Shown in pieces: positions 1-64,000 of a stretch of DNA of 64,000 nucleotides. The position numbers and the translations under genes were made by a program. Below the pieces are notes generated by a model, which saw only the letters and a program-made list of their open reading frames with translations, was not told where the DNA came from and ran no database searches. The stretch spans positions 682,001 to 746,000 of the forward strand of contig CBFDEM010000035.1 of assembly GCA_965603825.1 (NCBI GenBank), written 5' to 3'. Positions within the stretch are counted from its first letter, which is position 1, and each line of letters begins with the position of its first letter. The DNA comes from Blepharisma stoltei ATCC 30299. Its lineage: Eukaryota; Protista; Ciliophora.

Positions 1-968
1 TCCTCCTATATTTGCAGGATAAGCACTTCCAACTTTTGACGAGAAGGCGCCATATGTGCGGGAAATAATTATTTGGTAATGTTTTTACTATCTCAGCTAA
101 TTCTCTAGGTGAGAACTCATCAATTCTTCTAACGCATGATTTAAAAATACTTTTTCATCTTCAGGTCTTCCAACAACCTATGGGTCAATAGCACTAATGA
201 TTTTCCTCTTAAGGGTATTAATTTTCGTTATAGCCCGTTCCCAGGGCTATAATCAAAGGAGAAATAATTATTAAATTTTAATATTTTATAACAAAATGCA
301 ATTAAATAAAGAGTTGTTTGTTTGAAGCTTGAGAAATTTTAATTATTTTTTATTAAGCTATGCTGAAAGTGTTCAAATTGTTATAATTTCGATCCATTTT
401 GGCTGGCCTTAAATTTATACAGGCCATATACCAGATATTAAATGGCTTTCTTAACTCCAGAAATTGACTGAATTCAATAATTTCTTAACTCCAGAAATTC
501 AATAATTTGCTATTAATCGTGATTTTTTTACTAAAAAATCAATCATAGCTCCCTTCCTAGAAGTAATAAAATTATTTAATTTTAAAGCACTATAATTTAT
601 AAAATATAGCTTGCATTAATTTGCAATGAGCCAGTAGCGGATTCTTGTCTTTAGATAAAAGATTATTGGAAGTACGCTCTCTACACTAGAGAGATAGGAT
701 AATACTTTTGGAATATATAAATAAACTTAATCAGGTATGATCGAGCTTAAAGGGCAGCTACCCAGAAAATATTGATCAAGGCGCATATGCTGGTTTTTAA
801 GATCAGCTCAAGATTGAGACTGATTAAGCTGCAAAAATTTAAAAAGTTTTTGCGAATATTAGAATAAAAATTAGTTCAATAAATTTAATAAAGCTAATCT
901 TTGCCTTAAGGCTGAAATATTTACATAAGTCCATTTTTTTCCTTTATCTAAAAGCTTAATAAAAATAT

Positions 969-2685
969 ATGGTAGTGGTAGCGTTTATTCTTATCCTGAT
1001 GTTTGGAGCTTCTGCAATGCAAGACAACATCATTGAGTATGAAGAAAATTCTAATGGTGGCTTAAAAACTCCTATTACAGATCCTGAGATTCTTAATCAG
1101 CTTTTCCAAAACAACGAAGGATCTCGCCAAGAAATAAGATCAAATGCTACAGAAAAAGAAAGAAAACTAACACCAACTTGCACAAATGGTCAAAATAATT
1201 GCCAGACTTGTGCATCTGCAAGCTATTGTCAACAGTGCACTACAAATGCTGCTATTCCTGACACTTATGGTGGATGCACTTCATCATATATGAGAAATTG
1301 TGCTATAGTTTCTTCCGCTACTGTATGTGAAACTTGCAAAGCAGACCATTACAAAGGCTGTGCATCATGTAGTGCCTTAATGGAAGGTTGTCTTACTTGC
1401 TCTGATGATGGAAAATGCACCAAATGTGATTCAGGATATCAATTAGTTTCGGATTTTTCTTGCGGGAAATGCAGTGATTCAAACTGCGATACCTGCACAG
1501 GCGGAGGTTTAACTTGCAATACATGCAAAACAGGGTATTTTGAGGAATCTGGCAGTTGTAAGCCATGCTATGACTTTAGTCCAAATTGTAGGGAATGTCT
1601 AAGAAAGAACTTCTGTACCAAATGTACGGGAGGAGATATAGCAAATGATAAAGGCGCTTGCACTTTCTTATCAATTCCAAATTGTAAAGTAGTCTATTCT
1701 GTGACAGGCAAATGTAGCACTTGTGAGAGCGGGTATTACCTTAATGGTGAATCCTGCGACCAAATAATAGTATGCACAGGCACTCAATACTGGGATGGTG
1801 TCAACAAGCAATGCCAGGAATGCAGCACAATTGATACAGACTGCACCGCTTGCACCTCAGATGGAAAATGCACTTCATGTATGGCTGGAAAAATACTTAA
1901 TGATTTAAACTCATGCTCCGATTCACCTCTTACTCATTGTTCTTTGGTTAGAGGTACAGATCCAAATTATTGCACGAAATGCTCAACTGGATATATCTCT
2001 GACGGAGCAGGAGGGTGCATACAGTCTCAACTACAGTATTGTGACGTGGCCTCTGATGCTGGTACTTGCACAACCTGCTCTAGTGGAGCTGCTTTCAGCT
2101 GCGCCTCTTGCAACGCAATTAATACAATCTCTAATTGCGCTTGTGCTTCTCAAGGCGGCTCAGTTTGTGCCATATGCAATGATGGCCTTAGTCTTATTGC
2201 AGGTATATGCTCTCTAGGTATTTTTCTATTTAGCTTGTTCTTCTAATTGTGCGACTTGCTCTTCGAAGGACGTATGCACTCAATGCAATTCAGGATATTT
2301 CCTTTATGATGAAAGTGCGACTAAAACAAGCTGTGTTTGTAAGATTTATTTAGCATGTGCCGATTCGTGCAATTTATGCACTAATAGTCCTAATTGTTAT
2401 AAGTGTGCTGACTTAGTAGTCCAAGATGGAAGTTCGTGCAGAGTGGATAAAGTAGGATATCAATTGAGTTTCGACTCTCCAGATGTCGTTATTGATTTAG
2501 CTCATCCACTTTCGAAAACGGTGGGATTTGATTCTTTTACAGCTTCTAAAGGTCAAGTTTCTGTTCCTACAGGAGGTTGGAGTATTAAATCATCGACAGT
2601 AAGTCAGATCAAGGTTCAGACTGATTTGGATGAAACTAAGCTTCCAATTGATATCACATTCAGCTTTAAGCAGAATGAATCTTAA
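969..2685 (+). CDS. Cys-rich (CxxC/furin-like repeat) secreted or surface protein, tandem copy 1; introns 2218-2233 (16 nt) and 2339-2353 (15 nt)
   Basis: Signal peptide MVVVAFILILMFGASA and dense CxxC...GY repeats. Removing gtatttttctatttag restores colinearity with paralog 3038-4732 (CSL|ACSSNC) through to FSFKQNES-TAA. The second intron gtaagatttatttag is shared with the paralog. Confidence 0.85.
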
Positions 2686-3037
2686 AGTTAAAAAACTTTT
2701 CTAATCTGATTTAAAAATACAGGCAGATGCTATAAAATGAACTTAAGTAAATATGGTCGAGTTTAAAGGCCAGCTGCCTAGCAAATATTGATCAAGGGCA
2801 TGAGCACGTTTTTAAGATCAGCTCAAGATTGAGACTGATTAAGCATTCAAAACGCTGCTTAATCGGTGAGAGCCATAATAGGACCACAAATAAAGATGCC
2901 AAGCTTTAGCATCCAATTATATTGCAAAAGTTTAATACAACTTTTGGAAATTTTAGAATAGTTTAATTTTTAACTTAAGGCTGAAATATTTACATAAGTC
3001 CATTTTTTTCCTTTATCTAATAGCTTAATAAAAATAT

Positions 3038-4732
3038 ATGGTAGTGGTAGCGTTTATTCTTATCCTGATGTTTGGAGCTTCTGCAATGCAAGACAACATC
3101 ATGGAGCATGAGGAAAGTTCTAAAGCTCCCGTTTCAGATCCTGAGATTCTTAATCAGCTTTTCCAAAACAACGATATTCAAGGATCTAGCCAAGAAATAA
3201 GATCAAATGCTACAGAAAAAGAAAGAAAACTAACACCAACTTGCACAAATGGTCAAAATAATTGCCAGACTTGTGCATCTTCAACACTTTGCGGAACTTG
3301 CACCTCATATACAGATATTCCTGACATAGATGGTGGATGCACCGCATCAAGTATGAAAAATTGTGCTGTTGTTTCTTCCAGTTTTGAATGTAGCATTTGC
3401 AATGTAGGCTATACTCAAGGCTGTACATCATGTAATGACTTAATATTAGGTTGTACTGGTTGCACTAATAGTGGGAAATGCAACACTTGTGCTTCAGGAT
3501 ATTATTTAAATATGGATCGGACTTGCTCGACATGCGAAGTTTCAGGCTGCGATACTTGTACAAGCGGTCAAACTTGCTCTAAATGCGCAACAGGGTATTA
3601 TTTGGACTCTAACAGTTGCAAGGCATGCTCCGGATTTAATAAAAATTGCCAAGAATGTTCTGGAGCTGGCTTCTGCACCAATTGTAAAACGGGATATGTA
3701 GCATCTGATTCAGGCACTTGCTTTGCATCATCAATTCCAAATTGTAAAGTGCTTAATGCTGATGGAGTCTCATGTAAAACTTGTCTGAGCGGGTATTACG
3801 AGAATAATGGCTCCTGCGCCCAAATAGCATGCACAGGCATTCAATACTGGGATGGTGTCAACAAGCAGTGCACGATGTGCAGCACAATTGATCCAGATTG
3901 CACCATTTGCACCTCAGATAAAAAATGCACTTCATGTTCAGTTGGAAAAATAGCTAACGATGCAGGCTTATGCTCCACTTCAACTCTTACTCATTGTTCT
4001 TTGGGTAATAGCACAGATCCAAAATATTGCACGAAATGCTCAACTGGATATATCTCTGACGGAATAGGAGGGTGCATACAGTCTCAACTGCAGCGTTGTA
4101 AAGAGGCTTCTAGTGCTACTGTTTGCAAAATCTGCTCTAGCGGAACTGCTTCCGGCTGTGGCCCTTGCAGCCCAACTAGTGCAGTCCCTGATTGCGCTTG
4201 TGCTTCTCAAGGCGGTTCAGTTTGTACCAGATGCAATGATGGCTATACTCTTAAGGCAGGCTCATGCTCTCTAACCATAGCTTGCTCTTCTAATTGTGCA
4301 GATTGTTCTTCGATAGACATATGCACTCAATGCAATTCAGGATATTTCCTTTATGATGAAAGTGCGACTAAAACAAGCTGTGTTTGTAAGATTTATTTAG
4401 CATGTGCCGATTCGTGCAATTTATGCACTAATAGTCCTGTTTGTTTTGAGTGTGCTGACTTAGTAGTCCAAGATGGAAGTTCGTGCAGAGTGGATAAAGT
4501 AGGATATCAATTGAGTTTCGACTCTCCAGATGCCGTTATTGATTTTGCTCACCCACTTTCGAAAACGGTGGGATTTAATTCTTTTACAGCTTCTAAAGGT
4601 CAAGCTTCTGTTCCTACAGGAGGTTGGAGTATCAAATCATCGACAGTAAGTCAGATCAAGGTTCAGACTGATTTGGATGAAACTAAGCTTCCAATTGATA
4701 TCACATTCAGCTTTAAGCAGAATGAATCTTAG
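3038..4732 (+). CDS. Cys-rich (CxxC/furin-like repeat) secreted or surface protein, tandem copy 2; probable 15-nt intron 4386-4400
   Basis: 564-codon ORF with signal peptide and CxxC repeats; near-identical termini to copy 1. In-frame gtaagatttatttag matches the intron consensus, and splicing gives CVSCADSC. Confidence 0.88.
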   Translation: MVVVAFILILMFGASAMQDNIMEHEESSKAPVSDPEILNQLFQNNDIQGSSQEIRSNATEKERKLTPTCTNGQNNCQTCASSTLCGTCTSYTDIPDIDGGCTASSMKNCAVVSSSFECSICNVGYTQGCTSCNDLILGCTGCTNSGKCNTCASGYYLNMDRTCSTCEVSGCDTCTSGQTCSKCATGYYLDSNSCKACSGFNKNCQECSGAGFCTNCKTGYVASDSGTCFASSIPNCKVLNADGVSCKTCLSGYYENNGSCAQIACTGIQYWDGVNKQCTMCSTIDPDCTICTSDKKCTSCSVGKIANDAGLCSTSTLTHCSLGNSTDPKYCTKCSTGYISDGIGGCIQSQLQRCKEASSATVCKICSSGTASGCGPCSPTSAVPDCACASQGGSVCTRCNDGYTLKAGSCSLTIACSSNCADCSSIDICTQCNSGYFLYDESATKTSCVCKIYLACADSCNLCTNSPVCFECADLVVQDGSSCRVDKVGYQLSFDSPDAVIDFAHPLSKTVGFNSFTASKGQASVPTGGWSIKSSTVSQIKVQTDLDETKLPIDITFSFKQNES

Positions 4733-5050
4733 AAGTTAAATAACTTTCTCTCATTCTTAGCCACATGGTTAGCAGCTAATTTTTCTGGCTCTGCTCTCAC
4801 TGAAATCCCATTTGCTAAATGCCCTAATGGCCTTTCCTTAAAATTGGCTATTATAAGTACTGGGTTATTAATGAGTCTCAGAATTTTTTGTTATTGTGCT
4901 TAAAAAGGCATTTATTCTAACTTCTTCCACTTTTAAATCGGAACAAAGAATCCTTCCCCAATTTAAAAAAAATAAAAAATTCACATTTACTATACAACTA
5001 TCAAAAACCCCTTACATTTATATCAATGATTACCTTTTGCGATTAATTAA

Positions 5051-6124
5051 TTAGCTCGGCGAGGCATAGTTGCAAAGCTCCAACGCCTCAAGATGAATCC
5101 CTGCAGGATTGTTGTGAAGCCCAAGTTCCTTTAAAACTTCAACAGGCTCCATGACAGTTATTGGACTCTCAAACTTAATGTGGATTTTCGACCTCTGAAT
5201 GTTCGTCTTTATCGAAACCTACATTTCTCTTACTTCTTCACTAGATTCTGAGGACACAGTGATCAGCGTAAAAGGCAATCTTAGCCTGTCGCTGGCGCTC
5301 TGCAAATTCTTGTTCCTCTCAATTAAATTTTTAATTGCAACATAATGTTGTAAAAGCTGTTTGAGTTTTTTTCTTTTAGAAATAAACGTTTCTGAGTTTT
5401 CAGACTTAAAGCACAGTCTGTAAGAACTTTTATTGCGGGACTCCACCATTTTGCCTCTTTTTTGTAAAATTTCAGCAGCAATCAGGACGTTAAGTGCGTC
5501 GTAAACCCTTCTCCTGACGTTTTTTTCGTCCTTAAAGTCCTCGTCCCCTTGGTTGCTTTGCAACTCCCTCAGCAACTCATCAGCGACGTCTTTATAAGTT
5601 GCGCTCCCAAACCTCTCAACAATTTCCTTTACTCTCCAGCTCAATGCTTTAAGCCCATTACGAGATCTCAAAGTAGTGCTGGGCGGAGTGCACATCAGCT
5701 CGATTTTTTTGTTTGACGATGGAGTGGTCTCGCACCACATCGTCGTTAGGCTTGACTCTTCAAAAAATTCAGGCGATTGAGGATAAATATCAAGACCAAT
5801 TCCATTTGGACTGGAAATTAAATTAATATGGTTGTCATAATATGGCTTCATCTCCCTTAGTCCATTTTGTATTTCTCAATTAGAAGAAAGGGGAGGGAGG
5901 TCAGTCAGATATTCTTTATGGATAGTGGACAGGACTTCTTCATTCGACAAAAATTTTCTTGAATGCGGAGAATAGCTCAGATTCTTGTAAATTAAAGCTA
6001 ATAAGAAGTCGCCTTCTGTGAATTGTTTATATTTCTGTAAAATAGAAGCAGCTGACTCCGAACTGCGGAGCTCAGAAATCATTTCTTTTATGTATGAAGG
6101 GTATTCACTTCCGGTCTCTAACAT
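5051..6124 (-). CDS. E2F/DP-family transcription factor (DP-like); TGA=Trp at 5876-5878; intron 5219-5233
   Basis: DP winged-helix signature TYKDVADEL...DEKNVRRRVYDALNVL. ORFs 5876-6124 and 5219-5851 are in frame across a TGA. The 15-nt intron gtaagagaaatgtag removes a TAG and the frame continues to TAA at 5051-5053. Confidence 0.88.
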
Positions 6125-6493
6125 GGAATTAATCTCAAATTAATGATGATGGCGATTTAAGAACATGGATTGGGAATTGGAAAGATGTTTTATTTAACAT
6201 TTTATGCACAGTCAAATACTTATAACTAATATTTCAAATCGAAGAAAGTAAAGCTTATAGTAAGATAGCCAAAGAATTATTGTCTTGTGCGTGAATGCTT
6301 CATTTTCGCCAAAAATGGTTTGCTTAATGATAAAATTTTCAAAAAATATTAATTCTATTCTATTATTTTTTCTCTGCAGCCCATTTATTATGACTCTTTT
6401 CTTTAGAATCCCCACGATTAATAAAACCGAATCATTCTTAAGGTCATCCCAGAATCTTGGTTCTCAAGCAATCAAGAATTAAATTATTCATTT

Positions 6494-8923
6494 ATGAAAA
6501 TGGCTCGGATAACTGCTATAGGAAGAATTGACGATTCAAGGTTTCAAAAAGTTAAAAAAATATCTGAAGACCTTCATGAGTCTGCACAAATTGAAATAGA
6601 AATCCAAGGGCATTTCGAATCACAGCTAGATCCAGCAATAAAATCCTTGATGGAAACCCTTCAAATCCAATTCTTAAAAGATCAATCCCTTATAGTTACT
6701 CTAGACGACCACTATTTAGGCTCTTTAGAAGAGCTCGAGTCCTGGGCTTTCACAAATTTCCATTATTTTGACCACACTCCTTTCTCTTTTTACGAAAAAC
6801 AATCAAGAATCCAGAAAACGAAAACTATCATGAACTCAGAAAATATTTTTGTCGAGCTTGCTATCGCAATGGACCGTCAGCGGAAACCAGTCATAATAGA
6901 GCTTTTCCATAGGATTTGTCCAAAGTCATGCCAAGAATTTATAGAGCTCTGCTTAGAAAAAAAGAAAAATTCCAAAGGAGAAATCCTTTCATATAAAGGA
7001 ACTCCTTTCAACAGAGTTGTGCAAGGGTGTTATATTATGGGAGGCTATTTAAGCCAAGAATATGACGATAGCAATGAGCTGAATTCTGAGTGTTTCCAAA
7101 TTAAGCATGACAGAGAAGGACTAGTTGGAGTTACCAGAAAAGGAAAAGGGCTATTTTATATAACTTTGAGATCTCTGCCTCATTTAGATAGGAAATATAT
7201 TATTATTGGCAAAGTAGTGGAAGGGATGGAAACAGTCAGAGCTATTAATGAAGTTGAGCTTAATTACCAACACCCTATTTCTCCACCAATTTTAGCCCAA
7301 ACAACGCTGCTGCCTAAACCTTTTGATATTTTTCATGACGATCTAGATTTATTGCATTACTATGTTTCTAATATCTCACGGATATTGCCAGATTTTAATA
7401 TAATAAAGAAAAAAATTGCAAGCAAGCCTATAACAGAAGAAGCAGGTACTCTTATAAGCCAAAGGTCAGTTATAGATGATATGCAAAAACAGAAAGAAGG
7501 GTCCCGAAAAACAAAAATTGTCTGTACGCTTGGTCCAGCCTGTAGTGAAGTCCCTATAATTACAAAATTGATAGAAAATGGCATGAATGTGGCCAGGCTT
7601 AATTTGGCCCACGGGGACAAAAAATCGCACGAAGAGATTCTTCACAATCTGGATATCGCTTGTGAGCAGACCGGAGAAGAAGTTGCTGTTATGGTCGACA
7701 CAAAAGGTCCTGAAGTAAGGACAGGAATCAATAAAAAACACGCACCTATAGCCTTAGAAAGAGGGCAAGAACTAGAAATTACAACTGATCGCACAGTAAA
7801 AGGAACCAAAAATATAATTTCAATTACAAGTCCTGAGATTTTTAGCTATATTAAAATTGGCAGCACAGTCTTGATCTCTGACGGCGGTATTATATGTGAA
7901 ACTCTAGATATCCGGCCATCTCTCTTTAAAGTTAGAGTGATAAGTGCATCAGTACCTCTTTTAGAGCATCAAAATATTACTGTATTAGGCTCTCGTATAG
8001 GAATAACCAAACGTGTTGTAGAAAATGACGAGCTTTTATTAGAATTAGTATCAAGCCACAAAATAGATTTTGTAGCCATTAGCTTTACACAAAGAAAGCA
8101 AGATGTTATCGATATGAGACAACTTTTGGGAGAAAATGGAAAATTTATCAAAATTATTGGAAAAATAGAAAATATCGAAGGGTTAGAAAATACTGAAGAA
8201 ATTGTAAAAGAAAGTGATGGAGTTATGGTGGCAAGAGGAGACCTAGGGATGAACTTACCTAATGAAAAAGTGTTTTTAGCTCAGAAGTTTATAATTAGCA
8301 TTGCAAATCAATACGCAAAACCTGTGCTGACTGCTACTCAAATGCTAGAATCAATGATCAAGAACCCGCGCCCAACAAGAGCTGAAGCAAGTGATATCGC
8401 TAATGCAATTATTGATGGAACTGATGCCGTTATGCTTTCTTCAGAAACTTGTATTGGGCAGTTTCCTATAGAAGCTCTAACATTTATGTCAAAAATTTGT
8501 CTGGAGGCTGAAAAATACCAAGAAACTTTAAAAAAGCAGATCAAGGGCGACTTTGTAGCAGGGTCAAGAGAAGGCACATGCAAAGCTGCTGCAAATATTT
8601 CGAACCAAAGAGGAGCTAATGTTATAGTCGTATTTAGCGATAGAGGTGGGACTGCAAGACTTGTCGAGAAATATCGGCCTAAAGCCCCAATTTTTGTGCT
8701 TTCTACTAATGAAGCTACAATCCGCCAGTTAAAATTCTATAGAAATCTTTGGGGAATTAAGATAGAGAAATATGAGCAATTAGAAGTGATGATAAATAAT
8801 GCATTTGAAGAGCTTAAACGGAGACTGGTAGCAAGATCTGGAGATCATGCTGTCATTGTATATGGGCATTCAGAAAATAACCCTAATAAAGCGGATGCGT
8901 TGACTTTTAGAGGAATTCCTTAA
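6494..8923 (+). CDS. PPIL6-like cyclophilin / pyruvate kinase fusion protein (809 aa)
   Basis: aa ~1-270 resemble PPIL6: N-terminal domain plus IIELFHRICPKSCQEFIELC, YKGTPFNRVV, FYITLRSLPHLDRKYIIIGKVVEG. From RKTKIVCTLGPA (7505) there is a full pyruvate kinase: DTKGPEVRTG, KIEN, MVARGDLG, ATQMLESMIKNPRPTRAE. No intervening stop. Confidence 0.93.
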   Translation: MKMARITAIGRIDDSRFQKVKKISEDLHESAQIEIEIQGHFESQLDPAIKSLMETLQIQFLKDQSLIVTLDDHYLGSLEELESWAFTNFHYFDHTPFSFYEKQSRIQKTKTIMNSENIFVELAIAMDRQRKPVIIELFHRICPKSCQEFIELCLEKKKNSKGEILSYKGTPFNRVVQGCYIMGGYLSQEYDDSNELNSECFQIKHDREGLVGVTRKGKGLFYITLRSLPHLDRKYIIIGKVVEGMETVRAINEVELNYQHPISPPILAQTTLLPKPFDIFHDDLDLLHYYVSNISRILPDFNIIKKKIASKPITEEAGTLISQRSVIDDMQKQKEGSRKTKIVCTLGPACSEVPIITKLIENGMNVARLNLAHGDKKSHEEILHNLDIACEQTGEEVAVMVDTKGPEVRTGINKKHAPIALERGQELEITTDRTVKGTKNIISITSPEIFSYIKIGSTVLISDGGIICETLDIRPSLFKVRVISASVPLLEHQNITVLGSRIGITKRVVENDELLLELVSSHKIDFVAISFTQRKQDVIDMRQLLGENGKFIKIIGKIENIEGLENTEEIVKESDGVMVARGDLGMNLPNEKVFLAQKFIISIANQYAKPVLTATQMLESMIKNPRPTRAEASDIANAIIDGTDAVMLSSETCIGQFPIEALTFMSKICLEAEKYQETLKKQIKGDFVAGSREGTCKAAANISNQRGANVIVVFSDRGGTARLVEKYRPKAPIFVLSTNEATIRQLKFYRNLWGIKIEKYEQLEVMINNAFEELKRRLVARSGDHAVIVYGHSENNPNKADALTFRGIP

Positions 8924-9034
8924 TTAATTATGCTTGCCTTTATAAAGGGCATTTTAGCATTTTCAACTGACTGCATAAGAAATCTAAACACTTAATTTTT
9001 GTTATCTATATGGCGCTATTTTTTATATTATTTT

Positions 9035-9722
9035 ATGCAAAAAGAATCAAAATTTAGCAAAACACTAGCAGGATCTGTAATTAATTTCCTCCGAAGCGCT
9101 CAGCCTGCTCCTTTTGATGCTATTCTTGCCCATCTTGAAGGTGTTTATCAGTCACTGAGAAATATTTCTGGAGCTAAGTATAAAGGGAATGACATCCCAA
9201 GATCTTTGAGGGGTTTATCGCATTTAAAAGCATTTAAAATCAATGGAGATATGTGATCTCTTGACGTAAAAATCCAATCAGGAAGATAAAGCCAAGGAAT
9301 ACGAAACTATGAAATCATCACTCTTAGAAAAACGCAAAAAGAGAAGCAGGGCCAGCAATAAGCTGCCTTCAGTGCCTAGCACCACAAAAAACTCAAAATT
9401 TATTTACATGCTTGAGCATTACTCAGTCATTCTGAAAAGGGACCCAATTTTCAGCAAGCTCTTTAAAGACTCATTTAAGGTAAATTTAAAACAGAAAGTA
9501 AAAGGAAATGAACAAATAGAAGAATGCATCCAAAAGGTAGGATCATGAGAAAGACTACTAGGAATGGTCCAAGGATATGTAATTACTGCAAATTATTGTA
9601 TGCTTTATGTAGTTGAAGAGTTGAAAACCAAAATGGAAATGAATGAGCACAACCCAGAATTAGAAGAAACATACAGGTTTTTGCTAGGACATTTAAATAA
9701 AATTGAGCAGCTGGCTGAATAA
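9035..9722 (+). CDS. Hypothetical protein; introns 9266-9281 (16 nt) and 9480-9494 (15 nt); TGA=Trp at 9254 and 9546
   Basis: The 16-nt intron gtaaaaatccaatcag joins ORFs 8999-9256 and 9309-9548 in frame; the frame then runs to TAA 9720-9722. No recognised family. Confidence 0.7.
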
Positions 9723-9825
9723 ATAATTTTTTATCGTAAATTTCTATGAAACAGCTGTTGAAGAATTATCATTTTGAAGATGACCATAATTTCTATATAA
9801 ATGTTAATTATCTGAAATAAAATTC

Positions 9826-10725
9826 ATGGACAACGAAAAGTCTAATGATGCGATCTATGCATCTATGGTTGGCACCTGCATTTTAAGTGTGATCGGATCA
9901 ATTTTTGTAATTTCTGCCTACATTTTATTCAAAGAACTAAGAGCGTTTGCTTTTAAACTGGTCGCTTATTTAGCTTTTGCCGACATGTGCTCTGCTTTAG
10001 GTATTTTCTACTTAGTTTACATGATCCCTTGAAAAGTTTCAGACCCTCTCTGCCAATTTCAAGCCTCAGTCAGTCTTTATTTTGACCTTTCCGGTGTTTT
10101 ATGATCAAATATCATCGCTCATGCACTTTATTCAGCAGTTATCAGGCACAAGCCTATAGAGCTTTACCACACAAAATACCTCATTTATGCATTCACAATT
10201 CCAATAATCCCTGCAGTCATCCCTTTTATCTCTAACGATTATGGGAGTTCTGGAGCCTGATGCTGGATATCAGGAACATCAGTTTACCAAAATTTAGAAA
10301 AATATTTTTTATTTTATATTCCTATGTGATTTGTATTAATTTACAATGCTGTGGTGTACTTAAAAGTGATAAGAAAAATAAAAAATGAAGCAGATATAGG
10401 GAGTAGAGAAAACAAGCTGAAAAGGAAACTGGTGAGGAAACTGAAATTGTACCCAATTATTTTTCTTATATGTCAGGTTCCTGTTACAATCTATAGAGTA
10501 TGAGGAACAATTAAAGAGCTTGACTGGACTGATTATGATCCTGATGATAGTTTTTGGATACTTTGAATTGCAGCAGTCAGTATGTGCTCAAATGGAGCAC
10601 TAAATTCAATTGCATATGGACTGACAGGAGTCGTAAAAAAGAAACTGAGAGAAGTGATATGTAGAAGGAAAAAAAATCCGCTTGAAGACTCTATGATGTA
10701 TGATATAGTGAAGGAAGAAATTTAA
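9826..10725 (+). CDS. 7-TM GPCR, cAMP-receptor (cAR)/GCR1-like; intron 10001-10015
   Basis: Hydrophobic helices, LRAFAFKLVAYLAFAD, LCQFQA, YGSSGA[TGA]CWI, LKLYPIIF, NGALNSIAYG. Continuous frame with TGA=Trp to TAA 10723-10725. Confidence 0.88.
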
Positions 10726-10772
10726 AAAATAAATTATCCTTCAATTATATAGACTGTATTTAAAAATATAAA

Positions 10773-11663
10773 TTAATAGGGCTCCACAAGCTTTTCAGTT
10801 ATTTGTTCATCTTTTACAATATAAAAGATTAACGATGTATCATGAGACGGCTTTTTTTTACCAAAAATTTTCTTTCTTAATTCATTCCTAACACTCCCAG
10901 TAAATCCATACACTATTGAGTTTAAAAACCCATTGATACTCAGCCCGATCCCTGATATCAAAATCAATACAAAAGGGACACTTTTATCTGAAGAATTTTC
11001 AATAGCAATTTCCCAAATCCTATAAATAGCTGGAGGGATTTGGCATAAAAACAGCACAATAGGGTACATTTTTAATTTTAATGCAAGTTTTCTTTTCATT
11101 TTTACTTCATTTGATCCTAAATTGGTTTCTCTATTCAGTTTCTTTATCACGGAAACATAAACTGTGGAGTTATATATTAATATCAAAAATAAAGGAAAAT
11201 AATACTGCAGATATTTCATTCAAGGTGTATATGCTTGATTTGGCTTAATTCAGCATCAGCCGTTATCTGGACCATACCAGCCTGCGATTAAAGGTATAAT
11301 TACGCCTATTCAAGGCATGCCAAAAGCGAATAAGATATAATATAGATGATATTTTTCAATAGTTCTATGTTTAACAACTGCACTATATAGAGCATGAGCA
11401 ATAACTGAAGTCAAATAAATAGTGCAATCAGTGAAATAAGAAGTGAGGGCTGCTTGAAATATACAAAGATTGCTGTTTTCACCATCGGGAGGATGGAAAG
11501 GGACCATGAAACCTATATGATTTTTACCTAATGCTACAAAAATATCGGCAATAGCAAGATAGAGAACAAGCTTAAAAGCGAAAACTCGAAGCTTTTTAAA
11601 CATATAATAAACGAGGCATATAAAGCAGCCTCCAAGCAAGCTTAAAATGCTTGATCCAAGCAA
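10773..11663 (-). CDS. 7-TM GPCR, cAR/GCR1-like paralog, convergent; intron 11513-11527; start codon unresolved
   Basis: LRVFAFKLVLYLAIAD, LCIFQA, YGPDNG[TGA]C[TGA]I, LKMYPIVL, NGFLNSIVYG. Intron at the same position as in the paralog. No in-frame ATG upstream of TM1 (TAA-AGA-TTG). Confidence 0.78.
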
Positions 11664-11818
11664 TCTTTATAAAAATGATCTAAAGCCAGAAAATCCTAAG
11701 AAATGAATATTTATAATTAATATTAAATCTTTTAAGCCTTAACTGCAGATAATTGAAGATCTCCCCAAATAAATCCATTTAAGCTATTTCCAAACAATAT
11801 ACAAGCTGGTGGTATAAA

Positions 11819-12142
11819 ATGGCAGAAGAAAGCAATATAATAAAAGTCAGCGTCAAGAGAGGATACGCTTCCTTCGTCTATCAAAGCAAAGAAGTCCTCA
11901 AAACCCACGAAACCGTTGCGCTCCATGGTCTTGGCGAAGCTACTGCCAATGTTGTTAGAGCTGCAGAAATGTTATGCTCTAATGGCTATACAACTCTTGA
12001 AAATTTCCAAACTTTGAGCGTCCCTGAAACAGATCGTGAAGGAATAAGCAGAAATAGGAACAAGGCCATCATCACGCTGAGGCGTTCTTCAAACTTTGAC
12101 CAAATTTGCGAAGAATTTGAAAAAACAAGAAAACCAAAATAA
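11819..12142 (+). CDS. Alba-family DNA/RNA-binding protein
   Basis: 107 aa; VALHGLGEATANVVRAAEML and KAIITLRRS match the Alba pattern. Confidence 0.85.
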   Translation: MAEESNIIKVSVKRGYASFVYQSKEVLKTHETVALHGLGEATANVVRAAEMLCSNGYTTLENFQTLSVPETDREGISRNRNKAIITLRRSSNFDQICEEFEKTRKPK

Positions 12143-12290
12143 ATTACTTAAAAATTAGTGATGAATTTGTGGAAATAAATTAATTTTATAATTTTTAAAA
12201 ATAAGCATTTGAATATATAACTTTTTAAGAGAAGCCTTATTGGTAAAAATAAAGAAAAATGCACTCATCTTTGTTTCTAATATAAAAATT

Positions 12291-13505
12291 ATGTACTCTT
12301 CAAAGCTAAATAGCAATCAGCAAGAAGCGTTGCTTAATTTTCAAGCAATAACTGAAAGTTATGATGCAGATGTGGCAATGGAATTATTGAATAAACATAA
12401 TTTTGATGTAATATCGGCAAGTAATGAATTCATGTCAATGCCAAGAAACAATTATAATTTTCAAGATTCTATGGTATCTGATGATATTCAGGACCCTCTT
12501 ATTCAAGATTCAGCCTATTCAGAATCAAGCTGGGCTATTATAAGATACGCAAAGTGAGGACAACAAAAATTAGTCTCTGGCATAAGCTGAGTGTTTTATT
12601 TAGCTTATAATTATTTTTACCCTCCAGTGAGGACATCAGAGGATGCTTCTGCATTTATCTCAATTCTCAGCAATTATTCTCCAAGAGTTCCCTTTACCAA
12701 CCTCAAACTCCAAGAATCCCTATCTGAAGCCCAAAAATTACGCAAGCTGCTCCTCGTCTACATTAATTCTTTTACAGTCCCAAGCCAATGGGTAGCCTCT
12801 GTTCTCTGCAGTCAAGAACTTACTTCATTTCTTGAAAATAATTTTATTTCCTGAGGAGTCGACCAAACTTCTCCAGATGGTAGGGCAGCAATTTTACTGT
12901 TTCAACTGACACAATTTCCCTGCTTTGTTGTCCTAAATCCTCAAGAAATTAATAACCTTCATATAATCAAAATCATAAAAGTCCCAATTCAGCTGAATGC
13001 ACTTCTTAATGAGCTGGACCTATGCATTAATGGAGAAAATTCAATATTACTGAATGGGGACTCAGAGCTGCAATATGAAAGAAAAATAAGAAGGCAGCAA
13101 GATTTAGAGCTAGAAGAAGCGGAAAGAATTGTGAGAGAAAGATATCTACAAGAAGAAGCTAAAAGAAAGCAAAAATTGAAAGAAGAGGAAGAAGAAGAAA
13201 AAAAGGAAAGACTGAGAAAAGAAGAAGCTAAAAGACAAAAAATCGAAAAAATTGGGCCTGAGCCTGAAAATGGAGATAATATTGCACAGATTTCATTTAG
13301 GCTGCCGAATGGACAAAAATGTGAAAGAAGATTTTACGCAACACAGACAGTGGAAATTCTTTATGATTTTGTTGAAACATTAGACCTCTCGGACTTTGAA
13401 ATCGTCATAAATTTCCCACTCTTAGTCCTCAGCAATAAATCACAAACCCTAGAAAATGCTGGTCTTTTCCCCAAATCAGTCGTCCACATCCGAGAATTGA
13501 GCTAA
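12291..13505 (+). CDS. UBA-UAS-UBX domain protein (FAF1/FAF2-like p97 adaptor)
   Basis: Single frame across three TGAs (12555, 12588, 12852). N-terminal UBA-like FQAIT...AMELLNKHNFDV, UAS NFIS[W]GVD, coiled coil, and UBX ISFRLPNG..ERRF..NFP..LENAGLFP. Confidence 0.88.
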
Positions 13506-13570
13506 TTTTTCTTTATTTTGCTAATTATTTTCCAATTAATTTCGAATTTTTCGAAGAGTGATTTACTCAC

Positions 13571-14269
13571 TTACTTAAATTGGTCTTGTTTTTTGGCCAA
13601 CAACTTATCAACTTGCTGCAGGTTTTTTTCCTTCAAGATCTCCATTGATCTTTCGCCATTAGGGTCTCTTCCTTTAAATCTTTGAAGTCCTTCTTGGTAA
13701 ACTGCAGTGATTTTTTTTCTTGTCTCCTCAGCTAAGCTTTCAGCTGCCTTGAGGGTGTTTTCTTTATCAGGAGTCATAGTCACAGTAATAACGTCAAGGT
13801 TTCTCTGAGCTTGAAGCTTAAAAGGAGATTTCTTTATGGCGAGTTCTACTTGAGGAGCGTTGGCTGGGTCAAAAACGCTGACTTTGAATTGATTGTTTCC
13901 AAGAGATTCTACCTTGGCTGCATTGGATAAAGGCTGATACTCCAAGAAGCTGTAAACTTGGATGTTTTCAATGAAGTTGACTGCGCCTTTTCCGCCCTGA
14001 AGACCTCGTAGACCGTTGAGCAAATCGATAAGAGCTGTCTCCATCCGTTCGCTAAAGTTGCCAAGAGTAAAGGCTGGGACATTTTTGAAGTCGACGACGT
14101 GGAAGTCCTTAGTGATTTCGGCTTTGACTTTGCCAATTAGAGATTCTGCGGAGCTTTCTGGTTTGCTTGGAGCTGCTTGGGCTGGCTGGGCTGCTTGGGC
14201 TGCTTGAGCAGCTTGTGAGAAGCACCTTAGATTGCTACGGCCAAAGCGAATAATATATCTGGACAACAT
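13571..14269 (-). CDS. Mitochondrial ribosome recycling factor-like protein
   Basis: Mitochondrial-type presequence MLSRYIIRFGRSNLRCFS; IENIQV..QPLSNAAKV..VSVFDPANAPQVELAIKKS resembles RRF domain II; divergent. Confidence 0.7.
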   Translation of the reverse strand: MLSRYIIRFGRSNLRCFSQAAQAAQAAQPAQAAPSKPESSAESLIGKVKAEITKDFHVVDFKNVPAFTLGNFSERMETALIDLLNGLRGLQGGKGAVNFIENIQVYSFLEYQPLSNAAKVESLGNNQFKVSVFDPANAPQVELAIKKSPFKLQAQRNLDVITVTMTPDKENTLKAAESLAEETRKKITAVYQEGLQRFKGRDPNGERSMEILKEKNLQQVDKLLAKKQDQFK

Positions 14270-14327
14270 TTATTATTTCTTAGCTTTTTAAGATATTTTA
14301 TTATAGATAGAAATTTATTGGATATTC

Positions 14328-15791
14328 TTATTCGTCTGTTTTAAATCTGCAGATCGGGTTGGATTGGATTCCACTCAGCTCTAATTTGGATCCAAACAAG
14401 TCTCTGATATTTCCAATAGAATACTGTATCATAGTTGGCCTTTCAAGTGACAGTCCCCATCCCAGCACATTTACATCTTCTGGAAGTCCCATTGGTCTCA
14501 ACATTTCTGGCCTGAAAACTCCTGAATTTCCAATTTCTGTCCACTTCTTCAGAATCGGATGGTACCCAAATATTTCCATGCTCGGCTCTGTGTATGGGTT
14601 ATAAGCAGGCTTGAATTTTATATCAGTGATCCCCATCCTCCTGAAGAATTCTGCAATAATCCCAATCAAATCTGCCAGTCCAATATTCCTATCAGCCACG
14701 ACTCCTTCAATTTGGTGAAACTCAGCCAAATGAGTCGCATCCAAAGTTTCATTCCTAAAAACCCTGTCAATACTGAAATATTTCTTAGGCTTAAAGCCGT
14801 TTTGAGCTAATTTATATAGCATTTTTGAAGAGTTTGCAGTCGTATGTGTTCTCAGCACATTTTTGCGAGCATCATCTATACTTCATTTGTACCTGAAACC
14901 AATGCTTTCGTAGCCACCTCTTTCATGGACTTCTTGGACTCTTTGTCTATAGTCGTCTTCAAAATCATTGGCAAATTCTGGGCTTTTAATGAAAAACGTG
15001 TCGTGAGCATCTCTAGCTGGGTGAGCTTGAGGCTGGAAAAGGGCGTCAAAATTCCAAAAACTGCTGACTACAAAAGTGTTGGTTGGCATTTCTTCAAATC
15101 CCATGTCAAGCAAGATGTTCCTAACCTGGGCGCGAACTTTTAATAGAGGATGTAGGTGACCACCAGCTGGGTATTTACCTTTGGCGTTAAAATTGTATTC
15201 TTTGAAGGTGGTGGTTTTCCAGTTTCCAGTCCTGACCATATCGTAAGTTAGTTCTGCTTCTGGTTTTTGTCTGTGGGGGGCAAAGTTTGGTCCTTTTCTG
15301 ATTACGAAATAAGATCTCTTAACGTTGTCTATGAGTTTTCGCTTCCTGAGCTCATCGATTTTTACTTCTTCATTCCTTTGGAAGGCTTCTAGCTGTAGTT
15401 TGACAGTGTCATCAACATGGTCTACAGTTACATTAACTAACTTCGTTTCTTTATCAATTCCAATCCACTTGTTTTTCATTGCTTGTGAAAAGCCAAATTT
15501 CCCCACTTCACCTAGAGTGGTTTGGATTTGGGCTTGGGAGACTCCAGGATTGTTTAAAACGTAGTTATAAACAATTACTTCAGGAGAGCCTTCTCTTACG
15601 AATTCTTTGCCTTTATCAGTGAGTTCAGGAACTAGTTGTTCTCTGTGCTCAGCAATAATAAATTCGTCCATTGAGAGACTGCTTATAGCGCTGGCAAGTT
15701 CTTGGTGGCTTTTATTCAGGTGTTGGGCGAATTCAAAGGAGTTTGTGATCTCATCGTGGGCTACGAGTTCTGAGAGCAAGGCTTCCTCCAT
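14328..15791 (-). CDS. FARSA: Phenylalanyl-tRNA synthetase alpha subunit (cytosolic)
   Basis: [27 protein letters not shown][TGA=W][50 protein letters not shown] at 15791. Confidence 0.96.
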
Positions 15792-15816
15792 TTTATTACG
15801 AACTTTCAATGGTTAC

Positions 15817-16143
15817 TTAGCTAAAACTAAAGAGCTCCACGTCGAAGATGAGAGTCGCATTGCCAGGGATGACGCCACCAGCACCTCTTGCACCGTAGCC
15901 ATAGTCAGGGGTAATAGTCATGCGTACTCTTTGGCCAATTGACATCTGAGCAACTCCTTCATCCCAACCTCTGATAACTTGACCAACACCGAGTTTAAAG
16001 CTAAACATTTCACCTCTGTCTCTGCTGGAGTCGAATTTGGTACCGTTGGTGAGGAAGCCTTCATAGTGAACTCTGACTGTTTGTCCTTTTCTTGGTTTGT
16101 TCACTCCGTCTCCTGGTTTGATTGTTTCAAGCTCGACACCCAT
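15817..16143 (-). CDS. FKBP12: FKBP12 peptidyl-prolyl isomerase
   Basis: [13 protein letters not shown]...VHYEG...KFDSSRDR...VIRGWDEG...YGYG...LIFDVEL. Confidence 0.97.
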
Positions 16144-16392
16144 TTTTTACTTGGAATGATTTGGAGGGAAGTAAATGTTAAATCAATTAAATATTCAGGT
16201 TTAATTTTAGTCTCGGATTGCTAAGCTGTGTAGAGAACTCTTTGGTCGTATTGAGCTTTCATGAATATCTTTTATAAATTGGATTTGATATGTATAATTA
16301 ATAGAGAAAAATGATATATTTGGCAAATATGCTGATTGATATTGCGAAAAAATAATTTATTAAAGCTTTGTGAAGAATTTTAAAAATTAGAT

Positions 16393-17001
16393 TTAGTGTT
16401 TATAATGCAAATAAATTAGCGAAATCAGAAATGTGCATCCTATAAAAGATAAAATCACAAAAGAAAGGCTGTTGTCTTCTGATATTTCTTCTTCAGTTTT
16501 CTTATTAAGAGACTCAGTAGATTCATCTTGAATATTTGAAGCTTGATACTGAAAAATCAAAGGACTCTCCTCTTCATTTTTCTGCTCTTCTTCTATATTT
16601 TTATCTTCAAAACTATCCTCAATCTCAAGGCTTGAAGTCTCAATTGTCCCATCACTTATTTCCTTTTCTTTTCCTTCACTAATTTCAAACTTTGTCCCAT
16701 TAAAATTCCCAATATTATTACTTTCTTCATTTTTACCCAATAATTCATCATTTTTCTTTATTGTCTCTTCATTTAAAACCTCCTCATCAATATTTTTATA
16801 ATCATTTTTTACCTCTTCTTCTCCTTTATTTTCCAGATTCAAATTATTATCTTCAATTGGATCTTCATATACCCCATTATCATCTACAAGAACTAGCCCG
16901 AACCTAGTCGGCAAAAACAGCCTTCCACGACCCATATGCTGCTGAAATACAAGATCCTTCGCAAACACTATAAAAGCCAAACTCAAGTATAAAGCTGCCA
17001 T
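16393..17001 (-). CDS. Hypothetical type I membrane protein with acidic low-complexity ectodomain
   Basis: N-terminal signal-like segment, E/N-rich middle, C-terminal TM FVILSFIGCTFLISLIYL. Confidence 0.7.
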   Translation of the reverse strand: MAALYLSLAFIVFAKDLVFQQHMGRGRLFLPTRFGLVLVDDNGVYEDPIEDNNLNLENKGEEEVKNDYKNIDEEVLNEETIKKNDELLGKNEESNNIGNFNGTKFEISEGKEKEISDGTIETSSLEIEDSFEDKNIEEEQKNEEESPLIFQYQASNIQDESTESLNKKTEEEISEDNSLSFVILSFIGCTFLISLIYLHYKH

Positions 17002-17056
17002 TTATAACGAAAATTAAGCATCAAGACGATTAATTATTATCACGCGAATAATAAAT

Positions 17057-20000
17057 ATGAATTCTGAGCAAGATCTCCAAGCAAAGAATGAAGCTGCAGT
17101 GAAATATAGGACAAACCCTGTTTTATCTGCTCTTTTTAATGACACCAAAATTGAGTTTAGCGAAGACATAAGAAACCTTTTCCTACACGCTGAAAAATAT
17201 CACCCTGATGTTATCCCTATTCCTTTCAAAGGAAACAGTCTTCAGCTGACTGCTGATAAAAAGTGCTTTGTTATTTGTAGCGTTGAAGGCAGACTTGCTA
17301 TAATCAACCGATTGACTAAAGAATGTATCAATGATCGGCAACTGCCTGGAGGTGGACTTTATACAACAGCTTTGCCTAAAAGCAATGAATATGTCTTAGT
17401 AGCAGGAAAAGAAGGGAAAATAAGAAAATTCGAGCTGAGCACTTTTGAGCAAGTTGATGTGATGGAAGGGCATACTGATAAAGTAAGTGAAGTCATGTTC
17501 TCGCCAGATGAAACTGTCCTTTACTCCGGAAGTGATGATAAAACAGTAAGAACTTGGGATCTTGTCAACAGAGGTGACTCAAAAATCATTTACACCCACA
17601 ATGATAGAATGCTGACTATGGACCTAAGTATTGATGGCGAACATCTTGTTACAGGTGGAGCTGACAGAGTCGTAAAAGTTTATAATACAGTCTCACAATC
17701 AATAGAAACTGTCCTAACAGGACCAACCAATAGTGTCTGAATTGTAAAATTGACTAAAAGCAAATCTATGGTCGCCGCAGGCGATAACGATGGGGTTGCT
17801 TATATTTGGGAATTTGGGACATGGAACATGTTGCACAAACTTGAAGGTCACGAAAAAAGAGTCGCAAATTTAGATTGGATTCATAATGACCAAATTGTGG
17901 TTACTTCCAGCAATGACACAACTGTCAGAGTTTGGGATTTAACCCATAAGAGAAGAGAAATTGTGCTTACAGGCCACAAAAATTGGATTAAAGCAATGCT
18001 GATCAGCGATGACGAGAAATTTATTTATACAGTCTCTGAAGACCACAGGATTCTTATATGGACTGTCCCACAAATGGATTATGAAGTTTTGCTTAAAGGA
18101 CATACTAGCAATATATACAATACTATTTACTCTGAGTCAAGAAACTTGTTTTATACCAACGCAAACGATAAAAAAGCTATTGTGTGGGACTTTCAGAAGA
18201 AAGTCAGGGAGCTTGAGCATGAAGCTGGGATTTATGCTATGTGCATGACGCCGGATGAGAAGTATTTAATTACTTGTACAGCTGAAAAACAGATGATTTT
18301 TTGGGATCTGGACACTTTTGAAAAATATCCTATGGCATATTCAAATGATGTAGTAATCAAAGCGGTTTTGGTGAGCCCTGATGGGAAATATCTTATTACT
18401 GGAGACACTGCTTTTAGAGTCACCGTCAGAGAATATGACAGCCCAGTCAGCAATATTGACAGGCCTCCAAAATATGTTATCAGAAGGCACACTAATACAG
18501 TTTGGTCACTGGCAATTACAAGTGATTCTTCAATTCTTTTCTCGGGAAGTGAGGACTGTGATATCGTGGCCTTTGATTTAGTGGTGGGACTTGAGCTTGG
18601 GAATCTGAAAGGGCATACTAAAAAAGTAAAATGCTTAAGAGTATCAAGGAATGACGAAATTCTTGTGTCAGGATCCTGGGATTCTACGTTTGGGATATGA
18701 AATATTAAGACTTTATCATTGATTAAATTTGTAGATTCCCACACTGGAGCAGTAAACGATTTTTATTTCAGCAAAAATGGTAGATATTTCATTTCTGCGT
18801 CTACAGATACAACTGTTGCTTTTTGGGATTGCCAAAACTATTCAAAAATAACTTCTCTTAAATTTAACCAATTGTGCTTAGCTGTTACTTGTAGCCCAGA
18901 TGAAAAATACATTATTATGGCTGATAAAGAAGATGTTTATATCAAAGAAAACCCTATGGAGACAAAAAGCATTTATATGTATGGACCTGAAAGAAGCAGC
19001 TCTGGGTATATAGAATATCTAAGAAATATTATTTCAGGAGAAGCCCCGGCATATGATCCTATGATGGACAGTTGGTTTATAACCCCAATGCTTATAAACA
19101 CTGCTCACATTTATGCATATTTTAACATGCCAAGACATTTGGAAACATGTCTAGCCAACAATACCCCATTTTTGCTGAGCAGAAGAAACCTCACCCCATT
19201 AGATATTGCCCATCAAAGAGGTAATGTCGAATGCGTAAACGTGATAATAAGCGCAATTTTAAATAAAGCAGAAGGGAAAAATATGTTATGCTTCTTAGAA
19301 AGCTCTCTTACGAATCTCAATTATAAAGGCTATCAATGCTTGGATAAGCTATATGATAACTTAATTATGAAATCGTCAGCGAAACTGGCAATAAAAACTT
19401 GCTCGACTAGCCAAAAACTCCCGTTGATTGTCCTTTCTAAAAATCTTGAGCCTTCAAAAGAAGAATTCCCACTAAAAGAGCAAATAGGGGACGAAGGGAA
19501 AGTTGTAGAATTTTATCAGAGTTCGATTAGATTTGATATGACTCCTGGATCAGAAGAAAGTGTTAATTTTCTGGACAGTATTATTAAAACTCCTAGCAAA
19601 AATATACTAAAATCAAGACTTATAGGATTTATCCTCGAAAAAAAGTGGGATAGCGTCAAATCGAGATTGATAACTAAATTTGGTCAAGAACTTATTCTTG
19701 TGCTTATATTGTCTATATTTGCAATCTTTTCTTTAAGAAATGAGTATTACTATTTCATCATGATGGTCTTAAACACTATTATAGGCTTCCTTTACATTTT
19801 CTATCAGCAAAAGATGAGCACTAAAATAAAATCAAAATTCGGCTGGGGACTTGAAAGAAGGTATATGGAGCTTTGCTTGCTAAATTGGTTTTGGTGAAAC
19901 TCAGAAATATTGACTTCGCTGCAGATCCTAGTTTTATGGGCCAAAGCCATTTCAGTTTTTAAGCTCTTCAAAAGCACTCGCAAAATTTTAGTCTTAGTCG

Positions 20001-20746
20001 AGTCTATCTTGAAATCCCTTGTTTCTTTCTTCATTGTCTTTTTCTACTTAACGGTAGTTTTTGCATTTGCTTTTACAGCTTTAAAACGAGACTCATTGTC
20101 AAGCCTCCCCAAATATATTGCATTTTCATACAGTTTAGACTTAGGAGAATTTGACACATCTAGCTACACCTCTGGAGAAATGATTTTCTTTGTAATTGCA
20201 ACCCTGATAAACCCTACGATAATGATAAGTCTCTTAATCTCTATTATAGGGAGCATTTATGATAAATTCCAATATGATGATTTAGTAACTGACAGAAAAG
20301 AAATCGCCAAACTGATTTTGGCAGAAGAGCAACTTATGTCACATGAGAAAATACCTGGCGAAAAAAAATATATTCATATATGTGCGGAAGCTGGAGACCT
20401 TAAAAAAGATGAAGAATGGTATGGCGCCACTTGGAAAATCAATAAAATTGTAGAAGAATTAAGGACTACTATTGAGATTAATAATGAAAAATCTAGTAAC
20501 ATGATAAATGAGCTGAAGGAAAAACTGAAAAGTTTTGAGAAGACAGCTGAACAAAAAGAGCAAAAAACTAAAGAAAAAGCTGACATGAATAAGAAGCTGG
20601 ATGATATAGAAAAAATGAGTGGGAAAATTGATGAGGTTAAAGTTCTTTTTGAGGAATTTGCCAAAAAACAAGAAGAGATAGCTGCTCGTCCAGTTCTTAT
20701 TTCTGCAGACGCTTCTTTGCCTATTCCTCCAGATATAAGCATATAA
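17057..20746 (+). CDS. WD40-repeat / ankyrin / TRP-like ion channel protein (~1229 aa)
   Basis: Four ORF-track pieces lie in one frame joined by TGA (17738, 18698, 19895). Many GH...WD repeats, ankyrin-like TPLDIAHQRGNVECV, ILEKKW, TM helices, pore-like LGEFD, S6-like INPTIMISLLISIIGSIYDK, C-terminal coiled coil. Confidence 0.85.
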
Positions 20747-20757
20747 TTAGTTTAAAA

Positions 20758-22101
20758 TTAGTTACAGTTAATTGATGAAAGAAGACTGGCATCAGCCAAA
20801 TTTTTGGTTTTTTCTATTCTGCTTTTAAGGTTCCTAACATGGTCTTTTTCTATTGCTTCTGATAGTGCTTTGTGCCTTTTCATTTCATTGTATCGCTCTT
20901 TTTCTTCTTTTAGAGCTTCAAGCTTTTGGCGAATTAAGCTGTGTTTTTCAAGGATTCTGCTTCTTTTCACTTCTTCAATTCTTTTCTTTCTGTTTATGCT
21001 TTCGAACACGTCCTCTTCTTTCATTTTTTGTAGCTCATTTTTTATTTCTAAATCTTTCAGCCAGCTTGCTTGCTTTTGCCTTACAGATTCATAGCTAATA
21101 TTCAGCTTGTTTTCTATATTTTTTATGCGTTCTTTTTCTTGTTGTGTAACTTCTTTTAAATTGTGGCGGATTTTCAGCTGTTTTTCTCTAAGTTTGTCTT
21201 GTGTGGATTTTATCCGGTAATTTGTATCATCAATGGTTTTGCCTCTTCTCAATGACTTTTGGATTATATTGTTTACAATACTTTTAGCTTTATTCAGCTC
21301 CATTTCTTCTTTTGTGGAGCTGATGCTGTGCAATTTATTTTCAATTTTTTGTGTGTGGTAGCTCATCCTTTCTGACTTTGTTTTAAGCATTTGCTCATGC
21401 AATTCTGCAGACTTTTCTACTTTTTCATTCAAGAATTCCAGTCTTTCTAGCAGCTGATACTCTTCTTCAAGCTCCCTCTCTTTTTTCTGCTCAAGAATTG
21501 AGCCTATCTTGCTTGGCATTCTACTCTTATTCTCTTCTATACTAATTTCTGGAGTTTTGCTATAATTTCTAGTCACTTTCTCGCTTATATTTTTTCTCTT
21601 CTTAATCTGTTCCAAAATAATCATTTTCAGTCTTTCTTTATGTGCTTTTCTTTTTTCCTCATCTTTATTTTTCCTTTCTTCAATCTCTTTTTTCAGCTGT
21701 TTTTCAATTAGAGACCTCCTATTTTGTTTTTTATTAACAATTTCTAAGAGTTTCCTTCTTTTGCTTTCTTCTTCTATTTTTTGTGCCAAGCTTGACTTAT
21801 GCTGCTTAGAAATTCTTTCTGTGGAAACGTCGTTGGGATATTGAGAAATTGTTGAGCGGGTTTGAGAGGAAGCCCGAGATCGCTCTTTGTGATTTTCTTT
21901 AATATAAGATTGGATGCTAGAAGAGAGCGAGTTCAGTTTTTGCTTGTGATGCTCATAACGGAGTTCTTGGATTTTTTTACTAATCCCAGGCTCGAAAAAT
22001 TCGTTAATGTCTTTGACGATTAGTTCTTCAGGGGTAATTCCGAGCTCTTTGAGGGCATTTTGAATTTTTGGGTTGGTGATATCTACCCTATAGCTGCTCA
22101 T
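20758..22101 (-). CDS. Coiled-coil, K/E-rich hypothetical protein
   Basis: 447-codon ORF from ATG 22101; N-terminal ALKELGITPEELIVK motif followed by long heptad-rich helices. Confidence 0.75.
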   Translation of the reverse strand: MSSYRVDITNPKIQNALKELGITPEELIVKDINEFFEPGISKKIQELRYEHHKQKLNSLSSSIQSYIKENHKERSRASSQTRSTISQYPNDVSTERISKQHKSSLAQKIEEESKRRKLLEIVNKKQNRRSLIEKQLKKEIEERKNKDEEKRKAHKERLKMIILEQIKKRKNISEKVTRNYSKTPEISIEENKSRMPSKIGSILEQKKERELEEEYQLLERLEFLNEKVEKSAELHEQMLKTKSERMSYHTQKIENKLHSISSTKEEMELNKAKSIVNNIIQKSLRRGKTIDDTNYRIKSTQDKLREKQLKIRHNLKEVTQQEKERIKNIENKLNISYESVRQKQASWLKDLEIKNELQKMKEEDVFESINRKKRIEEVKRSRILEKHSLIRQKLEALKEEKERYNEMKRHKALSEAIEKDHVRNLKSRIEKTKNLADASLLSSINCN

Positions 22102-22294
22102 AAAATGTGAGAAATTCTTTAATATTATCAAGGAATTTTAAGAGGAGATACTGTATAAAGATTTAAAACTATTACTGTCAATACTATAAGTTTAACGCAC
22201 AACATAAATAATAAATATATAGCAGATATAAGTTATTCGATTTCAAAATTAAATTTGCTACTTCATAAAATTCTTTAATTATATATAAAGAATA

Positions 22295-23377
22295 ATGCCA
22301 AATTTTTTAGTTTTTCTATTACTCATAAAGTATGCACAACCTTTAGGCATCACCAACTGCTACCAATTCGACTGCAACACCACAAGAACTGTCGGCACCT
22401 GTCTAGATGTAGACCATACTAATAGAAAAATCACTCTCGAAGAATGTGCACCTGATTATGAATGCGTCGGAGTCTTCAAAAACTATGAGCTTGAAGAGTC
22501 TGAATGGACAAACGTAAATTGCTCTGCGAAACAAACCATCATATTTCCCTGCCCAACAGACGCCACTCTTCTAAATGGGTCTCCATGCTGCACAGCTTCA
22601 GATTGTGCCTCTAATGTATGCAAGAACAGTCTCTGCATAGGAAGAAGCACTGGCGCTACATGCACATCAAATAATCAATGTGCTAGCACTGCTTATTGTA
22701 ACACCGCCTCAGGCAGCGGAGTCTGCACTTCTTCGAGCGCCAATGGCGAGTCCTGCACATCAGATTTTACTTGTATGCCTGGGTCAGGGTGTAATAATGG
22801 CGTATGCGCCTCTCTGTTTTCTTTAACTATGGGGAAAGCAGCCCAAGAAGCGAGGTTTTGCCAGACAAATTTCCTGAATACAAATACTAACATATGTGAC
22901 GCCTTACAAATTTACCTAGATGGGTTTATTGTTTACCCGCCTTTTAGCTGCTTAGTTGGGGATATTGGCGTTTATAATTATATGACTGATAACTCTACAT
23001 ATCAGACTGAAGCATGTGGATGTGCTGGGGTTAAGGACTGATATAGAGGATTTTTTCAAAAATATATCCACAATGTAATTGGGACTATGAGTGTTGTGTG
23101 GACAAATTTAAGGTACTCGAAAACAAGCTGCTCAGCTGAAAACGCCCATTCAAGTTCTCCTTTTGTTATGAATAGATGTCAGTCCATAAACTCAGACCAA
23201 TATAACTTGTGGTATCAGTTAAATTATCAGCTTGAGTACTGGGCTGTATATCAAACAGGATTTATTGATACGTGTGCAGACGCTATGGGAATTTATGATC
23301 CTAACTACTATTCTGATCAATATACAAGCGCTCTTTATGGGTTTGCGTTAATAATTTTAGGGCTGGTTGTACTTTAA
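22295..23377 (+). CDS. Cys-rich secreted or GPI/TM-anchored surface protein
   Basis: Signal peptide, repeated GxxCxxxxxCxxxxxC units, TGA=Trp at 23039 joining two ORFs in frame, hydrophobic C-terminus. Confidence 0.8.
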
Positions 23378-23475
23378 ATTATATAGAGATTTATAGATTT
23401 TTAAAATAACAGTTGCGTTATAAAATCTCTATTGATGATTAATTTAAGATATAAAATTTAAAAATTAATTTTTTC

Positions 23476-23480
23476 AAAAA
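23476..23480 (-). terminator. RNA polymerase III terminator (T5) of tRNA-Ile
   Basis: TTTTT immediately 3' of the tRNA discriminator base on the minus strand. Confidence 0.75.
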
Positions 23481-23554
23481 TGGTCCCAGTGAGGATCGAA
23501 CTCACGACCTCTGCGTTATTAGCACAGCGCTCTAACCAGCTGAGCTATGGGACC
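23481..23554 (-). tRNA. tRNA-Ile (anticodon AAT)
   Basis: Minus strand GGTCCCATAGCTCAGCTGGTTAGAGCGCTGTGCT-AAT-AACGCAGAGGTCGTGAGTTCGATCCTCACTGGGACCA: 7-bp acceptor stem, D-arm, TTCGA T-loop. Confidence 0.96.
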
Positions 23555-23731
23555 TAACAGGAACTAGCATTACAAAAATCCTTATGTAGCCACCAATTTG
23601 AATTCTATGAAATTATTCTCACTTGCCGCCAGACTATTATAGTATCTGATTTTTATGAAAAATAAACGCAGCCTTTATGATAAATAAATAAATCTGCTAA
23701 ATATATATCCCAGTAGTTAAACATTTAAATA

Positions 23732-25243
23732 ATGGACTCATCTTCTTATATAGAAGATCTTAATCGGGGCTGTCGTTTAGGAGACGTTCCGCTTCTAAAA
23801 GACGTTTTTCAACGATTCCCTCAATTTCTCAACCAAAAGGACATGAAACTCGGCTGAGCGCCTTTATATCGCACAGTTATATGTGGCCATGAAGCTGCCT
23901 CTAAATTGCTTTTAGATCTCGGGGCCGACCCCAATGTCAAAACCAATATCGGCGAAACCGCCCTGCACCAAGCTTCCGCCAATAGTCAATACAAAATTGC
24001 CAAAATGCTCTTATCTTACCAAGCAGACCCAAATTCCCAGCAAAATGATGGTGACACGCCTCTTCATCTGGCCGCTTTTAAAGGCGATATTAAGATGGTA
24101 AAGCTTCTTTTAAAGTTCAACAGCGACCCAAATATATCTAACAACGTCTTTGGTAGGACTCCTTTACACTACGCTATCGATTATGATCACAAAGAGGTTG
24201 CAATGCTCCTTATGAAAAGTTCAGCGTCCACTACAATTAAAGACATGAGCGACAAAACTCCTTTGGACTTGTCTAAAGGAATGGACTTTTCAGAATACGT
24301 CTGTGAGATGGGGCTTGATGAAGAAAATTTTACTTTAAGCGAGGACATAAAGGACGAAAATCCTGAAAACTGGATGGTAAGATATGAGCTTGAAAAAAAA
24401 TTCCAGACCAAATCAGAAAGGCCGACCACGTCGACTGAACTGAATTTTGTAGCGAAATTGGTGCCAGAATTGAAGCTGGATTCAGTAAATAAGGGTTTGA
24501 ATGAAAATAGTCACTCAAGAGGGGTAAGCACTTTATTTGAGCCAGATGCAGAGAAATCGGAATATGATATGACTCCGAATAGGAAGCTGAGGACTGCTTC
24601 ATTTGGAGGTGCTGATAGAAGGCAGGAACTTTATTTGTGAATGGTTAATTATAAAGTAGAAGAAGTTTTTGATATTTTGGTGTCTGCTGGATATGATGAT
24701 ATAGGGCAAATGAGTTCAGCTGTGACGTCCTCAATGCCGATTACTGAGGCTATTTTAGCAAATATTGGGATTAAGAAATCAGGGTGGAGAAGAAGGTTTT
24801 TAGCTTCTCTAGACGAAGAATGCAGACTGGGAGGTAAATCTACACGTCGCCGCATAAAGCAGCAAGATCCTAGCATTTGGAAATGCTGTGTGGCCCCTGC
24901 GCAGCCTAGTCAAGGAATGATAAATGTGCCATGCTTAAAGAGTTGGCTTGAAAATTTAAACTTAGTCGAATATTTTCATGCTTTTGTGGAGGCTGGATAT
25001 GATGATATGGACCATAACCTTGCACTTATGAACACAAGATGGCCTATAACTGAAGAAATCCTTATGAAAGAAGTGTCGATGCACAAGCCTGGACATAGGC
25101 ATAGAATTCTTTCTAGGCTAACAGAAGATTCAGCTGGGATGGAAACAATGAAAAGACCTTCAGGTGGGGTGTCAAGCCGTGGCAGAAAAGATGAGATGAT
25201 TTTTGAAAAAAACGAGGAAAATGGATTTTGCAAACTAATGTAA
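23732..25243 (+). CDS. Ankyrin-repeat protein with tandem SAM domains
   Basis: LG[TGA]APLY, GETALHQA, GDTPLHLAA, GRTPLHYA. SAM1 LYL[TGA]MVNY..GIKKSGWRRRFL; SAM2 KSWLENLNLVEY..HKPGHRHRIL. Single frame from ATG 23732. Confidence 0.88.
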
Positions 25244-25283
25244 AATATTTATAGATAAAATTATAAAAACTATTAAAATAAAA

Positions 25284-27044
25284 TTAGGTTGTAAGTATAG
25301 GCTGCTGGGATGGATCAGAGTTCAAGATTTTACCAGTATATGAAGCTCCCACCTGTTTCTTCAGCTCTTTTTTCACCTGAAACTCTGGCTTGTGTCTCTT
25401 CGCCGCTTTTAAGTGCTTATCTCTCAGCAGAATCCTGACAGGGACCCCTTCAAACCCAAATTCTTTTGTCAGAGAAGATGTAAAGTTCTTTAGATAGTTT
25501 TCTTTCATAAGTGACCTATCATTTACATATACATAGAAGCTCGGCGGTCTTGCCTTAATCTGCATCATGTATTTTATCCTCAATAAAGCTCCTTGGCTTG
25601 TAGGAAGTGGCTGAACTTTTTTAAAAGCTTCCAGCCACCTATTGAGCAGCCCAGTGGATACTCTTTTATTCCACTTTTCATACAAAGACTGGATTTCGTC
25701 CATAATTTTGCTTACATTATAATTCTGCAAAGCACTTATAAAGATCACGTTGAGGCCTTTTAGAGTGATTTTTGTATGTAAATTTATAGCGACATCTTTA
25801 GCAACCTTGCCTTTCATGTCTTTTGGAACCAAGTCCCACTTGTTTCCAACGATTAACAGGATTCTGCCCTCGTCTATTACTTTTTTGGCTAATTCAAGGT
25901 CAACTGGGGTTAGTCCGACAGGTGCTTCTATTTGTAATACGACAGCGTGACTGAATTTTATAGCTTTCATAACGTCTTCTTGTATAAGTTTGTTTACTGT
26001 TCCCCTGCTATGCTTGGTCAGCCCAGCAGTATCTACAAGGCAAATCTTTTTTCCTTTGTGGACATGGTCTAAATATAAAGCATCTCTGGTAGTCCCTGGC
26101 TGATTGTCAGTGATGACTCTTTCCTCATTGAGAAAAGCATTGATCAAGGTGGATTTGCCTACATTTGGCCTTCCAATAATGGCTAGCTGTATCATTTTAT
26201 GCTTTTTCATGTTTTCCATCAGGCTATCTTTGTCTTTTAAATTGAAATCAGAAGCTAAAGACTTATTAATGTCAATTTCATTGTCAGAGTCATAGTCAGA
26301 GTTGTCCCACGGGTTCAGCTTATCATAAGCCCTTTCCCATTCTTTCAAATTAAAATCTTCGCCTGACTCTTTTTCCAAATCTTCCAACTCTGCCAGTCTT
26401 TCTGCCTTAATTTTATTATGTTTTTCTTTTCTTTTCTTCAGTCTTTCTTTAAAATCATCCGCATACCCTTCAGGAATCCTGCTTTTTAATTCTTCATATA
26501 AATCAGCAATCCCTTCCCCATGCTGTGCAGATATTAATAGTGGCTCCCCAAAGCCTAATTTATATACTTCATTACTTACATCACCAAGTCAGCTTGATTC
26601 AGCTTTATTTCCTATCAAAATTACATCTTTGGTCGCGTTTTTGTCACTGAGGACAGTTTTCCTGAGATATTGTGCAAGCTCAATGTCTGAAGGGCTGATC
26701 CCAGCTCTTACGTCGGTGAGGAAAAGAATTGTATCTGATAACTTAATTGCGTTGAGGGTCTGGAGTTTCATTTTCTCGATGATAGGCTTAGGGTTGGGAG
26801 TGTCGGTAGGATCCCAGCCTGCAGTGTCTATGAATTTGATATCGACACCAAAGAGGTTGGCTGATTAAAAATTACTTATCCCTTCGATTCGGTCTCTGGT
26901 TAAGCCTGGAGTGTTGTGGACTAAGGAGGTTGAGCCGCCGATTAAGTGGTTAAAAAGAGTGGATTTTCCGGAGTTTGGTCGGCCTACCAAGGATACTGTG
27001 TAAAGAAAGTTTTTAGTGCTGAAAGACCGGAAAAATCTTAGCAT
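25284..27044 (-). CDS. der: Der/EngA double GTPase, probably mitochondrial; intron 26861-26875
   Basis: Two G domains ([21 protein letters not shown]; [23 protein letters not shown]) plus KH-like C-terminus FGFEGVPVR. Presequence [10 protein letters not shown]; TGA=Trp at 26589. Confidence 0.92.
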
Positions 27045-27079
27045 GCTAATAATTTAAGAATAAATAAATATACGGTATT

Positions 27080-29803
27080 TTATTTAATTATTTTAGCAGA
27101 AATGAAAGTAGAAAATTCGGATGGAAGAAGATGAAATTGAGTGTCTGGGATAGGTTGAGATGCATAGAGTTGGATTGGAAAGCTTGAATTAGGCTTGTTG
27201 GAATATACTATTTCTTCAGAGCTTTCTTGAAATTTTTCTGATTCTTGAACATGCTCATATCCACCAAACCGAATTCTATCCAAAATTGTGAAATTTTTCA
27301 TCGAGATTAGCTGCTTTTCATTGCTAAAGTTAAATACCCTAAAAATAAAACTATTGTTTTTAGCCAGAGCACTTGACAAATAAACCTGAGAATTTTCATA
27401 CCCCAGCTCATGATTTGTTTCATGATTTCATTGAGTTCTAAACTGCTTTGCCTCTCTCCAATTGTCTAATGTCACATCTAATTCCTTATTTATAACAGAA
27501 AATAAATAAGGCACTGTCTTCGTCTCCACATATGATTTTAAAAACTGGCTGTTCAACGATTCTCCGAATTCTATATCAAAATGATGATGAGCATAAGTCT
27601 TATCAATAACCCCCGTACACATTCCTAGCCAGTCATCATGGGTTAAGTTTCTATGAAGAAGCAGCTCAAACGAATTTTCACTAGCCATCCCTAGTCCAAC
27701 AGGATAAGAAGGAAACATCTTCATGTAATGATTCTGCATTTTTACTGCAAAGCCGCCTGGGATTGGGTACATATTGTTTCCTTTGTCAGAATAATCGCAT
27801 TGCGAATAGGCCCGAGATCTTAAATCTCCTGAATTTGACGTAAAAAGTCATGTCTGGTCAACAATTTCTTTGGAAGTCAGCCTGACAAGAATTTCTTCGT
27901 CTTTATATGCAAATACTCCAAAATCCCAGGAAAATTTATTTTCTCCATATAAAATAACTTTTTGATAATAAAGTCTTTCTGAAGGCTGCTTTGATTTTCT
28001 TTTCCAAAGCACTTCAGCAACCTGCACAATTGGGCCAGTCGATATATTTATAGCTTGCAGGCTTAAATTTTTCAGTTTTTTGCCTTCGCTGATTGGTTTA
28101 AAAATATAAGCCCCACTTCTTGGTCCTGGGTACATCCAAAATTGCTGCGAAATTTCTAATTTTTTATTTTCTTTACTAATATTTTTAACCATCCCAGTCT
28201 TAGAAAATTCAATAGAATGATAAGAGTCGCTTAAAATATATCCTTGATTCACATCAGAATCTATTGAGCAATTTTCTATAGGCTCATCATGCTGAGTTAT
28301 AAAAAATGCAGAAAATGATAATGATGGAAGTTCTGCTTTGAAATAAACAGTATATTCGTCATTGGAAAAATCCTTCACAATTTGTGAATTTATGAAGTTT
28401 CCTTTGCCGTCTCTGATTTCGAGATATGTCTTTTTAGGGGTGCTTAAAGATAATAGTGAAGTTTTGGCCCAATTCAGGGGGTTGTAGACAATTATTACTC
28501 TGTAAGGTAAGGTAAGCGTAAAGCTGATTTCTTTTGTGAGGCTGAATTTTGAAGTAATTACACTTGCAATAGTTCGAGCAGCTTGGTATATGTCGTTTTT
28601 AAGCCTTTTTTTATAGTCGTGAGCTACATGTGGTCTGCAAGTTCCAGTGATCGCATCATGGTGCAGTGCAAGACTTGCCTCATATGCCAAAAAGCATTTT
28701 TCAGCTGAAAACGTTTTGGATATTTCTGCAGCCCTAGCTAGACTATGAGCTTCCCATATCAATTTTTTTAGCAAAGGCCTTGTAGTATAATACCCAGTCC
28801 AATAAATCGACCTCGGTTCTCCTCTAAATACCCTATATGGAAAAAAGTCTCCTCTATAAACTGAAAACCTTACATTTTCTTTCCTAACTGCTTCAAAATA
28901 TTCACTTGCTGTTGCAATTTTTATCTTGAAATTTTGAAATCTCTCTGAACTATTCACATAATCCACAAGTGCTTCAATTTTTTCAAAGCCTATCCTTGAC
29001 TGCTTTAAGTTTGAAAACCAAAAATCATCACCGTATAAGAACATTATTTTGCTTGTCTTATAAGCAGATCTTCTTTTAACAGCTAGATCATATAATTTTT
29101 CTGCACTGCATAAAATTTACCTCGATTCTAGTATTTCTTGAGTCAAATCTCCATTTCCAAAGCAATAAAAAGGGTCCCAAGGATGAAGAATTCGAGGAGG
29201 ACTATAATGCTCATACAAAACATGTGTAAAAATAGATTCATTTTGCCCTAAATTTGACCCATATCAGACAAACTCTAAGTTTCCTTCACTTATAAGCTGC
29301 CTTTTAAAAGCAGTATCAATTCTGTTTATTACATGATACTCATATCCGAATTTTGCAAATATGCTTGGGAGGAGGGCAGAGTGTCCAAAGGGGTCAATTT
29401 GTCAGCCAACCTTGACTTTGGGGATACTGAAAGTTTCGTACAGATATTCGTGTCCATGCTCAATTTGCCTGATGATCATATCAATGTCAGGGCAAGCTTC
29501 ATCTGTTTGTATATACCCGCCGCCAACGATTTCGAGCTGGCCTTTTTCTATGAGTTTTTTTGTTTTTGTTTGGATTTCGTGGCTTTGTTCGTCCATCCAC
29601 ATCTTTAAGAATGAGGTCTCACACCAGACCATCTTCAATTTATCATTTTCTGAAAGAAGGGTTATTATGGTCTGAAAAATGTTTCTTACTCGATTTTCAT
29701 AATATCATTCCATAGTTTCTAGCCATCCAGGATCACAATGTGTATGAGGAACAATAAAAACTTCTATTGGACTGTCCATAGCTATAATATAATTATTTTT
29801 CAT
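27080..29803 (-). CDS. GH38 alpha-mannosidase, tandem copy A; intron 29106-29120; no obvious signal peptide
   Basis: VPHTHCDPGW, IVGGGYIQTDEA, G[TGA]QIDPFGHS, YWTGYYTTRP, HHDAITGT. All pieces are in one frame with TGA=Trp, and the 15-nt intron removes a TAA. Alternative start at 29779. Confidence 0.9.
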
Positions 29804-29836
29804 TTTAATAACAAGAATTTTTATTTCTAAAATAGA

Positions 29837-32573
29837 TTAATTAATTCTTGCAGAGGCATTTAATGCAGCAAATTCCAAAGGCGCTAAGACAATTCCATCC
29901 TTTATTTCGCTTCGAGTTGCATTTAAACTTCTAATAGGCTTTCCAGAGTCAGGCTTGCTTGTATACGCAATTTCTTTTTCATCCTCCTCCCAGTTCTTCT
30001 GCTTTGATTCTTCCTCATATCCATCAAAAAGCATTTTTCTCCCCATTTCAAATTTTTCTATCCATATTGGTTCCTCCTTGCTATTAAAATTCAAAATTCT
30101 AAAAATTGTCTCCTCTCCTTTCATAACTGCACTTGATAAATAAACATTAGGATTATTAAACCCCATTTCATAATAAGTCCTGATTTTCCAGTTGCTGGCC
30201 ATTTCTTTTCCATTATGCCATTCCTCCATAGATACATCTCCTTCATCAGTCATGACAGGAAATGAATAAACCTTTGTTTTTGATTCAAATGAGGACTTTC
30301 AATATTGAGAATCCAAATTCTCGTTAAGTTCAATATCAAAATGATGATTTACAAAAGTTTTATCGATTACCCCCATATCGAGACCAAACCCATCGTCATG
30401 GGTTAAACTTCGGTGAATGAGAAGCTCGAAAGTATTTGCATTTACCATCTCAACTCCTATAGAGAACAAAGGGAATATTTTTAAAAATTCTTTTTCCAGT
30501 TTTACTGCAAAGCCTCCTGGAGCTGGATACATATTATTTCCTTTTTCTGTATAGGGCTCAGTATAGTAAACGCGGCTTCTTAAATCTCCTGAATTTGATG
30601 TAAATAATCATGGGCTATTTTTAATATTTTTACTTGAAAATCTTATCATAATTTCTTCATTTTTTCTTGCAAAAAGTCCAATTTCTAATGAAAATTTCTT
30701 TTCATCATATAAAATAATTTTTTCAGAAAAAAATTTTGATTTTCTCTTTCATATAACTTCGGCTACTTTTACAATTGGCCCCTCAGATATTATAAATTTT
30801 TCTAATTTTAAATCTTTTAGTTCTTTTCCTTCATCTATGGGTCTAAATATATAAGCTCCGCTGTTTTTTCCTGAATATTGCCAAAACTTTTGTACCAAAT
30901 CATATTTAAATTTTGAGCTTTCAATATTTTTAATCATCCCCAGCTTATTGAACTTAAGCTTATAGCAAGAATCAGCCAATTTTTTGCTTTTTTTAGTCTC
31001 AGACTCTACAGAGCAACCTTCACAAGGCTTTTCATGCTCGGTTATAAAAAAAGTTACAAATGACAAAGATGGCAATACGGCTTTAAAATAGACTATAAAG
31101 CCTCCATTAAAACTATCCTCTACCAGCTGAGACTTTACTGCATTCCCATTTCAGTCCTTAATTTCAATATAAATCTTTCCTTTTAGAGTTATATTAAGCA
31201 AAGCTGTTTTGTCTCAATTTAACGAATTGAAAGCAATAATAACTCGATAAGGCAAATTTATAGTAAAATTGTTAGTGCTTGGCCAATTAATTTGTGACTT
31301 AATAACGCTGCTAATTGCTTCAAAAGCCAGATTTATATCACTTTTGTCTCGCAATTTATAATCATGAGAAACATCTGGCCTACAAGTTCCTGTAATCGAA
31401 TCATGATGTAAAGTCAAACTAGCTTGATATGCTGAAAACCTCTCTTTTTTACATACTGTCTTTGCGATTTCCGCAGCTCTAGCAATTCTGTGGGTCTCAT
31501 ATATAATTTCCTTAAGAGCAGGTCTTGTTGTATAAAGCCCAGTCCAATACACAGAAAGCACGTCTCCTCTGAAATTTCTATAAGGTAAAAAATCGCTCAA
31601 ATATCTTGAAAACTTTTTGTTTGAGCTCCAAACAGCATCAAAATATTCACTCGCTGTCGCGATTTTTACAGTAAATCCATAATAATTGGGCGACCGGTTT
31701 ATATAGTCTATTAATGCTTCAAGATTTTTAAATTCAGTTCTTGAGCTATCCAGGTCTGAAAAGTAAAAATCATCTCCATACAAAAACATCATTTTGTCTG
31801 TCCTGTATGCAGAGGTCCTTTGAACTACTAAAGAAAATAGCTTTTCAGCGCTATATAGTATTTTACCATATTTTGAGAATTTCCACCGACAGAGTTCCAT
31901 TTGAGAAACAGTACTGAGGACTATAAATATTAAGTATGGGTGGAGCATCATAGTGGTCATATAAAACGTGAGTGAAAATTGACTCATTTTTGCCAAAATC
32001 GACGCCATATCATATGAATTCTAAATTTCCATTATTAATCAGCTCTTGCTTAAAACTAGAATCTATCCTGTTTATGACATGATATTGGTACCCAAATTTT
32101 GCCCACAAACTCGGAGTCAGCGCTGAATGTCCAAAAGGGTCAATTTGTCAGCCGACCTTAACTTTATTTATCCCAAATTTTTCATTCAGATATTCATGAC
32201 CATGCTCAATCTGCCTAATAACCATATCAAAATCTGTGTTGGCTTCGTCATTTTGTACATACCCTCCTCCAACGATTTCAATTTGGCCATTTTTTATTAG
32301 ACTTTTCATCGCTTCTTGCATTTCAAGGTCTTGGCCTTCCATTCACATTTTCAGATAAGAAGTTTCTGATCAGACTATTTTCCTGTCTTTATCTTCGGCT
32401 AATAAGGTTGTTATTGTGTGGAAAATGGATTTTACTTTATTCTGATAGTATCAGTCAATAGTATGTAGCCAGCCTAAGTCACAATGGGAGTGAGGTACTA
32501 TAAATAGCTCAAGTGAATTAGCTAATTGGATTATTGATAATAGGAATATCATTATTTGTGAATTATCAGCCAT
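29837..32573 (-). CDS. GH38 alpha-mannosidase, tandem copy B; 16-nt intron 31851-31866; signal peptide
   Basis: MIFLLSIIQLANS, VPHSHCDLGW, G[TGA]QIDPFGHS, YWTGLYTTRP, HHDSITGT. The one-base frame change is explained exactly by gtaaaatactatatag. Confidence 0.9.
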
Positions 32574-32632
32574 TTTTAGTGTCAGATTTTTTATTATGGC
32601 AATTCCTATGCAATTATGTTTAATTAGCTATT

Positions 32633-34051
32633 TTACTCTGGTCTTCTCTCATTCGGAAGATCCAAGGCTTTTGCCTGTTTGAACATGTCGACTGCTCTCA
32701 TCAGTGCTTTTCTTCCTTCAATCAAAAGTCCTCTAGGAATTCTGTTATCAGGACACATGTTTTTCAGCATTATAATCAGCTCAAACTCTTCTCTGAGCGT
32801 CCTATACATTTTCATCATCCTCGACACCGCCCGCACCTTATTCTTCAAAATCCCTTTTTTCGCCTCCTGAAAATCAACCTTAAGTCCTTTAATTCTTCTA
32901 TTTGCCAGACTATCAGACCTCAAAAGTACTTTTTCGTCCAGTTTCAGGATATTTAGCATCATCGTCATCACTTTCTCAACCACAAAAGGAGAGCTTCAGG
33001 TGAAAATGTCCATAAAGTCAGGCAAATGGTAAGGGTGGGTAATATAATTGAACTGCTGGATGTTTAAAATACTATTGCACAGTCTCACGATGGCTCCTTT
33101 ATTATTGTAGGTATCACAGTAATTTGGGGCTGAAAAAATAGTGATGACTGCTGGAAAGTCGTTTTCTCCATTCCACTTGTGCATTTTGTAGCCTTCCAGC
33201 TGGACTTCATGAGCCCTTATGACTGATATTAAATCATTTCTCTGCAAAAAAGTGTTCGTCGAGTTGGCTCCATAAAAATAGCTGCACCCTCTTACGGTAT
33301 TATAAGAGAATTCTTCATTTAAAATCCCTTCTTGGTCATCTACTGGGTCAGCTCACAAAATATCGCAAAACGCCCCAGTTTTAGGTGGCTCGTTAAACCT
33401 GTATATTAAATCAATATCATCTAGTACTTCTAAATCCGGAGAAAGCCCACCATGACAGGTGATAAAGCTGTCATTCACAAGGGCTGCCAACGGCAAACAG
33501 TCAAAACTCTCTAAAAACCGATCATAAATTTCCAAATCATATTTATTTAAGCACTCAGCCCGGAACGTAAAATAAGTCGTCAAAATCCTGCATTCGTGAT
33601 TCCCTCTTATCAAGAACACCCTGTCTGGAAAATTCAGCTTAAGGCTGTATAGCAAAATGACTACTTCTATTGAATAAATGCCTCTGTCCACGTAGTCGCC
33701 TAAAAACAGAAATTTATTTTTAGTTGGGCTGCCTCCCATCTCTAGGACTTTGAGCAGGTCGAAAAACTGTCCATGGATGTCCCCAATAATAAGAAGAGGG
33801 TCGTCAATTCTTAACAAGTTTGGCTCTCCTTGGAATAAGTTCTTAACCCGCTCTATTATTTTAATAACATCTGCTTTTTTGATCCTTCCTTCTTTGGACA
33901 AGTGGAGCTTTAGATTCTCGAGGTTTGGAATATTCGCTGATTATAAATTACATGCATTAGGAAAAAGCAAATCTTCAGAAAGAGGCTTGTGGGGAGGTGT
34001 TGGAAGGGATTTTACTACGCGGTCACCTAATGGATCAGGTAAAGGCTCCAT
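32633..34051 (-). CDS. CNA: Calcineurin (PP2B) catalytic subunit A; intron 33937-33951
   Basis: GDIHGQ, GDYVDRG, RGNHE, CDIL[TGA]ADP, RAHE, FSAPNYCD, MDIFT[TGA]SSPFVVEKV, calmodulin-binding KNKVRAVSRMMKMYRTLREE, autoinhibitory AKALDLPNERRP. Confidence 0.95.
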
Positions 34052-34272
34052 TTTAGAAATATTCAAGTAGTCGTTTTCTGGGCTTGGAAGAATCCGGGGG
34101 GTTTAGGAGGGATTAGGAAGAAAGGTATTTATGGAAGGAAAGGATAGTGGGTTTTTTAATTTTGAGGTAAGAAGGGTATCTTAGTAATAATAATGAGTGG
34201 ACTCATTTATTTTAGAGTGAAAACAGGGAACAGATATTTTAAAAAGAAATTATATTGATTATTTGCATTGAT

Positions 34273-34809
34273 TTAAACAGCAGCACCATTTTCAGCTGCA
34301 GGGGAGTTCAAATCAACAGACTTAAACCCATTTTCTTCTTTTTTGTCTGCCTTCTCTGCTTTTGCACCTCCTTTCTCTCCTTTCTCTCCTTTCTCTCCTT
34401 TCTCTCCTTCTCCTCCTTCCTCTTCCTTATTAACTATATTTTTTTTGCAGCCACACGCAAGAGAAAAATACATAATTCCCTCAACCCAAAATACGATTGC
34501 CAGCACCAAAAAGAAAGCATTTCCAGTATCAAACACAATCGTTCCCAAAAATAAACAGAACAGTGCTTTTCCAATATAGAACCCCAAAAATGAGACACAA
34601 GACATGAGGACCTTGCATGGCATTTCTGACAATGCCAGCAGAATACCAAATATTATATAGTAAATAGTCAAAAAAAAATCTCGGGCGTTGAATATACCAA
34701 GAGCAGAGAATTTATAGATCGCCAGAACGGCCAGAGCCAGCCCCGAAATCAAACTTGTGATTTTTAACGCAGTGCTGATTTTCACATCATTAATTTCTTG
34801 TCCTACCAT
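34273..34809 (-). CDS. COPI-associated/TVP15-like Golgi membrane protein
   Basis: Four TM helices; YYIIFGILLALSE..SFLGFYIGKALFCLFLG pattern. Confidence 0.75.
   Translation of the reverse strand: MVGQEINDVKISTALKITSLISGLALAVLAIYKFSALGIFNARDFFLTIYYIIFGILLALSEMPCKVLMSCVSFLGFYIGKALFCLFLGTIVFDTGNAFFLVLAIVFWVEGIMYFSLACGCKKNIVNKEEEGGEGEKGEKGEKGEKGGAKAEKADKKEENGFKSVDLNSPAAENGAAV
34371..34408 (-). repeat. Coding 9-nt tandem repeat (GGAGAGAAA)x4 encoding (GEK)4
   Basis: Plus strand ctttctctcc-tttctctcc-tttctctcc-tttctctcc. Confidence 0.85.
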
Positions 34810-35546
34810 AATTAATTTATTATCAGAGATTACAAAATTTGAAACTCTTTACATTTGAATAGGAAAAACCATGAATTTTGCTGCAGGTAAATAATAGGAA
34901 TTCTTTAGAGAATATTTTGTAAGGTCGTATAATAACTTGTAAATGAAATAATTTTATATTACTAAAAGTGCTATTTGTATTTAAGCTTTCTGAATTGCAT
35001 AGGATTTATTTGGCTGTGTCAGGAAGGTATAATATTACTATATATTTATAAAGGCAGGTGATGTGAATATTTTATTTTCTTTATAAGGCTTATAGATTCA
35101 ATAAAGGAATGCATTAAGTCAAATAATTCCTCAATAATCATTTATTTATTAATTTTTAGAACTTCCTAATAAAGGATTTCTCTCTTTATTTTTCAAAATA
35201 ACTTCATAGAACTTTAAAAATTTCCAATTTCAAATCTCAGCAAAAATAAACTTCAAATCACAGCAACAAACAAAAAAAGTCATCCATCTTCAAACAGCAA
35301 ATCCTCCAGCAGCAGCAGCTCCCTCCATCAACAGAAGCTATTTCTCTAAAATATTTTTCACACAAACCCCTATTCTCACATTCTCATCCAAGATCAGCCG
35401 CCAATACAATTCTTGAATTACTTTGTGTCAACTAGAATACTTCACAATCCTTCCATAAAGTTTTTCCAATCTTCCTACCAACCTTCAATCCTCCAGGAGA
35501 CTAATAATAAGTTAGAAGTCATAAAACCTTAAATGGATATTAATAA

Positions 35547-36236
35547 ATGATAAGAAGACTTGTAGCTGAATTCGTAGGGACTTTCTTTCTAGTCTTTGGT
35601 GTAGGTGTGAGTCAAGGCCAGCCCTTCACAGTAGGAGGAACTTTATGGGCTGCTCAGATTTTCACAGGATTTTCTTCAGGTGGGCAATTCAACCCTGCTG
35701 TTACTTTAGCAATAATCACAAGAAAGCACATTACCAAAACCCTTACAACACAAGAACTCAAAGAGCTGATGTGCTTCATTGCCGCTCAAATAACTGGATC
35801 TATCATGGCAGCCCTCCTTTCTTGGGGAATCGTCCGATATGCTGCATATTTTGACGTTGCGCTTGGGTATAATAGAGGTGAGGCGTTTTTGGCTGAATTT
35901 TTATACACTACACTGCTCTGCGCAAATGCAATTATGGCTGGGGTTTTAACAGATTCGAATTTATTGGTAGGAGCCGCTGTTTCTATGAGTGTTACTGCTG
36001 GAGATTGGTCTGTTGGGAATATCTCTGGAGGGTGCTTTAATCCAGCTGTTGGGTTTGGAGTGAATTTGATACACTTGTTTAAGGATGGAGACCATTTTGG
36101 AAACACTTGGATTTACATAATTGCGCCGCTTATTGGAGGAATTATGGGAGGACTTACTTCGACGATTTTTATAAAAGAGTTGCAAAGCCAAAGGAGCAAG
36201 GTCGCAGAAGAAGATGATCATCAGCATTCAACTTAA
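35547..36236 (+). CDS. Aquaporin / MIP family channel
   Basis: LVAEFVGTF, SGGQFNPAVT, FLAEF, SGGCFNPAV, WIYIIAPLIGG. Confidence 0.95.
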   Translation: MIRRLVAEFVGTFFLVFGVGVSQGQPFTVGGTLWAAQIFTGFSSGGQFNPAVTLAIITRKHITKTLTTQELKELMCFIAAQITGSIMAALLSWGIVRYAAYFDVALGYNRGEAFLAEFLYTTLLCANAIMAGVLTDSNLLVGAAVSMSVTAGDWSVGNISGGCFNPAVGFGVNLIHLFKDGDHFGNTWIYIIAPLIGGIMGGLTSTIFIKELQSQRSKVAEEDDHQHST

Positions 36237-36425
36237 GTCTAATTAGCAAATAATATAAAACTCAATAATAAGCTGGTGTCCTGCTAAAGATAATATGCTA
36301 AATTCGCTAGAAATAAAAGCATTAATAGATATAAAATGCAAAACTCGTAGCTAAAATTGCATTTTATATGATTTTACTAAATTCAATATTTTAAAAAAAT
36401 TTACCTGAAAGTAAAGTCAAAGTAA

Positions 36426-37430
36426 ATGGAAGAAGAGAAAGAAGCATTAGAGAGCATAAAAGCATTATTCAAGGACGCCTTTATCAGGAACAGCTACTTA
36501 GATGATGAAAGCGTCACCAATGAAGAGCTACTAACCCTAGAGGACCTTTCACCTCTCGAAGTATATGAAAATTTAAAAGATCTCATAACAAATCTGCTTT
36601 TGTTTAAGGAAAACGTCATAAAATCCAACACTGAAACCACAAGCTTAATTAAACGCACAGAACAATTCGAAAATATGCTGCAGAAGCTGGAAGGCGAAGT
36701 CCGGGCTCACATAAGGACCGAGCAGCAATTGAAACTTCACATTGAAACGTGCCAATGCAAAATTGACGAGCTGGAAAGAAAAAGCTTAAAAGACCGCCAG
36801 CTTATTGAAACACAAACACAAGATATCGAGCAAAAAGCACAACAAATAGAAAAACTTAGAAAAGAAAAACCTATTTCTTCAGATGATGCCAGAATCAGGT
36901 CAAAAGATATTGAAGACAAATACAAAGACGAAATTTCGAAAATTGCTACACAGAGGAAACTCTCTTTACTTCATGGAGGGAGTGAGCTATTGAAGCCTAA
37001 TAAGGAAAAAGTGGCTTCAAAGATAAAAAACACACATGAGAGAAGTGAAAAATATGCGTATTTAAGATCACTTCTCGACCAAAAAAGCAAAGAATGCGAT
37101 CAACTAAGAAAAGATTACGAAAATTCTAACGAAAAAATTAACGACATTCGAGAGCAGCACAAGTCTAAAAACCCAATCAGTATGCTTCACCCAAAATTCA
37201 AATCAATGAGCTCAAGACATCCTGGATCTGGAGGAAAACTCAGTCGAAACTCCTCCACAAAAACAATGTGCGAAGTAATTGATTTATTTAAAAAATCAGA
37301 CTCAGCGCCTTTTTTTAAAAAGGAAACCCAGGATAATTTGAACTCTGCAAGAAAAAAGCGGAAAGAAGGCAAGCACGCAAGGAGTAACTCTGATAACTTC
37401 AAAGCTATGTTAATCGCTAAAGAAAACTAA
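36426..37430 (+). CDS. Coiled-coil hypothetical protein
   Basis: 334-codon ORF; FENMLQKLEGEVRAHIRTEQQLKLHIE heptad segment. Confidence 0.75.
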   Translation: MEEEKEALESIKALFKDAFIRNSYLDDESVTNEELLTLEDLSPLEVYENLKDLITNLLLFKENVIKSNTETTSLIKRTEQFENMLQKLEGEVRAHIRTEQQLKLHIETCQCKIDELERKSLKDRQLIETQTQDIEQKAQQIEKLRKEKPISSDDARIRSKDIEDKYKDEISKIATQRKLSLLHGGSELLKPNKEKVASKIKNTHERSEKYAYLRSLLDQKSKECDQLRKDYENSNEKINDIREQHKSKNPISMLHPKFKSMSSRHPGSGGKLSRNSSTKTMCEVIDLFKKSDSAPFFKKETQDNLNSARKKRKEGKHARSNSDNFKAMLIAKEN

Positions 37431-37457
37431 ATATACATAATTGTAAATTTAATTAAT

Positions 37458-37508
37458 CAGCCCTCTCCAACTTTGCTAGGATTTAAGCAAAGTCTTCACA
37501 TTTGGCTG
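37458..37508 (-). promoter_or_regulatory. SECIS element (type I-like) in the 3'UTR of the HMG-SelW gene
   Basis: Minus strand CAGCC-AAAT-G-TGAA-GACTTTGCT-TAAATCCT-AGCAAAGTT-GGAG-AG-GGCTG: 5-bp helix I, internal loop, UGA/GA core, 9-bp helix II, apical AAA. Confidence 0.82.
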
Positions 37509-37513
37509 GGGGT

Positions 37514-38245
37514 TTAAGGGAAATAAGGTTTTACAGCTTCTATCAGATCTGTGAGGGTCAAATAAGTGCTGCTTTTGTGATAAACGTCATTTTTCTCAGA
37601 ACCAATTTGTACTTGTACGTCAATTTCTCTTGATTTTCTGCTTTGCACTATAACTTGATCGCTTTTTAAATCAAGATTATTTATTAAAGACTTTGCCACT
37701 CTTTCTGAATTTCTTTTATATCCTCAAGATCCACATAAATACACAAAAACTTTTTTACTAGCAGCATTATCTTCACTTTTAATTTTTTCTTTTGGTTTTT
37801 CATCTTTTGTTTCTTCGGTTTTTGAAGGGACTTTTACATTTCTCTTCCTTTCTGGATTTTCAACTGGGGTTTTTGATCTTTTTTTATTATTTTTTGTTTC
37901 TTCCCCATCATCAATATATGCACTATCATTGCTTTTTGCCCCACAACTTAATGTAAAATAACCATCCCGCTCAAGTTCGGCAAGCTGGGACTTGTATCTT
38001 TTTGTATCATTTTCATGCTGTTTTTCAAAGCAGGACTTTTCTTCTTCAGAAAATTCCTTCCATCTCTTTTTTCCAATTTGACTAAGCTGTTTTAAAGTTA
38101 ATTTTTTGCCATCTTCTATAGGCTGAGTTTTGAGGTCTTCAATGAAGAACTGGTATGAGGACAAAGGCTTTCGAGGGTAAAGCTTATTTTCTTGTTTATC
38201 ATAAATACAGTCACTTGGAATTGATCTCTTTCTCCGTTTCTTCAT
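37514..38245 (-). CDS. HMG-box / SelW-like (Rdx) fusion, candidate selenoprotein (243 aa; TGA at 37724-37726 = Sec174)
   Basis: NLS-like MKKRRKRS; HMG box PRKPLSSYQFF..KRWKEFSEEEKSCFEKQHENDTKRY. C-terminal VFVYLCGS[TGA]GYKRNSERVAKSL matches SelW VRVVYCGAUGYK. SECIS-like hairpin in the 3'UTR. Confidence 0.85.
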
Positions 38246-38466
38246 TTTAAATGGGCGGGCTTAATAAATAATTATATTGATTTCATTATAATAGAAAATG
38301 TAATTTATAAGTCCAATATTTTAATTGCAATAATCCAAATTAGCTTAATTAAAACTGCTTATTACTTAAAAATCTATATTATCATTCCAGCTCTATAAAT
38401 AAGCCCGATATATTTTCATAAATAATTTTAATCTTTTATCAAGCATTATGAATCTGAAATTCTTAT

Positions 38467-38928
38467 TTAGGATTGGTTTGCGATATCTTCAAAGTTTTGT
38501 CCACCGACTAAATCCGGCACTTCTTCTTCTCCACCTTCTTTAGCTCCAGCTTGAACTAGCTCTTTTAGGACGTCTAGGTTTTTAGGCCCTAATTGAGTAA
38601 TAATTCCTGGCATCAGATCTTTAATAGTTTTCACTTCGCCTGCTCCTGAAACCACAAAGAAATTGTCTTTTATGTTAGCAGTCACTTGTGGGTTTACAAA
38701 ATGAAGCACAGTGTTGTCGTCTTTAAAGAAATTGACTTCTTCTATTGCTGGCAATGGCTGCACTCCGAGTTTTGATATAGAAGATCGTAATTTCTTGTCA
38801 TCTACCATAGTGGTTTTGTGAGGAACTTTGTTCTTGCGCTTCATTGAGCCTTTTCCACCGATTCTTGCGGATTCGCCAAACTTAGCTGCAAGTTTCGCAC
38901 GAGCTTGAAGGACTTCTGGGTCTTCCAT
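38467..38928 (-). CDS. BTF3: Nascent polypeptide-associated complex beta subunit
   Basis: RIGGKGSMKRK, DDKKL, IEEVNFFKDD..HFVNP, MPGIITQLGP, VPDLV..NFE. Confidence 0.95.
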   Translation of the reverse strand: MEDPEVLQARAKLAAKFGESARIGGKGSMKRKNKVPHKTTMVDDKKLRSSISKLGVQPLPAIEEVNFFKDDNTVLHFVNPQVTANIKDNFFVVSGAGEVKTIKDLMPGIITQLGPKNLDVLKELVQAGAKEGGEEEVPDLVGGQNFEDIANQS

Positions 38929-39012
38929 TTATTGATTATCTACCACAATATTAAAAATTCTAAGCAGAGTTACTATTACGAAACTAGAAAGATTCCAGCT
39001 TTAAATTAAAAA

Positions 39013-40383
39013 TTATGCTGATAATTTTTCTCGAAGCATTGCATGGCGCTTTCTTTTAAGTTCGTAAAGGGCATCGCTCTTCTGCTGGATCTCAGCAGAG
39101 GTTTCAGTGATTTCTTTTCTCAAGACTTCCAAATCAGAAGTCTCTTCTTGTGATGAGTGTAGCAGCTGCTTGTATTTTTTGCCTAAAAAAGAAATTTCAT
39201 TTTCCAGTTTTTCAATTGAATTTGCAATTTGGTCTTCGTTCATTCCCTGTGGCTCATTAATTCTTACTAATCCAGTAACAGATTTCTGAAAAGGCTTTTT
39301 TTTAAGCGAAGACTTCAAAGGCCTTTCGTCTTCTTTTTTTGCGCAGACATCACAAAGGGGAGACACAGGCCTTTTAATGATTTTAGCAGAAAAGTTTTTC
39401 TTAAACTTTTTTGGTTTGCCTCCTTTGTAAGGGGAAAGATCTTTCCGATTTGATGAGCTAGATAATGATCCTAAATTTGTTTTTGTAGATGACTTTTTTG
39501 AGCTGCTTAGCTTATATTCTTCTTTATAGGAAGAAATTTCTTTTCTGCTTGAAGGAGTTTGTAGGGATTCTGCATTGGAATTTGCTGAGGTCTTTTGTGA
39601 TCTATAAATTTCTTCGATTTCTTTTTGTAATATCTCTAATTGCTGTTTTTGATTTGATGCAGTTTCATTTAAACTTTTATTTTTAAATTCCAGCTCTTTT
39701 ATTTTTTCAATATAATCATTTTCTCTTATGCCCTCATCCTCATATAGCTAAGTAAATATTACTGCTTTTGGGTTCTTTGCAGACTTCTTCAGTAATTCGA
39801 CTTCTTCTTCCAATATATAGTTAGCTCTTCTAAGCTGAGAGTTTTCTTCTTCTATCAGTTTTTTATCTTTTTCAATCCTAATTAGCATATTTTCGCTATT
39901 TTTGTGCTCATTGATTTCATTAGCCAACTGTCTTTTCAAATGCTCAATTTCCAAGCTTAAATTTTCTTTATCTAATTTAAATTGCTGATAATTCATTTTC
40001 TCTTGACTGCTCTGGTGCCAAATATGATCATCTTTTATTCTCAATTTTTCATCATTGGTTGATAATTTTTCGCTCATTTCTTTAATTTTTTGCTCGAGCC
40101 CAAAAATTGTACTCTGCAAATATTTCTCTTTTTGACTTCAAATTTTTGCTTCATCTATCAGTCTTTCTTGCCACTTTTTGCTATCAAAGCTGCTTTTTGT
40201 CTCTATTGATGCTATTTTATCCTTTAATTGCGCATTCTCTGACTCTAGTGATCTTATTTTTTCATGGAGAGCCCTCATTGCGTTTGCATATGATCTCGAA
40301 TTATAATAATGATTTGATGCTGAAGGTGACGAAATTTCTGCAATATCTTTAATAGCTAATCGGTCAATATATTGCTCAGACAT
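39013..40383 (-). CDS. Coiled-coil protein with CEP57-like N-terminal motif; intron 39748-39762
   Basis: TGA=Trp at 40138 and a 15-nt intron removing a TAG join three ORFs in one frame. NAMRALHEKIRSLESEN resembles the CEP57 ALKNLQEKIRRLELER segment (weak). Confidence 0.72.
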
Positions 40384-40404
40384 TATTATTTTTCAAAAAA
40401 TTCA

Positions 40405-40962
40405 TTAATTACTAGTTACTTTTCTCGCTTCTTTTGCAAGCTCTATATAAGGCTTTCTTTCTTCTTCACCCATCTCTTTCCAGGCCGCTCTCAACTCTTT
40501 GGCTCTTTCTCTATATTTCAGCTCTGGCTTTTTTTCTTTGAGGGAAAGTATCTGACTCTTGTAGTAGCAGTTGAATGGAGTTGTCCTGGAGCGTTTGGTT
40601 TTTTGGGCAGCTTGCTTTGGGTTTTGAATGTAAGACTCATTGGCTTTAGAAAGTTTGGCTTCTACCTCTTCGAGTTGTTTTATGAGAGCTTCTTTTTGGG
40701 AAGTAAGGTCTATAATATTCTTATATACCTCTTTTTGTTTCTTGTGAAGGTCATTGAACTTTTCTTTTTCAAAAGCGTCAATTTCATGCCAGAGCTTGGA
40801 GAGGAATTTGGTGTCTTTGATATCGGAGTTTTCCTTTGCAAAAAGCCTAAAAGGTGCGAGGGGTCTTGAGATTAGGCTTCTGTGAATTTTAGATTCACTA
40901 GCTGAGGTGCTTTGTTGTGCTTCAGATTTTGGCTCGTTAGTTTGTGACATTTTATAAATCAT
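40405..40962 (-). CDS. HMG-box protein with two boxes
   Basis: RPLAPFRLFAKEN..LSKLWHEIDAFEKEKF and TTPFNCYYKSQ..AKELRAAWKEMGEEERKPYIELA. Start may be 40950. Confidence 0.85.
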   Translation of the reverse strand: MIYKMSQTNEPKSEAQQSTSASESKIHRSLISRPLAPFRLFAKENSDIKDTKFLSKLWHEIDAFEKEKFNDLHKKQKEVYKNIIDLTSQKEALIKQLEEVEAKLSKANESYIQNPKQAAQKTKRSRTTPFNCYYKSQILSLKEKKPELKYRERAKELRAAWKEMGEEERKPYIELAKEARKVTSN

Positions 40963-41189
40963 TTTTCGGCTAGCTATTTATAGTTTCGCGTATCTTTGGC
41001 GGTACTTAATTTCTTACTGTCTTAAAAATGATCAAGAGTATAAAAAATATTTAAATAGAAAAAAGGAAGGATTATCAATATTTTTAATTATATTAAAAAC
41101 CAGGCAAAATTATTTTATTTTTCCTAATCATCAATATCAATAATCGTCTTTTTAACAGTTAAAATTCATCTTCATATTTTAAATTTAAA

Positions 41190-41711
41190 ATGGCACTTGA
41201 ACTTCAGCATAACTGGAACGCTTGGTATGACCACGGTGACCCAAAACGAACCTCCAAATCCTATGAGCAAACCTTACATAAAATCTGTTCCTTCCACACA
41301 GTCCAAGAATTCTGGGGCTGCTACAACAACCTTCCAGTCCTTACAACTCTCAGCAATAAATCAGGCTACCACATAATGAAGACAGGAGTCAAGCCTATCT
41401 GGGAAGATCCTGAAAACTCAGGAGTCTGGCAGCTTCGAATAAAAAAAGAAGATGGGGTCCAAGTTTGGAAAGAAATTCTTATAGGACTTGTAAGTGGGCA
41501 ATACGATGCAGCCTTAGAAAACTTCCCAATCAACGGCGTGAGCATTTCCAATAAGCAAGGAGAATATCTTTTGAATATTTGGACTCACAATTCGTCAGAA
41601 AACAATAAAATTCCTGAATTCTTCTTATCATTATGCCCAAATATACAGCCAACCTCTTCCCCTTCTTTTAGATGCTGCAGCAACCTGATTGAGAACAGTA
41701 AAGACCTCTAA
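41190..41711 (+). CDS. eIF4E-family protein (divergent)
   Basis: LQHNWNAWYD, FHTVQEFWGCY, GVKPIWEDPEN, VWKEILIGLV, LNIWT. Confidence 0.9.
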   Translation: MALELQHNWNAWYDHGDPKRTSKSYEQTLHKICSFHTVQEFWGCYNNLPVLTTLSNKSGYHIMKTGVKPIWEDPENSGVWQLRIKKEDGVQVWKEILIGLVSGQYDAALENFPINGVSISNKQGEYLLNIWTHNSSENNKIPEFFLSLCPNIQPTSSPSFRCCSNLIENSKDL

Positions 41712-41746
41712 TTATTTTAAATTCTTATCTAAATCTGCTTAATTAC

Positions 41747-42376
41747 CTAACAACAGGCTTTCTTTTGACCTTTATCTTTCTTTCCTCCTGACAAATTGAT
41801 TGTTGGCTTGTACTCTTCTTCTTCTTTTACCTGAGAAAGGGCATTTCTGGCGATTGATTGGAATGCTTCATCGACATTTATAGCGTCCTTAGCTGAGGTC
41901 TCGAAAAACGGCATGTTTCCATTGTCTCTACACCACTGTGAAGCTTTGGCGTTTGCAACTTTTCTTTCGCTTTCCTTGTCGAGCTTATTCCCAAGCACCA
42001 CAAATGGGAAGTTTTCAGGGTCTTTAGGGTTGGACTGGCTTAAGAACTCATCTTTCCAGGAGCTGATATTATCGAAACTTTTACTTGAAGTTATGTCATA
42101 TACCATTACACAACAGTCAGCACCTCGGTAAAACGCAACTCCAAGGCTTTGGAAACGTTCTTGGCCGGCTGTGTCCCAGATCTGAAGAGTTACGAGTTTA
42201 TCATCAATCATTACTTCCTTGGTGAGGAAATCGGCGCCAATTGTGGCTTTGTATTGCTGGGTAAAACGCTTGTTTACGTATTGGTTCATGAGAGAAGTCT
42301 TGCCAACTCTAAGTAGTGGTTACGCTGAGTCTCCTAAGATGATTACTTTCAACAAATGTTTCCTGCCTGATGCCAT
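41747..42376 (-). CDS. RAB7: Rab7 GTPase; intron 42309-42323
   Basis: [10 protein letters not shown]|[55 protein letters not shown]-terminal CC. Confidence 0.96.
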
Positions 42377-42582
42377 ATTTTATAGTGCAACAAAAGAGTC
42401 AAAGAAAATTATTTATCAAAAAGAAACTTTATGCATTTTGGGTAAGGAAAATAAATAAAGATAGTGACTATGACAGATTATAGAAAAATCGAACTGGTTA
42501 AACGAGGTAAGACCCCTAAATAAAAATAATGATAAATATTCTTGCACATTTATTAGATAACCTTAAATTTATAAAGTATATT

Positions 42583-42630
42583 GTAATTGCCCGAGGATGA
42601 CGCAAGATAGCGCCATCCTCGGGCAATTAC
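42583..42630. repeat. GC-rich inverted repeat / hairpin
   Basis: GTAATTGCCCGAGGATG-A-CGC-AAGATA-GCG-C-CATCCTCGGGCAATTAC: 17-bp perfect stem, one mismatch, 3 more bp, 6-nt loop. Confidence 0.92.
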
Positions 42631-43852
42631 TATAGATTTAAAGAAGAAAAAGTGGTATATAAAAAGCTCTATCATTTTATAGCAAAGATGTTAAAAAATT
42701 TATTTAAACTATTGCTCTCTATAAATGCTGCTACAGCACTTATTTGCTGATTTTTCATAGCGTTTATAAGTCCTTTTAGGCCTCTTTCAAAAATAATTAG
42801 CTATTTGATAAAAGCAATGCGATTTAACGATGAATGTATTTAATCCTATTTTCAGCATTTCAAATTAAATAAGTTTTTAATTATAACTGAAAATATCAAA
42901 CTAAAACAGTTATATTTATGCAATTGCTAATATGAGTTATTGAACTATTATAAGCGATTTAGATCTTTTAAGTTATGACGCTATTGATAATTAAATAGGT
43001 CAAATTTAAATCAATTTAAACATTTTGAGCCGCAAAATGAGGCAACAAAGTTAATCTTAACGTATACAGCCACTTTAATAGAAAAGGTCTTCCAAAAAAT
43101 AAAAAAGATCCTTTATTGAAAGAAATCGAAACCAGGAGCAGCTCATAAAGACCGTCGGTAAGAAGTCGAAAGACCTGGAAGAGTTAAAAAATTAAGTTTC
43201 CAGCTTAAGGAAGAGCAGGTAAAAATGCATCATGAAAATATGAAAGTAGACTTATTAAAAAACAACCACATAAAGACCACGGAGGGGTACCAATCAAAGA
43301 AAGCATTACAGACTTTGGAGCTATTAATGAATAGAGAGAAAGGATGCCTAGACTTACTCAAGATTTATTGTCAAAGAAAAGATTTTACTGAAAAAGAAAT
43401 AGAGCATCGAGAAATTATTGGAAAATTAAGAAAATTCCAAGCTAAAGCTGAATTCAGTTTTCTACAACGCAAGAAAGCTTAGTTAATATCCAAGAAATAA
43501 GCAAAATCCTAGAAAAAAATTATTCATTTAAAGGAGGCATATGAAATTTTTGTAAATAATTGTTTAGTTCATCTGAACCCGATTCCAAAAGCTCTTGAGC
43601 CGTTTCTTGATTCAACTAAACGTTAGCTAAAGGATGCTAGGACTTTTCCCTTCAGCTTGCTATTTTTTGACTACTCTTTTGTAAAAAATCTAAAAATTCT
43701 TCTTTTGTCACTTTAAACGGCTCTACAAAAACTCTTTCAAAGGTATGACCCTTGCCAGAAATGTCCACGAAGTGAAATCACAGGACAAAGATAAAGGAGA
43801 GGTGAGCAGGAATACATATATAATTAGTATAATGACTGCTTATTATTTTATT

Positions 43853-44262
43853 TTAAATCTGCATTTTTTGGAGTAGTTCAATACGGTCTCGGCCTAATGC
43901 GTCATTAATAAAATTGATTTCTTCTTCAGGAAGGTTTCATTCATCCCCAGTGAAAAACCACTTACTTGATTTTCTTGCTTCAAATTATAAGCCCTATTAA
44001 AGTCCTGCAAAGCTGCTTCTTCTTGTCTGAGATTATTAAATACTCTAGCTCGGTTGCAGAAATGCAAAGGATTATTAGGTTCAAGTTTGATTGCCTCATC
44101 ATAGCATTCTATTGCTTCTTGATACCTCTCTAAAATATAAAGATTATTGCCTTTGCGATTATAAAATTTGGCATTATTTGGATTGATTTTGATTGCCTTA
44201 TCATAGCTTTCTACTGCTTCTGGGTGTCTTCCAAGTTCATCTAAAGCATATCCTTTATTACT
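43853..44262 (-). pseudogene. TPR-repeat gene fragment
   Basis: NKGYALDELGRHPEAVESYDKAIKINPNN..NRKGNNL..EAIECYDEAIKLEPNN..FCNRA. Preceded by an in-frame TAA with no ATG; frameshift near the 3' end. A homologous tail remnant lies at ~58640-58722 (+). Confidence 0.8.
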
Positions 44263-44604
44263 TTAAACTTAGAATCACTGTATTAAAATTTCACTTCTGA
44301 AAAATTATCATAGATACTAACTATCAAGCAAACTTGTATCAACTAATTCATAAAAAATCTTATTTGAGGTACAATCAATTAGTACACATGTGCGCTACCA
44401 CATGATTTTTATGGTTTTCTGTGGCAATTTCTGCACCAAATTAAAATCCATTCACGAGAAATAAACCAGTTTAGAACTATAAAACAAATTAAAATAAGCA
44501 CTAAGAACATAAAATATAATAGAACTGTTAGGATTATAATTTTTACCTGGGGAAATAAACTTTAACTAAGAAAAGAAATAATAGCTTATTATGATTCTAT
44601 AATT

Positions 44605-45897
44605 ATGTCTGGAAGATGCTTCAAAGATGGTTGTACAAACCAGCTTTATGGGAAATGTGAATGCGAAGGCATTACCTTATTTTGCAAAGACCATGGCTTT
44701 GAGCACTGAGAAAAAAAATCTTCTAAAGGACACTGATGCCTAAGAGTTTACTTTAAGCCAGCAGAAGAAATTAAGCAGCCAATTATTGATAAACTAATAG
44801 CACTCAAAGAAGATATCAAAAACTACAAAATCGACGCACTTATCAACGCAAATACAATTATCAAGAATTTTAAAACTACGCTTGGAAGATATATTGATCA
44901 GATTAATGAAGTAGAAGCAAGAATCAATAAGATGCTTACAATTTTATATAGTGGAGAAGAGGTTCTTGACATTGCTAAAGATGATGATATGGAAAGTGTG
45001 CTTAAATTAAATGCTTCAGATGTTCAGTACAAGATGATTGGGTGGTATATAAGGCCGTGCTACCTAGACTATAAAGATATCAACGCAGCAATTAGTAAAA
45101 CTTATGGAATACCTTTTAATCCTTTTATGCAACCTATAGAAGATATCATTGAATGAAATGAACTCTCATTTTTTAGGAATTCCACTTCAAATTTTGCAAC
45201 TATAAACTTAGATACATTCCAGATTTCTTCTACTGCAACTCTTCCAACTCAAGAACCAATTCATGGACACACTACAAGCTGTATACTTCCTGATTATACT
45301 TATTTCTATTGTTGCAATAACACTAGTTCAGGCTTAGTGTTTACTATTGACAAAAATAAAAATGTTAAATATCTCCAAAATTCAAAAGTAAATCATTATG
45401 CTCATCCTATCTTTTATAATAACTTCATCTATTTAATTGGAGGAAGAAATAACTTGGCTGAAAGGTATGATTTTAAACGAAACGTGTGGGAAAGCATGGC
45501 TCCACTACCTCAAGGTTTTAATTTTACAATTGGTTGCAATGCTTTATATAGAGATTTGATTCTTATAACGAGCTATTATATTCAAAAAATTATAATTTAT
45601 AGCATAACTCAAAACAACTACCAAGAAGTCCCCAATTTGGTGTTAAATGCGAGTTATAAATTTATGCTGAGAGGGAATAAAAGAGTTTATTTATTTGAGA
45701 AAGGGGGAAGGACTTTTGAAAGTGCTGAAAACAATGTTTTTAGTTGGACTCAAATAGGGACTAATAGCATTTATAGAAATTATAATCAATCAAGTGCTGT
45801 TCGCTATAAGGGTTGCCTTTACTTCGTTGTTTGTATTAATCAGCTGTGGAAATTCGATCTTGGTTCTAAGCAAGCATCTCAAGTCGCAACAGTCTAA
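44605..45897 (+). CDS. Zn-finger (B-box-like) / coiled-coil / Kelch-like beta-propeller protein, copy 1
   Basis: Open from ATG 44605 to TAA 45897 with TGA=Trp. CxxxxC..CxC..CxxHxxxH..H motif; IYLIGG..AERYD..WESMAPLP. Confidence 0.8.
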
Positions 45898-47539
45898 AAT
45901 AAAATTTAGAACTTTAATAACTTTCTATACTCTTAAACAAAATGGTAGTGTAGTAAATCTATTCTCTCACTATAGGTTTAGAGTTTAGCTAACTTACTCC
46001 TAAAACGTATAATACAAGTAAAATTGTGGTATCATCAATAAATCTGCTTAAAAGCATGCCCTAACATTGAAGAGGGTCAATCAAGTCTGTCAGGGCTTTA
46101 TAACATCTAGGTTTTAACACCATAAAATTTATGTCAAAGTTTAGGGTATGACAAAGTTACCACTTTTCTCATTACACTTCATATATAGAGCCAAGAATCG
46201 CAATAAGACTAAGCAGTTTGATTTTCAGCACAGTAATTAGTCTAATTTTATTTAATGTATAGCTTTTTAGGGCTATAATAATAAATGGATGCATACCCAT
46301 TAAAATAGCTATATGCAGCCTCTAGATAGTGAATTTCAAAGTTGGAAGGAAGTTCAGCCTAATATTTTGAAAAAATGAGTAATTGCGATAAGCCAAATAT
46401 AAGAGTCCTAGAAAATTATTAAATCACTAAATATTCAATTAATTTTTACTAGTGAAGTGCTCCAGGATATTGTATAATTAAAAGCCGAGCATTTAAAAAC
46501 AAAAGACGTAGCGGAAAACTTAAGGAACTATATCAAAATTGACGTGAATTGAGTGAAATTGAATTGCTCAAATATAGGCATTATTATCATGGGAATTGCT
46601 AGCTTCTTGAATATAGCAAAATGCATATTCAAATCAATTTAATAAAAAAGAGCAAAGGGCATTAATCGTTTTGAAGCAATTGAAAGATATTTAGCAGCTG
46701 GGTTAGTATTCAAAGAAGATAAATTATCAAGAATAAGAGAGTTATCAGTGAAAATTCAGCAATCATCTATCAATAGACAAATCAGTGCTTGGATTTACTG
46801 GAAAGTAGATCTAAACAATATACTCGATTGAAGCCAACAAAATGAGGCTGCACAACTTTTCCATTATGCGAGTCAACTGCAGGATATTGTCTGGATCATA
46901 AAACTTTACAGGTTCTAAACAGGAGGAGTTCAAAATAGAAAAACTGTTGAAGGCTTTGAAAAAAACCGAATTTATGGATAATCTTTATTCTCCACTTCCA
47001 GCATTTCAGATTTTTACAATTAATGAAATAATAAAAGATTGCTACGCTACTGCCAAGTTATTTCCAAACCAGAATAATTCATAGTTAGCGGACTACTGAA
47101 GTAAAGGAAAATCCCAAGCAATATCCAAATAAAATCTTTATATAAGAGTTGCTGATATTTTTGACGAGCAATTGCTTTACTGTGGATATCATAATTGCTT
47201 TAAGAATGATGGAAACATTTTTTTATTTAAATATCTTCTCGAAATAGTAGTATTCGATTAGTTATTATTCATTAATTATTGAAGAAAGACATGAAAGCGC
47301 ATTGAAGCTAACGTATATTATTAATTTCAATTAAACTTAGCTGAAAGTCTTGCTGGCTTTTCGAAAGAAAATCTTCAAGGCAAGCATCAACTTTGCAAGC
47401 TAGCAAATTGAAGAGATGCAGTATTTGCTAGAGAAGTGGTAAAGATTCAAATGAAAGCTGCTAAGATTATAAAGTTATAAATGCAATAATTAGCAAAAGT
47501 TATGAAAAAATTTTAATCCCTTTAGGCAATACAGAGAAA

Positions 47540-48121
47540 ATGCTATTATATCAAATGAGCTTTCATCTTTTATGCATCCTATAAACTTAGATTTCTTCTA
47601 CAGTAACCCTTTCAACTCAAGAGCCAATTCACAAATACACCAGAAGCTGCATACTTCTAATTATACTTATTTTTATTGCTTTAATAATATTATTTCAGGG
47701 TAGCTTTTACAATTGACAAAATAAAAATGCTAAATAGCTTTAAAAATTAAAAGTGATTTGCTATGTTGATATGATATTTCATAATAGATTTATCTATTTA
47801 TTAGGTGGAAAGAATAGCTTGGCTGAGAGATATTATTTTAAGCAAGACTCATGGGAAAGAATGGCTCCATACCTTAAAGTTTGAATTTTAGTTATGGCTG
47901 CAATGCTTTATATAGAGATCTGATCCTTATAACAAGCTATTATATCAAAAAAATCATAATTTATATATATCATACCTCAAAATAAAACAAAAAGTTTCCA
48001 AATGCATATTCTCATAAATTTATGTTGAGAAATAATAAGCTTATGCATTTGAGAAAGGCGGAAAAATTTTTGAAAGTTCTGAATACAATATTTTAAATTA
48101 GACTCAAATAGGGACTAATAG
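47540..48121 (+). pseudogene. Decayed fourth copy of the Kelch-like family
   Basis: Recognisable blocks (caactcaagagccaattcac, atggctccatacct, tgcaatgctttatatagagat, gactcaaatagggactaatag) with indels and stops. Confidence 0.82.
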
Positions 48122-48227
48122 ATTAGCATTTCAAGAAAAGTTGCCTTAAAAGAAATAAAAATCTCCTATAGCTGCAAAGTGTCATTAGACACAAAATAGA
48201 TCGCAAAAATTAGCCTAAAATAATCAA

Positions 48228-49140
48228 TTGAAGCGAAATTCACCGAGGCTGCTCCTAGTAAAGCCTACTCTGCTCCTTCAGATCCACATTACCAGTATAA
48301 AGCTAAAACTAAATTTTTCCTCAAGTGAAAACATTGGAAGATCTAGCATAAAAGAAATCCCTGAAAGCCAGATATCTGACTACTCAACTGTGACTGCTAT
48401 ACTTGCATTTTCAAGATCAGGGCCATTTACAGTAAAAGAGCCTTTTAAAGATAGTGAGTCTAGAACCAAGCATGAGCCTGTAGAAATGGAAAACAGAGCT
48501 ACATTCCCTATAAAATAATATTAATTTAGCATATATATTAGAGAATGAAACGATAATTATCAAAGAAACAGCTTTGGTGTCCATGATGGGCTTCGATAAG
48601 ATGGATTTTGGCTAAACAGCAAAGCAAATTAAAAGGAAGACTGATCCATGGAGATGGAGAAGTCTGAAAAGACGATAAAGCCCACGGCTCTGGAGTCTGT
48701 GTCTATGATAAACAGCATAGAGAAGGCACTGAAGCTTGACATAGCACAATACCAGGGAGAATATGTAGATGGAAAGAAAAAAGGAGGAGGTGGATCTCAA
48801 TGGGCTGGTGGTCGCATTTATGAAGGCGAGTTTAAAGATAATGGCATTCATGGGGTAGGGATTTATATGTGGAGTGACGGGAGAAAATATGTAGGAGAGT
48901 GGATACATAGCAAAATGGAAGGGGCCGGAGCTTTTACGCGGATGACAGAATGTTATGAGAAGAAGCATATGTTGATGATAAAAAACAAGAGTATGGAGTG
49001 CTTGAGTGGCATATGAAAGAAAATATGAAGGAGGCTGATATAATGGAAAACAGCATGAACGAGTTTTATTATACTTCGATAGGAAGTAAAAGAGAAGGAG
49101 AATGGAAAGACGGCCAAAGAATGAAATGGATGACTTATAA
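48228..49140 (+). pseudogene. MORN-repeat pseudogene A
   Basis: KEIPESQISDYST..PVEMEN then IYIRE[W]..YEGEFKDNGIHGVGIYMWSDGRKYVGEW. Frameshifts and an AT-rich insertion at ~48502-48531. Confidence 0.8.
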
Positions 49141-49256
49141 TTTAGATAAGTAATATATCAATAGGAAAATTAATTATTTAATGTATTTGAGAAATTTTAT
49201 TTAAGCACACATTTTATTAGGCAATAAATTAACACTGTTTTAATATTTTAAGAATT

Positions 49257-50048
49257 ATGGGAAATTACTCTTGCCTCATATGTCCAGATGAAAACGAAAA
49301 ATCTACTTGAGAACTCCCATGCAACGACAAAAAGCCTAAAACGCAACCCAGTCGATTTGGAAAATGGAGCTATTTATATTGGAGAATTGGAATAAAAATA
49401 GCCTAGGGCCCGGGTTTGGGCTGCAGCTGTTTACTGATGGTTCTCAATATGAAGGGTATTTGATAAAAAATAAAGCAAATATAAAAGGAAGATTAGTCCG
49501 TGTCAATTGAGATGTCTATGAAGGCGAGAGGAAGAATGACAAGGCTTGTGGATACGGAATTTATGCATATATTTGCGGGGCAAGATATGAATTAACTGAA
49601 AAACTGATGAACAAAATGACACAGGGACTGAGTATCAGCCTAATGGATGAAAATATCATGGAGAGTATTTAAGTGGCCTAAGGCATGAGTTTAGAAAATA
49701 TGAATTGGAGGATGGAAGTTCCTATGAAGAGCATTTTAAGGATAATAAATATCATGGAATGGGGGGTTTCACATGACGTGGTCGGAAAATAAGATCTATA
49801 GGAGAATGGGCAAATAATAAACTGCATGGGCAGGGCATTTTACATGGATTGATAGAGGATCATATATTGGGGAGTATGCTAATGATAAAAAGCAAGGATT
49901 TGGAGTTTTAGAGCGGCCTGATGGAAGAAAGTATGAAGGAAACTGGTATAATGACGAAGAGAATGGGATGAGCTGGTATATAGCTAAAGGAGTGAAAAAG
50001 AAAGTTGAGTGGAAAGATGGGATAATAAGAGCATGGACTACTGAATAA
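49257..50048 (+). pseudogene. MORN-repeat pseudogene B (internally deleted)
   Basis: MGNYSCL start, ENGAIYIGE, DGSQYEG, KQGFGV..PDGRKYEGNWYN; several stops and frameshifts. Confidence 0.82.
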
Positions 50049-51214
50049 TTGTATAATATTTATGCCTATTGTTTTAAAAATTTTTTTTTAAATTATATTG
50101 GGGTTAGTTTTCAAACAGAAATTTAGCAGACCCAGACATGCCAGCAAAAGCCATCAATAATAGTATTAATCGAGATTATGCAAATTAAAATTATATATAA
50201 ACAGAGATCCAGGATATTTATTCAGAGGTTTGCATACTAAAAGCCAAGCTATATGGGATATAGCAGAAATTTGGAAATTATCTCTTAAATTTATATATAA
50301 TATACGAATGCTATTTTCAGCAATTAAACGAAATATATTAAATCGCTATTATTCCAAGCTTTAAAAGACCAAATATAATAAAATGAGCATAAGAGATCTC
50401 CTAAATAAACAACGAAAAACTGCTAGCTTTCTCACCTGCAAGGATTTTTCTGACTTTGGCTTTATTCGAAAATCTAGTTCCCTAGACTTCTATAGCGTTT
50501 TCTGTTATGCTTTCCAATATAATTTTAAGTTATTACTTTATAGCTTAGGGCTTCTTGTTCTCAACTGGGCTAAATCGATGAGCAATCATTATAAACTCAA
50601 AAGTATTAATTATTTATGCTTAAATAATGGCACATCATTAAAAAGTCCTCAAAACATATTATAAGATTTTAAAACTAATGCTGAGAAAATATTGAACAAG
50701 TGTATTTCTCCTAAAAATTAGCATTTTCATATGCTTTATTTCCATTTGTTTTAAAAACCTTCTCCAATTGATGTTTTTAAGTAAATTCAATGTTTAGTAG
50801 CGAAGAGGGTCTATTAAAATTAATTTAGATTGTTTGAAAAGCTTCTGTGATTACCCGAAGATAATTTTCTCCGCTCTTCGCCACCAGCTACCTGCTGCCA
50901 TCTTCAGGATTGGCGCTATGTAATGAGAAAAGTGGAAACTTTGTTATACCCTAAACTTTGACATAAATTTTCTGGTGTTAAAACCTAGCTGATATAAGAC
51001 CTGATAGACTTTATGGAACCTTTCCCTGCGCAATATTAGTCTTCTAATTCAGGACATGCTTAAGCAGATTTATTGATGATACCACAATTTTACTTGTATT
51101 ATACGTTTTAGGAATAAGTTAGCTAAACTCTAAACCTATAGTGAGAGAATAGATTTACTACACTACCATTTTGTTTAAGAGTATAGAAAGTTATTAAAGT
51201 TCTAAATTTTTATT

Positions 51215-52510
51215 TTAGACTGTTGCGACTTGAGATGCTTGCTTAGAACCAAGATCGAATTTCCACAGCTGATTTGGATAAACAACGAAGTAAAGGCAAC
51301 CCTTATAGCGAACAGCACTTGATTGATTTAAATCTCCTGTGATGCTATTAGTCCCTATTTGAGTCCAACTAAAAACATTGTTTTCAGCACTTTCAAAAGT
51401 CCTTCCCCCTTTCTCAAATAAATAAACTCTTTTATTCCCTCTCAGCATAAATTTATGATAATTGCCATTTAACAGCAAATTGGGGACTTCTTGGTAGTTG
51501 TTTTGAGTTATGCTATAAATTATAATTTTTTGAATATAATAGCTCGTTATAAGAATCAAATCTCTATATAAAGCATTGCAACTAATTCCAAAATTAAAAC
51601 CTTGAGGTAGTGGAGCCATGCTTTCCCACACGTTTCGTTTAAAATCATACCTTTCAGCCAATTTATTATTTCCTCCAATTAAATAGATGAAGTTATTATA
51701 AAAGATAGGATGAGCATAATGATTTACTTTTGAATTTTGGAGATATTTAACATTTTTATTTTTGTCAATAGTAAACACTAAGCCTGAACTAGTGTTATTG
51801 CAACAATAGAAATAAGTATAATCAGGAAGTATACAGTTTGTAGTGTATGCGCTAATTGATTCTTGAGTTGGAAGAGTTGCAGTAGAAGAAATCTGGAAGG
51901 TATCTAAATTTATAGTTGCAAAATTTGAAGAATTATTCCTAAAAAATGAGAGCTCGCTTGATATGATCATATTTTCTATATCATACATAAAAGGATTAAA
52001 AGGTTTTTCATAAGTTTTGCTAATTGCTGCATTAATATCTTTATAGTCTAGGTAACACTCTTTTATATCTCATCCATTCATCTTACACCGGGCATCTGAA
52101 GCATTTAATTTAAGCACGCTTTCCATATCATCATCTTTAGCAATATCAAGAACTTCATCTCCACTATATAAAATTGTAAGCACTTTATTGATTCTTGCTT
52201 CTGCTTTATTAATCTGATCAATATATATTCCAAGCGTAGTATTGAAATTCTTGATAATTGTATTTGCGTTGATTAGTGCGCCAATTTTGTAGTTTTTGAT
52301 ATCTTCTTTGAGTGCTATTAGTTTATCAATAATTGGCTGCTTAATTTCTTCTGCTGGCTTAAAGTATAGTCTTAGGCAACGGTGCCCTTTAGAAGTTGGT
52401 TTTTCTAAATGCTCAAGGCTGTGCGCTTTGCAAAATAAGACAATGCCTTCGCATTCACATTTCCCATAAAGCTGCTTTGTACAGCCATCTTTGAAGCATC
52501 TTCCAGACAT
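51215..52510 (-). CDS. Zn-finger / coiled-coil / Kelch-like protein, copy 2
   Basis: ORFs 52070-52510 and 51215-51988 are in frame across a TGA that aligns with TGG in copy 1. Confidence 0.85.
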
Positions 52511-52989
52511 AATTATAGAATCATAATAAGCTATTATTTCTTTTCTTATTTAAAGTTTATTTCCCCAGATAAAAATTATAATCCTAACAGCTCGATTATA
52601 TTTTATATTCTTAACCTTATCTGATTAGATTCTTAAGATATAGCATAGGCATATTTTCCTTTAATAGTTTATTATATATTTATAGTGCTCTTTAAAGCTC
52701 TCTTATTAATTAAAATACGTCTTCTAAATATTTATTTGAACTATTCATATCCTACTTTATTTTGTAATGGAGCAGAAATGAAGTCACAAGGCGCCCTGGG
52801 CTTATAGACCAAGATTTGGCACTGGCGAGGAATCTTATTACAGATAGGGTTTAGATGATGATGATGATTATGACAGCTTATTCTGGATGAGAAATTCTTG
52901 GACGATGCTGATAAATTCTCAGAAAATGATTAAATAAGATTTTGAACGAGAAGAAGGTGATGAGGAAGAAGGAGAATACAGGGAAAGTG

Positions 52990-53612
52990 CACTGATTACT
53001 CTAAAGATATCTCCATTGTAACGGACTAATCTTCCTTTTATGTTTGCTTTATCTTTTATCCAATACCCTTCATATTGAGACCCATCAGTAAACAGCTGCA
53101 GCCCAAACCCGTGCCTTTGGCGTTTTTTATAACATTCTCCTATATAAATAGATCCATTTTCCAACTCGACTCGGTTGCACTTCATTCTTGGCTCATTTTC
53201 AGGAAATAGCTCATCAATTTTATAAGGCTCTAGTTAGCTCTGTCAACAGCTGTTGAGTAATCAGGGACTTCTTCTTTTGGGATTTCTTTTAAAAAAGATC
53301 TGGTAATATGGGCAGAGAAGGAGGGAAAAAATGCTTAAGTAGGGGAGAGTCTCAGCTATTTTGTGCTTTTATTGGTTTTGTCCTGCTGATGATTTGAGTT
53401 ATTTTACGATCTAAATAGCCACGGAGGACACTTTGGAGATGGACGATTTCCAGCTTGCTGATTTGAATTTCAGTTTTGAGGCTTTTTATCATCGTCGCAT
53501 GGAAATTCTTGTTCGAGGCTGGGCTTATGGAAGGTCTTTGCATTTCTTGGAAACTTTCTGTAATAAATTTTTCGTTTTCGTCTCGATATGTGAGGCAAGT
53601 GTAATTTCCCAT
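52990..53612 (-). pseudogene. IQ/MORN-repeat pseudogene B' (3'-truncated inverted paralog of B)
   Basis: MGNYTCL, IQ-like HLQSVLRGYLDRK, ENGSIYIGE..RHGFGLQLFTDGSQYEGYW; frameshifts; homology ends at ~53005. Confidence 0.8.
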
Positions 53613-53726
53613 AGCTGTTAAAATATTATAATAGTTTAGTTTATGCCTAATAAAATTTGTGCTTAAATAAAATTTATCAAATACATTAAATAATTAATTT
53701 TCCTATTGAAATATTACTATCTAGAT

Positions 53727-54660
53727 CATAAGTCATCCATTTCATTCTTTGACCATCTTTCCATTATCCTTCTCTTTTACTTCTAATAAAATCCGTCCAT
53801 GCTGTTTTCCATTATACCAGCCTCCTTCATATTTTCTTCCATCAGGCACCCAAGTACTCCATATCCTTATTTTTTATCATAAAACATATCTTCATTTATA
53901 TGTCATTCCATAAAAGTTCCGATCCCTTCCATTTTACTATATATTTTTTATTATAATAAATTCTGCATTCATTAATAATAAATTTTATAATAAATGTATT
54001 ATGGAGTATCTATTTTCCTAAATATTTTCTACCGTCACTCCTCATATAAATCCTCGCCCTATGAAAACCATAATCTTTAAGCTGACCTTTATAAAAATCC
54101 CCCAGCCCATTCAAATCTGTCTTTCCCTTGTTTCTTTCCGCCTGCATATTCTCCTTGGTATCGTGCTCTGCCAAATTTCAGTGCCTTCTCCATTCTGTTT
54201 AGCATCTTTCCAATATAGCTCCGTTCATATAGACATAGACTCGAAAGCCGTGGGTTTTGTCGTTTTTTCATTCACCTTTATAGATTTCTCCAACCCCATT
54301 GATCAGTCTACCTTTTAAATTTACTTTGTCGTTTAACCAAAATCCATTATATCGAAGCCCATCATGGACACCAAAGCCGTGTCTTTGATAATTATTGTTT
54401 AATTCTCGAATATATATGCTAAATTAACTAAATTTTAATTATTTAATTAATGGGGAGTATGCCCAGTTTTCCATTCGACAGGCACATACTTGGTTCTATG
54501 CTCGCTATCTTTAAAAGGCTCTTTTACTGTAAATGGTCCTGGTCTTGAAAATGCAAGATGAGTAGTCAGTGATTTCTTTTATGCTAGATCTTACAATATT
54601 TTCACTTGCAAGAAAATAATTAGTTTTAACTTTTACTGAGTATTTGAATCTGAAGGGGCA
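53727..54660 (-). pseudogene. MORN-repeat pseudogene A' (inverted paralog of A)
   Basis: Reverse-complement homology to 48230-49140 (e.g. ARYQGEYAGGKKQG, DGRKYEGGWYNGKQHG) with many lesions. Confidence 0.8.
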
Positions 54661-55763
54661 GAAACACTTCAACTGACTTTGTTAGGTTAATACTTTTGAT
54701 TTTTTGGGTGATCTATATAGCGCCTAAGTACACTTTGCAGCTTTACGATGCCTCATAAAGAGATTTTTAGCTCTTTTAAAGGGACTGTTTCTTGTTATGC
54801 TAGGTTGCTTTATACTCTGATAGGTTAAAAGCTTTCTTATTCATAACAGGCTACGCCCTAAATTCGTAGACTTATAAAAATCAGCATTTCATCTATTACC
54901 CTCTCTATTTTGCCTTACTGGTGATTAAATAGTCTGCAAAGCGTCATACTGAAGACTTAATTTTTCCCCTTGAATATTTTTCGTGCTTAATTCCTCAAAC
55001 AATTCTTCCTTGTTTTTTGTTAAACTCTTGGAATTTGCTTTTAGAAGCAATAGAATCATAAGCTATTTATATGCTTGATGTCTTTTTTATTTAGCTCGAT
55101 TCCTAGCTCGTTTTCTAAAATAAAATCATGGGACATTTTATTTTCAATAGAAATAATTTCTAGCAGGGGTCTTTAGTTGGACTTGCCGGGTCTTTAAATT
55201 TTGATTTAATTGGTTGGTTTAGGGTTTTGGACCTGTATCTTTGCCCAAATAGCGGGACTGGTTAGATTTGAGCAGGTAAGACTTGGATTTGGATGATAAT
55301 TTTCCAATGATGGAGTTATACCTTCTTATTAAATTGTCCTTGTGAGCTTCGTAAGACTTAGCCAAGGATAGTTGAGAAATTCATAATTAAGACATAAGGA
55401 TTTTAAGGGGAAAATGCTGAGGGAATGCACAATTTCGCTTTTCATGTATAATCAGTTTTGCATTCATTATTCTTTTGCGCTTAATTTGGTCCGAATTAAA
55501 CGGATGATAAATCGTAAATATTATTATTATTATTCTTTTGCGCTTATAAATGGCATTTTGAAAGAATTTAAATAATTGGCAAAGAAATGAAACTGAAAAT
55601 TGGAATTGAATCGTCAATTTTTGCCTGTGTAATTATTTAGCAAGGCAATAGATTCTTTAAGTAGCCATTACAATTTATAGCAATTTGTATTCATCACGCT
55701 TTATTTATTGATATTTGCATTTATTTTTTGATAATTATTTACAAATATTAATAACTTAATTTT

Positions 55764-58087
55764 ATGAATTTCTAAAATACGCATCATTTTGGGAAATATG
55801 ATTAATTGGCAGATTTACAATTATTTACCTTTGCAGAACCAAACCCTGACAGAGTAGAATACCAGTACATCGATCTAGACTCTCCAGTCATCGAAATAAA
55901 ATTCTGCGGCGCTCAAGACGAAGTCACGCTTCTTCTCACCACTGAAAATTCAATATATCGCTCTGAAAACAAAGACTTTTCATGGAAGCTGCTTTCCCCA
56001 ATTCTAGAAAAAGAAAAAAAAGGCAGGATCAACAGTAGGCAAGGTAATCCAAATAATCTTAAATCCAGCCTACAAGCAAGTCGTGGTGATGCTAGGAAGC
56101 ACAGGCCTTAACTGGCTTTCAGAAGATTGTGGCAAAACAATAAAAGCTTTAAACTATGGACAACCAATGGAAGAATATCACTTTCATCCTACAGAAAGAG
56201 ACTGGGGATTAGCAGCGTCCTGGAGCAAATGCTCAGATTTCGTAGGTAAATCCTGCAAAAAATACAGAGCTGTTTATCTGACAAAAAATTTAGGAGAAAC
56301 TTGGACAAAAGTTGTGGATTATACTGTCCAATTTTCATGAGCATATAAAAATTTAGCACAAAATATCAGAAAAAATATCCCAAAAAAAAGAATTTATGTC
56401 ACAAGAAGTTTGGAGGAATGAGACCAAAAGGTGGCAGGATGAAGCTATAATGTTGATATGATAAAAAGTGATGATTTTTTCAAAACCTCTTCAATTTTAG
56501 TCCCACATTGAATAAATTTTTACTAGCTGAAAAATACATTTTAGTAACTCAATTTATTGAAGAAGGATCACAAGATGTTTCTAACGAAGAAAATATAGAG
56601 AAGTTCTATAAAGCAGAATTGCCTATTAGAAGAATTCCTGAGAATAGCTATACTTTATTAGACACAAGTGAAGGGTCAATTTTTCTCAATATAAACGATT
56701 CTGGCCCAGACTCAAGATATGGAAGCATCTACAAATCTGACGTCACAGGCAGAAAATTTGTATTCTCTCTCCTTCGCAACGTCAGAGATGCAAAAGGATA
56801 CTGCGATTTTAACAGATTTTATGAGCTGAAGGAATTTATATAGCCAATATCTATGACCAGGAAAAAACTAACGAAGAATTTGATGCTTCTACCACAAAAA
56901 GGCAAACAATTATCGCAGATTTAGACCAAAGCTACAAGAAAACTGTTATTTCATTCAAAAAAGGAGGATTTTGGAATCCTTAACCCTCCAGAAATGGATT
57001 CTAGTGGTAAGCATGCCCTCTGCAAAGACAAAGACTGTTCCCTTCATTTACATTCCATTACTTCTCAAAAATTCGGTCCTGTTTATTCCTCAGTAAATGC
57101 TGTCGGAATTATCATAGGTGTGGGAAATGTTGGAAAATATTTATCCAATAAGCCTGACGAACTCAATACCTATTTATCAAGAGATGGCGGACTAACCTGG
57201 ACTGAAATTAAAAAAGGGTCATATATTTATGAAACCGGTGGCCAGGATTCTATTATAGTAATGCCTGATAGCCAACAAGCCACAGATAAGTTCTATTTAT
57301 CTTGGGATGAGGGCCTTACTTGAGACTCAGTCAAATTTACTGACATTCCTATAGAAATTGACGATATTATCATTGAGTCCAAAGCGACATCTCAGAATTT
57401 CATTATATTTGGCAAAATATGAGAAAAAGGAGCCAGTATAGCCATTGATTTTTCTTCACTTCATCAGCGACAATGCAAAGGTGCTGATAAGCCAGGAGAA
57501 AGCAATAGTGACTATGAGCTGTGGAGGGAGGTCTTGGGATAAATGCTTGTTAGGCAGAAAAGTAGAATATGTCAGGAGAAAAAGAGAAAGCAAATGCTTT
57601 AATCGAGAAAAGTTCAAAAGAGGCACGTTTCTACATAATTGTGCATGCGTTATACCTAATTTTGAGTGCGATTTTTGATTTTCCAGAGAAAATGGAGGGC
57701 TGTGTAATAAAATTGAAGGGTCTATTGGTGAAGAAAAATGCCAGAACGGGGAAGAGTATTATGAAATTCCAAGTGGGCTCAGAAAAATATCCGGAGATAC
57801 CTGTGAGCACGGGCTCAGTTTTTATTTAGACCCACTTAAATATAAATGTGACCCCGAGTGAAATCATCAATCTCCTTTTCAATATAGCAATTATAATTGC
57901 CTTGATTTAACTTGCATTTTCAAATTTTATCTGCAGAAAATGGACTGAATTTTAAAGGTCTAAATTTTTTAGCAAGGCTAGGTAGTTCGAAGGCCTCAGT
58001 GTTGCTCCTGAAGGTATGAAAAAAGAGCTTCCTGCTATAGGAAATGACACTTTTGACGAAGAATCCAAATTTAATCCTAATTCTTAA
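55764..58087 (+). pseudogene. Vps10/sortilin-family pseudogene
   Basis: BNR/Asp-box motifs (YRSENKDFSW, LTKNLGETW, YLSRDGGLTW, LSWDEGLT), CSLHLHS, AVGIIIGVGNVG, 10CC region CLLGRKVEYVRRKRESKCFN..NCAC..FECDF. Multiple frameshifts not explained by 15/16-nt introns. Confidence 0.88.
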
Positions 58088-58744
58088 AATTATTATAAAA
58101 AATGAGCATCCGTAATGGGCTGGAGAATGCTTTAAAAGAAATACAAACTCATCCTGACAAAATCGACGAGTGTCTGAAAAAGACTATTTTTAAAGATTCT
58201 GATTCAATATTTATTGAATACAAAAGAAGACCTTGAAAAACAAAAAATGCTCTCATAAATGAATTGCTGATATCGATGATCTGAATTCGTTAATTTGCTT
58301 TACTTTTTCAGCAAAAAAAGGCAAAAAATAAAGATCCTGAGCTAAGGCTTAAGGTTTGACAGAAAAAATCCTAGCTCTTAAATTCACAAGAAACTTGCTA
58401 ATCAATCCGAACCATTGCACCTGAAACCGAGCTCCTAGCCAGCGGAGCAAAACCCTGGCGCCTGTAGTTAATAATGCAATTCCGAAGAACCGAAAAGTCT
58501 TCAAACCACGACTTCGTGGTCTAAAAACTGAATGTATGAGGCTCCCATAGATATTGAGGAATCTTTTCGAAATTAATTGGATGTGCTGGAAGTAAATATG
58601 AAAATACTCCTATTGATATTTTCAGCTTGGCCGGGTTTAATGAAGCCTTTCTGAAAAGAGATCAATTTTATAAACGACGTATTAGGCCGAGACTGTGTTG
58701 AGATACTCCGAAAAATGCAGATAAAAGCCGCTGAATCTAAAGAA

Positions 58745-60760
58745 GAACATCATCATCTTAACCCTATCCGTAATAAGGTTATTCTGCTCCATTACAAAAT
58801 AAAGCAAGATATGAATAATTCAAATAAATATTTAGAAGACGTATTTTAATTAATTAGAGAGCTTCAAAGCACAATATAAAAATATGATAAGCTATTCCAA
58901 GAAAATATGCCTGTGCTATATCTTAAAAATTTAATCGGATAAGACTAAGAACATAAAATATAATTGAGCTGTTAGGATTATAATTTTATCTGGGGAAAGA
59001 AACTTTAACTAAGATAAGAAATAATAGTTTATTATGATTCTATAATTATGTCCAGTGGAAGATGCTTCAAAGATGGTTGCACAAACCAGCTTTATGGGAA
59101 ATGCGAATGCGAAGGAATTACCTTATTTTGCAAAGAGCACAGCTTTGAGCACTTAGAAAAACCAACTTCTAAAGGCCATCGATACCTAAAGCTATACTTT
59201 AAGCCAGCAGAAGAAATTAAGCAGCCAATTATTGAAAAACTAATAGCACTCAAAGAAGATATCAAAAACTACAAAATTGAACTACTTATTAACGCAAATA
59301 CAATCATTAAGAATTTTAATACTACGCTTGGAATATATATTGATCAGATTAATAAAGCAGAAGCAAGAATCAATAAAGTGCTTACAATTTTATATAGTGG
59401 AGATGAGGTTCTTGATATTGCTAAAGATGATGATATGGAAAGCGTGCTTAAATTAAATGCTTCAGATGCCCGGTGTAAGATGAATGGATGAGATATAAAA
59501 GAGTGTTACCTAGACTATAAAGATATTAATGCAGCAATTAGCAAAACTTATGAAAAACCTTTTAATCCTTTTATGTATGATATAGAAAATATGATCATAT
59601 CAAGCGAACTCTCATTTTTTAGGCATAAAACTTCAAATTTTGCAACTATAAATTTAGATACCTTCCAGATTTCTTCTACTGCAACTCTTCCAACTCAAGA
59701 ACCAATTCATGGACACACTACAAGCTGTATACTTCCTGATTATACTTATTTCTATTGTTGCAATAACACTAGTTCAGGCTTAGTGTTTACTATTGACAAA
59801 AATAAAAATGTTAAATATCTCCAAAATTCAAAAGTAAATCATTATGCTCATCCTATCTTTTATAATAACTTCATCTATTTAATTGGAGGAAATAATAAAT
59901 TGGCTGAAAGGTATGATTTTAAACGAAACGTGTGGGAAAGCATGGCTCCACTACCTCAAGGTTTGGATTTTACAATTGGTTGCAATGCTTTATATAGAGA
60001 TTTGATTCTTATAACGAGCTATGATATTCAAAAAATTATAATTTATAGCATAACTCAAAACAACTACCAAGAAGTCCCCAATTTGGTGTTAAATGCGAGT
60101 TATAAATTTATGCTGAGAGGGAATAAAAGAGTTTATTTATTTGAGAAAGGGGGAAGGACTTTTGAAAGTGCTGAAAACAATGTTTTTAGTTGGACTCAAA
60201 TAGGGACTAATAGCATTTATAGAGATTATAATCAATCAAGTGCTGTTCGCTATAAGGGTTGCCTTTACTTCATTGTTTATCCAAATCGGCTGTGGAAATT
60301 CGATCTTAGTTCTAAGCAAGCATTTCAAGTAGCAACAGTCTAAAATAAAAATTTAGAACTTTAATAACTCTCTATACTCTTAAACAAAATGGTAGCGCAG
60401 TTAATCTATTCTCACTATAGGTTTAGAATTTAGCTTACTTACTCCTAAAAAGCATAATATAAATAAAATTTTGGTATCATTTATAAATTTGCTTAGGCAT
60501 GTCCTGAATTAGAAGACTAATGTTGCGCAGGGAAAGTGTCCATGAAGTCTATCAGCTCTTATATCAGCTAGGTTTTAACACCAGAAAATTTATGTCAAGT
60601 TTAGGGTATGACAAAGTTACCACTTTTCTCATTACATAACGCCAAGCCTGAAGATGGCAGCAGGTAGCTGGTGGAGAAGAGCGGAGAAAATTACCTTCGG
60701 GGAATCACAGGAGCTTTTCAAATAATCTTAATTAATTTTAATAGACCCTCTTCGCTACTA
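58745..60760 (+). repeat. ~2 kb inverted duplicate of ~50815-52870 (Kelch gene with both flanks); shorter direct copy at ~44490-46175
   Basis: Flanks match, e.g. ctgctccattacaaaataaag upstream and cctgaagatggcagcaggtagctggtgg...ttaatagaccctcttcgctacta downstream. Confidence 0.85.
59048..60343 (+). CDS. Zn-finger / coiled-coil / Kelch-like protein, copy 3
   Basis: ORFs 59048-59491 and 59573-60343 are in frame across TGA 59489-59491. Confidence 0.85.
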
Positions 60761-61504
60761 CACTTAAAAACATAAACAAATAATCTTGCCTAACCTCGAA
60801 GTAGTCCAAATATTCAAGCTATCCCACTCGATTATGATAACGAATTCAGACAATTCTGCAGCATGGTCATCTTCAAAAGGGTGTGAGATAGTAAGAAAAT
60901 ACATAATTAATAAATAGCAAGTACAAGCCTTTTTCTGATACATCTATAAATAATGTGAGGGAAAAGCACAATCATCAAAAATAGTTGATTGATTATCTCT
61001 ATTTATTTAAATAAATATCCAATTTAAAATTATTGACTAAAACAAATTGTTGTTGTTGTTAGCTAAACGAATAATCATTTCTCCCTTTATGCAATTCTAA
61101 TATTTTTATTTAATTTACTCTAAAATAAAAATAGCTAATTCTTCATTTCAGCTTCTCTTTTAATTTATAAAAATTATGATTTGAGTTAAAAAAACTCAAA
61201 AATCCACTTTTTATATGAAAATATTTATATAATAAGAAGCCCTGATGGAAGTGCGTTTTTGTAGTCGTTGAGGTCTTTATTAAATTATTTAGTATTGTTG
61301 ACATAAAGCCATTAATATTTCAGCAGTGTATAATTTTATTTAGATTGATAACTCAAAGAAAATGACGCTTGCCTGCTTCACAATATATAAAAATAAGAAA
61401 ATGAGCATTATTCGAGAAGTTTATAAATTTTGACTAAAAAATAAGGAATTAAGGCATCAAAATTAAATTTATATCCTCAATAAAAAGCCAATTTACCATA
61501 TAAT

Positions 61505-62400
61505 TTATAAAAATCACCCAAAAACCAATAAATAATTAAGAATTATTATCAATAAAACCCCCCTGTTGCAGACTTCTAAAATATTCCTCCCAAAGCTTAC
61601 AGCACCGTTATTCTCATCAGGCAATCTCCCATACTCATAAACATTAATCATATAGTGCACAAAATCCCTCAGCCTATCCACTTTAATCGCCACCGCAATT
61701 TCGTCGTCAAGACTCACCATCAGGTCAGCGATGCCACTTTGGAAATCCCAATTAGCTATACTTGTGACCATCATAATCCTCCTTATGTCATTTTTCGAAA
61801 ATTTTGTATTAATCCATTTCGGATTTGCAAGCAGGGTAGAAGGGGAATTTAAAGGCTTGCTCGTGTAAATTATTTTGAAGTCTCCTCCTTCTAAGGCTTC
61901 TATAATAGATAAAGCAGGCCTATGATGAGGCTTTATGAAATCATACTTTGCCTGGGCAAAAGATACGAAATAATTTGTATTTAAAAATCTAATGTAGAGG
62001 CTTGAGCCAAAGGTGCGACTAGATCCTTTGTCAGAGCCGAATTGTCTTTTACAAGGGAGGTGCTCCTCAGTGCAGTCTATTACTTGCGTGTCCTCATACT
62101 TATATAAAAAATATAAATGCACGTTTTCAATTATGAATGGGCTTCAGTTCTTTTCGACGCACCAGGTCTTTCCAATGTGTTCTTGTAGTTCTAGCTTTCT
62201 ATGGGCTGCTGTTGAAAACCTATAAAGGTTTATCTGCCGGCTGAAATTTGGCTGGCCTTCCATTAAGGTGGTAAATAAAAAAAACTTCGTCTGACAAAGC
62301 TCGAAAAAGGCGAGGATCCTCAGGGACAGAGAGCAGAAAATGATAGATCTTGAATATGGTTTGAGATTAAATATCGCAGAGAATTATTATAATTTTGATA
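61505..62400 (-). pseudogene. GH130/GT91 (beta-mannosyltransferase)-like beta-propeller gene with frameshifted 5' part
   Basis: PEDPRLFR and VEKN[TGA]SPF motifs and a C-terminal hydrophobic tail ending at TAA 61505-61507. One frameshift in a T8 run (~62277-62284) and another upstream of PEDPR. Confidence 0.55.
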
Positions 62401-63593
62401 CCGCTCAACAATCCCATTAGTGTTAAATGAGTTTGACCCCGCTGTGGGACTGTATCATGACGATCTTGATGATCAACTTATTATTCTTGAAAAATTAAAG
62501 CATCTGAAAATTCACATGAAGAATTAATCAATAATTTATTTGAAGAATCAAAATTTGAACAAAAATGATTGCTTTTAAGAGGTATGAGATGAATAAATTA
62601 AAAAGTGATACCATCAATAGCCAAGTGAAAAATATTAAAGAAGTGCAAGATGTGTTGTATAAGAAAATCAAAGATCACTGTGATTCAATAGCAGGATAAA
62701 ATAAAAGCTTAATAAAACGAAAGAAAAATAAAAATCATTCAATACTTAAGCATAAATTCTCTTATAAATGCAGCAGAAAATATCTTCAAGGGTTATCATT
62801 CTTTAAAACAATAACAATCCCAAACCAAAACAAATTTAAATAGCCGCCTTAAGATCTTTAAATTATGCTATAATTTAATATTAAGAATCACGTAAGTGGC
62901 TAGATTACGCATTTTTATTTAAAACATTTATAAAAAGTGAGCAAATTTTGCTAAATTTTTTAATTTTAACTAAATTTATTAATAGCTTGTTCTTATGTAT
63001 TATATAATAAACGAGAATTTGAATAAATGCGCTTTGGCAGGTAACCAGCATATATAAATAAGATGAATTAGGATTCAGATAACCAAAATTGTCCAGTTAA
63101 TAAACCTATAAAATAATCAAGCTGATAAGAAATAAAATATATATTGGAAATTTTGCTTTCATAAAATAAACTTTAAGTTACCATTAAGTATTGGTATTAA
63201 TTTTAGAAATTTTATATAACAATATGCAATTCTTGAGGCTAGAAAATCGTCTTGCATTTTGAATTAGGTTTGCGTAAGCTGGAATTTTAAGCATATAACG
63301 TTGAAGGGCTCTGACCCAGCTATAGCTGTCTGCAAAAATATTATTTTCAACTCACCAACTCAACTTATTTTTACTGAAAAGCTTCAGCAGCACAATGACA
63401 GCTTGGATTTTCGTCCTTTTTCATTCGATTTTTATCAATTTTGGCCTAATATGAGTACTCCTTATCGCATTAATATCTCAGAGGTGACTATATTATTTCT
63501 TTATCAGGGTCAACTATTGCAACTTCAAGTAAATTTTTGTAGCATAAATTAAAAAATTAATAAATTTTTCATACAAAAATTAAGGAAGATTAG

Positions 63594-64000
63594 TTAAGAC
63601 TTAATGGCTTCATTGCTTGGGCAAGCTTGTATGAGAAAGTATCTAACAATCATGTAAATGGTTTCCATAATAAAGATCTCAATCAAAATTTCCCACAAGA
63701 AGCTGACAGCCCAATACCCACTCCACTCGTGGCAGAAGTCATAGCTCAGCATAGCAACCCCTACAATGGACCCAATCAGTACCGCCAGACCCACAATAAC
63801 TCCAATGCTGGCCAGATTGGCGCTTTCTTTCTATTAATGCTAAATGTAACTATCATAATACTTCAACAGGAATCGTGATCGCCAAAGCCAAAATCATATA
63901 CCCAAAGTATTTTCCTTCATAATTATCAAACAGCGTCTGAGTTGCAGTTTCGCTTCCTGAGTTAATGTCTTCTGAACCATAATACAATAAGCCTTCTAAT
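63594..64000 (-). pseudogene. 3' end of a polytopic membrane protein gene, frameshifted; continues beyond the window
   Basis: Hydrophobic segments YFGYMILALAITIPVE, IGVIVGLAVLIGSIVGVAML and WAVSFLWEILIEIFIME lie in different frames. Confidence 0.5.

What the first reader, a model, noticed from the sequence alone, without database searches (positions are those of the whole stretch)
6494..8923. PPIL6-like (radial-spoke type) cyclophilin fused to an intact pyruvate kinase: possible axoneme-tethered ATP generator
Seen: one uninterrupted 809-codon ORF. The N-terminal ~270 aa follow the PPIL6 layout (RFQKVK..HYLGSLEELESWA..N-domain plus cyclophilin), with a degenerate PPIase site (Arg kept, but GCYIMGG and HLDRKY replace GFMCQGG and WLDGKH). 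The kinase keeps KIEN, ARGDLG and ATQMLESM..PTRAE, with small deviations (RLNLAHG, MLSSETC). Established: PPIL6/RSP12 is a motile-cilium radial spoke component, and lower-glycolysis enzymes occur in flagella. Inference: the cyclophilin serves as an anchor placing PK next to dyneins to regenerate ATP locally in a heavily ciliated cell.
Basis: partly seen in the sequence, partly recalled or inferred. Interest (0 to 1): 0.82.

Follow-up and report, generated by a model that had tools for sequence, protein, structure and literature searches.

The report
Radial-spoke-type cyclophilin fused to pyruvate kinase
In the ciliate Blepharisma, one real gene joins a PPIL6-like protein (known in other organisms as a part of the radial spokes inside beating cilia) to a complete, apparently working pyruvate kinase. 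Distant relatives keep the same fusion but with a dead kinase, so fuel-making at the cilium is plausible here but is probably not the fusion's conserved role.

Summary
Window 6494-8923 (+) is one uninterrupted 809-codon ORF, probably starting at the second ATG at 6500. It encodes a PPIL6-type module (N-domain plus degenerate cyclophilin), a linker of about 65 aa, and a full pyruvate kinase (PK). The genome matches Blepharisma stoltei.

The fusion is not an artefact:
- A syntenic orthologue with 58% identity exists in another heterotrich.
- A far more distant heterotrich clade (about 27% identity, five independent environmental contigs) has the same layout.
- In that clade the linker is under strong purifying selection (dN/dS about 0.02).

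The N-module profile matches mammalian radial-spoke PPIL6 end to end (E 7e-55). This gene is the only PPIL6-type gene in the genome.

The window's PK keeps every A-domain catalytic motif. It is one of only two canonical PKs in the genome; six other paralogues have rewritten active sites. However, the 58% orthologue alters the K+-site motif, and the distant clade has lost nearly all catalytic residues while staying under purifying selection (dN/dS about 0.1).

There is a precedent in a supplementary table: Tetrahymena radial-spoke neck protein Rsp12A is listed as cyclophilin plus FBPase.

Ciliary location and PK activity remain inferred, and transcript reads could not be obtained. I rate this a new variant of a known kind, of moderate interest. 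The scan had not noted this fusion on other DNA.

The parts
6494..8923 (+). Whole single-exon gene, 809 codons plus TAA; probable true start at the ATG at 6500 (807 aa)
6494..6838 (+). PPIL6-type N-terminal domain (aa 1-115), which precedes the cyclophilin domain
   Evidence: The profile of the N-module aligns to PPIL6 residues 21-305 from profile position 3. It is the only locus in the genome matching this part.
6839..7297 (+). Cyclophilin-like domain (aa 116-268; Pfam 130-263). The active site is degenerate: Arg kept, VVQGCYIMGG, a shortened RKGKG-LFYI loop, and HLDRKY
   Evidence: The LDRK[YF] motif is shared with PPIL6 in the printed alignment.
7298..7498 (+). Linker (aa 269-335), low GC, 46% identical to the P0004 orthologue
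   Evidence: The equivalent linker in the distant clade has dN/dS of about 0.02.
7505..8476 (+). Pyruvate kinase A/B barrel (aa 338-661) with RLNLAHG, VDTKGPEVRTG, KIEN, ARGDLG, ATQMLESM, PTRAE and MLSSET
8576..8899 (+). Pyruvate kinase C-terminal alpha/beta domain (aa 695-802)

Best explanation
This is a genuine Blepharisma gene, conserved across heterotrich ciliates. An N-terminal PPIL6/RSP12-type module (PPIL6 N-domain plus a catalytically degenerate cyclophilin) is covalently joined through a linker of about 65 aa to a complete pyruvate kinase from a ciliate-specific PK subfamily.

Shown here: the fusion is real, the N-module is PPIL6-like, it is the only PPIL6-type gene in the genome, and the PK catalytic motifs are retained.

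Inferred: the PPIL6 module docks the protein at the neck/head junction of radial spokes RS1/RS2, as PPIL6/RSP12 does in mammals, Chlamydomonas and Tetrahymena. That would place a PK that is probably still active in this species beside the axonemal dyneins, where it could convert PEP + ADP to pyruvate + ATP.

Family-wide, catalysis is not the conserved feature. What is conserved is the presence of a folded PK-shaped module on the spoke protein.
For: Fusion is real:
- P0004 (804 aa, 58% identity) aligns end to end and lies in a colinear locus, with an E2F/DP gene upstream on the minus strand.
- The P0051/P0155/P0156/P0154/L038 clade (821 aa, about 27% identity) has the same three Pfam domains in five independent samples. 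Its contigs carry 15-nt introns, so it is heterotrich.
- Purifying selection acts on every region of that clade, including the linker.

PPIL6 identity:
- The two best PDB matches are PPIL6 chains (E 4e-26 for the single sequence, 7e-55 for the profile), covering PPIL6 residues 21-305. Plain cyclophilins score at most 132 bits and match the catalytic domain only.
- Atlas neighbours are the '35 kDa cyclophilin' and 'inactive PPIL6' clusters at a score of 0.95.
- No other locus in the genome matches the N-domain.

PK competence:
- It keeps 63 of 69 columns that are at least 90% conserved in 47 unfused PKs; the range among real PKs is 47-69.
- All A-domain catalytic motifs are kept.
- Its best solved relatives are apicomplexan PKs (E 5e-108).
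- Only this gene and the C11 paralogue keep canonical motifs among eight PK-like genes in the genome.

Precedents:
- PPIL6 contacts AK8 and CAMK4 on RS1/RS2 (PMC11779644).
- Tetrahymena Rsp12A is listed as PPI 544-697 plus FBPase 809-941. Rsp12A and Rsp12B fall in RSP2-knockdown cilia (PMC12399478 and its supplement).
- Enolase and PK occur in Tetrahymena cilia (PMC8175508).
Against: - There is no localisation, proteomic or transcript evidence for this protein.
- P0004 changes DTKGPE to ELKGPQ and ATQ to CSQ.
- The distant clade has lost KIEN, DTKGPE, the Thr of ATQM, and SGE of MLSGET. Selection in the family is therefore not for catalysis.
- The window's PK itself has Ser to Ala in the K+ site. 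It also has Lys to Gln and Pro to Leu in the B-domain 'KKNxNLPG' lid motif. The effect of these changes on activity is unknown.
- PK normally works as a tetramer, which may not fit a fixed spoke position (established knowledge plus inference).
Confidence: 0.4

Rival explanations
1. The protein is spoke-anchored, but the PK module is non-catalytic in function. It would serve as a structural block or a ligand sensor (PEP, ADP/ATP or sugar phosphate) on the radial spoke. In this reading the retained catalytic residues in B. stoltei are an earlier stage of the decay already complete in the distant clade.
For: Catalytic motifs erode progressively across the fusion family: the window keeps 63/69 conserved columns, P0004 57/69 and the P0155 clade 31/69. 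The dead PK is still under purifying selection, with dN/dS of 0.08-0.13. The P0155 branch is 6-8 substitutions per site long. This genome already holds six PK-like pseudoenzymes. The window's PK has changes in the K+ site and the B-domain lid.
Against: The window's protein keeps every A-domain catalytic residue despite long divergence from P0004 (58% identity). That retention is hard to explain without selection for catalysis in this lineage. The Ser to Ala change is shared with a standalone ciliate PK, P0005, so it looks typical of the subfamily rather than a defect.
Confidence: 0.25
2. The protein is not ciliary. It would be a cytosolic PK isoform whose PPIL6-like N-terminal module acts as a regulatory, oligomerisation or chaperone-like domain, unrelated to radial spokes.
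For: No localisation data exist. PK is cytosolic in the Paramecium and Tetrahymena subcellular proteomes (bioRxiv 10.1101/2025.04.24.650466). In Tetrahymena, ciliary PYK1 is tied to the central apparatus rather than the spokes. Chlamydomonas RSP12 is a short cyclophilin that matches the query only weakly (E 4e-10), so a spoke could use a different cyclophilin.
Against: Every characterised PPIL6/RSP12-type protein is a radial-spoke component: PDB 8j07 and 9fqr, PMC11779644 and PMC12399478. This gene is the only PPIL6-type gene in a heavily ciliated organism. Tetrahymena Rsp12A shows the same cyclophilin-then-enzyme layout on a proven spoke protein.
Confidence: 0.3
3. The fusion is an artefact: two adjacent genes (a cyclophilin and a PK) joined by an assembly or annotation error, or by a recent loss of a stop codon, and expressed separately.
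For: The linker is AT-rich (GC about 0.33). An in-frame Met lies just before the PK core (DDMQKQ). No read evidence could be obtained.
Against: The same uninterrupted frame occurs in a syntenic orthologue and in five independent contigs of a distant clade. The linker is 46% identical to P0004. In the distant clade the linker has dN/dS of about 0.02.
Confidence: 0.03

Closest known systems
Mammalian PPIL6 (RSPH12), radial-spoke head/neck protein (PDB 8j07_S, 9fqr_HZ)
   Same: Both have the two-domain layout of N-domain plus cyclophilin. The alignment is end to end (profile 3-277 against PPIL6 21-305, E 7e-55). Both have a degenerate PPIase site with the LDRK[YF] motif.
   Different: PPIL6 is about 310 aa and stops after the cyclophilin domain; here a complete PK of about 490 aa follows. 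Mammalian PPIL6 only touches kinases (AK8, CAMK4) non-covalently (PMC11779644).
Tetrahymena Rsp12A (TTHERM_01018330, 1110 aa: CC, PPI, FBPase) and Rsp12B (882 aa: PPI), radial-spoke neck
   Same: These are ciliate RSP12-type cyclophilins that are much larger than in algae or animals. In Rsp12A a carbohydrate-metabolism enzyme domain lies C-terminal to the PPIase domain (PMC12399478 supplement).
   Different: The appended domain is FBPase, not PK, and a long N-terminal extension and a coiled coil precede the PPIase. Blepharisma has no Cyp-FBPase gene. Sequence orthology was not tested here.
Flagellar/ciliary glycolytic enzymes (Tetrahymena PYK1/ENO1 with C1b/C1f) and radial-spoke adenylate kinases (AK7/8/9)
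   Same: Both involve local nucleotide metabolism on axonemal scaffolds (PMC8175508, PMC11779644, PMC12399478).
   Different: Those enzymes are separate polypeptides docked non-covalently. The PK there is linked to the central apparatus, not to a spoke protein.
Standalone ciliate PK P0005 (rumen metagenome contigs L028/L029)
   Same: It belongs to the same PK subfamily: one clade with the fused PKs (SH-aLRT 100), sharing RLNLAHG and the altered B-domain lid motif.
   Different: It has no PPIL6 module, and its upstream gene lies on the opposite strand and is unrelated.

Membership tests
PPIL6 / RSP12 (radial-spoke cyclophilin) | Cyclophilin-type domain | tested here: met
   Pfam PF00160 at aa 130-263, E 3e-25
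PPIL6 / RSP12 (radial-spoke cyclophilin) | PPIL6-specific N-terminal domain preceding the cyclophilin domain | tested here: met
   The N-module profile aligns to PPIL6 residues 21-305 (189 bits), against at most 135 bits for other cyclophilins, which match the Cyp domain only
PPIL6 / RSP12 (radial-spoke cyclophilin) | Groups with PPIL6 rather than other cyclophilin subfamilies in a phylogeny | not tested
   No PPIL6 or Tetrahymena Rsp12 sequences were available as tool objects. Only ranking evidence exists.
PPIL6 / RSP12 (radial-spoke cyclophilin) | Degenerate ('probably inactive') PPIase site | tested here: met
   Read directly from the sequence, using CypA residue roles from established knowledge. 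Arg is kept, but GCYIMGG replaces GFMCQGG, the ANAGPNTNGSQ loop is shortened to RKGKG-L, and HLDRKY replaces WLDGKH.
PPIL6 / RSP12 (radial-spoke cyclophilin) | Resides in radial spokes RS1/RS2 | not testable with these tools
   Needs proteomics, tagging or cryo-ET
Pyruvate kinase (EC 2.7.1.40) | PK barrel plus C-terminal domain | tested here: met
   PF00224 E 3e-107 and PF02887 E 2e-22. The best PDB match is Toxoplasma PK 3eoe, E 5e-108.
Pyruvate kinase (EC 2.7.1.40) | Catalytic Lys and Mg-binding Glu (KIEN), Mg-binding Asp (RGDLG), proton-donor Thr (ATQM), Arg/Asn of R-x-N, and S-x-E of MLSxET | tested here: met
   All are present in the window protein. They are absent from the P0155 clade.
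Pyruvate kinase (EC 2.7.1.40) | Intact monovalent-cation site and B-domain lid | tested here: inconclusive
   D-T of DTKGPE is kept, but Ser becomes Ala in RLNFSHG, and Lys becomes Gln and Pro becomes Leu in KKNxNLPG. Ser to Ala and Pro to Leu are shared with the standalone P0005.
Pyruvate kinase (EC 2.7.1.40) | Enzymatic activity | not testable with these tools
   Needs a recombinant assay
Ciliate 'large RSP12' (Tetrahymena Rsp12A type: PPIase plus C-terminal metabolic enzyme domain) | Cyclophilin followed by a carbohydrate-metabolism enzyme domain in one polypeptide | tested here: met
   The architecture here compared with the TtRsp12A domain table
Ciliate 'large RSP12' (Tetrahymena Rsp12A type: PPIase plus C-terminal metabolic enzyme domain) | Sequence orthology of the cyclophilin module to TtRsp12A/B | not tested

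The most novel reading that the evidence does not exclude
Ciliates have repeatedly welded carbohydrate-metabolism enzyme folds onto the radial-spoke neck protein RSP12/PPIL6: PK in heterotrichs and FBPase in Tetrahymena. These modules would act less as fuel generators than as metabolite sensors for PEP, fructose bisphosphate or ADP/ATP, coupling the cell's glycolytic/gluconeogenic state to spoke signalling and ciliary beat. The active-looking Blepharisma PK and the dead-but-constrained PK of the sister clade would then be two stages of that transition.
Probability: 0.15. Interest if true: 0.8.

Novelty: new variant of a known kind. Interest (0 to 1): 0.55.

Why it matters
How long cilia keep ATP available to dyneins far from mitochondria is a long-standing question. 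Spoke-bound adenylate kinases have only recently been visualised. A covalent PPIL6-PK fusion would be direct genetic evidence that a glycolytic ATP-producing step can be hard-wired to a defined axonemal site. It would also give a single tagged or knock-down target in giant, heavily ciliated cells such as Blepharisma and Stentor-like heterotrichs. The contrast between an intact PK and a constrained dead PK in sister lineages offers a natural experiment on enzyme-to-pseudoenzyme transitions within a structural complex.

Tried and rejected
- Word-index protein searches found only the protein itself, one standalone PPIL6-like protein (P0002) and bacterial cyclophilins. The fusion relatives came only from the exhaustive HMMER search.
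- The AlphaFold model of the N-module from a 5-sequence alignment was unusable (mean pLDDT 38). No fold search was run on it.
- Hidden in-frame 15-nt introns were looked for and rejected.
- A second PPIL6-type gene in the genome was looked for and none was found. The best candidate, on C32, is a 202-aa cyclophilin with a basic tail.
- A Tetrahymena-type Cyp-FBPase gene in Blepharisma was looked for and is absent: the three clear FBPase genes are standalone and the fourth match is weak.
- The metagenome scan with the N-module gave only one more member of the distant clade.
- The Atlas holds no cluster of 50 or more members combining PF00160 and PF00224.
- Literature searches for PPIL6 plus pyruvate kinase, and for pyruvate kinase plus cyclophilin plus radial spoke, returned no papers.
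- dN/dS between the window gene and P0004 was not attempted, because at 58% amino-acid identity the synonymous sites are saturated.
Full report
**Observation**

Window 6494-8923 (+) is a single open frame of 809 codons ending in TAA. Pfam finds three domains: a cyclophilin domain at aa 130-263 (E 3e-25), the pyruvate kinase (PK) barrel at aa 338-661 (E 3e-107), and the PK C-terminal domain at aa 695-802 (E 2e-22).

The genome (G000) has 41,464,486 bases in 64 contigs, and the window is 34.7% GC. Paralogue matches carry in-frame TGA. This fits the published Blepharisma stoltei ATCC 30299 MAC genome: 41 Mbp, 66% AT, 64 telomere-to-telomere sequences, UGA read as Trp, and 15/16-bp introns (PMC9942806).

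Heterotrich 15-nt introns preserve the reading frame, so I scanned for hidden ones. The only GTA..YAG candidates encode conserved residues or are 16 nt long and would break the frame, so the gene is a single exon. The database copy of the protein (P0001, 807 aa) and the orthologue P0004 both start at the second ATG, at 6500.

**Is the fusion real?**

The exhaustive HMMER search of 1.84 billion representatives returned two full-length relatives among the PK hits.

- P0004 (804 aa, 58% identity, aligned 3-806) lies on a contig colinear with window 5060-13420. The same E2F/DP gene sits upstream on the minus strand.
- The P0051 group is 821 aa, about 27% identical, aligned 3-790. It occurs in five independent samples: P0051, P0155, P0156, P0154 (a shortened gene call) and L038.
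- All of these carry Pro_isomerase + PK + PK_C.

The P0051-group contigs are about 50% GC. They carry 15-nt introns; for example GTAGCGGACATGTAG splits the WDT|AGQE motif of a Rab gene. They therefore also come from a heterotrich ciliate.

Within that clade, dN/dS was computed by region:

| Region | dN/dS |
|---|---|
| PPIL6 N-domain | 0.03-0.11 |
| Cyclophilin domain | 0.03-0.04 |
| Linker | about 0.02 |
| PK barrel | 0.08-0.11 (0.24 in one low-divergence pair) |
| PK C-terminal domain | 0.09-0.13 (0.05 in that same pair) |

These values were measured at dS of 0.35-1.2; only the linker's dS runs higher (0.7-3.7). The frame is therefore translated through the junction. Between the window and P0004 the linker is 46% identical, against 53-62% for the domains. 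An assembly or annotation chimera is effectively excluded.

Direct transcript evidence for this species could not be obtained.

**The N-terminal module**

With the single sequence (aa 1-337), the two best solved-structure matches are PPIL6 chains from axoneme structures: 8j07_S at E 4e-26 and 9fqr_HZ at E 2e-25. The alignment starts about 55 residues before the cyclophilin domain.

A profile of the N-modules (alignment A2) matches PPIL6 over residues 21-305 at 189 bits (E 7e-55). The next hit is a 318-aa cyclophilin (9e5c_3h) at 135 bits. Ordinary cyclophilins reach at most 132 bits, over the catalytic domain only. Chlamydomonas RSP12 (7jtk_W) ranks lower still, at 99 bits.

Atlas neighbours of aa 1-300 are the '35 kDa cyclophilin' and 'probable inactive PPIL6' clusters, at a score of 0.95.

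In the Blepharisma genome, 21 loci match the cyclophilin part of the profile, but only this gene matches the N-domain. The best alternative, on C32, is a 202-aa cyclophilin with a basic tail.

The PPIase site is degenerate: Arg is kept, but there is GCYIMGG, a shortened loop, and HLDRKY. The LDRK[YF] motif is shared with PPIL6 in the alignment.

An AlphaFold model from five sequences was unusable (pLDDT 38).

**The kinase half**

The best solved relatives are apicomplexan PKs: Toxoplasma 3eoe at E 5e-108, then Plasmodium and Cryptosporidium. This fits a vertically inherited alveolate enzyme.

In a tree of 53 PKs, the four fused PKs and a standalone 499-aa PK (P0005, from rumen-metagenome ciliate-like contigs) form one clade with SH-aLRT 100. 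The Blepharisma housekeeping-type PK on C11 (46% identity) lies outside it.

I counted how many of the 69 alignment columns that are at least 90% conserved in 47 unfused PKs are kept by each protein:

| Protein | Conserved columns kept (of 69) |
|---|---|
| C11 paralogue | 68 |
| P0005 (standalone) | 64 |
| Window protein | 63 |
| P0004 | 57 |
| P0155 group | 31-32 |
| Range among the 47 unfused PKs | 47-69 |

The window protein retains the R-x-N, DTKGPE, KIEN, RGDLG, ATQMLESM, PTRAE and MLSxET motifs. Its real deviations are three:

- Ser to Ala in RLNFSHG, a K+ ligand by established PK knowledge.
- Lys to Gln and Pro to Leu in the B-domain KKNxNLPG lid motif.
- Asp to Leu at aa 515.

Ser to Ala and Pro to Leu are shared with the standalone P0005, so they look typical of this subfamily.

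P0004 additionally has ELKGPQ for DTKGPE and CSQ for ATQ. The P0155 group has RVKMGTL, ELAGGR, RLC(T/S)N, RGDHF, AMPILESL and MLGKST. That means the catalytic Lys, the Mg-binding Glu, the proton-donor Thr and the cation site are all gone. This group also sits on a branch of 6-8 substitutions per site.

Six further PK-like paralogues in the Blepharisma genome also have rewritten active sites. This agrees with two unchecked notes of the scan. The fused gene is therefore one of only two canonical PKs in this genome.

**Context from the literature**

- In mammalian axonemes, PPIL6 lies in RS1/RS2. There it contacts the spoke-anchored adenylate kinase AK8 and helps form the pocket for CAMK4. [quoted passage not shown]
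- In Tetrahymena, of 15 PPIases only Rsp12A and Rsp12B fall in radial-spoke mutants. They are assigned to the spoke neck and depend on Rsp2 (PMC12399478 and its preprint).
- That paper's supplementary domain table lists Rsp12A as 1110 aa, with a coiled coil at 509-542, PPI at 544-697 and FBPase at 809-941. It lists Rsp12B as 882 aa, with PPI at 209-369. The main text does not discuss the FBPase domain.
- Tetrahymena cilia contain enolase ENO1 and PK PYK1, whose levels drop when the central-apparatus C1b projection is lost (PMC8175508).
- I found no paper combining PPIL6 with pyruvate kinase, or cyclophilin, pyruvate kinase and radial spoke.
- Blepharisma has no cyclophilin-FBPase gene.
- No Atlas cluster of 50 or more members combines cyclophilin and PK domains.

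**Interpretation**

Shown:
- The gene is a genuine, conserved heterotrich fusion of a PPIL6-type module and a PK.
- It is the sole PPIL6-type gene in the genome.
- The PK looks catalytically canonical in B. stoltei, is partly altered in the nearest orthologue, and is dead but constrained in a distant clade.

Inferred:
- The protein sits at the radial-spoke neck. I put this at about 0.65, because every characterised PPIL6/RSP12 protein does so and Tetrahymena shows the same cyclophilin-then-enzyme design on a proven spoke protein.
- The PK makes ATP there. I put this at about 0.6 given spoke location, so about 0.4 jointly.

The family-wide pattern argues that the conserved role of the PK module is structural or ligand-sensing rather than catalytic.

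**Verdict**

I rate it a new variant of a known kind, namely axoneme-scaffolded metabolic enzymes and large ciliate RSP12 proteins. Interest is moderate (0.55).

Noticed in passing
G000 loci L013-L018 (C53:1334053-1335381, C43:190151-191476, C25:122797-124344, C39:202684-204267, C54:773858-775378, C52:572956-574479): Six further PK-like paralogues, three pairs in all, have intact long frames (TGA read as Trp) but rewritten catalytic motifs, for example KIEN becoming GIQN/GIQT or KIEK and DTKGPE becoming GLRESD or EIPANN. Blepharisma carries a sizeable family of PK pseudoenzymes. Only the C11 gene and the fused gene look canonical.
   Followed up: partly
window 5219-6124 (-) and L012 3063-4256 (+): Both PK loci of this genome have an E2F/DP-family winged-helix gene as immediate neighbour (about 40% identity by tblastx), but in different relative orientation. 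This could be a trace of an old segmental duplication or a coincidence. The window copy is split into two ORFs, 5219-5851 and 5876-6124, probably by a tiny intron.
   Followed up: partly
L022/L023/L025/L026/L027/L038: An unidentified heterotrich ciliate with an unusually GC-rich genome (about 50%), gene-dense and with 15-nt introns, recurs in several environmental metagenomes. Its species identity was not determined.
   Followed up: no
L028/L029 2410-3291 (+) and 6001-7500 (+): On the rumen-metagenome ciliate contig, the standalone PK of the same subfamily (P0005) lies about 2.7 kb from a gene with a Radial_spoke (PF04712) domain. This is probably chance in a gene-dense genome.
   Followed up: no
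PMC12399478 supplementary domain table (Tetrahymena Rsp12A, TTHERM_01018330): The FBPase domain (aa 809-941, E 3.8e-18) of this proven radial-spoke neck protein is listed in the table but not discussed in the paper. Whether it is catalytically intact is an open question parallel to the one here.
   Followed up: no

Follow-up and report, generated by a model that had tools for sequence, protein, structure and literature searches.

A probable HMG-box–SelW-like selenoprotein of Blepharisma stoltei, a ciliate that reads UGA as tryptophan

Sequence evidence indicates that the ciliate Blepharisma stoltei very probably possesses a selenoprotein in which an HMG box is joined to a divergent SelW-like domain. 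Its gene lies on the minus strand of the window (the whole stretch of 64,000 nt of genomic DNA analyzed here, to which unprefixed coordinates refer). The CxxU site, the paralogs, the SECIS-type hairpin behind the gene, the decoding machinery and a set of control genes together make selenocysteine (Sec) at residue 174 highly likely. Genome-wide searches covered the B. stoltei assembly (41.46 Mb, 64 contigs).

Gene and reading frame

The coding sequence (38245–37514, minus strand) is a single open frame of 243 codons up to its TAA stop (37514–37516), needs no intron, and shares its start with the MMETSP transcript ORF P0005. It opens with a basic stretch, MKKRRKRS (38222–38245), that resembles a nuclear localization signal (NLS) and may act as one. 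An HMG box follows at residues 24–90 (37976–38176; Pfam PF00505, 33.6 bits against a cut-off of 25.4, E 5e-8), whose closest PDB matches are HMGB/NHP6-type boxes and which, to judge from its family, would bind and bend DNA. The K/E-rich linker (residues 91–162; 37760–37975) begins with an E-x-x-G-Y/F extension common to several B. stoltei HMG proteins, and leads into the SelW-like (Rdx-fold) domain at residues 163–243 (37517–37759). No AT-hook (R-G-R core) occurs anywhere in the protein, and the search for a close unfused HMG parent turned up nothing better than 33%.

Codon 174 (37726–37724) is the only in-frame TGA, in the context V-F-V-Y-L-C-G-S-[TGA]-G-Y-K, with Cys171 of the CxxU motif at 37733–37735. 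The single Trp of the protein, W62, lies inside the HMG box, aligns with the invariant Trp column of these domains and is encoded by TGG (38060–38062). Reading the frame thus bears out the original prediction of a lone TGA beside a TGG-encoded HMG-box Trp. That prediction had also warned that a UGA = Trp annotation would write W here, and the database protein P0004 indeed carries W174. P0004, with its W, served as input for fold prediction and HMM scans, while for sequence searches the pieces before and after the UGA were run separately.

Several other genes were noted nearby: a second, distantly related HMG-box gene (40405–40977, minus), a NAC-domain gene (38467–38928, minus), an aquaporin (MIP) gene (35547–36236, plus) and a tRNA-Ile (23481–23554, minus). 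Elsewhere in the genome, L084 (G000:C2:196724) is another HMG fusion, seemingly (by eye) with a 3-methyladenine DNA glycosylase domain.

Fold and family of the C-terminal domain

The AlphaFold (AF2) model of the C-terminal domain (pLDDT 86) has the order beta-alpha-beta-beta-beta-alpha; codon 174 provides the U in the CxxU that follows the first strand of this SelW-like predicted fold. Its top structural match is the SelW-related entry 2fa8 (VIA; Z 8.8, rmsd 2.6, 78 residues aligned), and mouse SelW reaches Z 7.0. SelW-related entries also top the Foldseek ranking (E about 1e-3, TM about 0.68), and ESM Atlas features give 0.86–0.90 to Rdx clusters. The domain is predicted to work like SelW.

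Profile searches returned no match of the fusion domain to Pfam Rdx (PF10262) or TIGR02174, and Pfam and NCBIfam otherwise yielded noise. The paralog P0006 scores 12.2 of 22.6 bits (PF10262) and 15.7 of 34.2 bits (TIGR02174) over the full model length, values computed with W in place of U. A hallmark of the Rdx family is a G-x-F-E-I/V motif before strand 3; this is missing, with R-E-I-D-V in the fusion protein and Q-L-K-V in the paralogs. Since the cut-offs are unreached and the motif is lacking, we call the domain SelW-like and not a formal Rdx member. The proposed Rdx/SelW-type assignment therefore holds for the predicted fold, the CxxU and the paralogs, while the Pfam Rdx search does not support it.

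The Pfam Rdx matches that do exist in the genome were rejected as relatives: apart from a Cys-type SelT, they form another family, in which the Trp codons are real. One family of long proteins (L007–L013, L025–L031) has an Rdx-like domain at the N-terminus and an H-x-W-C-T motif, and TGA and TGG alternate at its Trp positions.

The SECIS-type hairpin

A 51-nt element (37508–37458, minus strand) begins 5 nt past the TAA and 215 nt past the TGA. It consists of a 5-bp helix I (37508–37504 with 37462–37458), a G-UGAA core (37499–37495) opposite GGAG (37468–37465), a 9-bp helix II (37494–37486 with 37477–37469) and an apical AAA. It has the two helices, UGAN/NGAN quartet and apical As of a form I SECIS, with G, not A, before the UGA. 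Its folding energy is -19.2 kcal/mol (z -3.35), a value reached by 1 of 200 shuffles. Both the SECIS-like architecture and the distance of about 215 nt that had been proposed are thus confirmed by folding and coordinates. A SECIS descriptor matches once in the window against 0.03 times per Markov-shuffled window, a favourable figure given that the descriptor was composed after three known examples and was not blind.

Rfam SECIS_1 (RF00031) matched neither the hairpin nor anything genome-wide, and likewise missed the glutathione peroxidase (GPx) and thioredoxin reductase (TrxR) elements described below. A covariance model built from the GPx SECIS alone matched neither the window hairpin nor that of TrxR; being made from one sequence it is too sequence-bound, so it is a failed test and lends no support. 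A loose SECIS pattern gave about 19,500 matches and was useless.

The main gap in placing the SECIS within the mRNA is the shortness of typical heterotrich 3′ UTRs, whose medians are 21–26 nt (10.1101/2022.04.12.488043), whereas the SECIS of the fusion gene requires a 3′ UTR of at least 56 nt. Between the fusion gene and the stop of its convergent neighbour, at 37430, lie 83 nt.

Stand-alone paralogs and relatives

The SelW-like family of this genome has three members: the fusion gene and two stand-alone genes of 86 codons, each with CxxU and a SECIS, at L054 (348–608; G000:C27) and L055 (2492–2752; G000:C30). Both start M-E-S-K-K-V-R-V-W-I-C-G-S-[TGA]-G-Y and align end to end with the C-terminal domain of the fusion protein at ~30% identity, with blastp E-values of 1e-10 and 1e-13. 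TGA is kept at the CxxU of all three genes, whereas the paralogs use TGG for their remaining Trp residues. Their public records (CAG9321014.1 and CAG9322148.1) likewise show W at the TGA.

An alignment of the three SECIS cores spans 37 nt, needs no gap and has all 27 of 27 helix II cells paired. Four of the nine helix II pairs have changed on both sides, a result reached by 5 of 500 shuffles, with the caveat that only three sequences enter the comparison and two of them are close. From the protein alignment and the gapless SECIS cores it follows that domain and SECIS share their ancestry with the stand-alone genes; most simply, a SelW-like copy was joined behind an HMG-box gene.

As a separate observation, 14 nt at the Sec codon (37722–37735 in the window, and the equivalent stretches of L054 and L055) are identical in the three genes, including three synonymous sites, despite ~70% protein divergence. 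Either codon bias or some local signal for decoding could explain this identity.

P0005 is 90% identical to the fusion protein, has the same start, is recorded as a complete ORF and, read with the standard code, terminates at L-C-G-S. As it spans the HMG box to LCGS, both lie on one transcript. It appears to keep a stop-type codon after LCGS, as expected if TGA follows, and it probably derives from B. japonicum, a species included in MMETSP. Beyond Blepharisma, the anticipated orthologs did not emerge from searches of limited reach: phmmer, querying 1.84 billion representatives with the piece behind the UGA, gave three repetitive, spurious matches, word-index searches returned Blepharisma proteins only, and a metagenome pattern scan gave three chance bacterial matches. 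The HMG–SelW fusion thus seems to be found only in Blepharisma, with its SECIS carried along.

Other SECIS-type genes as controls

Because the Rfam SECIS model is silent genome-wide, genes with a Sec position known by homology served as controls. Among the GPx genes, L020 alone carries TGA at the catalytic position. It is also the only one followed, just past its stop, by a G-UGAA...GGAG hairpin, complete with 9-bp helix and apical As; no GUGA...GGAG hairpin was found behind the seven Cys-type GPx genes. TrxR ends in G-C-[TGA]-G, contains no further TGA and has a SECIS of form II. The window hairpin has the same GUGA-type build as these Sec-type GPx and TrxR elements.

A pattern drawn from the three elements (window, GPx and TrxR), followed by a by-eye screen for a complete helix II, yielded five further perfect hairpins, four of them directly behind genes with UGA at a Sec-type place; two of the five lie behind the SelW-like paralogs L054 and L055. 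Other matches (L057–L060, L071, L072), which had imperfect helices and lay in coding or unrelated sequence, were discarded. In all of the resulting eight elements (L014, L020, L033, L053–L056, L070), UGA is preceded by G (A-U/A-GUGA), the 3′ side reads U/G-GAG, and the start lies within ~30 nt of the stop. As the search pattern demanded a GUGA core, AUGA-type elements were invisible to it.

The remaining three hairpins lie behind L070, L053 and L056. L070 (G000:C54:37240-38000, minus) encodes a soluble protein in which a PUB-like domain is recognizable by eye and whose C-terminus reads G-G-[TGA]-R, ahead of its SECIS. L053 (about 2560–2800; G000:C21:487559) is a small membrane-type ORF with TGA at codon 3 and at the penultimate codon; with its SECIS, it is possible that Trp and Sec are both encoded within one mRNA. 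L056 (about 2600–2800; G000:C30:527756) is a SelK-like small ORF of uncertain gene model that ends G-G-C-G-R with its Cys as TGT; a perfect SECIS stands behind it, its sole TGA is codon 3, and no Sec codon is obvious. SelT (L024, G000:C40:204129-204539) and SelD (L042) are both Cys forms without a SECIS. B. stoltei probably has at least seven selenoprotein genes, and the three of them that were checked are all publicly annotated with W.

UGA decoding and the selenocysteine machinery

In Blepharisma, UAR codons are stops and UGA encodes Trp (10.1101/2023.10.09.561518). In agreement, long ORFs of the genome read through TGA, and the HMG-box paralogs L081 and L085 have TGA on the invariant HMG-box Trp column. 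The genome's Trp codons comprise 44,087 TGA and 78,535 TGG, i.e. ~36% TGA (10.1101/2023.10.09.561518), so a lone TGA means little. The reader of UGA is a near-cognate tRNA-Trp(CCA), whose anticodon stem has 4 bp; a cognate Trp reader is absent, and a B. stoltei tRNA-Sec(UCA) has already been published (10.1101/2023.10.09.561518).

We find this tRNA-Sec (75.6 bits, anticodon TCA) together with genes for SepSecS, SelD (Cys form), eEFSec and SBP2 (E 1e-20 against human SBP2), and an uncertain PSTK candidate at C5:584527-585162; another PSTK match was rejected as KTI12. All of the machinery that the original prediction called for (tRNA-Sec, SBP2, eEFSec and SepSecS) is thus in the genome. Its central idea, that UGA means Trp elsewhere and Sec here, draws support from the HMG-box Trp column, the GPx and TrxR controls, the paralogs and the SECIS.

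Proposed mechanism and alternative readings

Most likely, a copy of the small SelW-like gene, complete with its 3′ SECIS, was fused in frame to the end of an HMG-box gene. During Sec decoding in eukaryotes, SBP2 binds the SECIS and eEFSec delivers Sec-tRNA to the UGA. In the fusion mRNA, SBP2 would bind the GUGA/GGAG kink-turn and eEFSec would bring Sec-tRNA(UCA) to the UGA 215 nt upstream. The sole other reader would be the 4-bp-stem tRNA-Trp(CCA); since Sec-tRNA is cognate and tRNA-Trp near-cognate, Sec should win at codon 174. A UGA in an mRNA without a SECIS would be read as Trp, and a failed Sec insertion would plausibly yield a full-length Trp form, not a truncation.

Were UGA174 simply read as Trp, the product would be an HMG protein whose CxxW domain is catalytically dead, and its SECIS would be a relic from the SelW parent. 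The high share of TGA among Trp codons (~36%), the strong divergence of the fusion domain from its paralogs, and L056, as a hint that a SECIS may survive where no Sec codon is obvious, would all be compatible with this. A relic should have decayed, however, and the hairpin is fully paired and carries compensatory changes after ~70% protein divergence; moreover, C-G-S-[TGA]-G-Y is intact in the fusion, and a stop-type codon seems to be kept in the ortholog P0005 as well. We therefore consider a plain Trp reading highly unlikely. There is next to no chance that the fusion is an artefact, made of two genes or of one whose UGA is removed by an intron: we found no point in support, the frame is single and has no second start, and the independent transcript ORF P0005 spans the HMG box to LCGS at 90% identity. 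Blepharisma introns are 15–16 nt long, and no GT-AG intron of that size lies over the TGA.

Partial termination at UGA174, giving a 173-residue HMG-only protein, finds some footing in the weak in vitro recognition of UGA by Blepharisma eRF1 and in the depletion of UGA from the last 25–30 codons of genes (10.1101/2023.10.09.561518). Its likelihood is nonetheless very slight, as UGA174 lies 70 codons before the stop, beyond the depleted zone, the domain past it is conserved with the paralogs, and UGA in B. stoltei has been observed solely as Trp (10.1101/2023.10.09.561518). Purposeful mixed decoding, with Sec inserted when selenium is plentiful and Trp when it is scarce (the selenium-dependent switch suggested in the original prediction), would be an addition to the Sec reading and no alternative to it; the two full-length forms would both bind DNA and differ in redox activity. 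With UGA lacking a stop meaning, failed Sec insertion would default to Trp and the HMG box would survive either way, so some leakage is likely. Such leakage need not regulate anything, though, and would hold for all B. stoltei selenoproteins, while in Euplotes the choice between Sec and Cys is set by position and SECIS (PMC3737529). A regulatory purpose thus seems doubtful, and Sec at residue 174 remains our preferred reading.

Relation to known systems and significance

The novelty of a Trp/Sec UGA had been overstated. Dual use has been inferred for Condylostoma and Parduczia (PMC4967479), for Amoebophrya (PMC6394959) and, with both meanings inside one gene, for Blastocrithidia (PMC12153298), and in Euplotes UGA as Cys and Sec was shown by experiment (PMC3737529). 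In all of these, as in B. stoltei, one codon specifies two amino acids with the SECIS choosing between them; the difference is that UGA in Blepharisma has no regular stop role. As the fusion gene has a single UGA, its two meanings are divided between genes and do not meet within its mRNA.

Like the SelW/Rdx family (SelW, SelV, SelT, SelH; PF10262, TIGR02174) and eSelW of Euplotes, the fusion protein has CxxU past the first strand, G-Y after the U, a thioredoxin-like fold of ~80 residues and a 3′ SECIS. Unlike them, it falls under the HMM cut-offs, lacks G-x-F-E-I and has an N-terminal HMG box. SelH (SELENOH) combines an AT-hook, an NLS and CxxU (PMC13437758), and is similar in being a selenoprotein of Rdx fold that has a basic NLS and a module for DNA binding, whereas the fusion protein has a folded HMG box as a separate domain and no AT-hook. 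Since the redox domain of the fusion descends from the genome's own SelW-like genes, this likeness is probably convergent. SelV (SELENOV), which reportedly arose from a SelW duplicate, also places a SelW-like domain behind an added N-terminal region; that extension is low-complexity and mammalian, whereas the Blepharisma extension is an HMG box. Within a partial coverage of the literature, we found no report of an HMG–SelW fusion or of a Blepharisma selenoproteome, and the combination of an HMG box with a SelW-like selenol domain is apparently an undescribed architecture.

By analogy with SelH, the protein has perhaps an even chance of acting in the nucleus as a thiol/selenol oxidoreductase or redox sensor tethered to chromatin. 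That it is a lineage-specific chromatin selenoprotein whose CxxU:CxxW ratio is set by selenium, and thus a selenium sensor based on codon ambiguity, is an improbable extension; if true, a DNA-bending protein would gain or lose its redox center without truncation or decay. As B. stoltei can be cultured and its UGA has no regular stop role, its selenoprotein genes allow a test of the competition between cognate Sec-tRNA and near-cognate tRNA-Trp, and could show what is made under selenium shortage.

Follow-up and report, generated by a model that had tools for sequence, protein, structure and literature searches.

A single gene of Blepharisma stoltei ATCC 30299 probably joins, in one frame, an HMGB-type box with an NLS-like KKRRKR start, a disordered linker and a SelW-like Cys171-x-x-Sec174 domain whose selenocysteine would be decoded through a SECIS element, and its domains suggest a redox role in the nucleus. 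The gene lies within a window of 64,000 nucleotides, by which we mean the whole stretch of DNA that was analysed (contig CBFDEM010000035.1, positions 682,001 to 746,000 of the forward strand), and its features are collected in Table 1. The 243-codon frame has one interruption, a single TGA at codon 174 inside VFVYLCGS-TGA-GYK. A public database protein of 243 aa (P0001) is identical to the product and has W written at codon 174.

An earlier note on this DNA had read an NLS-like start, an HMG box, a charged linker and an Rdx-like domain of about 80 residues in one frame, and this reading was borne out, the four parts all being present in the minus-strand ORF 38245..37514. The bounds it gave for the C-terminal domain, 165-243, were correct to within a few residues, the model placing the domain at 161-243. 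The TGA was absent from that note, and it is because of the TGA in the motif that the domain is called SelW-like here.

Table 1. Features of the HMG-box/SelW-like gene, in positions of the window
Feature	Position	Strand	Basis or remark
Complete CDS, 243 codons and TAA stop, without intron	37514..38245	minus	ATG at 38245, TAA at 37516-37514
Basic N-terminal KKRRKR, residues 2-7, monopartite and NLS-like	38225..38242	minus	Read from sequence
HMG box, residues 24-90, HMGB/NHP6 type	37976..38176	minus	Pfam PF00505 and PDB sequence matches
Lysine-rich charged linker, residues 95-160	37766..37963	minus	Predicted disordered, pLDDT 31-39
Rdx/SelW-like thioredoxin-fold domain, residues 161-243	37517..37765	minus	Model, Foldseek, VIA and paralog matches
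Cys171-Gly-Ser-Sec174 motif, predicted Sec codon TGA 37724-37726	37724..37735	minus	TGA in 6 of 6 distinct family genes
SECIS kink-turn hairpin (putative), 3'UTR	37458..37508	minus	Folding energy, recurrence in relatives and covariation
Extent of gene-sized contigs from public runs (probably RNA)	37432..38257	minus	Whole gene and SECIS in one piece

Parts of the protein and their transcript

The protein opens with MKKRRKRS..., and its KKRRKR cluster looks like a nuclear localisation signal, a function suggested by analogy with the RKRK of SelH (PMC10650576). The Pfam profile HMG_box (PF00505) scores 33.6 bits (cut-off 25.4) in the region behind it, over profile positions 1-67 of 69, and 32.7 bits on P0001. 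In phmmer comparisons with the PDB, the box matched the HMG protein 2mrc (E 4.8e-7), the PMS1 HMG box (5e-7), NHP1 (2.7e-6), NHP6A (1.7e-5), and HMGB1 and TFAM (both about 5e-4); judged by these sequence matches, the solved boxes that it resembles are of the non-sequence-specific (HMGB/NHP6) type. A single-sequence model gives the box helices at 30-40, 51-64 and 67-93 with low pLDDT. The linker that follows (about residues 95-160) is K/E-rich, was modelled with the low pLDDT listed in Table 1, and holds two further basic clusters, KKRSK and RKRNVK.

For the C-terminal domain, a fold comparison with SelW had been named in the earlier note as the check to be made, and a thioredoxin-like fold was indeed found. 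Residues 161-243 have a pLDDT of 70-85 in the single-sequence model, with the order b1-a1-b2-b3-b4-a2, and with a family alignment of 10 rows the domain (83 residues, built with W at position 174) reached a pLDDT of 86 and a pTM of 0.74. The first 12 rows of a Foldseek search against the PDB were all SelW-related (Rdx) chains (3dex, 2obk, 2p0g, 2oka and 2fa8; TM 0.62-0.73), the top rows having an rmsd of about 3 Å over 81 columns, and mouse SelW (2npb) had a TM of 0.60. A VIA scan of 48,161 chains placed 2fa8 first (Z 8.8, rmsd 2.6 over 78 residues) as the sole chain with a Z of at least 8, mouse SelW third (Z 7.1, 20% identity) and ordinary thioredoxins at about 6, Z-scores which, like the E-values of the fold matches, are moderate only, as is usual for a thioredoxin-like domain of about 84 residues. 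Atlas look-ups of the domain include SelT, SelW and SelH clusters. The motif C171-G-S-(TGA)174 stands directly after the strand 164-171 and before the helix 176-191, and this place between b1 and a1 is where Rdx proteins have CxxC or CxxU.

The Rdx-like identity proposed for the domain therefore has two sides: it holds by fold and by the placement of CxxU, and it does not hold by the Pfam Rdx (PF10262) and TIGR02174 profiles, both of which stayed below their cut-offs. Neither profile matched P0001 or its C-terminal part, and the locus was absent from a six-frame genome scan for Rdx. In the paralog P0003, Rdx was the top match with 12.2 bits (cut-off 22.6) and TIGR02174 reached 15.7 bits (cut-off 34.2), both sub-threshold scores that are lowered because the searched sequences have W in place of Sec. 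The piece after the TGA, taken alone, matched nothing in Pfam or the PDB sequences, and residues 150-243 of P0001 had no match among the PDB sequences. The family profile (alignment A4) found nothing relevant there and did not match SelW, and hhalign detected no similarity between the SelW-like family and the Pfam-positive Rdx domains of the genome. As modelled, the domain is of the Rdx/SelW type by fold and motif, while by sequence profile it falls outside formal membership.

Public sequencing runs bear on the question of whether these parts are transcribed together. Logan contigs from four runs of one study were compared with positions 37200-38600; that these runs are RNA is a guess, and their contigs amount to 22-33 Mb, about half the genome size. 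Record 3 of run X1 covers 37432-38250 and record 5 of run X2 covers 37445-38257, with lengths of 813-826 nt and without joints. In two of the four runs one contig alone reaches from the box through the linker and the redox domain to the SECIS, and contigs are present in all four. The neighbouring genes are on separate contigs with depths about 100-fold different, and a gap of zero depth lies at 38281-38421. This is the pattern that transcripts give. Transcripts ending before the C-terminal domain, which the earlier note had said would speak against its reading, were not what was found, since contigs of these probable RNA runs span both linker and domain. An MMETSP transcript ORF (P0002), which is 90% identical in a comparison of 172 residues, contains the same HMG half and a largely conserved linker and ends exactly after ...YLCGS. 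It is called 'complete' under the standard code at this same place, so that a stop-type codon stands there in a second transcriptome.

Two smaller observations concern the same contigs. Runs X3 and X4 each have two contig variants at 37934-38049, the end of the HMG box and the start of the linker, with 5 differences and similar depth, and these may be alleles or strain variants. The convergent upstream gene (plus strand, stop 37428-37430) has a transcript-like contig end only about 14-27 nt from that of the HMG-Rdx gene (window 37418-37445), and the spacer between the two is extremely compact.

Codon 174 and the SECIS element

UGA is by default a Trp codon in this genome, because long frames contain in-frame TGA and because TGA and TGG are exchanged at Trp columns. 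Nearly all of the long frames of the window are closed by TAA, frames of up to 1242 codons hold in-frame TGA, and the TGG:TGA count in the long frames is 119:62. Paralogous genes with conserved Trp columns (H-x-W-C-T, K-W-P and K-P-W-F) have TGG there in part of the copies and TGA in the rest. The copies L006, L007 and L004, set against L002, L008, L009 and L003, are direct in-genome evidence that UGA is read as Trp.

Despite this use of UGA elsewhere, the conserved TGA, the shared SECIS and the Sec machinery point to selenocysteine as the predicted residue at codon 174. The motif column has TGA in 6 of the 6 distinct family genes with DNA and TGG in none of them, and the three Blepharisma family genes use TGG for their remaining Trp codons. 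The Sec machinery that was looked for (tRNA-Sec, SepSecS and SelD) is present in the genome: a tRNA-Sec(UCA) scored 75.6 bits and was confirmed by ARAGORN, SepSecS scored 423 bits and SelD 213.9 bits. A Blepharisma tRNA-Sec is also mentioned in a 2023 preprint. That one UGA can stand for two amino acids, the choice being resolved by a SECIS, is already known in ciliates, with Cys and Sec in Euplotes and Trp, stop and Sec in Condylostoma and Parduczia (PMC4967479). It is possible that Trp-tRNA competes at UGA-174, and Sec and Trp forms of the protein may then occur side by side.

The putative SECIS lies 8-58 nt past the TAA stop. Its helix I pairs 37504-37508 with 37458-37462, its core sets UGAA (37495-37498) opposite GGAG (37465-37468), its helix II has 9 bp and its apical loop is UAAAUCCU (37478-37485); the MFE is -19.2 kcal/mol, with a z of -3.3. 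The same hairpin occurs in two stand-alone paralogs, in three metagenomic relatives and in a Sec-containing glutathione peroxidase gene (L042), starting 10-25 nt after the stops, and from its 5' side it consists of (A/G)UGA-A/U, 9-10 bp of helix, a loop with (U)AAA at its start, and (G/U)GAG. In an alignment of the seven elements to a covariance model, the AAA loop was shared, and the pairs U.G and tandem G.A/A.G were invariant. Both-sided changes were seen in 9 of 13 pairs, a count that leans towards structure because the alignment was fitted to the model. The covariation was 0.824 against 0.255 in shuffles (0 of 500 reaching the observed value) and 0.07-0.27 in slid registers. Of the glutathione peroxidase loci, L042 (G000:C62:663039-663362, minus) has TGA at the catalytic NVAxxUG, where the three other copies with the motif located have TGT or TGC, and its 3'UTR contains the same UGAA...AAA...GGAG hairpin.

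Between 37300 and 37800 the Rfam model SECIS_1 (RF00031) matched nothing, even with E-values of up to 10 allowed. Over the whole genome its best score was 23.1 bits against a gathering threshold of 35, and neither the window element nor that of the Sec-GPx gene was listed. The published core consensus is UGAN/KGAW (PMC3753652), and the window element deviates in having G as the last core base, where the consensus has A/U; the base preceding UGA is also a G. We read the miss by SECIS_1 as a lineage-specific flavour of SECIS and not as counter-evidence to the element. A SECIS model made from three sequences found only the three family genes at good E-values when run against the genome; four weak extra matches (L033-L036) were dropped because no plausible selenoprotein lies upstream of them. 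As a separate observation, none of the UGAA/(G/U)GAG elements of the Sec-GPx and SelW-like genes exceeds 23 bits in SECIS_1, so standard finders may under-call the selenoproteome of this genome.

Proposed function, alternatives and comparison with known systems

We propose that the SECIS 3' of the TAA would recruit the Sec machinery, leading UGA-174 to be read as selenocysteine, and that the basic clusters of the protein would direct its import into the (macro)nucleus. There the HMGB-type box, binding without regard to sequence, could park it on chromatin and on DNA that is bent or distorted, and the flexible linker would bring oxidised targets or neighbouring chromatin proteins within range of the CxxU domain. 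The selenol/thiol pair might work as a thiol-disulfide or peroxide-reducing oxidoreductase, or as a redox sensor, and its selenenylsulfide/selenol cycle could be recycled by thioredoxin or glutathione. Such a protein would be the functional counterpart of animal SelH, with an HMG box replacing the AT-hook. The redox-sensing or redox-acting chromatin protein that the earlier note had suggested is thereby supported in part, as to its domains, its motif and the means of reading Sec. Blepharisma carries the photosensitising pigment blepharismin, and protecting or sensing the macronuclear genome in a cell with such a pigment is a candidate role.

The same fusion could also be made with UGA-174 read as Trp, which would leave a redox-dead or single-Cys Rdx-like module with a binding or structural role on an HMG protein. 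UGA is a common Trp codon in the genome, the public annotation P0001 carries W at 174 and the 3'UTR element goes unrecognised by SECIS_1, all of which would suit a Trp codon; however, TGA and never TGG occupies the exact U position of CxxU in the six family genes, a covarying hairpin is common to the SelW-like genes and a genuine Sec-GPx, and tRNA-Sec, SepSecS and SelD are at hand, so that we regard Trp at this place as improbable. To our knowledge there is no precedent in Rdx proteins for a bulky Trp in the CxxU turn. There is likewise only a small chance, in our estimate, that a genuine Sec-containing fusion acts outside the nucleus, for example in the mitochondrial nucleoid in the manner of the HMG-box proteins TFAM and Abf2. 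The box matches both of these among the PDB sequences and the N-terminus is strongly basic, but the closest PDB matches are nuclear NHP6/HMGB-type boxes. The acidic residues within 12 of the basic start and the clusters KKRSK and RKRNVK also suggest, as far as sequence can tell, that NLSs fit better than a presequence.

It would be more surprising still if the fusion were an artefact, in which an HMG gene ending at UGA and an adjacent small SelW-like gene, or a mis-assembly, had been read as one frame. Stand-alone SelW-like genes exist and the MMETSP ORF call does end at codon 173, yet UGA is no stop in this genome and the Rdx domain is itself split by the TGA. The C-terminal domain is not a separate gene because its b1 strand and Cys precede the TGA and no ATG follows it, which makes a start after the TGA impossible. 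Contigs from the four runs of the one study map to the locus, and in two runs one contig spans the whole unit; we therefore give the artefact hardly any credence.

Read as a nuclear selenoprotein with a fused Rdx-like domain, the product can be set beside SelH, which PMC10650576 describes, citing Novoselov 2007 and Panee 2007, as a nucleolar 'redox-sensing HMG-family DNA-binding protein' and, as the nuclear Rdx member, with an RKRK signal and an AT-hook. Compared with this description of SelH, the Blepharisma protein has in common a small CxxU thioredoxin-like domain, an N-terminal basic signal (KKRRKR for RKRK) and a DNA-binding element. The two differ in that SelH has a size of 14 kDa and an AT-hook of the HMGA type, whereas the Blepharisma protein has an HMGB-type box and a linker of about 65 residues. 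The R-G-R-P core of an AT-hook is found nowhere in the 243 residues, the HMG box being in its place. An Rdx selenoprotein tethered to DNA is thus not a new idea, SelH being one, but its implementation with an HMG box appears to be new.

With SelW and the bacterial SelW-like proteins (Rdx, PF10262) the domain shares the order b1-a1-b2-b3-b4-a2 and a CxxU between b1 and a1 that is followed by G-Y-K; the motif of mouse SelW is CGAUGYK. SelW itself has about 87 aa and is cytosolic and stand-alone, whereas here the domain makes up the C-terminal third of a DNA-binding protein. The N-terminal half resembles HMGB and NHP6A proteins in its single HMG box, with P-R-K-P-L-S-x-Y and the W and RY positions, and in its basic flank and charged tail, and we know of no such protein that carries a redox domain or selenocysteine.

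The biochemical targets of SelW, SelH, SelT and SelV are poorly defined, and what is held about the action of SelH on DNA comes from few studies. A natural fusion of a SelW-like CxxU domain to an architectural DNA-binding module would give independent 'Rosetta-stone' evidence for a chromatin job of the fold. The gene would also be an example of how annotation with UGA as Trp can hide selenoproteins, the public protein having W at its active site and its SECIS being missed by the Rfam model.

Relatives and origin of the fusion

Two stand-alone paralogs, L020 and L022 (E 1e-5 and 2e-3), came to light in a six-frame genome search and are 30-33% identical to residues 157-242. Each is 86 aa long and reads MESKKVRVWICGS-TGA-GYW..., with TGG for the remaining Trp codons, and their C-terminal tail may resemble that of SelH. 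An exhaustive profile search returned 10 matches, of which 8 are small relatives or fragments; P0010 and P0011 were dropped as repeat noise. In the DNA of the small metagenomic relatives the motif is C/U-G-x-TGA-G. The stand-alone paralogs (L020 and L022, P0003) and the metagenomic relatives P0004, P0008 and L050 are like the fused domain in their CG(S/G)-TGA-G motif and in having the same SECIS, and they differ from the window gene in being without an HMG box. The five further family members whose DNA was read all stand alone, with 82-87 aa, stops just upstream of the Met and no HMG box.

A second HMG-Rdx fusion was found neither in word searches, nor in the exhaustive profile search, nor in a metagenome scan with P0001. 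A word search with the C-terminal domain alone yielded no candidates, and the region-restricted search returned only P0001 itself. The literature search brought up no combination of an HMG box with Rdx or SelW, and on Blepharisma selenoproteins it gave passing remarks only. That the earlier note knew of no described HMG-Rdx fusion agrees with these sequence and literature searches. The window gene is the only one shown to be fused; P0002 shares its HMG half and its end codon.

It had also been held that Rdx domains are normally stand-alone. This is so for the five other SelW-like relatives with DNA and is not so for the Pfam-positive CxxC Rdx domains of the genome (L001-L009; C46, C58, C19, C12, C10 and C3), all of which open proteins of 400 to more than 690 aa. 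An Rdx domain that is part of a larger protein is thus no rarity in this genome. These long proteins have the pattern EHCxxC...GAFEV...SKL..KWP, and some also have NLS-like basic tracts, a beta-rich domain conserved at the C-terminus, and long tails that are acidic or repetitive.

The fusion of the SelW-like domain with the HMG box probably arose in the Blepharisma lineage, since each of the other members for which there is DNA stands alone and has about 85 aa. It is quite possible, if somewhat short of probable, that the gene encodes the first selenoprotein with an HMG box, a chromatin-tethered selenoenzyme whose evolution from an HMGB-type box and a SelW-like domain was independent of animal SelH, in a genome where UGA otherwise means Trp. 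If this is true, placing an Rdx selenol on DNA would be a recurrent evolutionary solution, and the HMG-Rdx protein would offer a simple handle for finding the substrates of nuclear Rdx proteins.

Among the metagenomic relatives, P0008 (L049 429-677) is like the fused domain, with a b4-a2 loop 4 residues shorter and an H-K motif. A P0008-like short-loop subtype, rather than the subtype of L020 and L022, may have given rise to the fused domain. Two metagenome contigs (L047 116-379 and L048 151-414) have two TGA codons in the active-site motif, I-I-TGA-G-G-TGA-G-F, and this relative could have either a UxxU pair or Trp and Sec within one motif.
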